A stretch of DNA of 64,000 nucleotides from Neodothiora populina (lineage: Eukaryota): positions 372,001-436,000 of the forward strand of contig NW_027191402.1 in NCBI RefSeq assembly GCF_041146345.1, written 5' to 3'. A program made the position numbers and the translations under genes. The notes under the pieces are model-generated. The model was given only the letters and a program-made list of their open reading frames with translations. It did not search any database and was not told the DNA's origin. Within the stretch, counting starts at the first letter, position 1, and each line of letters opens with the position of its first letter. This document shows positions 1 to 64,000 of the stretch, in pieces.

Positions 1-318
1 GGACGCTTTTTGGTAGTGTACAGGAAAAAAGAAGAGAGCAGTACAATAATACTTTACTACAACCACTCTAGAAGTGTACAACTTGGAACTCCAAACCCTT
101 TGCACTATACACGCGAATCTCCAAAAAAAGAAACAGTACATCTGTCCACATCAAACGCCAACATCCCATCCCACATCTGGCTTGGATAACAAAACACTCC
201 TTTTGCGCCCACAAGTCATGCTACGGTAGATCGACAACCCTTGCGACAAAAAGACAGACCAGATACTGCCCAGAATAAAACACACAAGTGCTCCTGACCA
301 AAAGACAAGTCCGCAACA

Positions 319-1195
319 ATGACCATGGACTGGGTGGGCCTCCTGATCCCCCTGGCCTACCTCTCCATCCTGATCGGCTCGCTCGCAACCTTCAGCTCTC
401 TATACCGCAAGCGCAAGGCCGCCAACTCGGCCTCCCTAGAGCCCTGGTTCCCCCCTCACCTGCAACGCAACGTCTACCTCTCCCTGCTGCACCTCGACCC
501 CTCGGACCCATCCTCGACGCCCGACGACGCAGACAAGTCACTCAGCAAGATCCCGGACTCGATCATCAAGGCGGCGCTGCTGCGCCGCGCAGTCGAGGAC
601 ATCCACCGCATCATCCAGGTGCGCAACGCCAAGCCTGCTCTCCAGACGCTGTTGCAGCGGGGCAGTGTCGGCGACGAGCTGTGGCAGCGCTTCCAGCGTG
701 CGGAAAAGGAGATCGAGGACGAGGTCAAGGATGTCGTCGAAGAGGTATGCTTTTCTCCTTTTCTTTCTGCTCCGTTTTCCCTTCTCTGTTCTCATATGAC
801 TGACATTCGAGTGCAAAAAGGCAAACGCGCTCGCCCCGGGCTGGGGCCAAATCATCTTCCAGTCCGCCAACGAAATCGCCAACAACCAGCTGGCCAAACA
901 GCGCATGTCCGAGATCGCATCCCAGCTGCCCGCGGAGAAGACCTGGTGGGACGCCCGCAAGGAGAACATTTCTTCCGGCTTCATGAAAGAGCTCGAAGAC
1001 GAGGAACAGCAACAGCAGCAACATGGCAGGAACGGATCCGTCGTCTCGACCGCTTCTGTCGCTGCGTCTTCTGCGATGCCGGCTACGCCTACGAAGGGAG
1101 GTAGTGATGATGACGCTGTGCTTGTCGAGGCTGCACCGCAGCCGCCGGGGAGTGCGTCGAAGAAGAGGAACAAGAAGAACAAGGCGTCGTCGTAG
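319..1195 (+). CDS. SEC66: Sec62/63 translocon subunit Sec66 (Sec71)
   Basis: Exons 319-744 and 821-1195; intron 745-820 GTATGC...GACTGAC...AAAAG. N-terminal TM helix (LLIPLAYLSILIGSLATF), then KAALLRRAVEDIHRI, LLQRGSVGDELWQRF and spliced VVEEANALAPGWGQIIFQSANEI, typical of fungal Sec66. Start may be ATG 325. Confidence 0.85.
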
Positions 1196-1790
1196 TAGCA
1201 GCATGATCGATTCTTCTCCAAGGAGTTTTCGTCAAAGGAATCGCATGATTTCTTCCTCTTGTTTCTCCTCTTTCTTGTTCGTCACGGCTTACCTGGCTCT
1301 CTCTTTGAACAAGGGTTCCTGGCTACGGAGGTCACGCATGGCATTTTACACGGCCTGTCTGCCTACCTAGAAATGCAAAACAATTCATTGACATATTTAC
1401 CGTTCATAGTCTTCTGATACCGGAGAGTTTTGAACAAAACGGAAGACATCTGGTTTTTTTCTGGTATCTAGACGAAACGCAACACCTACAGAAAACAAAA
1501 GATTGGTTGGGACGAAGGCGAACCACGCTGCTGCTGTTGCTGCTGTCACTACTGCTGCGCACCGCGCACTGTCCGTTTGTGATATCTCGGCATATCTGCT
1601 TGTTACCCGCTTCATTGAGACAAGAAACAAGGACCGAGAGGGAAGATAAATGCGAGAAGGGAAGAAATGTTGTCAATTCGCCTGGTGCCCCTATGTGGCT
1701 TCTTTCGTCAAGCCATCTGACCGAAAGAAAGACAAAGAAAAAGAAGAAGAAACGCTTCGTTAATTAGACCCCTGAAATAAAAGACTCCCT

Positions 1791-3071
1791 TCACACCCCT
1801 CCCCTCGGCGCCTGATTCCACCTCTTCAGCATCCTCGGCGTGGCATTCACAGTGACGAATTTACTGCTCTTGGGCTCGTAGAAGCCCTGCACGTCGAACG
1901 TCATGACCGCCCTGCTGCCCTTGACCTGGATCAGGCCTTGCACGATGAAAGTGCCGCGCGGAGGCTCCATCTTCTTCGGCATCCAGTCTTTGGCCAGCGT
2001 GCTGTTGAAAATGTGCATTGCCAGGGGCATCTCTGTTGATGTGGCCGGGGTCGGCGCTCGGGCTAACCATGGGAAAACGGACTTGCCTGCTGCGCTTTCT
2101 GGCGTTGTGCTTGCTGAAGATGACGAGGACGACGGTGATGTTGCCGCCGATGCTGATGCGCCGGAGCCTGTGTCTGCTTTTGCTTTGCCCGGTACTAGTT
2201 TGCCTTGTTCCTGCTGCGCTTGCATCATCTGGAGCATGTGTTGCATCCTCGCCTCGGGACTGCCTGGCTCGGGGGTGCTCTCGATGCCCAGAGCCTGTTT
2301 TAGACGTCTGTACTGGAAGGCGAAAAGAACTTTGGAGGAGGCATAGAGACCGTTGAATGTGGCGGATGGCCACAGTGCGCGCGTGACTCGGTGTTGCTGC
2401 TCAGGCGACAGTTTTTGAGTGGACAAAGCAATAAAGTCTTGGCCGACCTCTATTCCGCGCCGTGCGTATTCTTGCGGTGGACCGTCGGGAAATGACATGT
2501 CCAGCCAGTATTTGCCGACTTTGGGGTCGCGGCCGAGTTGTTTGGCTATGATCGGGTGGCTTATCGAGCCCTGGCAGACGATGTCGGCCAACTCGTTGCT
2601 TATGCGACCATGTCTCGGCTTGTCCTTTGCGACTTTGACAAACTCTTGCCACTCGGGGTCGGATCCCTTGTAGTAGGTGCGTGGTAGTTTCCGGGCCCAG
2701 GTCAGCGGAATGAAAAAGGAGTCTTCTTCTGAGAACTCCGAGTCCTCTAGGGCGCCGGCGGGCTGGAAGTCGGCATCATTGGACGCATGCGTCACACCAT
2801 CTTGTGATTGCTCTTCCACCTGGATCTCAACCTCGACTTCGGGGGCGAAATACCAGAGGTAGCCGGTGATGCAGGCGGAATAAAGACTGAAGGTGGCTAG
2901 TCGGCGGGGCGTCCAGCCTGGACTCTGGAAGCGGACCTTGTAGGGGTGTAATGCCTGATGCTCAGAGCGGGTGGCGGAGGATTTGGAGTAAGGCGCTCGC
3001 CTTGTGAGCTGGCTGCGCAGGACACGGGTATGTGATGGAAGAGAACGAAGACGTCCCGACGCGCGAAACAT
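1791..3071 (-). CDS. Uncharacterised protein with mitochondrial-type presequence and one predicted TM segment
   Basis: Single 426-aa ORF with coding-like codon use. The N-terminus is Arg/Ser-rich and acid-free (MFRASGRLRSLPSHTRVLRSQLTRR), followed by hydrophobic LATFSLYSACITGYLWYF and globular blocks (YYKGSDPEWQEF, PPRGTFIVQGLIQV). No family recognised. Confidence 0.75.
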   Translation of the reverse strand: MFRASGRLRSLPSHTRVLRSQLTRRAPYSKSSATRSEHQALHPYKVRFQSPGWTPRRLATFSLYSACITGYLWYFAPEVEVEIQVEEQSQDGVTHASNDADFQPAGALEDSEFSEEDSFFIPLTWARKLPRTYYKGSDPEWQEFVKVAKDKPRHGRISNELADIVCQGSISHPIIAKQLGRDPKVGKYWLDMSFPDGPPQEYARRGIEVGQDFIALSTQKLSPEQQHRVTRALWPSATFNGLYASSKVLFAFQYRRLKQALGIESTPEPGSPEARMQHMLQMMQAQQEQGKLVPGKAKADTGSGASASAATSPSSSSSSASTTPESAAGKSVFPWLARAPTPATSTEMPLAMHIFNSTLAKDWMPKKMEPPRGTFIVQGLIQVKGSRAVMTFDVQGFYEPKSSKFVTVNATPRMLKRWNQAPRGGV

Positions 3072-3337
3072 GAGGGTGTATGGTGGGATAGAGAAAGTCG
3101 ACAGAAGGGGTTATCGGAGATGGTTGGTGGGTAGAACGCTTGAAAGCATGCGGAGACGGGTTTTGATGTTGTCAGACTACTTGTGCGGTATGGCCGGATT
3201 ATTGAATACAAGGGGATCCAGATGCGGGATGGAAATGCATCAGTGGTGCAGTCGGCGGTAGATAGGGTTGATGGACAATAGAAAGCAGGATGATATGCAA
3301 GCAATGGAAGTTATAGAATGACACAATGATAGAGAGT

Positions 3338-3392
3338 GACAGATTGATAGACAGATTGATAGACAGATTGATAGACAGATTGATAGACAGAT
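3338..3392. repeat. 12-bp minisatellite (GACAGATTGATA) x ~4.6
   Basis: Perfect copies start at 3338, 3350, 3362 and 3374, with a partial copy at 3386. It lies in the divergent intergenic region. Confidence 0.95.
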
Positions 3393-3607
3393 CTTGGCGT
3401 CTTCCATCGGCATCTGTGGAGTTTGAGGTACAGTAGGTATCAGGCAGCCCCACGTAAGGCAGCCACAAGGCCAGCCAGACCAATCGGGAGCTTTGATCCT
3501 CCGTCATCGTCGCCTGCTGAATGCTGAATGCTGGTATATCGAACTACTGATACTGACAAGACAACCTGTACAACACACACAGTAGACGCAGCAACAGCAT
3601 CCACACA

Positions 3608-4846
3608 ATGAAGCTGTCTCCGTCTCTGTCTCTGTCTCTATTTGCCCCGGTCCTGGCGTGCCTTGCCCAGGCCGAGTCTGGCAAGCTCTACATATACGAC
3701 TCCAACCACGCTGAGGCGTCAGGTCTAACGTCAGGTCTAAATCACCACCAAGAGACCAGCGTGAGCCCGGAGACGGCGAGGTTGATCCTGGCCTCGCGTC
3801 TGTCGCTGGACCAGTACCACGACCTGGGCAGTCTCAGCGACGAGTCTATCGATGCCATCAACCGCTTCGCCGCCTCCAGCAACGGCGACATCTTTGCCCG
3901 GTCGTCTGACGCCTCGTCTGTTGCCCTTTTGTTGGGTCAAGATGTAGACACTGAGGGTATGCTGCACGCAAGACCAGATCTCGTCACTCGCTCTGACTGA
4001 CTCGTGCTCTGTAGATATCCTTGCCGACTCCCGATCCAGCAATGTCCAAGTGCTGAACATCAACGACGTTCCATCGTGGAAAGCGTCCTCGGACCTGCTC
4101 ACCCATCTTTCTCAACAGTCACGTCTGGGCGACGCATCTGCTGGCTCCACCTTCGAGATTGCCCAATCGCAGCGTGTCAGTCCCGTCCATTGATTACTTT
4201 GCATCACATACAATGTATCTAACCCCTCCCGCAGGAGTTCCTCGAGACGCTCGACACCCTCACCAGACAGGACTACACCGTCCTGGCCCTGTCCGTCCCC
4301 AAGGCCGCTTCATCCTCCAAGTCGACCTATGGCAAATACGACACCTCGCGCGCCGCCAGCAACCTCCGCAAACGCACGCAGTTCAAAGAAGCCCCTCTGA
4401 TCACCGAGTCGCCAGCGGAGAAGCCCTCGTCGAAACCCACCACGCCCTCCGCCGACACCTCCAAGTTCACTCCCCTCCAAGGCATCCTACCGCAGTGCTT
4501 CTCCTCCAAGTCGGCCTGCGAGAAGACGACGCGAAACTGCACCGGCCACGGCTCCTGCACCCTCAAATACACGGACAAGGACGCTCGCCCAGAAGCAGCA
4601 TGCTACTCGTGCTCGTGCTCCGCCACGGTCAGGACCAACAAGGACGGCTCCAAGAAGACGACCAACTGGGGCGGTCCCGCGTGCCAGAAGAAAGACATCG
4701 TCATGCCCTTTTGGCTGCTCGCTGGCTTCAGCGTCATCATGGTCTCGCTCATCAGCTGGGCCATCGGCTTGTTGATGACCATGGGCAACGAGGAGCTGCC
4801 TAGCGTCATCGGAGCTGGCGTCAGTGGTGTTCCGAGGTCCAAGTAA
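3608..4846 (+). CDS. DUF3844-type type-I membrane protein (signal peptide, Cys-rich luminal domain, C-terminal TM)
   Basis: Exons ~3608-3956, 4015-4175, 4235-4846. Signal peptide MKLSPSLSLSLFAPVLACLAQA. The last exon reads CFSSKSACEKTTRNCTGHGSC...CYSCSC...WGGPACQKKDIVMPFWLLAGF...EELPSVIGAGV, the fungal DUF3844 signature. Confidence 0.8.
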
Positions 4847-5530
4847 GGGATGGGTAAGAGCTGGGCATGGAAGAAGGTATATACTAGAAGTTCAGAAGAG
4901 AAGAAGAAGAAATTCACGAGCTGGTTTTTTAGGGGTTTTGTTTACCTTCCTTGCTTGTCTCTGTTCGACGAGTGTTATTGCTGTTGTTGTATCATCATGC
5001 CAGATGTCTATTGTACTTTCGTCCCCTTCGCCTTGTGAACCTATTATCAATGAAGTGGAGACTGACAAGACGGGAACATTGCAGAATGTAGAAATCGTGT
5101 ATTTGTTTCATGGCCATGTTACTTTTTGGTTCGAGAAATGTAAATATTCCAAACTGAGAAGATCTGTTCCCTTTTCCTTCTCTCCCACCTCTTCCTCTCC
5201 CCCTCCCTCTGTGTCTCTCTTCTCTCTGCATGTATATCATCCTCTGTGTCTCTCCTGACGATCGCTTCATGCGACACATACACACAGACGCATATGTCTA
5301 TTTTTCCCTGTCTCCTTCCGTCCATTTATGTACACGACAGGGCAAAACCTCGCTTCCCTTTTATTCGTCCGTGAGAAGAAGCCTTTTCTTCCCAGCTTCC
5401 CTCTCGACCAGCAATCAGTCTTCAAACACTCCAACCATCTCTTCCGTATCCAAACGACCTGACACGGGCGAGCGAAGCAGCAGAGAGCACCAAAAAAAAA
5501 AGGAGCGATCGAGGAGGGAAGAGGCCGACC

Positions 5531-8500
5531 TCACCCCAACCTGAACCCCAACTCGTCCCTCGAATCATCAGTCAAGCGTCCCCACTCGAGCAACAGCCTG
5601 AAGAAATATATCTCCATGTCCTCCTTGCGCAACACCTTGCCCGCCCACTCGCGGCCCTGCTCGGCGATCAATTCCGCCTCGTGGTCATGCGCAGACACAC
5701 TGACTCTCTTCCCTGCGACCTCGCCTTCGAGACCGGCGAAATACGCCAACGTGGCCCAGAAGCCGTGGCCTCGCAGGTCCAGCGGCACGAAGTGCGCCCA
5801 GGGCGTCAGTCGGCTGTCGTACCATTCTCTGAACAGCGCGGCTTTGAAAGGCAAAGACCTCGAAAACAGAAAGGGCAGGAAGCGGCCTGAGAAGCCGGCG
5901 CCGTCGAGGTCGAGCAGGTATTTATACGCCCAGTGCGCTTGGAAGTCGGTCGGTTGCGCCATGGGCGCGAACTCGCCGCTTTGCTCTGTGCAGTCTCGCC
6001 CTCCGCACCGCACGATTTCGTTGACGATGTGCACGTCCGTCGATAGCATCTTTGTGAGCTTTTCCGTCGGCACGAGTGTGTATTGGTATTTGTCTCGGCT
6101 GGGCGCGATGGGGTAGGGGAGGAGGATCGGCTGCGGCGGTGTGGTGTTGTTGATGTTGTTCGCGAGGTGGACGAATCGTTGGCGGCTCATTCCTTTCCAT
6201 GTGCCGGAGCCTGGTGATACGCCTTCTGACGTGGCGCCTCTCCAGAACAATGTCTTCTTTTTCTGGTCGAATGGCAGGTCGCCGTTTTCGTCGTTGGGGT
6301 CGTATTTGACCTTGTCCATGTAATTCCATGGCGAGGGATACAGGATATCGTGATATCCTGTTGCTTTGGATTGTGAAAAGATGGGATATAGCTCGTGCGT
6401 GGCTTTGAATGCTGCAGGCGAAAGATAGAACCCATGTAGGTCAGCCATGTCGGGCTGGTGGCAGATGTCTGCACTCTTAGGCCAGTCGTCGAGAAAAGCC
6501 CCCATGGAGTGAGGAGCAGTGCACGAAGTGCAAAGGTGGCCGGTGTCCCAGTTACGTCGACTACGTGCGGGCGATCCAGGCGGGCAAGAGACACTACCGA
6601 ATTCGGCAAATGTTCTTTGGAAAGACATTTCCTTGAAAGTTCGGTCTTGCAGGGGTTCTTCAGGAATAGGTCGCCAAGTGGCTGCACGCTCTTCGCTGAA
6701 GCTATTGCGCACCAGGTCAGTTGGGACAAGCTCGGTCTCGCCTCTCGCTCGCATGGCCTCCATCGTCTCGTACGGGACGGCGACGCGACATTCGTCATTC
6801 AAGTTGAAGCCCAAGTCCATGTCGGGAAGAAATTCGCCAAACTCGCTCATCATCGATATGATCCCATCCAACATCCACCTATGAGTTGGCATGACATTCG
6901 GACTGATGTCTACTTTGCCGTTGCGAACACTGATACCTGCGACATCGTTCCAAGGATTTGATATGGCCTTCCAAGTCCGCTCTCGGATCTCCGCAGGCGA
7001 CAGATCCCAGTATGGAAGCAAGTCCTCATGGACGCGATCAAAGTCATCTATGATCGCCGACTTCCTCGAAGTGGCATACTCATACCACTTGTCGAAATGT
7101 GGAGGGGGGTTACGGTTATGTCGCAGCTTGTACTCCTCAATAGTGGTGTTGAGATCCGTACTGGAAGCTGCGCGCGCAACATACTTGGCATGCTGTGTTT
7201 TGGCCTCGAACATCAACATATCGATAGGATGAAAGTTTGCATTGGTCTTGTGCGCGAGCCATCCTACACTTCGCAACAGTAGTACTATGACTAGAACGGC
7301 CCATGACCAGCCTGGCGTCTCAGCAAACAGAGGCCGACTGCGAGACCAACGAGGCGAACTCTTTGAGTGGGTGCTGATCAGTACCAAAAACCCGCAACTG
7401 ATCAAGGTAAAGGAAAGAAAAGAAGATCCCGCTGGTTGAGGTGGGAAAGGCTGGGTATGTGACCAGGAAGATGTCAACGACATCCAGAGTTGCAATGGCA
7501 CCAATGCGATGAGGGTTGTAATCATGGAGGCGTAAAGATGCATCTGTTACGTTAGTGGATTCATCAGTGAACGGAAATCATGACAAGCTTACAGATATAC
7601 AGGCAGAAATCGCAATTATACTGCAAAGTATGAACATCTTCACGATGCTAGAGTGGAACCCTACAGGCAAATGGAGAATCCAGTGACGATCATCAGGAGA
7701 GAAGAGGAAGAACAGGAAGCCAACTAGCAATGTGAAAAAAGCAGCAACCTTGAGCGGTAGGTTAGCTTGAATCAAGATCTTTGGACAAATTGGAGTTGTA
7801 GCTTACGATACTTGCAAACCCGACGCCTTTGAGTGGCCCAAGAGACGATGCATTGTGTTGGCTAGCCGCCGGTCTGCAGATATAATCCACAGAAGCCAAT
7901 ATCAAGAAGTCTATGGGAAGACTCAAAACACGAGCAAGACTGGCCGAAGTCCTGCCATAAGTGATGCCTGGACAGATATATGTTGATTGGAGCGCGGAAG
8001 GGAGGTTGCTCAGTAGAAAGTGTCCGCTGAACGACAAGAGAGCAGTCAAGACTAGGTAGCGAAATGGACTCGCTAGCCAGGACCTCACAGCCCAGCCGTA
8101 AGCACTCTCGTCGATCTCTAGGTCCTCGAGGGATGGCTTCTTGTGCCTCTGAACCGTGTAATAGTCGACTAGGGCGAAGATGAAAGGAAGCCAGCCAGTA
8201 AAGGAAGTGCCAGGGCACTCGATATTTCTAACAAGACGCCGAGTGACCTCAACGCGCAAGCATAAGCCTAGCACTAGAGTCACAAAAGCGATACTACGCT
8301 GGCTTATTGCAGGACGAGTAGGCAGGGGGAGGACTATCGCAGATGATCCTTCAGTACTGGGTCCGGAAAGGTCGTCAATAGCATCTGCGTCATGTGCATC
8401 GTCCAATGGTATAGAAGAATAGGTTCGTGAGCCAGAATTAGGGTCCAAGTAGCGAGACAATAAGCGCACAGAACAGACCAGGGAGACCCCAACAGCAGCG

Positions 8501-8687
8501 AGGAGGATGATGGCAGTCTGCGCAACACGTTCTGTACGTCGAAGGATTAGGAAAAGCAAGAGACGAATGCGGTAGTACGACGGGCAAAGGAGGACGAACC
8601 AGAAGCAGGAGATGACTTGACATGCGACACAAGCATCAGGGGGCCGAATATAAGCCCACATAAGGCCCAAGGCTTGAACGTGTCCAT
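5531..8687 (-). CDS. Glycosyltransferase family 90 (CAP10/Cxt1-like) with multi-TM N-terminal half
   Basis: Exons 8687-8600, 8531-7807, 7748-7593, 7543-5531, all joining in frame. GT90 motifs include RNPPPHFDKWY, LPDMDLGFNLNDECRV, LFWRGATSEG, YKYLLDLDGAGFSGRF and EDMEIYFFRLLLEWGR. Confidence 0.88.
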
Positions 8688-9211
8688 ATTCGTACGATTA
8701 TCGGAGTTTAAAGACGAATATTATATGAGAAGTGGGGCGAGAACAGTAAGATGCAAAGCACGCCTGCATAATGCTCCAAGTGAGACCCTATTATATTGTC
8801 GAAAATAATTCGGCGGATGTGAACTCTTTGCAGATATCATAAAGGATTCCGAAGAGGCACAGAAAGAGTGAGTATAATAATTTGGTTTACACTGTGCGAG
8901 GCACGACTACTCCTGCCATATGTTGTTGCGATTGGCAGGAGTTGGGGCAATGCAAGTGATGTAAGCTGGCAGACCAGAGAGTGGTGGTAACTCTTTGCTG
9001 ATCGAAGCTCGTGATAAGTCGATTTGAGAGACTACCTACATATACAGCACAGGTAGAGTCACAGTAGCTGTATACAACAAGATGCTTCACAACACAAAGT
9101 ATAGTACACCAAAAGCACCAGGGGGTCAAGAAGTCAAAGTGTTCTTCCATAAACCTCGGGAGGCGAGACTGACACGCGCACACGCGCATTCAACACATTA
9201 TACAGGCAAAA

Positions 9212-9277
9212 GCGATAAGAGATAAGCGATAAACGACTCAGGTTTCCTTTGTAGAACAAAAAAGTTGGTTCGATAAG
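9212..9277 (+). promoter_or_regulatory. Cluster of GATAA(G)/GCGATAAG sites upstream of KRE33
   Basis: GCGATAAG at 9212, GATAAG at 9221, GCGATAA at 9226 and CGATAAG at 9271, 335-400 bp upstream of the KRE33 ATG. Function is inferred only. Confidence 0.4.
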
Positions 9278-9611
9278 CTCAAGAATCCGGGGTCAGGCGT
9301 GTGCACCTTCCCTCTGAGTACTTTTTGTAATATACAAGAATCTCTGCTTTGCCGCAATAATTAATTCTTCCAGCCTCGATATTGTCCATTCATCGATTAG
9401 TGTACAATTATTACCGACTCTGCAATACTGCCGTATCATCAAGGCAGCCAGCCCGTATCTCACGTTCTCTGCGCTTCTGGCATAACGATACACCTCGCCG
9501 GAGAAAAGAAATTTGGAGAAATCAGCAGCGGCGCCATCGCCTCGAATCTGCTGCACTCGACCTCGGACCGGGCTAGAATAATACACGAGAACGAGAAGAA
9601 ACAGTAGCAGG

Positions 9612-12600
9612 ATGGTCAAGCGCGCCTTGGACGCGAGGATCCCCGCGCTGATGCGCAATGGGGCTCAAGAGAAGAAGCGCTCGTTCTTCGTCGTCGTCGG
9701 CGATCACCAGAAGGACGTCCTCGTCACCCTCTATCACATTCTCCTCAGCATAGACATCAAGCTGAACAAGACGGTACTATGGGCATACAAGTCCAAGCTG
9801 CTTGGCTTCAGCAGTCACAAGGCCAAGCGAGAAAAAAAGATCAAGGCAGAGATCAAGCGAGGCACCCGCGAAGTCAACACCGAGGATCCCTTTGAGCTAT
9901 GGCTCAGCACACAGAGCATCAGATACGCATACTATGCCGAGCTCGACAAGATCCTGGGAAACACTTACGGCACCCTGATCCTCCAGGACTTCGAGGCCAT
10001 CACCCCCAACAACCTGGCAAGAGCGGTGGAGACGGTGCAAGGTGGAGGTCTGGTCATTCTTCTGCTGAAGGGCATGACCAATCTCAAGCAGCTCTATACC
10101 ATGAACATGGACGTGCACGCAAGATACAGGACAGAAGCCCACAACGACGTCACCGCACGCTTCAACGAGCGCTTCCTCCTGTCCCTCGGAAGCTGCGATT
10201 CGTGTCTCGTCATTGACGACGAGATGAACGTCCTGCCCATCTCGGGTGGTAAGAATGTCAAGCAGCTGCCACCTCCTGACCCAGAGGCTCAAGGCAAGAC
10301 CCCGGCACAGCTCGAACTCGAGTCTATCAAGGAGAGTCTGGCAGACACTCAGCCTGTCGGCTCACTCGTCACCCTGGCCAAGACCGTGGACCAGGCCAAT
10401 GCCCTGCTCACTTTCGTTGATGCCATCGCCGAGAAGACTCTGCAGAGCACTGTTGCCTTGACAGCCGCTCGTGGACGCGGAAAGTCTGCTGCTCTCGGTC
10501 TGGCCATCGCCGCCGCCGTCGCACACGGCTACAGTAACATTTTCATCACCTCTCCGAGCCCCGAGAACCTCAAGACCTTGTTCGAGTTTGTCTTCAAGGG
10601 CTTCGACGCCCTCGGTTACCTCGACCATGTCGATTACTCGATCATCCAATCCACGAATCCTGACTTCAACAAGGCCATTGTTAGAGTCAACATCCATCGC
10701 CAGCATCGTCAGACAATCCAATACATCCAGCCCCAGGATGCCTACACACTCGGCCAAGCCGAACTGCTGGTCATCGATGAAGCCGCAGCAATTCCTTTGC
10801 CTCTGGTCAGGAAACTCATCGGCCCCTACCTCGTCTTCATGGCATCCACTATCAACGGATACGAGGGCACCGGTCGTTCCCTCTCCCTCAAGCTCATCCA
10901 GCAACTGCGAGAACAGTCGCGAAACGCTTCCAAGAACACTTCCGAAGAGGTAGCGGACAGGGCAACATCCAAGGCTAGCAAGGGCGCCTCGCAGCCATCC
11001 ATGGGCGCACGCTCGCTTCGTGAGATTACTCTCTCCGAGCCCATTCGTTATGCACAAGGTGACTCGGTCGAGAAGTGGCTGAACAAGTTACTCTGTCTCG
11101 ATGCCACTCTTCCTCGTGTCTCCAGCACCCGTGGCTGCCCCCACCCTTCGCAATGCCAGCTTCTCCATGTCAACAGAGATACTCTCTTCTCCTTCCACCC
11201 CGTGTCGGAAAAGTTCTTGCAGCAGATGATGGCTCTGTACGTCGCCTCGCATTACAAGAACACTCCCAACGATCTCCAGCTCATGTCAGATGCACCTGCG
11301 CATCAGCTTTTCGTTTTGGTCCCGCCAGTCGAGGAAGGTGCGAATCGTCTACCCGAGCCTCTCTGTGTGGTGCAGATCGCGCTCGAAGGTCAAATCAGCA
11401 GGGAGAGCGTGCTCAACAGTCTCAGTCGTGGCCAACGGGCAGGAGGTGACCTGATCCCGTGGCTTGTCAGTCAGCAATTCCAAGACGAGGAGTTTGCAGG
11501 TCTTTCCGGAGCGCGCATCGTCCGTATCGCTACTAACCCTGACTACATGAACATGGGTTACGGTAGCAGAGCTCTTCAACTCCTGACCGAGTTCTTCGAG
11601 GGCAAATTCACTTCGTTGTCTGAGAACGACTTGCAACCGGAGATTGGCAAGGAGGAGATGGTCCGCGTTACGGATGCTGAGCTCGAGGATTCAACATTGC
11701 TACAAGACAATGTCAAGGTCCGCGACATATCTGCCATGCCTCCTCTTTTCGCAAGACTTTCTGAGCGTAAACCAACACGTCTCGACTATCTTGGAGTCTC
11801 ATATGGCCTCACCTCACCACTACACAAGTTCTGGAAGCGAGCTGGATTCAGTCCGGTGTACTTGCGCCAAACCGCCAACGACCTGACAGGAGAGCATACC
11901 TGCGTCATGCTTCGCACGCTGGACAGCTCTGGCTCATCAGATCCAGCTTGGCTCGGTGCGTACGCCAGGGATTTCCACAGACGCTTCATCAGCTTGCTTT
12001 CATATCAGTTCTCCAAGTTCTCCAGCGTACAAGCCCTCAGCATCGATGAGTCCGCCAACAGTGGCATCAAGCTAGACTCGAGCACTTTCAACAAGCCTTT
12101 AACAAAGCAAGAGCTCGACGCAACGTTCAGTCCGTTTGACCTGAAACGCCTAGACAGCTACGCCAATAACATGCTCGACTACCACGTCATTCTGGACCTC
12201 TTGCCCAAGATCGCCGAGCTCTTCTTCACCAGCAGAATCAAGGGCGACGAAGCCGTGAAACTAAGCGGTGTCCAACAAGCCCTGCTATGCGCCATCGGTC
12301 TGCAACGAAAAACGCTCGAAGATGTCGAGAAGGAGCTGGGTCTAGGCAGCAGCCAATTGCTCGCCATGTTCGTCAAGGTCATGCGCAAGATCTCGACACA
12401 CTTCCGCGGTCTCGTAGAAGGCGCCGTGTCGGAAACGATGCCCAAGAGCATCGCAGATAGCAGCAACGATAACAGCGAAGAAGCAGAAACCTCCGAAAGC
12501 GTCGACAAGAGATTCGCGCCTCTGAAGCAAACGCTCGAAGACGATCTCGCAGAGGGTGGCAGACAAGTCGACAGTGCAGAAAAAGAACGCATGAGAGCCA

Positions 12601-12891
12601 TGATCGACGCGCTACCCCTCGACAAGTAAGTTCCCCTTCCTCTCCTCTCCTCTCCGATCATCCAGATACTGACAGCCCCGTCACAGATACGAGGTCGCGA
12701 ACGGCGACGCAGCATGGCAAGAGGCCGAGCGCCAGATCCAAAAAGGCAAGGGCACAACCGTCAGCGTAGCCTCGGCCTCCAAAGCACAACAGAGCAAGAG
12801 AAAAGCCGGCGAGGCGCTCGAGGAGGCCCAGAAAGAGGCCGCTGGTCTCGAGGGGAAGAGGAGCAGCAAGAAGGGCAAGAAGTCGCGATGA
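9612..12891 (+). CDS. KRE33: RNA cytidine acetyltransferase (18S rRNA/tRNA ac4C; Kre33/NAT10)
   Basis: Exons 9612-12625 and 12687-12891. Walker A TAARGRGKSAALG, LLVIDEAAAIPLP, STINGYEGTGRSLSLKL, SHYKNTPNDLQ, and GNAT RIVRIATNPDYMNMGYGSRAL. Lys-rich C-terminus. Confidence 0.97.
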
Positions 12892-13499
12892 GCACCTTTT
12901 CTCCGCTAGCTTCTTGTTGTTCTTTTCCGGAGACTTTGGGTGGTTTCCATCTTTTTGCTCCTTTTGTCAAGATGCTTGCTACATCATGCATCCGACTCCG
13001 TGTATCGCTCGATCAAAAGTGAGCGCTGCAGCAGGATCGCAAGTGGTGGAGGACATGAAAAGCTACGGGTGGCGTTCTCTGGTGTATATAGAAAAGCAAA
13101 GATCGCAAAGCGATCTGTGTATGGCAAAAATGTATAGATGTATCTTTATTTTTTTTTTCTACCATGCTATCTTTGTCTGCCCATCACTGCGCGTTCTTGG
13201 AACCTTTCATCACGGAGAGAACAAATATGAGAGCGATCGATAGAGGAATTCAAAAGAGGAATAGTAGATTGCGATTAATTTCCACTATCCGTATATAACA
13301 TTCTGATAATACACATAAATCATGTCGGAAACAATAACAACACATCCGTATCGAAACAAGAGATCAAGAACAAAAGAAAGGAGACCTATAGGCTAGGAAA
13401 AAACACGCCAAAACATTCAGACCTTCAAACAATACAAAATACCGGGGAAATACAAGTCCTCATTCATTTCAAACCAACTTTCTCTTCTTCGCTTTTTGT

Positions 13500-16400
13500 T
13501 TACTTGCCTCCGAAGAGACCGCCAACGATCGGGAGCGAGCTAGCGCCACCACCGCTCTTCTTCTTATCCTTCTTGCCGATTCCGAGAGAGCTGGCGACGC
13601 TGCCGAGGCCGAGGCCACCGAGTAGCTTGTCGATGCCCAGGCCTCCGAGAAGACCATTGACGAGGCCACCGAGACCGAGGCCGTTGAGCAACTGTCCGAC
13701 GAGGCCCAGGACACCGGTGAGCAGGAGACCGACAGCGGCCAGGATCTGGAACAGAGGCTGGGTGAGAAGTCCCCAGAGAGGGTTGAGCTTCTTCTTTGCG
13801 TGAGGCATGTCTGAGATGCGCTTCTTTGCGTTGTCGATGGTCGTCACGACGGTGCTCGTGAGCTCCTTGAGCGTGTCTGCCAGTCTGTACTCCTCTGGGC
13901 TTGCCTCCTTGGTGCCGGCGCGGCCCTTGGCTTGGGCGGCGATGTGACCGTCGGGGTCGAGTCCACGAAGGGAACCGTTGCACTCTTGTAGGATGCGGCT
14001 GCCCTCTTCGATCAATGGCTTGACATTGTTGACCAACTCTTCCTCGTCCAACTCTTCACGTGGGGTGCGGTCGGCCTTCTCGATGAGCTGTGTGAGAGCA
14101 TGTTAGTACAACGCGTCTGATGGGTGATATGGAAGAGGTGAGAACTTACATCAGTGATCTGCTTGCAGACAGGCTGGATTCTCTCCAGAGTCTGTTGGCA
14201 GATGTTACCCATCTTCTCGGCGACTTGTCTCTCTTCCTCCTTCTTCCTGAGCTCTTCTTGCTCTTCGGGCGAGAGCTCTTCCTCTTCTTCCTCGGCAATG
14301 TTTTCGAGCAAGGTAACCTCTCCGACCTTGTTGCCATCGTTGTCGACGACATAGCCGTTGTCATCAACCTCAAGGCCAACACAGTGACCGAGATCACCAG
14401 CGGTGAGTCTACCCATGACATCGCCGTTCTCGTCGCGGACCTCACCCTCCTTGTTGACTCTGCGGCCAGACATGGGGTTGATCTTGCGCTCCTTCTCCTC
14501 GGGCTCCCATCGCTCGGCCTTGCCGATGATGTTGCCGTTCTTGTCCTGGATCTCACCCTCTTCATCGACCTTGTGTGCGATGAGCTTCTTGACGTCGCCC
14601 TCAACAATACGGCCGACGATGGTGCCATCGGGTGTGACAACCATGCCCTCCTTGTCGACAGTGATGCTATCGAACCCAGCGAAGGGACCTTCGATGCTGG
14701 TGTCTTGACCCTTGGCGAGCTCGGCTCTTCCGATGACATTGCCAGCATTGTCCCAGATCTGGCCTTGTCCGTCAACCTTCTTGCCGATCATAGTCTTCGG
14801 GTCGCCCTCAGAGACACGTCCCATGATGGTGCCAGACGAGTCGACCACGTTGCCGGCCTTGTTGACAGTGCATCCAGCGAGAGCGGACAGATCCTCGGGG
14901 GTCTGCTCCTCCTCCTCGTAAGGCTCGGCGTGTCCCTTGACGTTGCCGAACTTGTCATTAATATCACCATCTTCGTCGACGGCAAGACCGACAAGCTTCT
15001 TGGCATTGCCTTCGGTGATGACTCCAACGACGTTGCCGTCACCATCCTCGACCATACCTTCCTTGTTCACGTGGAGTCCCTCGCGGCCAGCGAATGGTCC
15101 CTCTGGTTTGGCGACACGCTCGTTCTCGGGTAGAGCCTCGCAGTGTCCTACGACCTTGCCAGTGTCGCTGTAAATGTTTCCATTCTCGTCGCAACGGCGG
15201 CCTGCAAGCTCCTTAACGTTGCCCTCGACGAGCTTACCGATAGGGATACCCTCCTCGTTGACAACAAAGCCTTGCTTGTTGAGCTTCTTGCCGTCGAGAA
15301 TGGAGTTGTCGACGGGCTGCTCTTCCTCCTCTTCCCAAGGCTCTGCATGACCCTTGACATTGCCGAACTTATCGTTAATGTCACCGTCTTCGTCAACTGT
15401 GAGGCCAATAAGCTTCTTAACGTTGCCTTCGGTGATAATGCCGACAACATTGCCTTCGGCATCCTCGACCTTGCCCTCCTTGTTGACGTGAAGACCTTCG
15501 CGACCGGCGAATGCTCCCTCTGGCTTCGCAACGCGCTCATTCTCAGGCAAAACCTCGCAGTGTCCTACGACCTTGCCGGTGTCGTTGTGAATGTCACCGT
15601 TCTCGTCACAGAGGCGACCTGCGAGCTCCTTAACATTGCCTTCGATGAGCTTTCCGATAGGAATGCCCTCGTCGGTGACAACGAAACCTTGCTTGTTGAG
15701 CTTCTTGCCATCGAGAATGGAGTTGTCAAGAGGGAGCTCCTCCTCTTCCTCTAGTGGCTCAGCGTGGCCCTTGACGTTTCCGTACTTGTCGATGATGTCT
15801 CCATCCTCGTCAACGGTAAGACCAATCAAACGCTTGGGGTTACCCTCGACGATCTGACCAACGACGTTGTCGTCCTCGTCGGCAACCTTGCCGTCAGCGA
15901 CAACACGCAGGCCTTGACGGCCAGCGAAGGGACCTTCGGGCTTAGACTCGCGCTCGTCTTCAGGAATAAGCTCGACACGGCCAATGACCTTGCCAGAGTC
16001 GTTCCAGAGCTGGCCTTCGCCATCAAGCTTCCTTCCGGCAAGCTCCTTAGCATTGCCCTCAATCAAGCGAGCAACGGGGACACCTTCGTCACCGATAACC
16101 ATGCCCATCTTGTTGACCGTCTTACCGGCGAGAGAAGAGAGGTCGAGAGGCTCAGCCTCTGGCTCAGCTTCCTCCTCGGGCTCTTCCCAACGATCGGCAT
16201 GCCCGACAACACTGCCCTTCTTGTCGATGATGTCGCCGTCTTCGTCAACAGCGCGTCCAACGAGCTTCTTGGCATCGCCCTCGACGACAACACCAACTCT
16301 GTTGCCGTTCTCATCTTCAACATAACCGTCCTTGACGACGATCAGGCCTTCAAGACCAGCGAATGTGCCCTCCTCATCAGGCTCTTCGATAGGAACAGTC

Positions 16401-19198
16401 TTGGCACGGCCAAGGATATGGCCCTTGTTGTCCCAGAATTGACCTTCGGCATCGGCGGTGAGGCCGGACTTGGATAACTTCTTCGCATCACCCTCGATAA
16501 GCTCACCAACGACGGTTCCGTTGGAATCTACCAACTTGCCGGCCTTGTTAACGCTTAGGCCTTCGAGGACAGAGAGAGGTGGGAGCTCTGGACCGGCATC
16601 TTCGGCATCCTCAGCGGCATCCTGGGCGTCCTCTGCGGCGTCCTGGGCATCGTCGGCTGCATCTTCAGCAGCGTCCTTGGCCTCCTCAAGCTCCTCACTT
16701 GGGATCTCTTGAGGTAGGGTCTTGACGCGGCCAATGACATTACCCTCGGCGTCGAGGACCTCGCCTTGCTCGTTGACCTTCTTACCAGTGCATTCGGCAA
16801 GGTCTCCGGAAGTGAGTTCGCCAATCTCCTCGCCATCCTCGTTGAGGATCTTGCCCTTCTTGTTGACCTTGAGTCCTTCAAGAATGTCAAGGTCAGGAAT
16901 CTTGAATTGCGGACCAGATTCCTCCTCGGCTTCGTCCTCGTCCTCGCCCTGGGCGGTCTCGCCAAGTGCTTCCTGGAGCTCGCGAGTGGCGGCTTCGGCT
17001 GCCTCTCCGGGCACAACGGCGACTTTGCCGATGATCTTTCCATCTTTGTCGAGGACTTCGCCCTTGTCATTGATCTTCTGACCGGCACAATCTTTAATCT
17101 CACCTTCGGTAAGCTCGCCAATCTCCTCGCCCTCGTCGTCAAGGACCTTGCCCTTCTTGTTGACCTTGCGGCCATCAAGGATGCGAAGATCGACCGCGAC
17201 GGCAGCAGCAAGCTTCTCAGCAGCACCTTCAGCGAGGCCGACCTTGCCGAGAACATTGCCTTCTTCGTCGACAACCTCGCCAGCGTCGTTGATCTTAAGG
17301 TCCTCTGCTTTGAGATCGCCAGCCTCAATCTTGTCCTTGAGGTCTTGATCTTCGATCTCACCGAGGACGTTACCCTGGTCATCAACAATCTCGCCAGCAT
17401 CGTTGAGCTCTTTGCCTTCCAACGCTTCGATGCCTGGGAGTTCATCTTCGATCCCATCGGCCTCGCCGGCAGCATCTTCTGCAGCGTCCGTGGCGTCGCC
17501 AGCAGCACCCTCTGCGGTGTCTTCTGCTTGGTCGACAAGGTTGGCGGCATCCTCGTGAATCTGAGCATGTCCAACGACGTTGCCGTCATCATCAATAAAC
17601 TCGCCGTTCTCGTTCAGCGTAGCATTCATGAGTTCCTGTGGGTCTCCGTCGACGACCTGGCCAACGGTGTCACCATCGTCGTTGTAGATAAGACCAGTTG
17701 GGTCACAAGTGAGTCCTTTGAGAATGTCTAGACCGGGAAGTTGAGTCTCGCCAGCGTATTCATCGGTGTCAGGTAGTTGACCAACGATCTCTTCAGCGCC
17801 CTCGGGCAACTCGCCCTTGTCCTTGAGCTCTGACATCTGCTTTCTGACCTCGTCGGGAAGGAGCTCGACGCGGCCTACGAGATCTCCATCGTCGTCGAGG
17901 ATCTCGCCGTCATCGCCAATGGGATATCCTGCAAGATCTTCAGCATCGCCCTCGGCGAGCTTGCCGATTGCATTGCCTTCACTGTCGTAGGCGAGGCCAT
18001 CCTCTGCCACTTCAACGCCTTTGAGCACAGAGAGATCGAGTGGAAGCTGTGAAAGATCGGGAGCCTGGTCGGCGGCGCCGTCCGTAGCGTCCTCGGCTGC
18101 ATCCTCGGTAGTGTCCTTCGCGTCTTCGGCAGTGTCCTCGGCGCCGTCAACGGCATCTTCTGCCGTGTCCTGTGCGTCTTCCGCGGTGTCTTTGGCACCG
18201 TCGACGGCATCTTCTGCCGTGTCTTTGGCGCCTTCCGCGGTGTCATCGGCACCGTCGACAGCATCTTCTGCAGTGTCTTTGGCGCCTTCCGCCACGTCTT
18301 CCGCGGTGTCTTCGGCACCCTCAGCGACGTCACCGGCAGTGTCTTCGGCACCTTCGGCAGCGTCCTCAGCAGTGTCCTTGACATCTTCTGCGGTGTCCTC
18401 GGCGGTTTCTTTCACATCGCCAGGGGCTTCCTTAGCGGTCTTGGAAGGGTCTTGTGAGGCCTTACCAGCAAGGCCTGAGGCCTTTCCGGCCAGTCCCTTC
18501 GCACCCTTAAGAAGGTTGCCACCAGTCTCCTCGGCGGTGTCCTGGGTGTCTCCGGCGACTTTGCCGGCGGTTTCTTGTGCATCGTCAGTTGCGTCGTCAG
18601 CTGTGTCATCAGCGGTATCGCCAGCTTTCTCGGTAGCATTATCGTCGTTATCTTCAGCGTCGTCTGCGGTTTCTTCTGCTGCCTCCTGGGCGCCGCCCAC
18701 AGTATCATCGTTAGAGTCGTCAATTGGTTTGGGAGCTTGCTCCTCGAGTGCGCCCTTTGCTTGGTCGCCCGCTTGGGAAACCTTGCTTAGAGGGCCTTCG
18801 TCATCATCGTCTTCATCGTCATCCTTTCCAGTTGCGGTGGATGGAGCTTCTGTGGTATCTTTCATCTCGACCTTGCTGGCTTGCTCAGGGGCGTCTGCAG
18901 CCTTTTCTGAGACGTCCTTAGCAGCCTCACCGGCCTTATCTTGGGCACCCTTGGCGGTGTCGCCAGCCTTTTCGGCTACGTCTCCAACCTCGGGCTTCTC
19001 GGGCGCTTCCGGGGCATCTACATCAGGTTTTGAAGCTTCAGAGAGCTTAGGTGCTGAAGGCTTCTTTGCACCAGATGCCGGTGTGTTAGATGCTGCTTGA
19101 CCTAGCTTGCCAGTCTGGCTGCTCTGGGGTTTTCTACCAAGCTTGGTAGGAGTTCTGGGGGCGCCAGAAGCCTTGCCTGCTGCAGGTGAGGGAGCCAT
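13500..19198 (-). CDS. Very large acidic repeat protein (DUF3659-type repeats, 'LEA-domain protein'), ~1880 aa
   Basis: Exons 19198-14150 and 14087-13500; intron 14149-14088 GTAAGT...CACAG. Likely start MAPSPAAGK. It has an 11-mer AEDTAEDVAEG-type tract, about 20 copies of a ~65-70-aa unit (L-x-G-x-x-V-N-K-x-G-x-V-x-D-x-x-G-x-x-I-G-x-L-x-E-G) and a Gly/Leu-rich hydrophobic C-terminus. Confidence 0.85.
14897..15730 (-). repeat. 417-bp (139-aa) intragenic tandem duplication
   Basis: DNSILDGKKLNKQGFVV...GNVKGHAEP occurs twice at a 417-nt offset (TGGAGTTGTC at 15301 and 15718), with long identical nucleotide runs. Confidence 0.9.
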
Positions 19199-21801
19199 AC
19201 TTTTAGTTGTGCGTGTGGTGGTTTGAGGAGTTGAATTGATAGAGCGAGGACTGTTAGGCCAGGAGTAGTATGCGTAAGAAGAAGAGCTCATGCAAATGTT
19301 AGGGGTATCAAATAGAAGAAATTGAAATGTGTAAGTGTCCAAGGCGAGACGACCAAGCAAATATCTTATAATGGACAGTGTAGGGGCTGGAAACTCGACA
19401 GAGCTACCTATGACATCAAACAAGCTCGCGCCTCATCTTACATTTACCAGCCTCAAAAGTTGGACAAGTGGGTTTACGGTGATAGGCGCTCACACGTCAC
19501 CAGCCTCACCACCACAAGAGACAGCTGGGGAAGTGTGGCACGCAACATCGTCGATGGCTGTGGAGAGATGCATCTAGCGAAGGCAGTGGAGATCGGGAAC
19601 AAACGTTAGTGGTTATGTGGCCCATGGTTGTAGGTGCAGTGTATACTTCAGCTTGCCGCGTTTTGTTGTGGGAGACCTACCAGCTATATCACCTCGAAGC
19701 ACCTACATTGTATACAAAGCTTTTCGCATCAGCGCACCTATGCCCGAGTCGTTCGACACTCTCTCTCATGCTCTCTACGGATTGGAGAGTCTGGTCCAAG
19801 ATTGGTGTTTCGTCAGCTATCGCAGGGCAACCGAGAGCTCAATTTCGTGTGGGATCAAGGTGTCTTGGTGAAATGACGGAATGCTTACAGGGATTATATG
19901 CATGCAGGGCACAGGACCGACGATCATACCCACCAAAATCGATTCTGGCCGCATAAGTGGAGTCAGAAGCGGAAGAAACGAGTTGTCCCAAACCCTTTCA
20001 GGACTAGAGAAGAGGCGAACTGATCATCGCATCGCGCATGTATTGTATCCGCAAACAGGCACCACATCAGTATCGAATCTCTTCTCCACTCTGTTTAAAT
20101 CTCCTCCTGGTTCACTGATGAAACATGGAAACGACGCGCAAGTCGGAAAACACTTCTGTCCCCCAGCCGTTGGGCCAACCTAAATCAACTCGCGAAGACA
20201 ACCGACTCGGCTCGAGCTGCTAGCGTCGGGTATGATCAGGATCGTGGAATTTGGTCATAGGTGTGGATGCGCTGTGGTGTCACAATGCTGTCAACCAACA
20301 CCCCAATTCAAACATGATATTCTTGTGGAGAAATCTGTAAGAGATCAGAGACATCAGTTGCTATCACAGTATACTTCAGTGGCCTCTGGTGATTGATTGT
20401 GTTGACTTGTCATATCTTCTACAAGTGTTTGGTGGAACCATGATATCAGCATACTGCTGAATCTTGTTCCGTGGTTCCTGTTTTCAGCCGCCCCTTCCCC
20501 ACGTGTCTAGACACTTAAGGTGCGAGTTAATTCTCCAAGGTAGCTATCAGTAACTTGGCTGTACGGAGTACAAAAGTAAAGTACCTACTTTGAGCTCGAG
20601 GTCCTTACACAGGGCAGAGCCAAGCCACTGCACCTGTTGCGTCATGTATACACGGAGCATCACACACCTCACACAAGTGTAGAACGTTCACACCATAAAT
20701 GTGGGCGCGCTCAGTATGGTACTGAAGCACGGCGCAAATGATTCGTAAAACAGCTGGGGTATACAGTGTAAATGTACAGGGTATTTCACAATATTGGATA
20801 ATTCATGTAGATCTTACAAGGTACGGCGTTATCCCCGTGGCTTGCATGGTGCGTACTACCTCAGGTAGCCTGTTGAACTACAGTACCTTGCGGTATCGTG
20901 GTGCACAGGTCAAAACCCTCACGGGTGTACCTGCCTCTGACCAGATATACAGTACCTTAAAGATCATCTCAGACTTGTCGAGTTCAGATAAAACGGTTTG
21001 TCGCGCCTCGACTTAACGTTGCTCTCTGATCGCGGAGATCGGATGAATTAAATTAGGCAAGGCAAGGACTTGCACTACTGCATCGCAGTAGCTACCTTAC
21101 ATACCTTACTCTGGTGAGTTTTGCACAAGTCGAACGGCAGCAACCACTCTCTAGTATTCGCCCTGTATCTACTCGAAATTCACGCTGCGGCTTGAAGCTC
21201 AAGCTTCATGGTCTCATCACTCCAATCTTACTAAGTACCACTTTCTATCCATCAAGCTATCACTTTAAAGTCATTCAAGCCATCACTTTATTTGGGTAAA
21301 CCGGCCATGGAGTTAATTTTTCGTGCCTCTTTGCTCTGTGCCTGTGACCCGCTAAAAGACCAAGTTATCTTTCTCGTCTCATCTTCTTGTTTCTAGTAAC
21401 CGTGTCCACTACAAAAGCACATTTTACAACACAATTTTCGGAGAGGAATCAAAAAAGTCCTCGGCGCCCGCAATCGTTTCGCCTGTTATTGTGCCTACGT
21501 TGCCGATACAAGTCTGTCAATTCAAATTTTGTGGCTATTAAGTTGTATGGGGAGACCCTGCAAACGTATTGGAACGGCGTAAAAGGATTCAAGGGAAGGA
21601 CTTAGACTCGAGCCGACTGAGACGGTTCATGACATAGTCACCAAGAAGAGGATGAGGAATTGATCAAGCATCATGCGTATGATTTGCTAGGTAGGAGTTC
21701 TAGACTACGGTCGCGATTGAAAGTTATCAAGAGTTGGGGTATCCATAAATGTAAGAAAAGTAAGGGTATGTGCTCTTGCATGAGTCCGTTTGAAGATAGT
21801 C

Positions 21802-23588
21802 TCAGCCACCATTTACGTGAAGTTTCTGCTTCAATCGAGTGGTAAGACTTGTGCGCCGTTTCGTCTTTTCGACTTCTGCTGCTTGAGCCTCGAGGAACGC
21901 CGTCTCCTTTTGGGCACTGCTAGATCGATCTTGCTGATCTGCTTGTCTCTCCTTTGCTTCCTTTGGGTTGAGAACATCGTGGACATATTGTTTGCCTTTG
22001 CCAAGCTTTGTCTTGACTCCCGTGTAACCCTCAACGCCTAACAGGACTGCATATGAGCGTGTGATATTTACATGACTCAGATCAACGGCTTCGTCCTTCA
22101 AGTGGTGGACGAATTCGCGATAGCTTTGCAAAGGTGGCGAATAGTGCCCGCTCAAGGCCTCGATTCGCCTCAGCTGTCCTTGCTTGACACGCAATTGTCC
22201 ACAGGCTCCAGCAGCAGCACCGCTTAGCATTGATGAGTGCTGGAATGCTCCCTTCTGCTTGATACCAACATACATGCGGAAAGAAGTATCCGCTACATAA
22301 ATCCAGATGTTCTTCTTCTTGGTCTGTTGTGGAGGTGAATCGGGGTTGGCGTTCGATCGAACAAGTGTATCGTCATTTGGCCTCTCAGTTGGCTTCTCGG
22401 CGCGTTCCAGATCATCTTTGGTTCCCACGCTGCTGATGGAAGTGCTGCTGCCATTATCAGAAAATACCGTCGTCTTCGATTGGCCACTTGTGTCACGCCA
22501 GGTGGGTGTTGAGGTATCTGAGATTGGTACGATCCCCATGAGACTATCTCGATACTGAGCAGATGTGTCGATGAGTTCGCCATTCTTCGCCCAACGCAAC
22601 AAGCCTTGCTGATCGAAGTTGACAAGATACATTTTCCTCTCTTCTTTGTTTAGATACCTGTATCTCGTGACGGCTTAGAGATTTTCTTGCCGGAAGACGA
22701 GCTTGCTAACGTACCTCACTTTCTCCTCGTCCAGTCGTTTACGAGGTCTATTCTCGAGATCCACGCCTCTACCTTCGCCATAATCCTAGATAATCAGTAT
22801 GTGCAATTCCTGAAGCATAGGTATTGTCTTACTAGCCAATAGAAAAAGTTCTCTTTTGTATCACTGTCCTTCCACGCCTGGTGGTAGGCACGAAGGTTGC
22901 TGCCATAGCGATGATGGTGGTCAACCTAACCTGAAGTCAGAGTATGCACAAGGACTGATACGATGCCACGATGAATTTACGAACCATCTCAAGGAAATAC
23001 TCGATACCCATAACACGCGGCTGCGGTCGCGTACTCGTTCTCTTCCTTGTAATGCTCTCCCCATTCGTCTCCGTAGGCTGAGCATCATCGTTCGCGTTGG
23101 TGAGATTGTCATTACTATCTGACCCACTTGCCTTTCGACTGCTAGCCCGTTCTGCGATATCCCAAGCCTGACGCCAACGATTTTTGGCCAAAGAGTCACT
23201 AGTTGACAGAGACGATAAGCGTTCATGCTTCGATGTTGGCTGAGTTGACCGTCTATACTGTGCTAGATCACGAAAACGTCGTCAACATAATCCGTAGTGG
23301 AGCAGTAGACTCGCATACCATCCTTTACTGCCTGAGTCCAAGGTGTCAGTGAACATTGCCAGAGAAGCATATTCTTTCAAAGATTACCTCGGCCCATTTA
23401 TCCGACGCAGAAAGTCCATAGCCTTGGAGCTCCCTTCTTGAGCGATAGCCACGATAATTCCGTTGTATGAGCTCCGCAGCCCTCGCTTCTCGAACTTGTC
23501 TTTCCTTTTCAGCCTGTGTTGCGGCGATCTCATGGAGCCGTTGTGGTGGTGGAATCGTAAAAGGCACAGGCTCTGCGTGGGAGGACAT
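21802..23588 (-). CDS. IQ calmodulin-binding motif protein (IQM-like)
   Basis: Six exons, including a 13-nt microexon at 23331-23319. IQ motif AAELIQRNYRGYRSRREL. Spliced YFLEMVDHHHRYGSNLRAYH...FFYWLDYGEG, and WIYVADTSFRMYVGIKQKGAFQHSS...LSGHYSP. Confidence 0.85.
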
Positions 23589-24128
23589 CCTTGTCACGGA
23601 AAGATTGTAAAAATGGCCGAACAGCAACTCCAGGTAGTCGATCGCGGCTTCTTTCATGAACTCAAGAAGATATAGATTGGTTCCAAAGAGCTCAGCCTAC
23701 CTGATTTGTTTTACCGTGTGTTACCATCCACAGACACGTCAGAAGAGTAGTAGCGTCCAATGTAACCAAGGCTTTCTGCACCTATCGCCCACGAGATTTA
23801 CCTACACAACACCTCATTCGCGGATGGCTTCGCTTGTTACCTGTAATTTGCAAGATCACTTGTGGGGTTGCAGCGGACTGGACTGGAGGCTTGCGGCCTC
23901 ATACCTGCGAGGAGACGTCATACTCACATGGTGTTTAATGGAGATAAGAGTTCGTGGTTTCTGTAGGTACCCTGTACCTTACCTCACTTCTCTGCGTAAA
24001 ACCTTATATGGCGACAGTACCCCAAATGCACAAAGTCCACGTGAATGCGTGTCGAGATCAACGCGACCTTTCGTCAAACATCCGCGCCATGATGTATGTA
24101 AAATACACAAGTGGCGTCGTCAGATAAA

Positions 24129-26754
24129 ATGCTGAGGGATACTGGCACATCTCAGCATAATGTAATGCTGGCTAAGCGCAAACAATTGCAGCTTAGTCCG
24201 AAGACCGATCAGGTCGCGAAAGGAGATCGGTCTGCCAAACGATTGAGATTGAGTATCAACGAGGATGTCGAGGCCACGCCTGACTTAGAAAATCGGCCGC
24301 CATCGCCTTCCTTTTTCAAGTCTTCTATCCCAGACTCTGAGGCTGAAAGTGACTCTGAAGAAATTCATCATGCCACTAAGGTTCGGAAAACCGACCTGGA
24401 GACCGCTTTGCCACCCATTGACGAGAAGGCTGTAATTGAGAATTACACAATTCCCTCTACGGAGGAACATAGTAGCACACCCGAGCAACGTCTTGCGGAG
24501 CGCAAGTGGGTGCCGGGGAAAAGTTCTATATATGTAGATGCTTTCAACTTAGCACTGGATACTGTATTACAGGATGAAAGCCATCTGTTTGACGCGGCTG
24601 AGACTGCATTATTTCAAACATGGCGTGATCTGACTTTCGAAGCGCAGTATCTGTAAGTAGATGAAGTACTACGATCTCACTGCTGTAGTGTACAGCTCGT
24701 GATCCCTGGCTGACTGAGAGCGCAGCTATGTTCGATTGTTCCTTCGCAAGACTTCAAGCTGGCATCGTGTCAATCGTTTAGGATACCATAGTGATATTGC
24801 TAACCTCGATATTGCGATCAAAGATCTACTTCAAGTCAGGAGTCTCCCTCCACCGAGCGAGCTTCTCCCTGAGTCTGGATTTGCTGCGCTTGAAGATAGC
24901 TTGAAGATTGGAGACAGTTTCACCTTCGCAGATGGATCAGCCGAACATATCACTGATCTTGAGGAAGCTTCATCACTGTTGCTCTTAGACGAACTCAAGA
25001 CGTTGGCCAAAGACGCAAAGGTGCAGGGGAAGACGAAACGCGAACTCGCGAAAGCATTCAGGAAGGCTAGCAGTAAGCAATCAGGCCTGGGGTGGACATC
25101 TCTGAAAAGAAGCGACACAGAAGAGAGCGCAGGTTCAGTCATGTCAGGTGACTTTGATCTGGAGAGCAGAGAATCGACTCCGTCTCATACTCGCGACGAA
25201 CATTTCATGGACAAGATCTTCGCAATCACCGGCCCATTTGTACGCTTGTCACTGCCAGTGCTTAAGCTCTTCGAGCGAGTGCATCTGGTCTTCTATCGAT
25301 CCACTGAATGGACGGAAAAGTCACTCACCGCAATCATTCTTGCTCGAATTGCGCGATGGACTTTTCCAAGCTACATTGTTTGTCGCTCCACAAACATATT
25401 TCCGTCTCGTATAATCCTCTTGGAGTTCGAGGCTTCCCTCCGGCTTCAATTTAAAGTTGACAGTATACTTGAGTTCAACGGGCCACTCACGAAAGATGGA
25501 ATCCAGACTATAATAGACATTTTCGAGGACGTCCTTCCTCGCTGGACGGCGTTAGTGGAGGAGGAGGGACAAAAGGAGGAGAGTATCTTCGCGTCTGGAG
25601 AAGGTGCCTATCTACGCCGTCTGTCCCCGGCGTGGGTTTACACTCGCATTCTCCACAAGGGTGCTTACGTGTTGGGGAAGTTGAAGGAGCATACCCGCGA
25701 GCACGAGATACTAACCAGCTTGCTCGCCCAACGCCAGTTTCATACCGCACGGCGAGGTGATTGGTATCAAAGGAAAGCCCTTCTACAGGAGCATTACATG
25801 CATGCGCTGTCGCCGACCGAAGGTCGAAGCGGAGATGCTGCGAAGAAGCACTGGAAACGGGTCGCTCTACAGACTTGTGAAGAAGGTCTACAGGATCCTC
25901 TTGTACATCTCATATATCACCACGACCTTCAGAAACGTATAGTGAAGCTTGAGAAGTCACTCAGGATACCGAAGCGAGAGCAGCATGATTTTGGTCATGT
26001 TCGATTGGCTAAACCAGCAGAGCGGACTTTTTATGGAACACAGATCCTGCGTCAGGAGCGTGATAGAGAAGCTACACAGAAAGGTCGCAAAGGCTCCAAG
26101 ACCATATGGATCGATCCTGGTGTGGAGGAAGGAGGCGGAGAATGCTCCGTTGAGGCCATGTGCCTGTCACAGTACCGAGGGCTCGGTTACCGAGGCTACC
26201 ACTCCGAAGGTGGCATACTGCGCACGCTTTTCGCTTATCTCTTCTACGACGTTCTGTTCCTTTACATACCCGATGTCTTCCAAACTGCTTATCAGACTTG
26301 TCCTCTGGACCTTCATACAGATGCGTTCTACCCTTCGAGGATCTCTGAAATGAACCAACGACTAAATGAGATTAGCAACGGAGGCGCAGTGGGAATCGTC
26401 CAGCGGGTATGGGATGAGCACAGCGAGCAGCGAACTTGTGTAGTTGGCCTCGATTGGTCCTTTGAATTGGGTGATCTCTTGTCAATCGCAAAGTGTTTCC
26501 CGCCCGCCGCACTCAGTACGGTGTGCAAGGTAGTCGCTCAGGAGTACGGACAGAGGGGCGGAGGCGTGCCTGATCTGTTTCTCTGGCGAGAAGACGAGCA
26601 TGACTACGGAGAGATTGTTTTTGTCGAAGTGAAGAGTCAAAATGACCGCCTGAGCGACACGCAGAGGCTTTGGATAGATGTGCTGAGTGGAGCAGGCATC
26701 CGCGTCGAACTCTGCAATGCTCTAGCAAAGGAAGTGAAGGTTGTAGAGAGATAG
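24129..26754 (+). CDS. FAN1: Fanconi-associated nuclease 1 (VRR-NUC domain)
   Basis: Exons ~24129-24652 and 24726-26754; the splice gives EAQYLYVRLFLRK. Motifs include SVEAMCL, GYHSEGG, FQTAYQTCPLDL and PD-(D/E)xK GGGVPDLFLW...FVEVKSQNDRLSDTQRLW. Exact start is uncertain. Confidence 0.92.
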
Positions 26755-26888
26755 CTGATGCCCTTGCACATGTGAATTTAGATTTATCATGCCCTGTATC
26801 GCCACACAAAGGCTTGCAGATACCGCTTCCAGTGCATGATTCTCTCGTATCGAAAAACTTGTGAAGCCGATCATTCAGCCCTAGTTAC

Positions 26889-28246
26889 CTATACTAGCAG
26901 TTGAGTCGGGTTCGATTCCATAGTGCCTGGCGCCGTCTCTCGGGCGATATCGTCCGGCATGGCGTCCAATCTCGCATCATCGTATTTGCGCTTCTTGTTG
27001 GCATCTGTGCCTTCGGATCTCGTGTTTTGTTGTGGAGCCCTGGTTGTTGATGCTTTCGAGTCCGCACCGCCTGCCTTGTTCTTAGCCTTCTTCTCCGCCC
27101 TGGTTTCCTTCTTAATTGAAGTCTCAAGACGCTGATCGACAGCTTCTGCCATGGCGAGATATTCCTCATCATAGTTCATGATCTTGACCAAGTCTGTGTA
27201 AGTCTTGCTTTGATTCATAGGTCGGTAACATGGGGACTTTCCGGGAATCATTTGTCCTAGTAGGTACTTGGTGTTGCCCCAGCGATTTTCCACAGACATT
27301 GCAAGCTTGACATACTCCTTGACAATTTCCTCCCATGGAGCTCGACCGCCATCAGCTTCCAGGCGGAAGCAGGAAGGATTGGTCTCCGCTGCTGTGGCTA
27401 TCATAGCTCCATCTACACCATACTCCTGGACTAGTTTGTTTGCTTCTTCTCTGGACGTGACATCACCGTTCATCAGACATGCAACGCCGGCTTCGCGACA
27501 GATGTCGCCTACCATACGTAATTGATCTCTGATAGCACGTTCCCGCGGTCTCATGGGCGTTGTGCGGCAATGAAGAGTTAGGCCCGTGATACCAGTGGCC
27601 ACCAGTTTTCGCACTAATTCAGCTGTCTGCTCCGGTGTATCCAGTAGTCGAATTTTCACACTTATACCAATCTCGAATGGAATGCCAACCTCTGCGACCA
27701 GAGCATCTAGTATTGAGCATAGAGTGTCTGGTGTTTGCAGCAGGGCGGCACCCATACCACCACTTGTGCTAAAAGGTTTGGGACATCCCGCATTTACGTC
27801 AATCCCAGCAACATCGCCAGCAATCAGCTTTGCTGCTTGGACTGCAGTGGCAGGATTAGCAGTCCCGATCTGGTGTATCAATCGGCGTCCCTCTTGTTCA
27901 GGATGCAGGCGAAAGATGACACTTTCACGCTGTCCCGAGGCGAGATTAGGATTTGATGCACCACTAGCTGACGGCTTTGTAAAGTCGATGGTCTTAGTAA
28001 CAGGATTGACTCGCCGAGTTGTACCAATCAAGGCCTTATCGACGGTCTCGGGACCTTGACATTCAACGTTAGTATGCACATATTTCATCGTGCAATTTAG
28101 TCGGTTATTTCTTTACCCCATACGAGATCAGCACCATATCTCAGTGCAAGAAGCCGCGAGGGGCATTCGCCAGAGCGCACCATGGGCGCAAGCACCAGCT
28201 TGCCACGGTAATCAACCCCATTCTTGGGAATAGCCCTTTTGGCCAT
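26889..28246 (-). CDS. DUS2: tRNA-dihydrouridine synthase (Dus2/Smm1 type)
   Basis: Exons 28246-28117 and 28054-26889. LVLAPMVRSGE...LRYGADLVWGPETVDK, QIGTANP, GIDVNAGCPKPFSTSGGMGAALL, SVKIR, LHCRT, NGDV. Confidence 0.92.
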
Positions 28247-29236
28247 GATTCTTAACATGTATGTGAGAGTTGTTATCACTCCTTTAATACCACAAGTCAA
28301 AAAAGTCAGCGGATGACGTGGAGAACGTGATGAACTTCGAGTGAGATGGCAGAACCCCGGTAATCTTTGCCTGCGGATGGGTAGCGTAAGCGATCGAATA
28401 CTGTTGTTTGATTGGGCCCCGTGACAACAACTCTATCTGATTGGTGTATCACGGGCGCAAGTGATTTAGATTACAGCAAATCTGCACAAGCCTGTGGGGA
28501 TTGATTAAACTGCTTGTAGCAGCTTAAGACATTCCGACTTTCGCTGTAGCCATGCGGCGGGAATACCGCGTCGTGGACCAAGTTTCCGGCTCAATCATGG
28601 ACCCTCTGTGTCCCTGTCTGAATACGCGATCATCACTGTGCCAAAACCCCTTGACAAGCCTAACAAACTTTGACGTTGCAGTAGTAAGGCATGACACTGC
28701 AGTGCCCAACAGCGTGATCTTGTGTCATATATTTGTCCATCCACTGGATAATAGACACTTGCTGTTCCACAAGGTAATTCTTCATGACCTGACGTCTGTC
28801 GGCAGGGCAGCGAGCTTCACACGTGACCAATCTCTAAACAATGTCAACATTCTCCGTAGCAGTAGGATCGAGATTGTATCGTGTATCGTTGTATTCCGTA
28901 CATAGGCCTTGGCATCTGAATCCAGACCATTTTATTACAGTAATTAGAGGCGTTGAAAGTGCTTAACACTGGATTGATCTTTACTTCGATGGCTTACTTG
29001 CTTGTACGCAACTTCCCTTTCACACATTCGAATCGTGGCTGTTCGAGACTGCTGCCGACGCAGTTTGATCCTTGAACGGATCTCACTCTGCGTTATACCG
29101 ATTACACTTTCTATCCGCGTAATGCGCTCTTGCGCCTAATTTCTACTATTATTACGCTTGTTTCCGAAGCTTGACACTTCACGCTCCCTTGTCCTTCAAA
29201 CACTTGTCTTGGTGAGGTGCCGCGAAGTCAGCATAC

Positions 29237-32200
29237 ATGGATCCTCGCGACGGCTTGCAGCCTGCGATCCATAACAGCGGAGCAGCCTCTCCATTTGCGT
29301 CACAGGATGATCCTCAGACTACCGATGCAGCTGCATCGACCGTGAGGGCTGATGATGGCGTTGCCAGCGAGCCGCAGGCACCGGGAGGGCGAACAGGTGG
29401 TCAACCAGCCGAACCCGAAGGCACCACCGTAGATGGCGCCTCGAATGATGCCGTGGTCTATGGCACTCGTTCACGCAACAGATCATCCAACGCTCGGCCG
29501 AATTATAATGTTGACTTCGAAGATGACTATGATGACCTCGTCGCCGCTCCATCTACAAAGTCCACGGTTGCCAAAATTGCCGCCTCTACGAAAGCCGTAT
29601 CCGAGACCAAGCGCGCTGCCACTGCGAACGAGCCCGAGCAATCCGAGAAATCTCCGTCAGATCAAACTGCAACATCAAGCAACCCGCCACGCAAACGAAA
29701 GGCCGGTGGCAATTCAAGTACTGGAGTTACTACTCCGGCTTATGTACCAGCAGCTAACCAGTCCCGCGCATTCAATATGATGACCTTTGAGAAGTCCAAG
29801 GTCGTATTGAAAAAGGGTGCTTTGGTGGCTGACGATGGTGCTGTTCTCCACGTTGATGGTAAGTCTGATGTTTCTGTATATGGCTGCGCGTCACATTGCA
29901 AATTGTATCGTAATGTCACTGACCCGTCAAGATCATGTATATCTCGTGTGTGAACCTCCAGGCGACCCATACTATCTATGTAGGATTATGGAGTTCTTAC
30001 ACACAAACTCGGAGGATCCGAAGTCTCCTGTAGATTCGATACGTGTCAATTGGTTTTACCGACCACGAGACGTTCAGCGTCACAACAGCGACACACGTCT
30101 GGTATACGGGACCATGCACTCTGATGTTTGCCCCCTCACTTCCCTGCGTGGCAAATGTCAAATCTTGCATCGATCAGAAATTCCAAATCTGGATGACTAT
30201 CGCAAAGGCACGGATTGCTTTTGGTACAGTCAAATTTTCGACCGCTTCATTCGTCGATTCTATGAATTGATCCCCACATCTGAGATCATTAACGTTCCGG
30301 ACAAGGTCAAGAAAGCCCTGGACGAACGCTGGAAATACATCGCTGTGGAAGTTGGTAGAGTCAAGGAACTAACGAGCGCTGTAAAATTGTGCAAACGCTG
30401 CTCACAGTTCTGTGCTAGGTAAGCAGAATCTGACTCATTTCGACCACGAGACACTTACAGAGGCCAGCAACGACTCCGTGGATTGCGCGATCTGCAAAAA
30501 TTCATACCACATGAACTGCGTTCGCCCGCCATTGCCTAAGAAACCTACAAGAGGTTTCGCATGGGCTTGTGGACCGTGCAGTCGAGCTCAAGAAAAGAAA
30601 TTGGAAGCCCGTCAAACTCCAGTTTTGGGCCAGGCCACGAGTGCGACGGAAGAAGACGAGATTTTCGAGGAAGAAGAAGAGGATCCTGCCCAGCTAGACA
30701 GCACGCGGGCGCCCAGCCCAAGTTCGGAGATCGTGACCGACCAGCATCCTGGCACTCAGGCTGAAATCGCGATGGCAAAGATGTGGCCTTTCCGCTACCT
30801 GGGCATCCACTGCAGAGTCGAGGATGCATTGCAGTATGATGACCGTGCAATTTATCCGAGAGCTAGCTCCCGCCTTGGGCCTCGACATCAGGCCAACGTT
30901 AACATATGGCACGGACGACCGGTCGAATTGGTCAAACCTGCTGATATCAAGAAGCGTTACGTCAAAAGCAGCAGTCACAAGAAGGATGGCAAATTATCGA
31001 AGGAAACACTTGCTGCTATCGAAGCAGACCGGGTAGAGAAGGCTAAGCGACCGAAATGGGTACAGGATGAACCTCCTGGCTACGTCCATCGTGGCGGAGA
31101 CTACCCGCCGGATGATCCTAGGAGTACTGCTCAGCTCCTCTTCAAGATGCCAGAAGGATCTGAGCTCTCGACAGATATAAAAGAAGACCATGCTTCACCT
31201 CCTGTGGTAGACAATGCATTTGTGGACGACTACGTATCACGAGCGAAAGGTCTCGCAAGCTCAATCCGGGCTGCTGAGTATGGGTGCAACTTCCTCGACA
31301 AAGCACTGAAGCTCCTGATAGACGAAGATTTCGATAAAGAGAAAGCTTTGCAGAAGCTTGCCAAAGTGGATGGACACAAAGATCTCAAAGAGCCTGTGCT
31401 CACCGAGGACGAGCTGAAGAGATTCGAAGACGGTGTATCAAAATATGGCTCAGAGCATCGCTCTGTTCGTCTGCACATGAAGACCACCCTGCCCAACTCC
31501 ACAATCGTGCGCTTTTATTATCTATGGAAGAAAACGCTCCGTGGTAAACAGATCTGGGATCACTATGGAGGGAGAAAAGGAAAGAAGCGACAGAACATGG
31601 ATGCGGCAGCCAAGATGCAGGCGCAAGTTGCTCATGATCTGGACGACTCGGCGTTTGATACCGCCAAAGCAGAAACACACAAGCGCGGCTTTCAGTGCAA
31701 ATTCTGCTCGACGAAGCACTCCCGCCAATGGCGACGAGCTCCTGGCGTAACGCCTGGGCAGACTGTGCCGGCTGATGGTGGAAAAGGAGTAAAGGACAAG
31801 GGCAATCGGCTCATGCTGGCACTCTGTGGCCGATGCGCTGGCCTGTGGCGTCGCTATGCCATTCAGTACGAAGACCTAGACGAAGCTACCAGGAAGGCAG
31901 CGCAGAATGGTGGTCGGGGCTTGAAGAGAAGAATCGATGAGGAATTATTGCGCGAGGTACTCGCTGCGCACGAAACACCACCGGCTGGAACGCCAGAAGC
32001 TGCGAATGTACCAGTTCCCTCTATCGAATCCTCAGCCGAGCCGCCGAAAAAGAAGAGCAAGACAGCAGCAGAAGACAAGAAGAAGGAGAAGGCTGCCCCG
32101 CCGCCGAAGTTACCAACCCCGCCACCGCCCCCTATCATACCCGACGAGCCCAGATGGAGAGATCTACCGTGTGCTGTGTGTAAACTACTAGACGCGTCTG

Positions 32201-34357
32201 GAGAGCTTCCTGTATCTTGCGGCCACTGTAAGATGACCGTACACAAAAGATGCTTCGGGCTTGCGGATCAAGTGCTACCTGCCAAATGGATATGTGAGCA
32301 ATGCGCCAACGACCGTAATCCTGTTGTGTCAACTGTAAGTATACTGCGTGTGGCGATAGCAATATGAAGATGATGGGCTTCTCACTGATTGAACTCGATA
32401 GGATTATGCATGTACCCTGTGCACAGTGGAAGAAACGCCACAGGAACTGCTCGAGCCGCCGAGGGTGTCCCACAAGAAGAAGACTGACAGGGAACGCGAG
32501 AAAGAACGGCTAGAGAAGGAACTAACTGAGAAGGCTAAGCTGGAGTACAGGGATCGTCAGATGGAACTCAGCCGGCCAGTCATGCCCCGCGAGGCTCTCA
32601 AGCGTACAGACGGCAACAATTGGGTCCACGTATTGTGCGCTGTGTGGACACCAGAAATTCGCTTCAGCCGGGCCAGCAAGCTGGAAAGAGCTGAGGGGTT
32701 CAGTGCTATACCGATAGAGAGATATGAAGCGACTTGCAAGCTATGCAAGAACAATAAGCATGGCTCATGTGTCTCATGTCTACAGTGCAAAGCCAACTTT
32801 CACGTTGGCTGTGCTGCTGAAGCCGGGTACACCTTTGGGTTTGACGTGACCCCAATCAAGGGTTCACGCAAGGACCAGGTCGTGACTGTCACACTAGGAG
32901 AAGAAAACGGGGCTCTGACTGCAGCTATCTGGTGCAAAGAACACACTGTCAAGACGACTGTCCATCAGATCAGCGAAGCTACCGACGACAGCGGAAGTAA
33001 TGCGCTTCAGTTATACGTCGAGAACTACAAGCAGGCAGATCAGACTCTTACGGGAACAGCTCGAAAGGCAAATCTTCTGAGCCAGTCTACCAAATTTGCT
33101 TCGCACGCTTCCGCCCCGGTTGCGGGGTTCAACCGCCGAGTTTCTACTGCAAGTATGGGTGGAAGAGGCGCCAGGCATTCATCTGTAGGCGCAATACGTG
33201 CTGGAGACCATGGCGATAGCCCTTTCGAAGACGCGGCAGGGGAAGAGAGGCTGCGGCGGTGTATTACTTGTGGGATCGATGTCAGTCCAAAATGGTGGGA
33301 GGCGGAGCTTCATTCGACACCGATTGCATTCGTCCGAGGCGTGGATGGAAGCATACGAGAGGGCAAGCTTGGTGGCACACCAGATGGCATATCGCAGTCG
33401 AATGGTCAGGGCATTAAACAAGAATTTGTCAACGGGGAAGCAGATGTCGCGCCAAAGCAAGGAGATGATGTGAAGGATGGCCTTGTGGAATATCAGTGCC
33501 ACAAGTGTCACTGGAAGATGCTACATAACCCTAAGGCCGGACCAGAGACGAGCAGAGATGTGTCTTCGCCACCACGGCAGTCGACTGCTCCCCCTATCAC
33601 TGCACCTCCTACATGGATTGGAGCGACTGAGGAGACGTTGCCGGGCAATCTGCTGCATCCACAGGTTCATGCGGCGCCTAATGGGGCGCCGATGGAGGCG
33701 GTTCCAGAGGTAAGAAGGGTTCCAGAAGTGTTACCCACAGCCCCGGCGCCCATCATGCCATATGCACCCGTGAATGGTCCAAGCCTAGGAGCGCCCGCAC
33801 GTCCGAGCAACGGGAGCAACGGTATCAACGGTGTTGCGGGTCCGAATATGATCAACGGACTGAACGGGACCAGCCATGGATATGGACATTCGCTCCCAGG
33901 CGCGGCAGGTCTACACTATATCAGCGGTCACGAGCAACTGAGTGGGCGACATGGTCCTGGGCTCTACATGGGTGGACAGGGCATAGCTCCACCACCGCCG
34001 CCACCACAGCAGGTCAGCGCTCCACCGAGCAGTATGCAAGGAAGCGCGCCGCACCCACCGCACCCACCGCAGCCGATTGGAGACAACGCAAGGCGATCGC
34101 CGCAGGTTATCGTGACTTCACCGACGTACATACCAGGAGCATCGATGGACCAAGGACCTCAATTCGCAGCCGCACGCGGAGGTCGAGAGAATGGGTACGT
34201 CGGGGTACAGCAAGCACCGGCGGCCGCGGGTCAACATGGTAGCCCTGTGGCAAGCATGAGGCGGCCAGAAACACCGAGAGATGGATCGGCCGAGGGTCGG
34301 CTGCCGAGCAATGCAGGAGCTAGCGCGAGTCCAAGTCTACGAAACCTGCTGCACTGA
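29237..34357 (+). CDS. SNT2: BAH/PHD/ELM2/SANT/GATA-like chromatin regulator and E3 ligase Snt2
   Basis: Four exons (introns near 29859-29931, 30419-30467, 32335-32401). BAH domain (VCEPPGDPYYLCRIMEF, VNWFYRPRDV), PHD (CAICKNSYHMNCVRPPL...WACGPC), SANT (FEDGVSKYGSEH), a GATA-like C4 and further PHD/ePHD fingers (WVHVLCAVW). Confidence 0.92.
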
Positions 34358-35474
34358 GGGAGGGAGGTAGATGCAGATAACTACACAGGACAGATGTAAG
34401 ATAGAATTGGTCGTGTATAACAACAAGGAGCGGCAGGAGTCAAGTGGCTGGCGGTAGGATAAAAGGCACATGGCAAAAGGCACAAGGCGTCCGGCACAAT
34501 TCATCTGGAGAGCTTTGAGGAGCCAAGCTAGGTGCTCTAGAGCTAATGAGAGTTTTTTGATTTTACCAAAATACTGTACAATGTGAGAGCCGACAGCTGT
34601 CACACTAATTGGAATGAAACCATGAATCTTTCGATCTGCTTGCAAGTAATTAGTAACTATTCTTTATACAAGCAATCGATGTCTAAATTATAATTGACAA
34701 TGATATTATTCGTGCCTGATATTCTTATATCTCTATTCCTTGACTTACTCGCTGTTGTCGTTCTCGTCAGACTTCTTTCATCGTCCATCGTCCAAGTGTC
34801 GTGCTCACATGGAATATCGCGTCTATCCGACTCTAAATCAAGGGATTTTTACACGAAGTCTGGATAATCGAGGGCAACCCTGTCTCCGTCCCGCCATCTA
34901 CCCAGCAGGGCACTCTCCTAGCAGAGTATAGTAAACCAGCACTCTATATAGAAGAGAAGATAAGTGCCCGCTTTGGGTGATACTACTATGGCTGAACTTT
35001 CTATGCTGTAGCTGGAATAATGATGTTCACGTCGTTTTTACTGTTGATGTGCATGGAAGCGGTGGGTGTGAGTGTAAGCGAGCGATAATCTCTTACGTTC
35101 TTCTGATGATGGATGTCGAGGTGATCTCGAAGTAACACTTGTGCTTACGTGCTGCATCTCCGACTTTCTGTCCTTTGTTGTTTCCAGGACACGTGTATAT
35201 GTGATCTTGACTTGCCACTTTTCTGTGTTTAATTCTTTACACATGTTGGGTAGGGATATACATACATAGACAGATACTTGCACCGACGAGTGAGGCTCGA
35301 GACTTGAGGTACGATGAAATCTCATGGCTACTCTCGTCATTTGTGCTACGATAAGAAACAGGAGAAGGGAGTTCAAAACAGGAGGATATTGACGCCGATC
35401 ACAGCTCCTGCCCTGTCTCAGAGAATGGAGAAAATGAACATTTACTACATGTGATATTTGAAGCCGGAACCAAT

Positions 35475-38400
35475 CTAGATACCCAGATCCTCGAGATACT
35501 TACGAGCGAGCTCAAGGGCATCATCGACCTTATCGACCTGAGTTCCCTGGCCGAGACTGGTCGCTCCCTTACCGCCAGCCTTGCCTCCAACAGCGCCAGC
35601 GACCGCGCTCGACCACTTGACGGCGTCTGCGCCCTTTGCCTTTGCGTCGTCGGACACGTGGCAGCCGTGCGCGACCTTCTCGTCGTCGGCTGCGATCAGG
35701 TAAATGGTCTTGTCCTTGTTCTTGGAGCTGATGGCCTTGAAGGCCTCGCTCAGGGCCTTTGAATTTGCGGAGATGGGCAGGCGCACGACGAGCTTCTTCG
35801 AGTCTGGGTTCTTGGTGAAGTGCTCGTTTATCGTGTCCATGACCTTTTTGTTCTCGGCCTTCATGGCGGCTTTTTGGTGGTCGGTGTTTTCCTGTGTGTA
35901 GTGTTTTAGTGGTTTCTGTTAGGAAGGAAGAAGAACAAAAGAGACTTACCTTGGTGATCTTGGCAAATCGCTCCTTGAGCTGACTCTTGGTCACTGCGGA
36001 GATGGCCAGTTGGTTGAGCTGCACCTGGATCTGCTTGCACTTCTGCTCCTTCTCGGCGCTGTAAGGCATCTTCTCCAGACGAGCAATCTCCTCTGCGAAT
36101 TCGTTGGCCTCGCGCTGCACGTCGTGTGCGGCCTGGCCAGTCACGGCGATGATACGACGGATACCCTTGGCGATACCACTCTCTTCCAGAATGACCAGGT
36201 CCTTGATCTCGCCAGTCTTGTCGACGTGGGTACCTCCGCAGAACTCGATGCTGACGTTCGACCATTCGGGGTTTCTGACGTCCTCGAGAAGCTGCTCGAC
36301 GGGGACACCGACACTGACAACACGCACAGGATCGGGGTAGGTCTCGCCGAACACGGCGCGAACGCTGTTGATCTGCTTGGCAGTGCTGAGAGGTACATCA
36401 AGAGCATACACGACACCGTTCTGACGGATATAGGCAGTGCTCTTGTCCTCGACCTCGCGGAGCTCCTTGTCCGACATGGCGGCCTTGTGGCTGAAATCGA
36501 AGCGCAGCTTTTCAGGAGAGACGAGCGAACCCCTCTGGTTGATCTCGTCACCGAGAACCTCACGAAGCGCAAAGTTGAGAATGTGGGTACCAGTGTGGTT
36601 GTTGCGAATGGGGTGACGACGGAGCTCGTCGTACTCGCAGAGAACAGTGTCGTTGAGCTTGAAATTTCCGTAGGTCATTTGTCCAGTGTGAAGAACGTAG
36701 CCCGCGTACACTTGGACATTCTGGACGTCCAGCTCGGCCTCGCCATCGATGACAATCTTTCCTGTGTCAAACTCCTGGCCACCTTGCTCGGCGTAGAAGT
36801 TCGTCTTGTCGAGGATGAGACCGAATTGCTCACCCTCGGGAATGTCCTTGGTGCTCTCAACGAATTGCTTGTTGTAGTAGATTGCCTTGATGTTGGCGTT
36901 GATGTTCGCGCGACCGAACTTGGGGCTGTCGTCCGTCTTGGGCACGTCGTTCATGCCTTCGAGCTTGCCCAGATCGTGCACATCGAGCTTGACCAGACCG
37001 ACTGCAGCCTTCTTCTCGCCCTTACTTGCTTCCTTGGCCTTGGCCTGAGCCTCTGCGACAGATTCGTCGTTGATGGCAAGACCGCGCTCCTCGGCCATTA
37101 GGCTGGTGAGATCCACAGGGAAACCGTAAGTGTCGTAGAGGCGCCATACGTCTGCACCAGACAACTCCTTGAGACCTTGGTCTTTGCACTGCTGGGCGTA
37201 CTTCTCGAACATGTTCTCACCGCGATCAAGCGTCTTTGCAAAGGACAGCTCCTCCTCGTCGAGAATTTCCTTGACGTCCTGCTCCTTCTTCTTGATCTCA
37301 GGGAACATGCCACCCATCTGCTCGACGAGGGTGGGGACGAGCCTGGAGAAGAAGTCTCCGATCTCAGTGTTCAAATACTTGCGCGCGTAACGAGCGCCTC
37401 TACGGAGGACGCGACGAACGACGTAGCCACGTCCAACATTGTTCGGCACACCACCGTCAGCGATGGCGAATGTGAGCGTACGGACGTGGTCAGCGACGAC
37501 ACGGTAAGCAGTGTCAATACCATCAGCATCCTCCTCGCCGAATCTGCCTTGGTACTCGCGGACTCCAGTCATTTCCTGGATGCGCTTAAAGAGGGGCGTG
37601 AAGACATCAGTGTCGTAGTTGGACATTGCGTCCTGAAGAACCGAGACCAGACGCTCAAATCCCATGCCAGTGTCGACGTGCTTGTTAGGCAGCGATCGCA
37701 ATGACTTGTCAGACTCTCTGTTGTATTGAATAAACACATTGTTCCAGATCTCGAGCACATTGGGGTCGTCCATGTTCACAAGGTGTGCAGCATTGCGGCC
37801 TCCGATACGGTCATAGTGGACCTCACTGCAGGGTCCACAAGGACCTTGGTCGCCCATCTCCCAGAAGTTGTCCTTCATGTTACCAGGAAGGATGTGATCC
37901 TCGGCGACACCGACAGACTTCCACATCTCCTTGGCTTCCAAGTCAGGCTCCAGACCACCAGCTGCATCACCCTCGAAGTAAGTCACATAAAGTCTGTCAG
38001 CCTCGAGGCCGTAGACCTTGGTGAGAAGCTCCCATGAACAGGTGATGGCTTCCTTCTTGAAGTAGTCACCGAAACTCCAATTACCCAGCATCTCGAAGAA
38101 AGTGTGATGGTAACTGTCCTTGCCGACATCGTCAAGGTCATTGTGCTTACCACCAGCGCGAATGCACTTTTGTCATAGTCAGTCATTCAGGTCGAGGAAA
38201 GAAAGAAAGCCGAAAAAATAATAGATTTGGCTGCTTCGCGAGGCACGCAAACATACCTTTTGCGAGTTGACAGCACGCTTCAATTGCGCAAAATCAGACT
38301 GGGGATCGACAGTTCCAAGGAAAATCGACTTGTACTGGTTCATACCAGCATTGGTGAAAAGGAGAGTAGGGTCCGACAAAGGGACAACAGAAGAAGATGG

Positions 38401-38603
38401 CACTATGACTACGTTAACCTACTGCTATATGGGTGGCGTGGCGCTGCTTTCTTGCTGCTGGGGCCACAGAGCAGCTAATCAAGCGGGAGGGAAAAAACAA
38501 GAGACCTACCGAAAGTGTGGCCATTCTTCTTGAAATAATCGAGAAAAGTATCTCGAACTTTGGCAGCGGGCCACTGGAGCTGTTTCTCCGTCAAAGAAGC
38601 CAT
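35475..38603 (-). CDS. ALA1: Alanyl-tRNA synthetase
   Basis: Four exons (introns ~38509-38403, 38256-38167, 35949-35892). [58 protein letters not shown], editing-site NHTGTH and EFCGGTH, and a C-Ala GGKAGGK tail. Confidence 0.98.
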
Positions 38604-38893
38604 GCTGAGAGGTCGTGTTGTGGTTATTGAACGATATGTGAACAATCGTTGGTGCAGGAAAGTTCTAGGCTTCAAGTGGTGATACGGAAATTCGGCGTGA
38701 GTCAATCCACGTCCGCAACTGCTCGCCCACTTAATCTGCATCCACTTTTGCAAGACCAGAGCGAGACCTAGATTATACGCGAAAAGCAGCCTCTCGTCTT
38801 GTATTGTTTTTGATTCTCTATATTTCGGAATAAAATAACTGCCGAGGTCGCGCAAAGTGTTGGATAAGGCGTTTATTGGGATGGTGAGGCAGA

Positions 38894-39670
38894 ATGAATG
38901 GTGTTCAAGCGGAGGTGATGAACGGAGAAACACAAGCACAACCGCGTGGAATCAAGCGTCTCCAAGATGATTCTGTGGACGATGACCAGCGATTCACGAA
39001 GCGCTTTCATTTACTAAATCTAGGTTTGTCACACTGTTTACTGTCTAGACGTCTTACACATCTTTAGAAAATCACTGACGCTTCTTCTGTAGACAACAAC
39101 AACAATAGACTCTATGTCCCCGTTCCGACCCAGCCGGCACAGCTGCAGCAGCAAGCGCAGCAAGCGCAGCAAGCGCAGCAGCCAAAACCAAACACAAAGT
39201 CAGGAGGAGGCACCGAAGATGACTATATGCAACTCGACGACACCAAAGACCGAGTGTACATTCACAACCTCGACGACGAACTATCCGACATCGAATCCTC
39301 GGAACCAGACCGACTGATATTCCTGCCCGACATTGAGAAGCAGCTGAGCAAAATACCCAAGCACGTGCTGACAGGAGAGAATGACAATGCCAATTCATCA
39401 TCATCGGCGAGCTCGTCGCTGACAAAGGGTCAGGAATTGGTGCTGTACGCCGTGCCGTCTTCCCTATCGGTGCCGGCGGAAAAGGACAGCGTGCGCAAGG
39501 CTATCCTGGAGTCGCGACGGAGAGCCATGGACAAGTCGGCAAGAGATGCGGCTGAGATGATCAGCAGAGGACCGGATAACCCTGAAATTGCCCATGGTCT
39601 GGACACAGAAGACTATTTACTGGATGACGAAGAGGTTGAAGACGACCCGGACGCGATGGAGATTGAGTGA
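38894..39670 (+). CDS. Small conserved-type fungal hypothetical protein (acidic, partly disordered)
   Basis: Exon 1 38894-39023 (MNGVQAEV...DDQRFTKRFHLLNL), intron 39024-39092 (GTTTGT..CACTGAC..TGTAG), then exon 2 in frame with MQLDDTKDRVYIHNLDDEL...ELVLYAVPSSLSVPAEKDSVRKAILESRRR. Confidence 0.75.
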
Positions 39671-39958
39671 TCGGCTGCCTGCGACCGACTCACAGTGACG
39701 AGGAAGAAGCAGCACATACTGTATAATATACCTCTAGCGTCACTTCCACGCACGATAATGTAACAAACGAATAATGAACATGAAAAACTTTCTGAAGAAA
39801 AAGCTTGCCGAACCAGTCGACAGCGGTCTATTTTGATTATATTGCTATCTACATATACTATATACTGGTGAACCACATCCATGATTCAAATTTGTTGAGC
39901 AACGCGAAGGGGGAATCAGTTTACCATAAACAACAACACGCAAGACTGTCCAGCACGA

Positions 39959-41692
39959 TCAGAAGTGACCGCTGAGCCTCCTCTTGTGATGCAGTAGGTG
40001 TCGTCGTTGATTCTGGCGGAGCTTGGCAGACACGGCGGCTGCTTGAGAAGCAGCAACCTCGAGGGTGTCTTCCAGCTCGTTGACGTTGTCTTGCCACACG
40101 GCAGGGGCTGTGCTGCTCCAGTCGTCGGCCAAGGCTTCCACTTTAGCCAACATCTCGGCGACAGAAGTGGGAACGGAATTGCCACCATCTCCGGCTAGAT
40201 TGGGAGTTGGGGCGGAGGATCTACTCGTCGAAGCAGAGGTACCTGTACTTCTGCTTGCACTGCTGCTTGCAGCACTGCTGCTCACACGTGAAGACGAGGC
40301 TGTCGCGCTTGTGCTGACCGACGAGGATCCGCTTGACGACGAAGATGATGATGACGACAACGATGGCGACGACGACGATGGCGACGAAGACGAGTTGGAG
40401 CTTGAGCTGCTCCTCGACGAGGTGCCAGTTGCACTACTTGAGCTTCTATCAGAAGAAGATGAAGAGGAAGTGCCTGTGGACGTGCTAGAGCCGGATGAGC
40501 CAGACGAAGTCGACGACGGGTCAGACGACGACGACGATGTCTGACTCGAGGAGGTTTGAGAAGAGGACTCTGATGACATTGCCGCTGAGCTTGTGCTCGA
40601 AGACGATGAGCGCTCTGACGACGTCGAGGACCCGGCGGTTGACGTAGGGTAGACGGGTAACGAGGAGGACTGAGCCTCAGCAGAAGTCGACGACGCAGCA
40701 GCACTGGAGGTGACGGGAGAGGCTACATCGCTGTATTGGAAAACTTGCAGAGAGTTGATCGACCAGTACGCGTTCTTGAAGGCCGCAGGGTTGTTCGCTA
40801 CGTAGTCATCACATCTGGGTGCCATACCGCTGCAAGTCGACGATTCCCACACGTTGCCAGCCCAGTCTCCACAGAACGTCAAGTCAAAGACGATCTGATT
40901 GTCATGGAAGAACTCGGGGATGTCGCAGCCGCCTTGAAATTGAGCAGTAGGCGTTCCCCACTCGGCAGAAGGGCTGGGGTTACCTGCCGCAATGTCGGAG
41001 GGGATCTGATACCTCGTGAAGAACCAGATGTTGATGGCTGCCTCGGTCCACTCCACAGCGTAAACTCCTCCTCCAATGCCGTTGAAGTCGGTACCGTAAG
41101 AGTCAGAGTTGGACGAGCTAATGGAGCAACCGGCATTGTACGACTGGTCTGCCGCTTGAACGTAGCAATCATCCGTGTTGATCGAGCCTGTGAAATTGCC
41201 GTTGTTGGTGATTGAGCACCCGTCGTTTGTATGTAATGCCATAGAATTGGCAGATTGAAGATTGACACCCTCGATGATGTCGATTTCGCCGCTGGAGGGC
41301 CAATCCGGCCCAACCATCCAGAATGCAGGCCAAGTGCCGCAGATTCCTCCAGGCATATGGCTGAGATCAAGGACAATGAGGGATCCGGCATTGTAGGCTT
41401 TGTTGCTTGTCAGGCGAACACTGGGACGACCGTTGGGGGTTATGTTCTCGTAGTCAGCTCCAATGTAAATGGACTCTCCGGTGGTGCTAATGAAACCACT
41501 GCTCGCTGCAGTCGGTCGATCAACATATTTGACGAAACCATGTGTCGGATCGTCCCATGTAAAGAACGAGAACATGTCGAAGAACTTTGAAGGGCTGTAG
41601 TCATCTTCTAATACATAGCCAGCTATGGAGAAGTCGATGAACAGCAACGAAAACAAAAAGGTAAAGAGTGGCATCTTCAGAGCAGAAGACAT
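39959..41692 (-). CDS. Secreted GH16 endo-1,3(4)-beta-glucanase with Ser-rich linker
   Basis: Signal peptide (MPLFTFLFSLLFIDFSIA), DDPTHGFVKYV, GRPSVRL, CGTWPAFW, catalytic GEIDIIEG and FDLTFCGDWAG, followed by a ~170-aa Ser/Thr tract. Start is 41692 or 41674. Confidence 0.93.
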   Translation of the reverse strand: MSSALKMPLFTFLFSLLFIDFSIAGYVLEDDYSPSKFFDMFSFFTWDDPTHGFVKYVDRPTAASSGFISTTGESIYIGADYENITPNGRPSVRLTSNKAYNAGSLIVLDLSHMPGGICGTWPAFWMVGPDWPSSGEIDIIEGVNLQSANSMALHTNDGCSITNNGNFTGSINTDDCYVQAADQSYNAGCSISSSNSDSYGTDFNGIGGGVYAVEWTEAAINIWFFTRYQIPSDIAAGNPSPSAEWGTPTAQFQGGCDIPEFFHDNQIVFDLTFCGDWAGNVWESSTCSGMAPRCDDYVANNPAAFKNAYWSINSLQVFQYSDVASPVTSSAAASSTSAEAQSSSLPVYPTSTAGSSTSSERSSSSSTSSAAMSSESSSQTSSSQTSSSSSDPSSTSSGSSGSSTSTGTSSSSSSDRSSSSATGTSSRSSSSSNSSSSPSSSSPSLSSSSSSSSSGSSSVSTSATASSSRVSSSAASSSASRSTGTSASTSRSSAPTPNLAGDGGNSVPTSVAEMLAKVEALADDWSSTAPAVWQDNVNELEDTLEVAASQAAAVSAKLRQNQRRHLLHHKRRLSGHF

Positions 41693-43126
41693 AATGTGTG
41701 GTAATATCAGATGATAGATAGGGTATAGAGAACAGCAGAGCTGTGTGAAAAGAGTGAAGAGGAAAGATCTCACGGGGCCTACCAAGTCATTATTATATCA
41801 TACATCTCGCTCAGATGGGAGGCAGGAGTTTTTAACGGTTGCGGTGGGCTGGATAGGCTTGTCCCCCTTTTACCAGTCGACTATTCGACGCTCACAACCG
41901 TTGTACAACGGCCAGGGATGGTGCTAGGAAGTGCATACGCAAGCACACGCACGCATGCAGTATATCTTAGTATCATCAACGCCATGGACAACCGGCCAAG
42001 AGAACGGATGAGATGGCATGGCCATGGTAACTCCAAATGCCCAGAAAGCACGTCGTGCAATTGAGGTATACTTCATCTAGGAACCAGTATGCTGTATGTG
42101 GTCGGTGCCAAGAAATATGGAGGCGGTGCGCAAACACAACGAGAAGGCTCAGAAAAGGCGCGCACCGCACACTGAAGGCGAGGCGACGCGATATCCACAC
42201 GCGATGCGGGCTGGACGGCATTAAAAAGGAGAACATGCCTGGGAACAAGCAGAGAATCTTGCCATCGAGCATGGGGTTTTTTCTCCACAGTATTGTAGAT
42301 AGCTGCCGGCGTGCTGTACGTACCTTCGAGCGCCTCCTGAGTACGAAATGGCCTGTCTCTACTGTTACGCTGTCCGATGCAATGCGTACACTAGATCCGG
42401 AGAATCCCACGGATCATTTTTAGCAATGCGTTAAGTTATACCTGTAGACTTGAACACGGACATGATAGATCTGTGAGGTATGCTAGGAGACTACAGTACC
42501 ACAGGTGTTGTAGCACGAGTGCAATTATGAAGCGAAGTTTAACGGCAGCTTTGAAATACGGGACGGGCCACAGTCACCTTACCTTAGTCGATTCGTGCAT
42601 GATTGAATGGCCGTGGTACCTTGCGCTTATGGGACTAACTTTACTATGAGTGGACCTACTAATGACAATGCCGCGAAATAAAGAACAGTAAAATTTGAAT
42701 ACGAGGAGTTGAAAAGTATACACCATTTGCGACATACGAATTACTTAAGGATTACGCTGCGAAATCGTCTTGGTCACTCGTGCACCATGGCTACGAACCA
42801 GCCTTTTCCTTTGCCCTCTCGCAACGTCTTTTCGAACAAGCTCATGTGAACGGGGAACGAACTGTTCTCCGGGTAATGCGCAGACTATTGCCCACGTTAC
42901 GCACAGCAACACCGCGCAAACGTCTCTTCAGCCGTTATAACACACGTGGGAAGCTTTATACTGTACTGGGCGTTCCAGCAGCAACGCGACACTGCGGCGC
43001 AACGCGTATATACGTCAGTAATGATGCGATGGCCAGCTTATTTGCGTTGTGGGAGCTGATCTGTCTTGGACGAATCATGATTGTTGATCCAGCTACAAGT
43101 GTCAAGTATGGCGCTCAGTCTTATCA

Positions 43127-44095
43127 TCACGGCTGTTCTGTCGTTCCCGCTTGCTGATTGCAAGTCTTGGTGGCGTCTTCTTCAGCAAAGAAATCTTTCC
43201 AGTGCTGCTCGTCGAAGCCGTCCATGAGTCTTGTGTACTGAGGCCCGTCCTTGACCCAGCCGTTGATCCCGCCTGTGTGAAATGATCAGCCGTACATGCA
43301 ATATTCAGAGTAGCGCGAATGCGACTGACCTTCAAGAGTCATGACTTGCATGTTCTCATCACCCATCTGGTCGCGGACGTATGACAGAAACCAAGATGCG
43401 CATCGAGGGCCTCTTCCGTTCGATGAACCTGTTGTCGTGTGAGCTATACGGTCATATCGCGCAATGTCGCAGATGAAGAATGCGAAAAGTTGCGCCAGGA
43501 TGGGAAGCACGACAAATGACATGCCGCAGTCTATCTTACCACAAGTGAAGACAACCCATTGGAGGTCTATCAAAGTAAGCCACCAAACTCGCAAAGCGCA
43601 TTTTCATGCTATATACCTGCTTTGTATGCGAGTTCATATCTATCACGTGTCAACGAGGTACTCGATTTGGTGGCGCTGTGGTATTATGTGGTGCCCACTT
43701 ACAATATGCCTCTGTTCCACCAGAAACCTGTTGCAGAAAGCCAGTAATCAGTCATATGGGTCCATGAACGCTCGCATGCGCAAATGTTGAGTAGTGATGA
43801 TACTTACCCTTTGCGGGTATATTGAGGCTTCCCCGAATCATACCGCCTGAATCAAATCAGCTTGTTGCGCATTGCATTTGTCTTGTCTTCCTCGTGATTC
43901 GCAAAGGACACAATATGCGCGTGAGCACTCACCTTCAAGGTCGATACCTCTCACGTCCACGATCAAGACGGCGGCCACACCCTTCAGGCTCAGCATCTGC
44001 ATGGCCCGCCTGCGTGCCATGAGAGGAGCAGTGATGCTGGGAGCGGGGAAGGCTGCGTGCCATGGTTCTGCTGCTTTCGAGGTCGACATTGTCAT
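43127..44095 (-). CDS. Cdc25-like rhodanese-fold phosphatase / arsenate reductase (Acr2/Ych1 type), 173 aa
   Basis: Seven exons: 44095-43933, 43846-43808, 43727-43703, 43639-43617, 43566-43540, 43428-43330, 43272-43127 (522 nt, frames consistent). The product has PWHAAFPAP, LIVDVR..DLEGGMIRGSLNIPA, VVFTCGSSNGRGPRCASW (CX5R) and LEGGINGW. Confidence 0.88.
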
Positions 44096-44165
44096 GACGG
44101 ATTGCGTGCGACTCGTGTGAAAATTGATGGCGAGCTGCCGATCTATGCTTTGATCTTATGTTTTA

Positions 44166-45968
<1,803 letters not shown>

Positions 45969-46798
45969 GGCGAGAATGAGTGAGAGGAGCAATGAACCTG
46001 TGCGGAATGGAAGAATGAATAAGAGGAAGCAGAAAGCAGAAGACAATCACGAAAGTAAAGTGGAATGACAGTAAGGGAGCCAGAGCCAGAGCCAGAGACA
46101 ATCGTCAACAGGCGCGCCGCCCCACGCGAGCAGATCCAGTAATCCAGTACAGTATATTACAGAACAGTATGCGGTACCGGGGAATATGGTTCGATGATTT
46201 GGCTCAGGTTCTTGATTTCATTCAACTGTGCAACGACAGCTCAACTTTTTGATAGGGACAATACCTGATCATGTTCCCAGAAGCTATTGACTGATGATTG
46301 AGATTATGTAAATCCAGTCATGTAGGACGTGGCCCGGTCACAACAACTTCATGCATTCATGGTAGGGTCTCTCTGTACGGCAGTGAACATGAAGTACCGT
46401 CCCAAGATAAGGTACACTAATTAGTAGTCGCGATTCAACGTCCTCCGTCGGATATGACTGAATAATGAGCGAGCGCCTCCGCAACCTCACACGAGTCAAT
46501 ACCAAAGTACCGTACTGTAAGGTAGTTCGCGATAATCCAAGATCAGTAATTACTGTAAGATACCTTAGCGTGTAGCTGTATTGTCTTGACAAGAACAACC
46601 TGAGTCCATATCCGAAATACTCTATAGTCACAACCCTCATACATCATTGATCCCCCATAACTTGTGTCGCGCGAGTTGCCTCGACTTCCTCTTTCATCTC
46701 CCGCGATCGCGTCAACCAAACGAAAGAGGCAGGAAGTAAATCTTCCACTCTCCGGTTCCCTCATCTCTCCATCACGTCGCAGCGACAGCCAAGCCATC

Positions 46799-49700
46799 AT
46801 GGATGACCTTTACGACGAGTAAGTCCTGTTCTTTCTTGAGACCCTGTATGCGCGCAATCGTTTGCTGACCCAGACCAGGTTCGGTAACTTCATCGGCGAA
46901 CCCGAAGAGTCTGAGCAGGAGGAGGAGATTGAGGATCAGGCGACTGGCGATGCTTACCTCTACGACGATGAAGAGGCCGATCAGGTCGACGACCAGCAGT
47001 TGATGGAAGTGGATGGCGATGGTGAATACGGATTGTCTTCATGAACGACTCTGAGCAACGCTGATTCCGTCTGCCTCTCAATCTAGACCCAGGTCCATCA
47101 AATGCAGTCGTGCTGCACGAAGACAAACAGTATTATCCCACCGCAAATCAAGTCTATGGCGAACATGTCGAGACCATGGTGCAAGAAGAGGACACACAGC
47201 CACTCTCCCAACCCATCATCGAGCCTGTGGTGCAGAAGAAGTTCGCCGTCCAGGAGGATGACCTGCCGCCAGTCTCATTTCCCAGAGAGTTCATGACGGA
47301 TCTGATGAACTTCCCTGATCAAGTGCGCAACATTGCCATCGCCGGCCATTTACATCACGGAAAGACGGCCTTCCTGGATATGCTGGTCACACAGACCCAC
47401 CCAAACGCGCATCCGCAGATGCCCAAGCATGCGCAGTCGCGCGAACAGCAGCTACGCTATACCGACACACATCTCCTCGAGCGCGACAGAGGTCTCTCCA
47501 TCAAGGCCGCCCCCATGTCTCTCGTCCTGCAAGGCACAAAGGGCAAGTCACATCTGTTCAATCTCCTCGACACTCCCGGCCACGTCAACTTCGCCGACGA
47601 GGTCGCTGCCTCGCTTCGACTCGTCGATGGTGTGCTCTTGGTAGTCGATGTTGTCGAGGGTGTGCAGGTACAGACGGAAAAAGTCATCAAACATGCGGTC
47701 CTCGAGGGGCTTCCTCTCTGTCTCGTCGTCAACAAGGTCGACCGCCTGATCCTCGAGCTGAAACTTCCTCCCAACGATGCCTACTTCAAGCTCAAGCACG
47801 TCATCGAAGAGGTGAACACCGCCATCGAAGACGCAGTGCCTGGACAAGGAGAACGTTGGCGTCTGAGTCCGGAACGAGGAAATGTTGCGTTCGCCTCGAC
47901 GAGCATGGGTTGGTGCTTCACATTACCCTCATTCGCACAGATGTATGCAGACTCCTACTCGACCACCAAAGCCGCCTCGAATCCGAAAAGCCCCCCCTTG
48001 GACGTGGTACAATTCAGTCGCCGCTTGTGGGGTGACATTTACTTCAATCCGCAGCGTCGCACTTTCACTCGCAAAGGCACCGAGGAGCGAAGTAAGCGCT
48101 CCTTTGTCAACTTTGTCCTCGAGCCCATCTACAAATTGTATTCGCATACCATCAGTGAGAGCCCTGAAGATTTGAAGAAAACCTTGGACACCCTCGGCAT
48201 CTATCTCAAACCCTCGCAATTACGTGCCAACGCCGACGAGCTTCTCCGAGCAGCCTGTGCGCAGTTCTTTGGTCCCGCCGCTGGTTTTGTCGACATGATT
48301 GTGCAACATGTGCCCTCGCCAGTCGAAGGTGCCAAACTCAAGCTGGACAGGTACTACACTGGTCCCAGCGACACCAAGACGGCCGAGAGCATGCTGAAGT
48401 GCGACCAGGATGGCCCACTTGTGGTTCACATCACTAAGCTCTTCAACACCACTGATGCTTCAGCTTTCAATGCATTCGGTCGCGTGCTCAGTGGTACTGC
48501 CCGCCCTGGTCAGCAGGTCCGCGTCCTGGGAGAAGGTTATACCATCGAGGATGAGGAAGACATGGTCATGGCCACTATTTCAGACGTCTGGATCGCCGAG
48601 TCTCGTTATAACATCCCCACTGGCGGCGTCCCTGCTGGTAATCTTGTTCTCCTCGGCGGCGTGGACAACTCCATTGTGAAGTCGGCAACCATTGTCGCGC
48701 CGAAACTGCCCGACGACGAGGACGCCTACATTTTCAGTCCGGTGAAGCATTTCTTCGAGTCTGTCTTCAAGGTCGCCGTCGAACCCATTAATCCTTCAGA
48801 GCTGCCAAAGATGCTTGACGGTCTCCGCAAGATCAACAAGTCTTACCCGCTCATCACCACGAAAGTGGAAGAGTCTGGCGAGCACGTTGTTCTTGGTACG
48901 GGAGAGCTATACATGGACTGCGTCTTGCATGATCTACGGCGCATGTATGCTTCTATGGAAGTCAAGGTTTCCGACCCGGTGACGAGATTCTGCGAGACCG
49001 TTGTTGAGACTTCGGCTATCAAATGCTATGCACTCACACCAAACAAGAAGAACAAGCTCACCATGGTGGCAGAGCCTCTGGATGAGGGCATCGCCGAGGA
49101 CATCGAGCGCGGTAGGGTGAACATCCGGGATCCCATTCGCAAGGTCAGCAAGTTCTTCGAGGATAATTACGGCTATGATATTCTGGCTGCCAGAAATATA
49201 TGGGCTTTCGGACCTGACGATATGGGTCCCAACATCCTGCAGAACGATACATTGCCCGGAGTTGTCGACCAGAAGATGTTGAAGAGCGTAAGGGACACAA
49301 TTCGCCAAGGTTTCGCCTGGGGCACGAGAGAAGGTCCGCTCTGTGAAGAGCCTATCCGAAACACCAAGTTCAAGATCACCGACATCAGTCTCGCGCCTGA
49401 GGCAATCTTCCGCGGAGGCGGCCAGATCATCCCCACGGCACGACGAGCGTGTTACAGCAGTTTCCTGATGGCCAGCCCGCGACTGATGGAGCCCGTGTAT
49501 AGCTGTTCGATGATCGGACCTGCCGATGCGGTCAGCAGTCTCTACACAGTCCTGGCTCGACGAAGAGGCCACGTCTTGCAAGATGGTCCAATCGCCGGAA
49601 CACCACTGTACAAGGTGAACGGGCTAATACCCGTCATCGACTCATTCGGTTTCGAGACCGATCTCAGAATACACACTCAAGGACAGGCAACGGTATCTCT

Positions 49701-49920
49701 CGTCTTCGACCGTTGGAGTATCGTGCCTGGCGACCCACTCGACAAATCCATCAAGCTCCGTCCGCTCGAGCCCGCGTCGGCGCAAGCCACGGCGCGGGAT
49801 TTTGTCATGAAGACAAGAAGAAGAAAGGGTCTTGCTGAAGACGTCACGATCAGCAAATTCCTCGAGCCCGAGTTGTTCCGCAGTCTCAAGGAAAGTGGAA
49901 TCTTGGATGGACCGAATTGA
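46799..49920 (+). CDS. SNU114: U5 snRNP GTPase Snu114 / EFTUD2
   Basis: MDDLYDE/FGNFIG acidic N-terminus over two short introns. VVLHEDKQYYP, GHLHHGKT, DTPGHVNF, NKVDR and RGGGQIIPTARR, in EF-2-like domain order. Confidence 0.97.
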
Positions 49921-50942
49921 TGTTATTATCAGAAGAAAGAGAGCATGGTCGGGCATATCACAGCATACTGTTCGCTAGGTGTTTTTGTCAGGAGTACGAG
50001 TCCGGCAGCAATTGGTCCCTTTTTCCTGTATATATGTAACCGGGTAAAGGGAAGAAATAGCATATCAAGAGACTCAAAAGTATGGAAGAGAAGCACAATG
50101 AACGTAAGCCTGATCGCGCTGTCTGGCGGATACTTGTTTAGTTCCAGGCGGAAGCGTTTTCTACTTCTGGAGATGTAACAACAAAATGAATCCAAAAGAC
50201 GAAGATAAGACTAGAGGTATACGAAGCACAAGAATATCACTTACCCATCTAAAGAGCCAGTCGACACATATACCAAGAGCACAGCCTATACGACCAGCAC
50301 ATGCGAAACAGTAAAAACCGTCGACTCTCAAGCAACCCATGTGACTATGACTGAAGAAAGAGACAATGCATATCCCATATCCCCCATCCCACCTCTTATC
50401 ATCGATAATCCGCCTCTTGTTATTGACTCCAAATCAAGGGCTATCAGTCAAAGCCTTTGCCTACTTGTTTAGTTCTTGCATCATTTCGAGGCGCATTCAC
50501 ATTCGATTAGATCTACACGTCACATACAATATAGTCGATTCTAGAGGGCGACCCTGTTCGTTACATCCTAAACAGATTTTGAACCTAGTGGTTTGCGTCT
50601 CTGCCGCATATCTTCCGCAGTTCTTTCTGATAGAGTGACAGGGTGCACATGGCATGGAACGAACCAGAATAGGGCATGGTGATTTATGAATGATATATCA
50701 ACTAAAATACACGGATCGAGTATCCAGATAACGTAAATTCTCTCGGCTGTTTCGAGGGGGTTACCATACATGAAGACGAGAGTGAATACCACCACCCACT
50801 GACCACCAGTATGTGACTACTTACGACGCCGATACGTATAGACATTTGGAAACAAGACCATTGACAACCACAAGAGAAGAAAACACCAAGATTAGAACAA
50901 AAAAAATTGTCCATATGAATAGGGAGATACCCAGAACAAGAC

Positions 50943-50948
50943 AAAAAA
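50943..50948 (-). terminator. RNA polymerase III terminator (T6) of the tRNA gene
   Basis: Run of six T on the minus strand about 25 nt after the tRNA 3' end. Confidence 0.6.
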
Positions 50949-50972
50949 GGAAAGCAATTTGTAGTTAGGAAT

Positions 50973-51061
50973 AGCCGAAGGCGGGGCTCGAACCCGCGAC
51001 CTTGAGGTTGTCTCTTTATGATCATAAGAGCCACACGCTCTACCGATTGAGCTACCCCGGC
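50973..51061 (-). tRNA. tRNA-Lys(CTT) with 16-nt intron
   Basis: Minus strand: GCCGGGG TA GCTC AATCGGTA GAGC G TGTGG CT CTT A [TGATCATAAAGAGACA] A CCTCA AGGTC GCGGG TTCGAGC CCCGC CTTCGGC T. A and B boxes are intact and the intron is at the canonical 37/38 position. Confidence 0.93.
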
Positions 51062-51346
51062 AAGGTCTGAAGTGATCTAGTTCTCTGTGAGAACTGGCTT
51101 CGTTGCTTGAGGACAACCGGGACTGGAGTGGTATATATACCTCTTGTTTCTAGCCCTTTTCTTGTTGCGGGTCCTTGGCTTGTGGCTCGACTGTGATGCG
51201 TAGATGCCATCACTTGGAATAGGAAGTGGATCTGATCAACGTGCATTGATTTGCTTTAATCGAGTAATAGAAACAATACTAGTGGTAATTCATGTCTGCG
51301 CAGCTCATTTCATCTCCATCATTACGTTTAGGTGTGCAGTTCAAAC

Positions 51347-54300
51347 TCATTTCCAGATCTTCCACCCCTTCTTCTTCTTGCTGTCGCTGTTGTACGCTAG
51401 ACTATTTGGACTAATGCCTTGTTGTGACTGTGCCTCAGGCATTTCGTAATTACTCTGTCCCCCCCTAATGTACGGTCCGCTTCTGTCGTTGTCAACGCCC
51501 CGTAAACGGTCGGACTTGCTGTTTCCCACCCGCCTTCTCGGCTGTTGCTCTAATTCCATGCTGCTTAGTTCAGATCCAGAAGTGCTATAGCTGTCGTCGC
51601 TGTAATCGCTATACTCTTGCCTGGATGGATTAACGCGGCGGCGAAAGCCGAAGATACCGCCTCTGCTGCGTCCTGGCTCGTCCTGTGACTTTCTGTCTTG
51701 GAAATGCGAGGCTTGGGGTGAGGATGTCGGTTGTGTCGACATATTCTGTTGCTTCGTCGCGGCTGCAGCGTTGTGCTGCATTGGGGCCGGATTGATATAT
51801 GTATCACCACTGGGAGGGCCAGTATTGTTGCCGATTTGTCTTCTCTGTAATGGAGGTATAGCAAGGTTGTTGCCATTCCCCCTAACGGGAGGAATTGTGT
51901 TTGTCTGCTCTCTGTTCTGGTGCCTGATAGTAGACTCATCAACACTAGAGCCTCTGCTGTCGCTCTCTGTCCCGCTGTAGCTCAGCTCATCGTCGCGGTC
52001 ATGTCTCTTTCCTTTGAAACGATCCATCATCGAGGCGCCCCTAGATTTGAACCTCGCTGTGTTCAAGTCTCCTTGACCTTCGTACCATAGTGCGGGCACC
52101 AGAAGTCGATATGACCTCGTAATGCCAGCCGGATCCAATTGGTCGACTTCGAGGTTTAGGGCAACGTCCAGACCACCTTGAAGGTTGATACGTCTCGACT
52201 CCTGGCCATCAACATTACCATTGGGTCCACCTCTTGCAGCAGCCTTGAGCGCCATATCGGAGAGATTTGTGAGCCGTCTACGAAATGATGGTCGAGGGCC
52301 AGGCGCGGACGGAGACATTGGTGGAAAGTATGAGTTGCGGTTGTCATCCGGATGAGGATTGCCACGTTCGTTACTACTATAGTCCATAACCGCATGCCCA
52401 GACAAATCGTGGGATGCACGAGGCTGACCATACTCAGACTGGGAATTATCGGCGGGTGTACGCACTCGTGAACCAGACAAGCGGCGGATGAGATTGCCAG
52501 GTCGAAAGCTCCCACCGTTGAGCGATAAAGTCCTTTTCATTGACCCTGGCGGATAATTACGATCCTTGCTGTTGGTTTCCAATCGGTCCCACGACATATC
52601 AGGCCTTCGCGCCGTCGCATCGGGTGTAGGTGGTGGGCTAGACCCTGGTATGTACTCACAGATGGTGCAATAGTTTCGTCGCGGAAGGAGATGTAAGTTA
52701 TTTCGAGGCTTTCCGTCAACATCTTCCTCAAACATGGGGATCATGTCTTCGTCAGTTTCCACATCCAAATGATGTATCTTGTTTCTCTTGTTCAACACGT
52801 CTCCCATCAGATTCGGAGGTGGAGTATTGACTATTGCGGATGAGATGATGTTTGGCATGTATCGGTGATCTCGATCCTTTGGGATACCCAGCTTCTTGTT
52901 CGAGTAGAACTGACCGACAGCAGCTAGGTGAACGTCGCCACCCAAGATTGTCACGCGAACAGATTTCTCCGCGGCCAGCTCTTGAAGCTCTTGTATGAAC
53001 CAATTGCGCTCTGATTTATGATGTTTTGCGGTCCAGTGATCGTCTAGGTCATCCAAGAGTTCAACACCACCGTCGAACTTGTTGACAAAGCCGCCCAATA
53101 TACCAGTCCTGCCTATCGCTTTGATCGGATCCATGACCCGCGATGTTAGGATGTTTTCCAGGAAATTCAGGCGCGGATAGGCGATCGGGACTCCGAGTAA
53201 GACGACAAGATGCTTTGTTTCTCCCTTTATTATGTCTCTTCGGCAGCGGTCGAAGATTATGTCGTAGCTTTCCTGCGAAAGGATTTCATCTCGCATCCTT
53301 TCCGTTCTACAATCTAGACCCAAGAAAGCAACGCTTCTGCCGAGATTCATGAATATACTTCGGCTGAAATCATGGATGTATGGACCAGGTGAAGCTCCTA
53401 GTAGCCATGATGGTTCTTCACGCTGTGTTTCGGCCGCGATACTTTGATGTTGAAAAAGTAGATAATACTTGAATGCTACAGCACCCAAACCAGTGAAAAC
53501 CTTTGTGCTCATGAAGTGATGTGGATATGAACCATAGCCCTAGAGTTCTAGTCAGGATTGTGCCCAAAGTACTAGCGTCTGCTAAAATACTCACATCGAT
53601 AATGTCGTGATCATCCCAGATGTTGACCATCGGGATTTGACTGTTGGCAAGGCCAAAGAGTCCTTGCGAGAACCACATACAGTAACGATTTAGGTAGAAA
53701 GCTTGGAGCTCATCATGCATTGCTTCCGTGAAATCTGCGTGACGCTTGCGTTCTGGATTCTTCATCTCTGTCCACTTCTTGAAAAGCTCAGTATCTCGCA
53801 TGGCTGCGTCATTGTATATCTGGTCGCCTCCACCAAGCATAACATGAAAAGGCTTGCTTTGATGTTTGTTGAGTACGTCTCTCCACAGCGGGTCAGGACC
53901 GGAGAAAACATTTGGATCAACGGAGAGACTGAAACCATTACAGGAGTGAAACATGATATTCATGCTTTCGCCTTTGGCAGGCACCCAGAAACCAATTGCA
54001 GGTCCATTGTTGATTCTGTAGGCCACACGTCTCTGTGTAGAGCCAAGCTCGATCTCTAGGTTGAATCTCCAGAAAGTCGTGCCTTGCTCAGCGTGCAAGC
54101 AAGCTGCTTTGACTTCCTGGAACTTGCCGACCTTCTCTCCATCTGTGGGTCGAATGCGTGAGCGTTTCCGATTCGCTGCACTATCCGCAGGAGAATTGCC
54201 TTGAGATATATCATCTTGCAGCTGATTCACTGTGAACAGTCCCGAGTCATCCTCTATTCGAGACAAGTCCGCGCCTTCGTCGATGTAATCAACAGGCTTC

Positions 54301-56024
54301 ACGAAAAGCGGATTTCCGATTCTCGAGACCTTGATCTGTCCAGCAATCGGATCATCGTAATCCAGCGGGAGTTCTTGAGACGGGTCTTTAGCGCTCGTAG
54401 GCAGTGGTGCAAGCAGATCCATTGGCTGAGAAAAGAGGCGAAGTGTGGGGACGGCTTCATACGAGGATCGATTGTCCGCTGTCACAATCATCACACTACC
54501 TCGCCAGATCTCGCGATTCGAGCTGCGAGCAGGATTGGCTGCTGCCTCTTGTCGCAGACCTGTATATCGCAACAGGGGGCCACACTTGAGTAAGAGCGGA
54601 GGGCGAAATGACTTTGCTTCTTCTTTGTATGATCCATCATAGGAAGCGGTGCCGTTGCCACGATTGCTGTTTCGCCAGGCCGAGTTTCGCGATGACTTAT
54701 ACGTATCATCTATCGCGAGGTCTTCGAGGGTAAGTTTGGCAATACCAGCCCTGCGCAAATTATTCAGCATTTCTCGAGGATGAGAAGCCTCTTTTCTCAT
54801 ATGGCCTTGTGAGATTGCAGGATGAGGTGACGAGACGTGATGGGTATGACCACGCGGGTCAGCTGCTGGTAGAGCATGTCGTGCAACAGGACTAAAGCCC
54901 TCGTGCATGCCTGCACTCTCGTCGCTGTTCGTGAGATTCTTGTAGTCAGGGTGTACGTTAGATGGACTCGCATGATTTCTCCCATGAGTACTCTGGGAGG
55001 TGTGGGTTTCAGGAAGCAATCTTTTCTGCAGTCTACGACTTGTACTCCTATCCACCGTTGCCTCGCTATGCTCCAACGACTTTCTGCTATTGTCGTTAAC
55101 CACTCCCGATCTGGAGGGCATGACTGCAGACTGAGCAATGGACCCGCCACGTCCAATCTGGTGATAGTTCGCAGATGGCACACCCCTGGACCCATCATAT
55201 GTCCCCGACTTATTGACAGTCTGAGGCGGTACACCGGCCGGCTCTTGAGCGCGCGGTTCGACCTCGTCCGCTGCGGTTCCACGATTCTGCATGCGCAGAG
55301 CATCGGACGCGCGCCTGAAACGATGATTGGCATCAACGATGCGTGGGTCTTGGCCAGCCGGAACCTGTGTGCTTGACGATATAGGTCCCTCCAAGGGAGC
55401 ATACTGAGAATCCTGAGGTGGGCGGTGCTTTACCTTTGACGAGTCCATGGGCGTGCGAACTTGGTGATCCATCCTTCGCGACTGATTTGCTTCTGCGGTC
55501 GCTCGCTCTAGCCTCCTCTCTCTTGCACGATGCTCAGCCTTTTCCATCCTGGCGCGCTTCTCTTCTTTACTGATATCGTCCAGTGTACCTTCTAATTTCT
55601 GGAGTGGGGACCTATCAGGGACAGAACTTCGACGTCTGGCCTCCCGTGCTCGTGGGTTCGAACCGCTGAGAGGAGAAAGAGGAGATCTGGATTCAGAATC
55701 ATGCGCACGAAGGATGTGGTCGGGAGGGTCCAGAGTCTGATTGCGTGCACTTGAAGGGTAAGAAGATGCGGGTTGTCCTTGGCTAGTGTCCAGAGGGTAG
55801 GGTTGCCGTGTCTTTTTGAAGCGCCGAACAGCGGCGCTATTGTTATTCATGGCGTCTGCACTATCCACATGATGCGGACGTACTTGTGCTGCTTCTCGGC
55901 CAGCTCGCGCAGAAAACGACTGTCTTCTGTTGCTAGGGGCAATTTGATCCACATCAGGTTGGTCGGCATCGTAGTGATGCGAATCCGAGCGCATATAAGC
56001 GTTTCCAGAATCTTGGACACCCAT
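51347..56024 (-). CDS. PhoD-like metallophosphatase-domain protein with long disordered N- and C-termini
   Basis: Exons 56024-53595 and 53539-51347. CGPLLRY, MFHSCNGFS, HVMLGGGDQIYND, NIWDDHDIIDGYGSY, GLDCRTER, DDLDDHW, ILGGDVHLAA, ISSAIVNTPPP. Confidence 0.88.
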
Positions 56025-57454
56025 CTGAGTCTAGATAGTGTGAACCTGTTGGCTACGTCAACAGCGCTCAATATTGTTGGGTTGTGATGAATGTAATGCT
56101 TGTCTCGAGAGGGTAGAATCCAAGAGCATGATCTCAATCAACGAAGCAAAGTGGCGACTGCTAACCCAGCAGGAGGCGCACAAAGGTGAATAAACAGGGT
56201 ATTGATCACTTTGGTATACAAATCACATGTAGAGAGGACCAAGGCCAGGTAGTTGAACGATCAATTAGAGAAAGCGTATTGCGTAGCCTATATGCCTTTT
56301 ACACCATTGGCTGGATTCAAGAACCTGTCAGATTGGTGCAAGTTGATGGACAGAACATTCTCGGAAAATCTCTGCGATTAGTATAGCAGGGGCAGAGACA
56401 AATGTGTATGCCATGTTTTTCGTCGCATGGGTAAAACAATGACATGAAGTTGGTCGAGTGGCTGGCTTTTTGGGAGGCTGGGGCTATAGTAGAAGAGCAC
56501 AGGCGGAAGGGCATTAAGCGCCTTCGAGAAAGCGTCGAGATAGCGTGCAGTACTCGTGCAGTAGTGACCAAGGATGCGTTACCTTGATTTCTGTTGTTCT
56601 AGCGCTTCTAAAAGTGCTATTGGCTTGAGAATAGATGCACACTGCCGTCTTGTTAGTTGGCCGATCGATGATGTCTTTAGGATGCAGTGGATGCTTACTC
56701 GAACTATGTTGTACGTCCTAGATTTTGTTCAATGAACAAGGATTACTTGGCGACTTACGTAGATTGAGCATGAGCAGTGGTGAAACACTTCATGACGAAG
56801 AGTACACTAGCTCGACAATCCCATGAAAAGGACTCAAGGCAAGTTGCCTCATGCTGCTGCGATGGGCTTGCTGCTGTAAGAAGTACGCCTATGCCTGCCA
56901 AAACGCGTATACTTGCCTCGCATTCGGCAGAAACGACCATGTTGGTTGAGTTACACAAGCAGGGATATCGGACCGTGCTACGGAACGAGATAAGGAGACG
57001 TAGCACTCCTTTGATCGGGTACTCCGGACCAAGTAATCTCACACTACTCGCCGGACGGGACATATCGCGTAATCGCAGTAGGTCAAAGGCGAGAACAGAC
57101 ATGGTGCTGAGCCCCTTCAAAGCCCCCTTCGAGGCCCCTGGACTCAATCCGCTTCGAGGTGCCAATGAGCGAACGCCGCTTTTCCCCCAGATCTGCCAAG
57201 TCCTTTGTAGCAGAAGCTGAACGATTGAGGTAAGGTGGTATCGAAGCATACCTTACTCTGTACAGTAAGGTACCGTACTTTACAGTATACAATTGTACTT
57301 TTCGTGTACATGTTGTGAACTCGACATAGGGAAGGGGGCCACGCGCACATTTTGTTCCTCTTAGATCAAACATCCCAGCATCGAGGTGTAGACATGGGCA
57401 GTGGAGTGATCAGGAATTCATGATAACCTCGTCTTAAACGACACATGTCCGGAC

Positions 57455-59938
57455 ATGCGATCACCTTTGAACATCCTCTTCTTGGCGGCCACATGCGCCG
57501 CCGCCATAGCCAGGACAGACTACGACAGTAACGATTATTACGCCGTCCATCTCGCTCCTTCCGTCGACCCTTCGGCCGTCGCTGCTCATTTTGGATTACA
57601 GCTTCACGGCGCCATCGGTCAGCTAGAAGACCACTATCTTCTCGAAGCCCCTAAGGGCGACCACGACATAATCAAGCAGGCCAAGGATGACCTGAAGCGA
57701 CTACGGAGGAAGAGACAGCGAGGCTGGAACGTCCCACATCTGCTCGACGATGTTTTACTCAACCAAAAGCAAGAGCGCCGTCAGAGGCTGTCCAAACGCG
57801 GAGTGGCCCCCTTAACAAGGGCGGAGGAAGAGCCTCCCGTGGACTCAAATGTGCAAAAGGGCAAAGACATTGCCAAATCCCTGAACATTGTGGATCCCAT
57901 ATTCATGGATCAATGGCATCTATACAACGCTGCGCAGCCCGGACATGATATCAACGTGACAGGAGTATGGCAGCAGGGGATCACAGGCAAGAACAGCACC
58001 GTGTGCATCGTCGACGATGGCCTGGACATGGACAGCGATGATCTGCGAGACAACTACTTCGCCGCTGGCTCATACGACTTCAACGACCAGGTCGAAGATC
58101 CCAAACCTAGACTATCAGATGACAGACACGGCACTCGTTGCGCGGGAGAGGTTGCCGCAGGGAGAAACGACGTCTGCGGTGTCGGCGTGGCATACGACTC
58201 CAAGATCTCAGGCTTGCGCATCCTTTCCGCACTCATCTCAGATGCTGATGAAGCCGTTGCAATGACCTACGCATACCAGGACAATCACATCTACTCGTGC
58301 TCCTGGGGACCCCCAGACGATGGTCGAAGCATGGAAGGACCCGGCATACTCATTCGCCGAGCCATGGTCACCGGCGTACAAAAGGGACGCGGAGGTCTAG
58401 GGAGTGTCTACGTATTCGCCATCGGCAACGGTGCCAATAACGACGACAACTGTAATTTCGACGGCTACACGAACAGCATCTACAGCGTCTCTGTTGGCGG
58501 CATCGACAGAAAGGGACTTCATCCCTACTACAGCGAGAAGTGCTCGGCCCAGCTCGTTGTGACCTACAGCTCTGGTTCTGGCGACGCCATCCACACAACC
58601 GATGTAGGGCAAAATAAATGCTATGAAAACCACGGCGGCACCTCCGCTGCCGGTCCTCTGGTCGCTGGCATCTATGCCTTGGTCTTGGAAGTCCGCGACG
58701 ATCTGTCGTGGCGCGACTTCCAGTGGCTCACCGTCATGACCGCTGCTCCTGTCGATCAAGAGAGTGACTGGCAGGACACTACGACCGGTCGTCGTTTCAG
58801 CCATCAATTTGGGTACGGAAAGATCGATGCATATGCCATTGTCGAGGCGGCCAAGACCTGGAAGCCCGTCAAGCCACAAGCCTGGTTCTTCTCGCCGTGG
58901 TTGCACGTCAGGCATGACGTCCCTCAAGGTGACAAGGGTCTTGCCTCACACTTCAATGTAACGAAAGAGATGATGCAGAAGGCGAATCTAGAGAGACTCG
59001 AGCACGTCACCGTCACAATGAATGTGGAGCACACTAGACGAGGAGATCTCAGCGTCGAACTTCGCTCACCGTCAGGGATCGTTTCGCATATCGCTACGTC
59101 ACGCAAGAACGATGCGGCAGAGTCAGGCTACGTCGACTGGACGTTCATGTCAGTCGCGCACTGGGGAGAGGATGGAATAGGCACATGGACAGTGATAGTC
59201 AAGGACACGGTTCAAAACGAGCACAGCGGCCGCTTCACTGACTGGCGATTGAAATTCTGGGGTGAAGCTGAAGACGCTGCAAAGCAGAAGCTTCTCCCGC
59301 TGCCGACTGAGAGCGAAGACGACGACCATGATGTGGAGACCACCAGTGCCGTCGTCGGAACGACAAGTGTCGATGTCCCTACGCACACAGGCACTCCGGT
59401 AGGCAACCCTACTGATCACATTGATCGGCCCGTCAACAGCAAGACCTCGGCGACAGCAACGGGAACGACTGCAGCAACGTCAAAACCTTCCAGCACCTCT
59501 GTTGCCGAAGAGCCCGTCGACGAAGCGAAACCGACCGCTTCATCATCGCCCGAACCATCAATATTCCCGACCTTCGGCGTGTCCAAGCGTACACGCATCT
59601 GGATCTACGGAGCACTAGCACTGATATCAATCTTCTGCGTCTCGCTGAGCGTCTGGTATTATCTTGCGCGCCGACGCCGACAGCGCGACGCACGGGACGA
59701 GTACGAATTCGAGATGCTGAACGACGAAGAGATAGACGATGATAGCACACCGAACGGAGCTAATGGATCCGGTCTGAGCGCAAAAGCTAAGGGTAAGCGC
59801 AGAGCGGGCGAGCTTTACGATGCCTTTGCCGAGGGCAGCGACGACGAAGACGATGTCTTCAGTATTGGCGACGAGGATGATCACGTCGGCGTCTATCGAG
59901 ACGAGGCCGATGATCATGTGCATCATGAAGATCGATGA
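57455..59938 (+). CDS. KEX2: Kexin (subtilisin-like proprotein convertase)
   Basis: Signal peptide and propeptide ending LSKR. Catalytic residues: Asp (IVDDGLD), His (RHGTRCAGE), Asn (IGNG) and Ser (HGGTSAAGP). Then P domain (LEHVTV..RRGDL), Ser/Thr stalk, TM helix and acidic tail with YEFEML. Confidence 0.97.
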   Translation: MRSPLNILFLAATCAAAIARTDYDSNDYYAVHLAPSVDPSAVAAHFGLQLHGAIGQLEDHYLLEAPKGDHDIIKQAKDDLKRLRRKRQRGWNVPHLLDDVLLNQKQERRQRLSKRGVAPLTRAEEEPPVDSNVQKGKDIAKSLNIVDPIFMDQWHLYNAAQPGHDINVTGVWQQGITGKNSTVCIVDDGLDMDSDDLRDNYFAAGSYDFNDQVEDPKPRLSDDRHGTRCAGEVAAGRNDVCGVGVAYDSKISGLRILSALISDADEAVAMTYAYQDNHIYSCSWGPPDDGRSMEGPGILIRRAMVTGVQKGRGGLGSVYVFAIGNGANNDDNCNFDGYTNSIYSVSVGGIDRKGLHPYYSEKCSAQLVVTYSSGSGDAIHTTDVGQNKCYENHGGTSAAGPLVAGIYALVLEVRDDLSWRDFQWLTVMTAAPVDQESDWQDTTTGRRFSHQFGYGKIDAYAIVEAAKTWKPVKPQAWFFSPWLHVRHDVPQGDKGLASHFNVTKEMMQKANLERLEHVTVTMNVEHTRRGDLSVELRSPSGIVSHIATSRKNDAAESGYVDWTFMSVAHWGEDGIGTWTVIVKDTVQNEHSGRFTDWRLKFWGEAEDAAKQKLLPLPTESEDDDHDVETTSAVVGTTSVDVPTHTGTPVGNPTDHIDRPVNSKTSATATGTTAATSKPSSTSVAEEPVDEAKPTASSSPEPSIFPTFGVSKRTRIWIYGALALISIFCVSLSVWYYLARRRRQRDARDEYEFEMLNDEEIDDDSTPNGANGSGLSAKAKGKRRAGELYDAFAEGSDDEDDVFSIGDEDDHVGVYRDEADDHVHHEDR

Positions 59939-60970
59939 TCGTTCTACTCTGTTTTCTAGACAGTTTGCATGTCTATGCAAAGGTGCTTACAACTCCACAG
60001 CGAAAAGAATTGGAAAATGTGTAAATGCGGAGAGCGTCGGTGATGCAAGTGCAACTCCCCGCGACTTACTTTCAGGGACCTGTAGCACACTTTTAGTGAT
60101 ATGAGGCTCAAATGTTTAATCAGATTAAGGGTTCGTAAAGCGGCCCGCTTAAACACTGCACTACAGCTGCATGAAGGGCTGCAGTGGCTCACTGTATTGC
60201 TTCGCACCAAGTCTAATCAGCCGACCGAATCGTATCCATTTGAGTGCTTCCATCCAGTCGACACACTTACTGGCCAGACTTGAGGGCCACCCGTGTAGAC
60301 TACAAATAAGGTGAAGCTACATGACACTGTCGCAAACATGCGGCCTTCCGAAGAATGAAAATGTCTCAAAGTGCTGTGCATGAACCAAGAGTTTCCAGTA
60401 GTGTGTCAATTGTCACCTTAATGCAGTCTTGTAGCATCTCGAGGTCGTGCCCAGAACACAATTGATAAATGGGACTGTTGAACGTCTTTGGGCGCTCGCG
60501 GCCAGGGTACCTTTGGGAAATACAGATTCATAAGCACCACATCTCCATGGACTTCAACATGATGCTCTCTTGTCCTGTATACGAATGAAGAGTTGGTGAA
60601 GAGAGTGTGAATCAGTTCTTCAACTTCCGTGAAATAAATTGCAGCAATGTCTTCGATGTGCAAGTGAGGAGTGAGGGAAGGACATTGGATTGAGAGCGGC
60701 GAGCTGGGCGATGGTGTTATCACGGGCGCAGAGCTTTGCCAAGGAAACCATCTGATGCCGCTTCGATCTCTTGCACCCCCCACAGCCACAGGCCCTCAGG
60801 ACAACCATTCCGTCACTCAAGTCGCCGACCAGCCACCACATCGAAGGCCTCCCTTCAGGCATTTCTTACAATTTCGCAGCCAGCTCACCCGCCAAGTGGT
60901 AGCGATATTGCTGCTTGGACTTCTCATCACCGTTTCCACGAGGCCTGCGCAGGCCGGGGTTCAGCCCACC

Positions 60971-62276
60971 ATGTCGAGGGTATACGCTGAGGTCAATCAG
61001 CACATGCCCAGATCCTACTGGGATTATGATAGTGTCAACATCAGCTGGGGCGTTTTGGAGAACTATGAGGTTGTTCGCAAGATAGGTGCGCCGTCACGGA
61101 GATGCTCGAGGCCTCATCTCGAACACCACTTCTAGCCCTTTTGGTCGTGGTGTCTCAACAGAAACGGAAACACACCACGGCCACGCGCTTTGATGTCTAA
61201 TGGCTGGGACTGACAACTTGCAGGCAGGGGAAAATACTCCGAAGTTTTCGAGGGAATCAACGTTGTCAATTACCAGAAATGCGTCATCAAGGTGCTCAAG
61301 CCTGTCAAGAAGAAGAAGATAAAGCGCGAGATCAAGATTCTCCAGAATCTGAGTGGTGGACCAAACATCGTTGCTCTCCTCGATGTGGTTCGCGACAGTC
61401 AGGTGCGTACACATCAGCGACGACCAGATACGGCATAAGAGACTAATTAATGTAGAGCAAAACGCCATCGCTGATCTTCGAATGTGTCAACAACACCGAT
61501 TTTAGAAGCCTCTACCCCAAATTCGTCGATTACGATGTCCGTTACTATATATTTGAGCTATTGAAGGTATTGCCCGATTCCAAACCCAAGACAGCCAGCG
61601 GAGCTTAGCTGATGTGCGTTTGGCAGGCACTCGACTTTTGTCACAGCAAGGGCATCATGCACCGAGACGTCAAACCTCACAACGTGATGATAGACCACGA
61701 GAAGAAGAAGCTACGTCTGATCGATTGGGGTCTCGCCGAATTCTACCACGCCGGAACCGAGTACAACGTGCGCGTCGCGTCGCGTTACTTCAAGGGACCC
61801 GAGCTCCTCGTCGACTTCCAGGAATACGATTACTCTCTCGACATGTGGTCGCTCGGAGCCATGTTTGCCTCTATGATCTTCCGAAAGGAGCCCTTCTTCC
61901 ACGGCAACAGCAACTCGGATCAACTTGTTAAGATTGCTAAAGTTCTGGGAACGGAGGATCTTTTCGACTACCTCGACAAGTACGACATCGAGCTCGACGC
62001 CCAATACGATGACATTCTCGGCCGCTTCCCCAAGAAGAACTGGCACAGCTTCGTAAATTCGGAGAACCAGAGATTCGTGAGCAACGATGCCATAGACTTT
62101 CTAGATAAGCTCCTCCGCTACGACCACCAGGTAAGCCCGCGACTGCAAAAGATTCCAGCTTCCGATGGCTAACATAATTTCAGGAGCGTCTGACCGCAAA
62201 GGAGGCCATGGCACACCCGTACTTTGCGCCTGTACGCCAGGCAGCTGCACAACAAACAGACGCAGCGCATACCTAA
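60971..62276 (+). CDS. CKA1: Casein kinase II catalytic alpha subunit
   Basis: Exons 60971-61085, 61224-61402, 61456-61566, 61627-62130, 62184-62276. [54 protein letters not shown]. Confidence 0.97.
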
Positions 62277-63035
62277 AAGCCAGCAGATGATTGAGCCGAA
62301 GGTGGGCAGGCAAGGTGTCTCGACGCGGCTTTGTCGTCATGATGAACACGATGGACATGATGATGGCTTGGTTGGGCCACACGCAGAGGAGCTGTCAAAC
62401 GGGAGACAAGGAAAGGTGGTTGTAATTGCACTTGGCACAGATGACTGGTCTCATACCGCATAACATCACGGAACAAGCGACGGCGTACGGGGGTTTGACA
62501 GGTACAGTAGGGTAGAGCTCCTTCAGCCTGGAGATGGATTTGCTGCCGGGCTGGACGAAGAGCTGTAGATATCCAATTAACCTTTTTACATGTTTTCTTT
62601 TCTGTTACGACGACAACAACTCCTGTGAGCGCATCAAGTATACAGTAATTCGTAACGACGATGGCGCAATAGCGTGTACCCCTCTCACATGGACATGACA
62701 ACACGAGTCAAAAGTGAGAATGAGTCAAATCGAATATGAGTCAAAACGCAGAATTGCGGGCAGGTCCATAAAATTCAGGGTCCGGGTTTGGAATATTCCA
62801 AGTCTCGCAGTCAAGTGCATGACCCATCTTTATCTTCTTTGCGACCAAGCATTATTCCACCGACGCCACTCTCTACAGGCGTTTGACAAGATCCAATCCC
62901 AAACAGCTTGTCGCATAGAGCAGCGTGACAAGTCTCAAAATTCTGTCGCGAGCGCTTCACAGGAGCGCATCGGTGCTAAGACGATCACCCGGGATACTTG
63001 GCTTTCACCAGCGTCGGCCTCTGACCTCCAGCAAG

Positions 63036-64000
63036 ATGGCGCTTAACGCAGCCTCCCACAACCCTAGTATGTTCGATCCGATGGCATGAGAAGGGGGAGA
63101 AAGAGGAGGATATAGAGAAATGATGGAGGAGTTGTGCAGAGCTGGGCTGACCGGTACTCATCTGCAGCGGGCGAGAAGACCGGCCCTGTCACCGGACAAG
63201 CACCCCCAGTGTCGTCTGAAGCAGCACAAGACATCCTCGCCGCCTCCGAGAAGGATCCCAAGGGCACTAATGTGCCTGGCCAAGCCGGCGGAGAAGGCAG
63301 TGAGGCCCCGAAGAAGGCCAAGAGCGAGAAAGAGCGTACGTCAACCTATCCGCTTCGAACAGTCATACGCTGGGCACCACCTCGAACGCAGCGCCATCGC
63401 TTGCTTGATGCTCGGCGCTGGTCAGATCTAGAGCTCTGACTGACATTGAACCCTTCACAGTGGCAAAGGAACGTGCCAAAGCCGAGAAAGCCGCCAAATT
63501 CGCCGCCAAGCAGGCAAAGCAACAGGGCAGCGCTGCCGCCGCTTCAACCAAGACCAAGGAGAAGAAGCCCAAGGAGAAGGAGGAGGTCTTGCCCCCATAC
63601 GCTGAAGAGACGCCCCCAGGAGAGAAGAAGAGTAAGATTGGCACTTGTGGAGCGGAGATGCTTGGACTGATCACTCCTTACAGTTCTCAAACCTTTGGAC
63701 GATGCCTACCACAAGGCCTACATTCCCTCCGTCGTCGAGTCCGCCTGGTACGACTGGTGGGAGAAGGAGAAGTTCCACGAGCCCGAGTTTGACGCGGATG
63801 GCAACGTCAAGGCCAAGGGTTACTTTGTCATCTCCGAGCCTCCACCAAACGTTACTGGCGCCCTTCACTGCGGTCACGCTCTCGCCACATCTCTCCAGGA
63901 CACCCTCATCCGCTGGAATCGCATGAGAGGCTTGACCACTCTTTATCTGCCTGGATGCGATCACGCTGGTATTTCCACACAGAGCGTCGTGGAGAACATG
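63036..64000 (+). CDS. VAS1: Valyl-tRNA synthetase (5' part, runs off window)
   Basis: Exons 63036-63066, 63168-63335, 63461-63631, 63684->64000. Lys-rich appended domain, [22 protein letters not shown]-type [15 protein letters not shown], and [15 protein letters not shown]. Confidence 0.95.

Follow-up and report, generated by a model that had tools for sequence, protein, structure and literature searches.

Introduction

CK2 is among the most studied of the eukaryotic kinases and is regarded as soluble, nuclear and cytosolic. The Golgi casein kinase Fam20C is a source of acidophilic Ser/Thr kinase activity outside the cytosol, with a kinase fold unrelated to that of CK2 and a classical signal sequence, and we know of no settled origin for the ‘ecto’ or organelle-associated activity of CK2 itself. 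Ecto-CK2 of mammals is likewise an acidophilic Ser/Thr kinase activity outside the cytosol (PMC12422478). Plant plastids are reported to contain a CK2-alpha with an N-terminal transit peptide, known as cpCK2 or pCKII (PMC4112627, PMC2679645), which sets a precedent for an N-terminal extension that sends the CK2 catalytic subunit into an organelle.

Fungi offer two further points of comparison. DualAUG genes of Cryptococcus and Neurospora have a leaky upstream AUG, a strong in-frame AUG and a targeting sequence between them; these sequences are mostly mitochondrial presequences, and the authors report no enrichment for signal peptides combined with alternative starts (Wallace et al., 2020, PMC7049704). 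Neurospora cpc-1 has a conserved N-terminal extension that begins at a non-AUG start; it is reported to match the main open reading frame in conservation, and specific near-cognate codons, themselves conserved, were assayed in vitro (Ivanov et al., 2017, PMC5487733).

Here we describe a CK2-alpha gene of Neodothiora populina in which the kinase frame stays open far upstream of the conserved start. The locus is like a DualAUG gene in its weak and strong in-frame ATGs with none between and a candidate targeting helix in the gap, and its main start context, cccaccATG, has the same hexamer as the cccaccAUU that is called strong there (PMC7049704). It is unlike the DualAUG cases in that the element is a hydrophobic helix lying 47 residues from the N-terminus. 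With cpc-1 the locus shares the line of argument, an upstream frame that stays open throughout a group of fungi; the CK2-alpha leaders differ from it in being weakly conserved in amino acids and in having no conserved start codon. Plants encode their plastid form in a gene of its own, and its chloroplast transit peptide is cleaved off, whereas here there would be one gene with two possible starts and an anchor-like helix. The likeness to ecto-CK2 and Fam20C would lie in the place of action: if the N-terminus of such an anchor were cytosolic, the kinase would face the lumen or the outside. A literature search that covered few subscription journals found no description of a membrane or signal extension on fungal CK2-alpha. 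The available sections of the two fungal start-codon papers do not describe the feature (PMC7049704, PMC5487733), and those of the second do not mention CK2.

Results

An open frame ahead of the CK2-alpha start

The window, by which we mean the whole 64,000-nt stretch of N. populina DNA that was analysed, contains a gene that is the catalytic subunit alpha of protein kinase CK2 (Table 1). Its model of five exons and four GT..AG introns is intact, encoding 333 aa with no internal stop. The spliced product shares 88.6-96.6% identity with six annotated CK2-alpha proteins, and the largest exon matches the Pfam family Pkinase (E 4.1e-36). The neighbouring kexin gene is 72% identical to that of Dothideomycetes sp. 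NU459, the nearest named relative, and 71% identical to that of Aureobasidium.

Table 1. Features of the CK2-alpha locus, in positions of the window.
Feature	Position	Strand	Remarks
Open frame upstream of the CK2-alpha start	60668..60970	+	101 codons, in frame with ATG 60971
Candidate out-of-frame uORF	60711..60755	+	14 codons; ATG in good context (G at -3, G at +4)
Upstream in-frame ATG	60755..60757	+	weak context catctgATGcc (C at -3, C at +4)
Leader	60755..60970	+	72 codons; residues 1-33 predicted disordered, 34-62 predicted one helix
ORF containing the leader	60755..61135	+	126 aa; N-terminus MPLRSLAPP
ATG-free zone	60758..60970	+	no ATG in any of the frames across 213 nt
Hydrophobic core	60896..60940	+	leader residues 48-62; 15 residues, none charged or strongly polar
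Perfect 14-nt palindrome GGCCTGCGCAGGCC	60942..60955		spans codons read as P-A-Q-A
A-Q-A codons	60947-60955	+	read in the kinase frame of the window only
CK2-alpha gene	60971..62276	+	strong start context cccaccATGtc at ATG 60971
CK2-alpha exons	60971-61085, 61224-61402, 61456-61566, 61627-62130, 62184-62276	+	

A TGA near 60665-60667 bounds the upstream frame of the kinase at its 5' end; ahead of 60971, the remaining two frames run 23 and 93 codons without a stop. The first ATG within the open stretch is the one at 60755. The original prediction had drawn attention to this codon as an in-frame start in weak context that adds 72 aa before the MSRVY start, and both its position and its sequence were confirmed. 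A basic stretch, a hydrophobic core and an A-x-A motif before the kinase, which it had read as the parts of a signal peptide, can also be seen in the window, with the core comprising 15 uncharged residues. A Pfam search matched no family to the 72-residue leader.

AlphaFold2 (alignment A4) predicted a helix over residues 34-62, with a mean pLDDT of 96 for residues 41-60. The predicted helix opens with a basic amphipathic part and continues with a hydrophobic one that makes up its last 15 residues; the 15 residues ahead of the core have a net charge of +3. Kyte-Doolittle (KD) means of the core are 3.44 over 11 aa, 2.65 over 15 aa and 1.84 over 19 aa. L54 is nearly invariant (at least 90%) in the 16-sequence alignment A4, and all nine sequences of alignment A3 share three core leucines. 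Membrane-spanning helices have about 18-21 residues and a 19-aa KD of at least 1.6, and their orientation follows the positive-inside rule, that is, an asymmetry of charge. The core has a 19-aa KD of 1.84 but no more than 15 uncharged residues, few for a helix of this kind, and the difference in charge across its flanks is small (+3 vs +2). Cores of the Pleosporales type are longer.

How often chance would produce such a leader was estimated from the window itself. Among random 72-codon windows of its non-coding DNA, 4542/60000 were free of stops, and a 15-aa stretch with KD of at least 2.65 was present in 3/100 small ORFs of non-coding DNA and in 6/275 off-frame ORFs. When the stretch 60668-60970 was subjected to mononucleotide shuffling, 190/5000 shuffles stayed open and none of these 190 reached a KD of 2.65. 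An open frame together with a hydrophobic core is therefore rare by chance, at roughly 0.1-0.25% per gene; about 20 genes are read per window, so chance is not negligible and sequence alone leaves the question unsettled. Composition alone, in the form of a pyrimidine-rich promoter tract, was rejected as the cause, as the stretch is specific to the kinase frame and the core is not a pure C/T tract; it may still account for the Leu-run leaders of two loci, L009 and L015, of the EHMPR type defined below. A separate small upstream gene fused by accident was likewise rejected, since dozens of relatives have no stop before the kinase.

A possible membrane anchor or an untranslated leader

Two readings of the leader account for most of what follows. 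In the first, to which the sequence comparisons and the structural model lead us to give an even chance, the leader would be the N-terminal part of a minor, extended CK2-alpha proteoform with an uncleaved membrane anchor. In the second, a real possibility if one that we would bet slightly against, the stretch would be an untranslated 5' leader and core-promoter region, parts of which, the palindrome among them, are conserved as DNA or RNA, and its hydrophobicity would be a by-product.

The lack of ATGs in the leader can be accommodated by either. Eight ATGs occur in 60500-60757 against none in 60758-60970, and the window has the sequence layout of a dual-start gene: a weak in-frame ATG at 60755, a strong one at 60971 and none between. 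Leaders of related fungi are similarly depleted, with 18 ATGs observed, 37.9 expected from shuffles and 80 in equal-sized blocks just upstream. The depletion suits an ordinary scanned 5'UTR just as well, and the abrupt loss of ATGs suggests that the main transcription start may follow 60757, as an untranslated leader would have it. The TGA stop of the candidate uORF (60753-60755) overlaps ATG 60755. The upstream start codon is poorly conserved among relatives. At the nine relatives' loci that have an upstream ATG, the base at -3 is A in 5/9, G in 3/9 and T in 1/9, compared with C in the window, and no consistent weak context was found among them. In five loci (L071, L075, L010, L072 and L079) the hydrophobic stretch is preceded by no in-frame ATG, so non-AUG starts would be required in such leaders. 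The predicted RNA fold of 60755-60985 is no more stable than that of shuffled sequence (z = 0.10), and an Rfam search of 60200-61300 gave no match at E <= 1.

To place the leader among fungi, ORF calls, which can reveal in-frame extensions only, and gene models were sorted by their exon-1 signature. The ANMPR type, which includes named Pleosporales and Botryosphaeriales models, has at least 35 aa upstream of the conserved start in 48/52 cases and a 15-aa stretch with KD of at least 2.2 in 38/52. For the QQMPR, EHMPR and QHMPK types together the corresponding counts are 48/113 and 8/113, and in the QHMPRAY type, to which the window belongs, 19/22 have at least 35 aa upstream. The in-frame hydrophobic upstream extension thus appears specific to one class, being found in CK2-alpha genes of Dothideomycetes and in few others. 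The wider conservation across Pezizomycotina that the original prediction had suggested looking for did not emerge: in a set of metagenome CK2-alpha loci, the best 80 of 219 ranked by their similarity to a leader-containing query and hence a biased sample, 35/80 show a stop in the 19 codons that precede the conserved start. When the 300 nt upstream were compared by frame, a KD15 of at least 2.2 was reached in the kinase frame of 10/40 locus clusters and in 7/200 of the five other frames, an excess that an untranslated leader does not explain.

Nor does it explain the lengths of the gaps between related leaders. Allowing only gaps of 3n nucleotides cost 0-6 alignment points in 5/9 leader pairs and 28-50 points in the other 4/9. 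Gaps of many other lengths are found in adjacent blocks and controls: the same restriction cost 102-225 points in 9/10 control upstream regions, and the block just upstream of the leader in the same pairs, one of them formed by the Aureobasidium-like lineages L001 and L003, lost 75-195 in 3/5 scorable cases, the other two being barely aligned. The window's own DNA is too diverged for this comparison, its alignment scores against L001, L003, L005 and L006 being no higher than 27. Within its clade, eight ORF calls (P0241, P0243, P0242, P0001, P0249, P0262, P0254 and P0246) keep the hydrophobic core in frame, with a core-to-start distance of about 11 residues, or about 24 in P0254. In the window, two mutually offsetting indels leave the core in frame and the segment between them frame-shifted.

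The frame is broken in L005 and L006, the two closest DNA relatives. Indels of 4 nt and 1 nt interrupt the conserved stretch there, and a TAG lies in frame, all within DNA that is otherwise alignable; the hydrophobic residues are encoded in another frame than the kinase. The pair evolves like non-coding DNA (3n-only penalty 225). L073 is frame-shifted relative to L071 and L075. In-frame stops, which the original prediction had allowed would count against it, are therefore present in L005 and L006, and most other relatives are free of them. These breaks, like the difference in frame between the window and its relatives over the same conserved DNA, are what would be expected of an untranslated leader.

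Hydrophobicity was examined by simulating random mutation to the same amino-acid divergence. In 25/25 ANMPR-type leaders the core is more hydrophobic than the simulated mean, with P < 0.05 in 14/25, and this retention despite divergence is again something that an untranslated leader does not explain. In the window's clade, hydrophobicity exceeds the random-mutation expectation (P < 0.05) in only 1/8, and there plain sequence conservation of an untranslated stretch would suffice. The linkers between core and kinase in ANMPR-type genes come in 17 distinct lengths of 24-107 aa, all in frame.

No purifying selection was detected at the amino-acid level. Nei-Gojobori omega over seven pairs fell in the same range for the kinase frame (0.62-1.22) as for the off-frames (0.58-1.96), in a comparison that has low power in close pairs and saturated divergence in distant ones. 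Across five lineages pN/pS was 0.74 in the kinase frame against 0.73 and 0.86 in the others, and substitutions were evenly distributed over codon positions. The dN/dS below 1 that had been proposed as a sign of a functional leader thus gave no signal, kinase-frame omega being no lower than that of the off-frames, and an omega of about 1 that is alike in all frames favours an untranslated stretch. So does codon usage in the window, where the leader scores -0.002 per codon, which is not coding-like, compared with 0.226 (sd 0.18) for the window's coding windows and -0.068 for stop-free non-coding windows, 29% of which reach or exceed the leader's score. Aureobasidium-like leaders are non-coding-like as well (-0.13 to -0.29). 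In Pleosporales-like leaders the opposite was found, with coding-like scores of +0.15 to +0.26 in frame 0 at 8/8 loci and -0.31 to +0.03 in the off-frames, on a small training set of 1272 codons; an untranslated leader does not account for this. It does account for the openness of the frame as such, since C-rich, ATG-free sequence has few stops in any frame, and the off-frames of C-rich leaders carry 0-3 stops per 78-315 nt.

Selection-like patterns are present on the equivalent leaders of related orders, and since a hydrophobic upstream frame is kept in related fungi, a second, membrane-bound CK2-alpha is plausible. The second isoform of the original prediction accordingly survives in part: the relatives' frame, the 3n indels, the hydrophobicity and the start layout speak for a membrane-bound form, and the cleaved secretory version is unlikely for reasons given below. 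For the window itself, we infer all four of the following: transcription of the leader, its translation, the target membrane and the orientation. Translation would begin for the most part at the strong ATG 60971, yielding the ordinary soluble 333-aa kinase, and for a minority of ribosomes at the weak ATG 60755, yielding a product of 405 aa. The weak ATG could be used on transcripts with a more distal 5' end, through leaky scanning, or once the overlapping uORF of 14 codons has been translated. In the 72 additional residues a disordered, basic part would lead into a single long helix with a hydrophobic end; this helix would be of the uncleaved signal-anchor type, its N-terminus cytosolic by the charge rule, and would hold part of the kinase at an internal membrane. 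If so, a heritable in-frame extension would provide this fungal class, home to many plant pathogens and black yeasts, with an inbuilt source of membrane-bound or luminal CK2. If instead the leader is untranslated, gene predictors systematically add about 70-170 spurious residues and a false transmembrane helix in this class; public databases hold extended gene models of 387-508 aa that are named CK2-alpha.

A more specific form of the anchored reading, which we consider unlikely, is that Dothideomycetes, including this one, would make a type-II anchored CK2-alpha whose kinase faces the ER/Golgi lumen or the cell surface. It is hinted at by the flanks of the core, the N-terminal one being more positive than the C-terminal one in 32/39 ANMPR-type leaders, and by N-x-S/T sequons in the linkers, of which there are 59 against 24.0 expected, although the excess lies mostly in one conserved motif adjoining the kinase start. 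Were it true, these fungi would have a genetically encoded luminal or ecto ‘casein kinase’, a counterpart of the role of Fam20C in animals.

Possible translation for other ends

Quite improbable, in our estimation, is a leader that is translated and serves as no membrane anchor. The frame alone might be constrained, an out-of-frame upstream start being one that would block synthesis of an essential kinase; the hydrophobic helix might be a degradation signal; or it might be the sorting segment of a mitochondrial presequence in two parts, in which a hydrophobic stop-transfer segment comes after a basic amphipathic one. A frame that is kept open while amino acids are free to change fits such a constraint, as does the poor conservation of the upstream start codon, but selection on the frame alone does not predict that hydrophobicity is retained. 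The order of the two parts of the predicted helix, basic amphipathic before hydrophobic, agrees with the mitochondrial variant, and fungal dual-start genes are enriched for mitochondrial signals and not for signal peptides in that study (PMC7049704). The first 30 leader residues include the acidic D16 and D25, however, and the N-terminal parts of relatives' leaders cannot be aligned, unlike a typical matrix-targeting signal.

A-Q-A as a frame-shifted reading

The core of a Sec-type signal peptide usually lies within the first ~30 residues, and its h-region has about 7-15 hydrophobic residues. The basic stretch, the 13-15-residue core and the A-Q-A|G of the window fit this n/h/c layout, and the original prediction had raised an ER-luminal or secreted form on that ground; even so, we give almost no credence to a leader cleaved after A-Q-A that delivers CK2-alpha to the ER lumen and on to the cell exterior as a soluble ecto-CK2, because the first core residue is number 48 when counted from ATG 60755, with no ATG nearer to it, the A-Q-A motif is confined to the window, and Pleosporales-type cores lie 24-107 residues from the kinase with no conserved cleavage motif.

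The motif can be traced to the frame-shifted segment of the window. Six relatives (P0243, P0242, P0241, P0001, L005 and L006) read the homologous DNA as QG(L/P)(R/L)RPG(S/L)PP(A/V/E), and the window holds a QGLRRPGSPPA-like reading of this kind in frame +1, A-Q-A being the frame-shifted reading of the same DNA. The palindrome that spans these codons is conserved as DNA in L005 and L006, and the relatives' kinase-frame reading of it is G(L/P)RRPG.

CK2-alpha is preceded by an open leader with a hydrophobic core

The CK2-alpha gene of the window is intact, with a product that shares 88.6-96.6% identity with six annotated CK2-alpha proteins and a largest exon that matches Pfam Pkinase (E 4.1e-36). 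Upstream of the main start, ATG 60971, the frame of the kinase is open for 101 codons. The 72-residue in-frame leader that had been described from ATG 60755 is borne out, as are its start contexts, weak at the upstream ATG (catctgATGcc) and strong at the main one (cccaccATGtc). No Pfam family matches the leader itself. AlphaFold2, given a 16-sequence alignment, folds leader residues 34-62 as one helix (pLDDT ~96 over residues 41-60) and leaves residues 1-33 without regular structure.

Positions of the leader, CK2-alpha and neighboring features in the window
Feature	Position	Strand	Remarks
Kexin-type pheromone-processing endoprotease	57410-59938	+	Directly upstream of CK2-alpha; homologues with Pfam PF00082, PF01483
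14-codon uORF	60711-60755	+	Good-context ATG; TGA stop overlaps in-frame ATG 60755 (TGATG)
ORF with leader, then CK2-alpha N-terminus	60755..61135	+	72-residue leader, directly continuous
Hydrophobic core of leader	60896-60940	+	Residues 48-62; mean Kyte-Doolittle hydropathy 2.65 over 15 aa (KD15), 1.84 over 19 aa (KD19)
Perfect 14-nt palindrome GGCCTGCGCAGGCC	60942-60955		16-29 nt before main ATG; proposed cleavage site sits on it
CK2-alpha exons	60971-61085, 61224-61402, 61456-61566, 61627-62130, 62184-62276	+	Four GT..AG introns, 333 aa

An open leader with a hydrophobic core is a rare combination for one gene. Of 60000 stretches of 72 codons drawn at random from non-coding DNA of the window, 4542 are stop-free, and the other two frames upstream of the CK2-alpha start are open for 23 and 93 codons; 3 of 100 small non-coding ORFs and 6 of 275 off-frame ORFs contain an equally hydrophobic stretch. 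Because every gene in the window was inspected, the combination is not rare enough to serve as evidence, and relatives must decide. The kexin product matches protein-collection entry P0121 at 100% identity, and its nearest named relatives (Dothideomycetes sp. NU459, 72%; Aureobasidium pullulans, 71%; Zalaria obscura, 70%; Elsinoe or Sphaceloma, 68%) therefore place the window as a dothideomycete near Dothideales.

Related leaders and their reading frame

Searching with the leader plus exon 1, we retrieved many gene models and ORF calls that bear additional N-terminal residues, and sorted them by exon-1 signature. At least 35 upstream residues are present in 48 of 52 sequences of type ANMPR, 48 of 113 of types QQMPR, EHMPR and QHMPK, and 19 of 22 of the window's own type, QHMPRAY; a 15-residue stretch with KD >= 2.2 is found in 38, 8 and 5 of them, respectively. 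The named Pleosporales and Botryosphaeriales models fall in the ANMPR type. Taxonomy was checked for Aureobasidium, Elsinoe, Corynespora, Lindgomyces, Epicoccum, Periconia, Diplodia and Phyllosticta; Alternaria, Plenodomus, Pseudopithomyces, Nothophoma, Stagonosporopsis and Paraphaeosphaeria we take to be Pleosporales. All 17 named Pleosporales models have at least 84 extra N-terminal residues, and in 15 of the 17 some stretch reaches KD15 >= 2.0, which leaves out Periconia P0056 and an Alternaria model, P0083. Their layout runs from a basic region through a hydrophobic stretch, often opening W-N-K-A-A-A-F-G-L-L, to L-R-x-F-T-P-P-L-D, a Ser/Thr/Pro-rich linker, M-A-L-N-N-S-x-G-A-T-S and ARVYADVN. 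Among ANMPR-type leaders the linker takes 17 distinct lengths (24-107 aa), every one in frame, and in 32 of 39 the N-flank of the core carries more positive charge than the C-flank. When the core of a Pleosporales-type metagenome locus, L054, was randomly mutated to equal amino-acid divergence, 25 of 25 ANMPR-type cores lay above the simulated mean hydrophobicity, 14 of them with P < 0.05.

At the DNA level we used the best 80 of 219 CK2-alpha loci from one metagenome scan; because the leader was part of the ranking query, the 80 are somewhat biased toward leader-like loci. The original prediction had looked to conservation across Pezizomycotina, yet 35 of these 80 loci have a stop in the 19 codons that precede the conserved start, and the leader is therefore not a general Pezizomycotina feature. 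Within 300 nt upstream, a stretch with KD15 >= 2.2 occurs in the kinase frame of 10 of 40 locus clusters, against 7 of 200 in five control frames. Frame preservation was scored as the alignment points lost, relative to free gap lengths, when gaps were limited to multiples of three, with multiples of two as control. For nine leader pairs the loss is 0-6 points (five pairs) or 28-50 (four pairs) under the first limit and 19-122 under the second. Ten upstream regions from lineages that lack the leader ORF served as controls; nine of them lose 102-225 under multiples of three and the tenth has no indel. The leaders of L010/L052, L078/L080 and L071/L075 lose 0, 0 and 28 points, and the blocks immediately upstream of them 195, 75 and 162. 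The Aureobasidium-like pair L001/L003 loses 3-4 points under multiples of three versus 21-22 under multiples of two. With a small training set, codon-usage score is positive in the kinase frame only in eight Pleosporales-like leaders. From frame specificity, frame preservation, conserved hydrophobicity, linkers and charge, and codon score combined, we take the extension to be under selection and translated in Pleosporales and Botryosphaeriales, and probably translated in Aureobasidium.

Counter-evidence and the window's own clade

Other results speak against translation. The predicted dN/dS below 1 did not emerge: in the kinase frame, omega for seven pairs spans 0.62-1.22, not below the off-frames; pN/pS is 0.74 versus 0.73 and 0.86 off-frame, so that amino-acid-level selection is not detectable, and substitutions are spread evenly across codon positions. 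In codon usage the window leader scores -0.002 per codon, versus 0.226 (sd 0.18) for coding DNA; 29% of stop-free non-coding windows equal or exceed the leader's value, and the leaders of Aureobasidium-like lineages look non-coding by this score as well. Conservation of upstream start codons is lacking: in L010, L071, L075, L072 and L079 the hydrophobic stretch is preceded by no in-frame ATG. Compared with L071 and L075, L073 has a frameshift. In-frame stops in orthologues, which the prediction had named as counting against it, do occur in L005 and L006, the relatives closest to the window by DNA (~76% mean column identity to the window in alignment A2, 517 columns including exon 1). These two contain indels of 4 nt and 1 nt as well as an in-frame TAG, which put the hydrophobic stretch out of frame. 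Eight same-clade ORF calls (P0241, P0243, P0242, P0001, P0249, P0262, P0254, P0246) keep the core in frame, ORF calls by nature revealing in-frame cases alone; their hydrophobicity is no greater than sequence conservation predicts (P < 0.05 in one of eight).

The proposed A-x-A cleavage motif fares no better. Just before the start, six relatives read QG(L/P)(R/L)RPG(S/L)PP(A/V/E) in the kinase frame. In the window this reading sits in frame +1 and the kinase frame gives a different 11 residues, so two mutually offsetting indels separate the window from its relatives: the core is still in frame, the 11 residues after it are scrambled, and the A-x-A, drawn from the frame-shifted segment, is thus a lineage-specific by-product. 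Selection to hold the core in frame would yield such a net restoration, which neutrality would also give about one time in three. The palindrome at this site is conserved in L005 and L006, there as GGCCCACGCAGGCC, and may bind a protein or form a small hairpin; RNA folding of the entire leader was no better than shuffles.

Start sites and competing readings

Eight ATGs lie in 60500-60757 and none in 60758-60970. Related leaders are ATG-depleted too: they hold 18, whereas shuffled sequence would give 37.9 and blocks of equal size directly upstream of them have 80. An ATG-free gap is a requirement of leaky scanning from one start to another, according to PMC7049704, and the depletion fits such a gap and a scanned 5' leader equally well. 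If on the mRNA, the uORF would favor skipping of ATG 60755.

We give about even weight, against all other readings combined, to the leader encoding a minor extended proteoform in which the helix would serve as an uncleaved membrane anchor; the target membrane and orientation of this anchor are tentatively assigned by the charge rule. That the leader is untranslated, its frame and hydrophobic reading incidental, is somewhat less probable and a serious contender. A translated leader with a different role, whether frame-keeping alone, a degradation signal or mitochondrial sorting, seems unlikely. A cleaved secretory signal peptide is very improbable, its cleavage site being the by-product of offsetting indels. 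The portions of the literature searched, including work on fungal alternative starts, describe no such CK2-alpha extension; in them, plant plastid CK2 comes closest as a precedent for organelle targeting of CK2-alpha.

Further variation at CK2-alpha termini

Pleosporales-type leaders (e.g. L010, L052, L054, L072) have a GTC, GTT or ATT codon at the canonical Met position and a conserved ATG 9-12 codons upstream of it (MALNNSxGATS), whose context is good (A at -3), so that in Pleosporales the main start has shifted. The same motif contains a conserved N-x-S/T sequon. In the lineage with MARIYADVNQQMPRAY (L046, L055, L062; also P0281 and P0284), the upstream in-frame ORF opens with a textbook-like signal peptide, MRNITRRIPLLFVLVLVSHSVRSALA..., and the L046/L062 leader pair loses 6 points when gaps are limited to multiples of three. 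P0322 (ANMPRSY type, 190 aa) has a 124-residue in-frame leader opening MNIFTLLIFLLLAASGAEAANESCG, a signal-peptide-like N-terminus before CK2-alpha. An Aureobasidium-like ORF call, P0255, has lost the hydrophobic stretch by in-frame deletion (...SSTKGH-ISQRPLLPS), its leader still in the kinase frame. The models of Sphaceloma murrayae (P0023) and Elsinoe australis (P0028) lack an N-terminal extension and carry an acidic C-terminal one of ~80 residues, ending KRRRTGDNEG. Five public models (P0047, P0082, P0051, P0062, P0070) join CK2-alpha to an unrelated upstream gene, the partners including a PF02636 protein (lichen fungi), a PF12720 region (Sporothrix) and valyl-tRNA synthetase (Aspergillus arachidicola); these fusions are probably annotation run-ons.

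Follow-up and report, generated by a model that had tools for sequence, protein, structure and literature searches.

A conserved near-cognate codon as the likely start of the mitochondrial ValRS form in Neodothiora populina

The only full ValRS gene found in the genome of Neodothiora populina probably yields its mitochondrial form from a non-AUG codon, AUU at position 62940, by leaky scanning on one leader; the probability of this reading is, by our estimate, about three in four. One transcript would be scanned, and a minority of ribosomes would initiate at AUU 62940, which has A at -3 and would be decoded as Met. The resulting 32-residue Arg-rich presequence would direct ValRS into mitochondria, and the remaining ribosomes would continue scanning to the strong AUG at 63036, from which the cytosolic enzyme would be made. 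A GC hairpin beginning 13 nt past the AUU would probably slow the 40S subunit over the weak codon, and CUG 62943 or GUG 62925 may contribute to initiation in this species. The reading draws on the sequence of the gene, its single copy within the limits of the genome search, a conserved AUA/AUU codon with A at -3 and a conserved peptide.

The window, that is, the whole stretch of 64,000 nucleotides that was analysed, contains the 5' part of the gene. The database gene model P0001 (1093 aa) opens at ATG 63036 and was identified as ValRS by a full-length match to TIGR00422 (valS) of 1011 bits, the curated cut-off being 612. The nearest named protein relatives of P0001 belong to Aureobasidium (84%) and Elsinoe/Myriangium (79-80%), which places the fungus in Dothideomycetidae. 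The features of the gene and its leader, in window coordinates, are the following:

62721..62727, + strand: TGAGTCA, which we take to be a Gcn4/CpcA-type promoter element
62737..62743, + strand: second TGAGTCA, presumably a site of the same type
62916..62918, + strand: in-frame TAG, the 5' limit of the extension frame
62925..62927, + strand: GTG with A at -3, a possible minor start
62937..62942, + strand: AAA-ATT, in which ATT (62940-62942) is the proposed non-AUG start codon and the first A lies at -3
62940..63035, + strand: presequence-type extension of 32 codons with 6 Arg and 1 Lys and without Asp or Glu
62943..62945, + strand: CTG, codon 2 of the presequence, a possible tandem back-up start
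62952..62968, + strand: predicted 7-bp GC-rich hairpin (62952-62958 pairs with 62962-62968), beginning at +13 counted from the A of ATT
63036..63066, + strand: first coding exon, opening with the ATG of the cytosolic form (A at -3)
63067..63167, + strand: intron 1, GTATGT...CTGAC...CAG, in agreement with model P0001
63168..63335, + strand: exon 2
63461..63631, + strand: exon 3
63684..64000, + strand: start of exon 4, synthetase domain; the gene runs on to G000:C4:438652

The extension frame before Met 63036 translates as SSVTSLKILSRALHRSASVLRRSPGILGFHQRRPLTSSK, and ATG is absent from 62919-63035. An earlier note on this DNA had proposed a mitochondrial-type presequence in this frame; the positions it gave for TAG 62916-62918, GTG 62925, CTG 62943 and ATG 63036 and the lack of ATG before the latter were confirmed, and translation gave the same composition of 6 Arg, 2 Lys and no Asp or Glu. 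It had also named GTG 62925 and CTG 62943 as near-cognate codons in good context, and both indeed have A at -3, but it had missed a third such codon, ATT 62940. In total, the frame contains the near-cognates GTG 62925, ATT 62940, CTG 62943, GTG 62973, ATA 62994 and CTG 63021, and A at -3 is confined to the first three of these. The arrangement of VAS1 and cyt-20, with an in-frame AUG on either side of the presequence, was not found in the window ValRS. An out-of-frame ATG at 62819 (+ strand) opens a frame extending past the ValRS ATG (62819-63046); it would be an overlapping uORF if transcribed, and therefore transcription probably starts 3' of 62819.

A genome search with P0001 revealed one full ValRS in the N. 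populina genome (G000) and no separate mitochondrial ValRS gene, a count that is a lower bound, a second LeuRS and a second MetRS being likewise unlisted. The remaining PF00133 loci scored best as IleRS (two loci), LeuRS and MetRS. Since the ValRS gene is single in the genome, within the limits of this search, both compartments must be supplied from it, an argument also made in the available portion of PMC7049704. A short ValRS paralog consisting of exons 1-2 only (~75 codons) extends from L128:4628 downward on the - strand (G000:C6:1020127); it has the same intron positions as ValRS, lacks a synthetase domain and has stops 13-14 codons before its ATG. Similar N-terminus-only genes (L037/L074/L122 and L088) precede an MFS-type transporter in two metagenome groups, and such paralogs may represent either a small gene family or repeated partial duplication. 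The extension was absent from the synthetase-less paralogs with the same N-terminus (G000:C6 and L088).

Metagenome contigs were scanned for the conserved first nine ValRS codons, which gave at least 114 loci. Of these, a script rule retained 47 and inspection by eye another 12, giving 59 ValRS-type loci, several of which have too little downstream DNA to be confirmed as ValRS; the other 55 were dropped as not ValRS-like. Together with the window, the kept loci comprised 45 non-redundant 5' ends among the matches listed, and the N-terminus-only paralogs L037 and L088 remain counted in this number. The scan pattern targets the MALN-type N-terminus and therefore yielded no Sordariomycete, Leotiomycete or Aspergillus-type 5' ends. 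As far as a quick tree shows, the loci with enough coding DNA group with Aureobasidium, Cladosporium (99% to one named protein), Extremus (100%) and Exophiala/Cyphellophora-type Chaetothyriales. The placement of lichen fungi near Toensbergia is less firm (78-86%, with an unresolved fork in the quick tree). The sampled loci are related to one another.

An anchor was defined as an in-frame ATH (AUH) with A at -3 located 18-36 codons upstream of the Met, a rule chosen after the data had been seen. Among the matches listed, it occurred in 37 of the 45 5' ends, versus 5 and 4 in the other two frames, while the same in-frame count gave 11/45 for CTG and 7/45 for GTG; in a control window further upstream, anchor-type ATH was found in 9 of 43. 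The anchor codon is ATA at 27 of the 37 positions listed, ATT at nine and ATC at one. The usage of Ile codons in ValRS coding DNA of the same loci is ATC 383, ATT 207 and ATA 58, and the long exon in the window contains no ATA among 44 Ile codons. Most sampled loci read K/T/N-I-L-S/R-R/K-A-L upstream of the Met. When ATH-Leu/Phe was collected in frame without the -3 filter, A at -3 was present in 37 of the 39 cases listed. Only this first base of the preceding codon is fixed, the encoded residue being K in 23 loci, T in six, N in five, S in two and I in one. The cytosolic ATG has a purine at -3 in 36 of the 37 loci listed. In nine of the 37 loci an in-frame stop lies within eight codons upstream of the anchor, the nearest at three codons (L072), so the frame need not reach 5' of the anchor. 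As judged from these comparisons of DNA, the fixed AUA/AUU and its A at -3 behave as a start codon would and not as an Ile residue, and the likely mitochondrial start in the window is ATT 62940 with a predicted presequence of 32 residues. According to the sequence placements, loci with the anchor span Dothideomycetes and Chaetothyriales and probably also lichen fungi.

The eight 5' ends without an anchor include the two N-terminus-only paralogs (L037 and L088), L038, whose contig ends 72 nt upstream, L053 (ValRS identity unconfirmed) and L111 with an AUG-started extension, L014 with ATA but C at -3, L067 with a possible GTG start, and L110, which is unclear. The anchored 5' ends are clean in 34 of 37 cases, the exceptions being L058 with a stop inside the extension and L046 and L070 with an in-frame ATG further up. 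In L058, AAA-ATA-CTA is kept, an in-frame TGA follows five codons later, and an ATG is present 11 codons before the main Met, which possibly reflects a start switch or an assembly error. The N-termini of the NCBI models P0005 and P0154 start at AUG and include the same motif, and the AUG-started extension of P0116 is a different one; these proteins together with L053 and L111 indicate that switches to AUG occur.

The earlier note had favoured CTG 62943 or GTG 62925 as the start. Initiation mainly at these codons in N. populina, with AUU as a bystander or one of several redundant starts, seems rather unlikely to us. Both codons have A at -3, and CUG and GUG are generally stronger near-cognates than others. 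Tandem near-cognates are known, as in the ACG-AUU of Cryptococcus LeuRS (available portion of PMC7049704). ACC-GTG is located five codons before ATA/ATT in the Cladosporium-like loci L052, L084, L098, L099 and L114, where it is a possible second near-cognate start, and L067 may use GTG. On the contrary, ATA or ATT is present at 36 of 37 homologous positions, while the Leu codon after the anchor is CTG in only nine of 37 loci (CTT in 15, CTC in seven, CTA in three, TTY in three), and a GTG counterpart of 62925 was found in only six of 37, five of them Cladosporium-like. In the nearest relatives, three loci of Aureobasidium type, CTT stands at the position of CTG 62943, and there is no GTG at the position of 62925. 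Conservation upheld the frame and the peptide suggested earlier but neither of the two codons named. The Met start of the database proteins P0059 and P0072 was rejected as support for GTG 62925, the matching DNA (L052, L098 and L099) having the Val codon GTG; most likely, a gene caller had read GTG as Met.

Several properties of the stretch upstream of Met 63036 suggest that it is translated in the ValRS frame. The length of the open frame alone was discarded as evidence, since the frame is open for at least 20 codons in 42 of the 45 5' ends but also in 30 of 45 in each of the other frames. The window and three Aureobasidium-type loci share 11 of 12 residues of the extension peptide. Asp and Glu account for 1 of 890 residues in the extensions versus 19 of 684 just upstream, and in the anchored loci the extensions are 20-32 codons long with 4-7 Arg+Lys each. 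Mismatch rates at codon positions 1, 2 and 3, calculated from 11 disjoint equal-length locus pairs, were 0.15, 0.11 and 0.24 in codons 2-10 of the extension and 0.25, 0.23 and 0.29 in the rest of it. Upstream of the anchor they were 0.36, 0.34 and 0.43 at codons -2 to -8 and reached 0.67-0.70 at codons -9 to -20. The codon changes in codons 2-10 comprised 17 synonymous and 21 non-synonymous ones. The hydrophobic moment of the window peptide (0.70) was not above that of shuffled peptides, 17% of which reach 0.70, and the cleavage-type motif R-x-[FLY]-[STA] was found in only 15 of 36 extensions.

It could be supposed that the stretch is untranslated, either as a relic or as a conserved part of the 5' leader or core promoter, and that ValRS is imported by an internal signal. 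The gradual fading of conservation at the anchor, with 0.34-0.43 mismatches per position in the seven codons upstream, the stop within the extension of L058, and the fact that part of the constraint acts at the RNA level (the GCG and CGC codons described below) are consistent with such an explanation. It is nevertheless quite improbable, because a single reading frame is favoured (37 versus 5 and 4), third-position mismatches are in excess in codons 2-10, differences in length between loci (20-32 codons) preserve the reading frame, and acidic residues are excluded from the extensions. In addition, an N-terminal presequence of ValRS is listed for other fungi in the available portion of PMC7049704 (Table S5).

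An AUG could also be supplied by an upstream exon spliced onto the extension, or the extension could lie inside a leader intron. Upstream ATGs and GTGAGA at 62714 are present in the window, CTGAC occurs at 63021, and the NCBI Cladosporium model P0127 reaches an upstream Met. However, the window contains no consensus splice donor between 62714 and 63067, and CTRAY branch sites are absent between 62281 and 63021. No AG is conserved before the anchor (AAG occurs in eight of 37 loci), and none of 36 loci has a branch site plus YAG within the 60 nt preceding the ATG. This makes splicing, which the earlier note had named as a way to refute its proposal, a highly improbable source of the start codon, and AUU 62940 remains the preferred one.

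Part of the extension may be constrained by an RNA hairpin. Where codon 5 of the extension encodes Ala, it is GCG in 23 of 27 cases, whereas coding DNA has GCG in 152 of 833. Where codon 9 encodes Arg, it is CGC in 22 of 28 cases; the positions of these two codons would form the stem. The mean folding energy of codons 4-11 is -7.06 kcal/mol versus -3.54 kcal/mol for synonymous recodings, and 31 of 36 loci are below the recoding mean, the hairpin window having been chosen after the data were seen and the loci being related. For the hairpin of N. populina the comparison of codons 4-11 with synonymous recodings gave p 0.04. Codons 12-19 showed no folding excess (10 of 36 below the mean of synonymous recodings). 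Predicted pairing is highest at +13 to +16 and +24 to +27, with the start codon itself mostly unpaired. The stem has about -7 to -13 kcal/mol and shifts by 2 nt between clades; it is absent from L043, L078 and L118, and loci without it are found among the Chaetothyriales-type ones. RNAalifold found no consensus structure across loci, and the 111-nt stretch as a whole is no more stably folded than its shuffles (z 0.97). Covariation was weak, the value being 38/500 shuffles for six pairs and 14/500 for a four-pair core picked afterwards. The hairpin begins at +13 from ATT, versus +10 from CTG and +28 from GTG, which argues against the latter two as main starts. PTEN-beta reportedly has an AUU start with a downstream hairpin as well. 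The odds that the ValRS hairpin functions in aiding the start are about even.

Transcription would start 3' of both TGAGTCA sites. Within 40 nt of the window (62705-62743) three GAGTCA-type sites are located. In 16 of 27 related loci TGASTCA occurs at a distance of up to 350 nt on the 5' side of the anchor, versus 1 of 22 in a control window. No link between TGACTC, cpc-1 and tRNA synthetase was found in the literature searched. A broader interpretation, which we consider tentative and on balance doubtful, is that AUA/AUU with A at -3 and the GC hairpin at +13 constitute an old fixed module that already governed how much ValRS goes to mitochondria before the split of Dothideomycetes, Eurotiomycetes and lichen-forming classes. 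[quoted passage not shown] If so, a deeply conserved AUA-started essential isoform would be missing from most gene models of filamentous fungi.

The single AlaRS match of the genome is also located in the window (38741-38601, - strand; Met at 38603). Upstream of this Met, an open frame is present whose end is much like the ValRS extension. An ATG whose context is weak (T at -3) lies in this frame at 38741, and TGACTCA occurs within the stretch; either a dual-AUG arrangement or a near-cognate start could operate here.

Among the best 120 protein matches, 96 begin at the Met of P0001, four are extended, and 20 are fragments or have other starts, and many ValRS models beginning at the cytosolic Met carry the name 'mitochondrial'. 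Many gene models would therefore miss the mitochondrial isoform, and the earlier suggestion of a mitochondrial ValRS that is started at a non-AUG codon and overlooked by gene callers gains support from the single copy, the conservation and the composition of the extension. The ValRS leader, being compact, could also serve as a natural reporter in studies of near-cognate initiation and of downstream hairpins in filamentous fungi.

Mitochondrial synthetases with non-AUG starts are already known, including ALA1, GRS1 and Cryptococcus ArgRS, and ValRS would probably be an added case. According to the available portion of PMC7049704 (Table S5), ValRS is dual-AUG in C. albicans, two Cryptococcus species, N. 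crassa (cyt-20/NCU01965) and S. cerevisiae and cytosolic in S. pombe, and the 12 near-cognate DualNCC rows comprise Ala, Arg, Cys, Gly and Leu but not Val. The same portion reports that Cryptococcus ArgRS starts at AUU and that the near-cognate state often swaps between lineages. The non-AUG starts of ALA1 and GRS1 and the two AUGs of VAS1 are described in the part of PMC6582344 that was available. A non-AUG-started fungal ValRS was not found in the literature searched, which consisted mostly of papers open without subscription, with the supplements of PMC5487733 and PMC6582344 outside the search, and the accessible parts of PMC9604717 and PMC7245112 contain nothing on it. Non-AUG dual targeting would thus be extended to ValRS, which the literature gives as dual-AUG for the fungi it covers, and the retention in several fungal classes of a start as rare as AUA/AUU would be contrary to free swapping with weak AUGs.

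By its sequence, the window ValRS resembles a near-cognate dual-targeted synthetase and probably is one. Like the DualNCC genes (S. cerevisiae ALA1/GRS1 and Cryptococcus ArgRS/LeuRS), it is a single gene with an upstream near-cognate in good context, a basic presequence-type extension and a strong downstream AUG; unlike them, it has an AUA/AUU position, mostly AUA, that is kept across several classes, plus a candidate hairpin. With the dual-AUG ValRS genes (VAS1, cyt-20, Candida albicans and Cryptococcus) it shares the orthologous enzyme, one gene for both compartments and an N-terminal extension, but the known ones start the extension at AUG, while the 34 clean 5' ends lack an in-frame AUG. 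The Pezizomycotina cpc-1 gene represents the same fungal group and also has a deeply conserved near-cognate start (AUU 64/100, AUC/AUA 10) with conserved context (available portion of PMC5487733). However, cpc-1 has uORFs and encodes a transcription factor, and its near-cognate start opens a long regulatory extension, in contrast to the 20-32-residue targeting-type peptide of ValRS. In Kozak's experiment, as reported in the accessible part of PMC2001202, a hairpin at 11-17 nt aids weak or non-AUG starts. The candidate ValRS stem likewise begins about 11-17 nt into the frame, but it is short, its position differs by 2 nt between clades, and some loci lack it.
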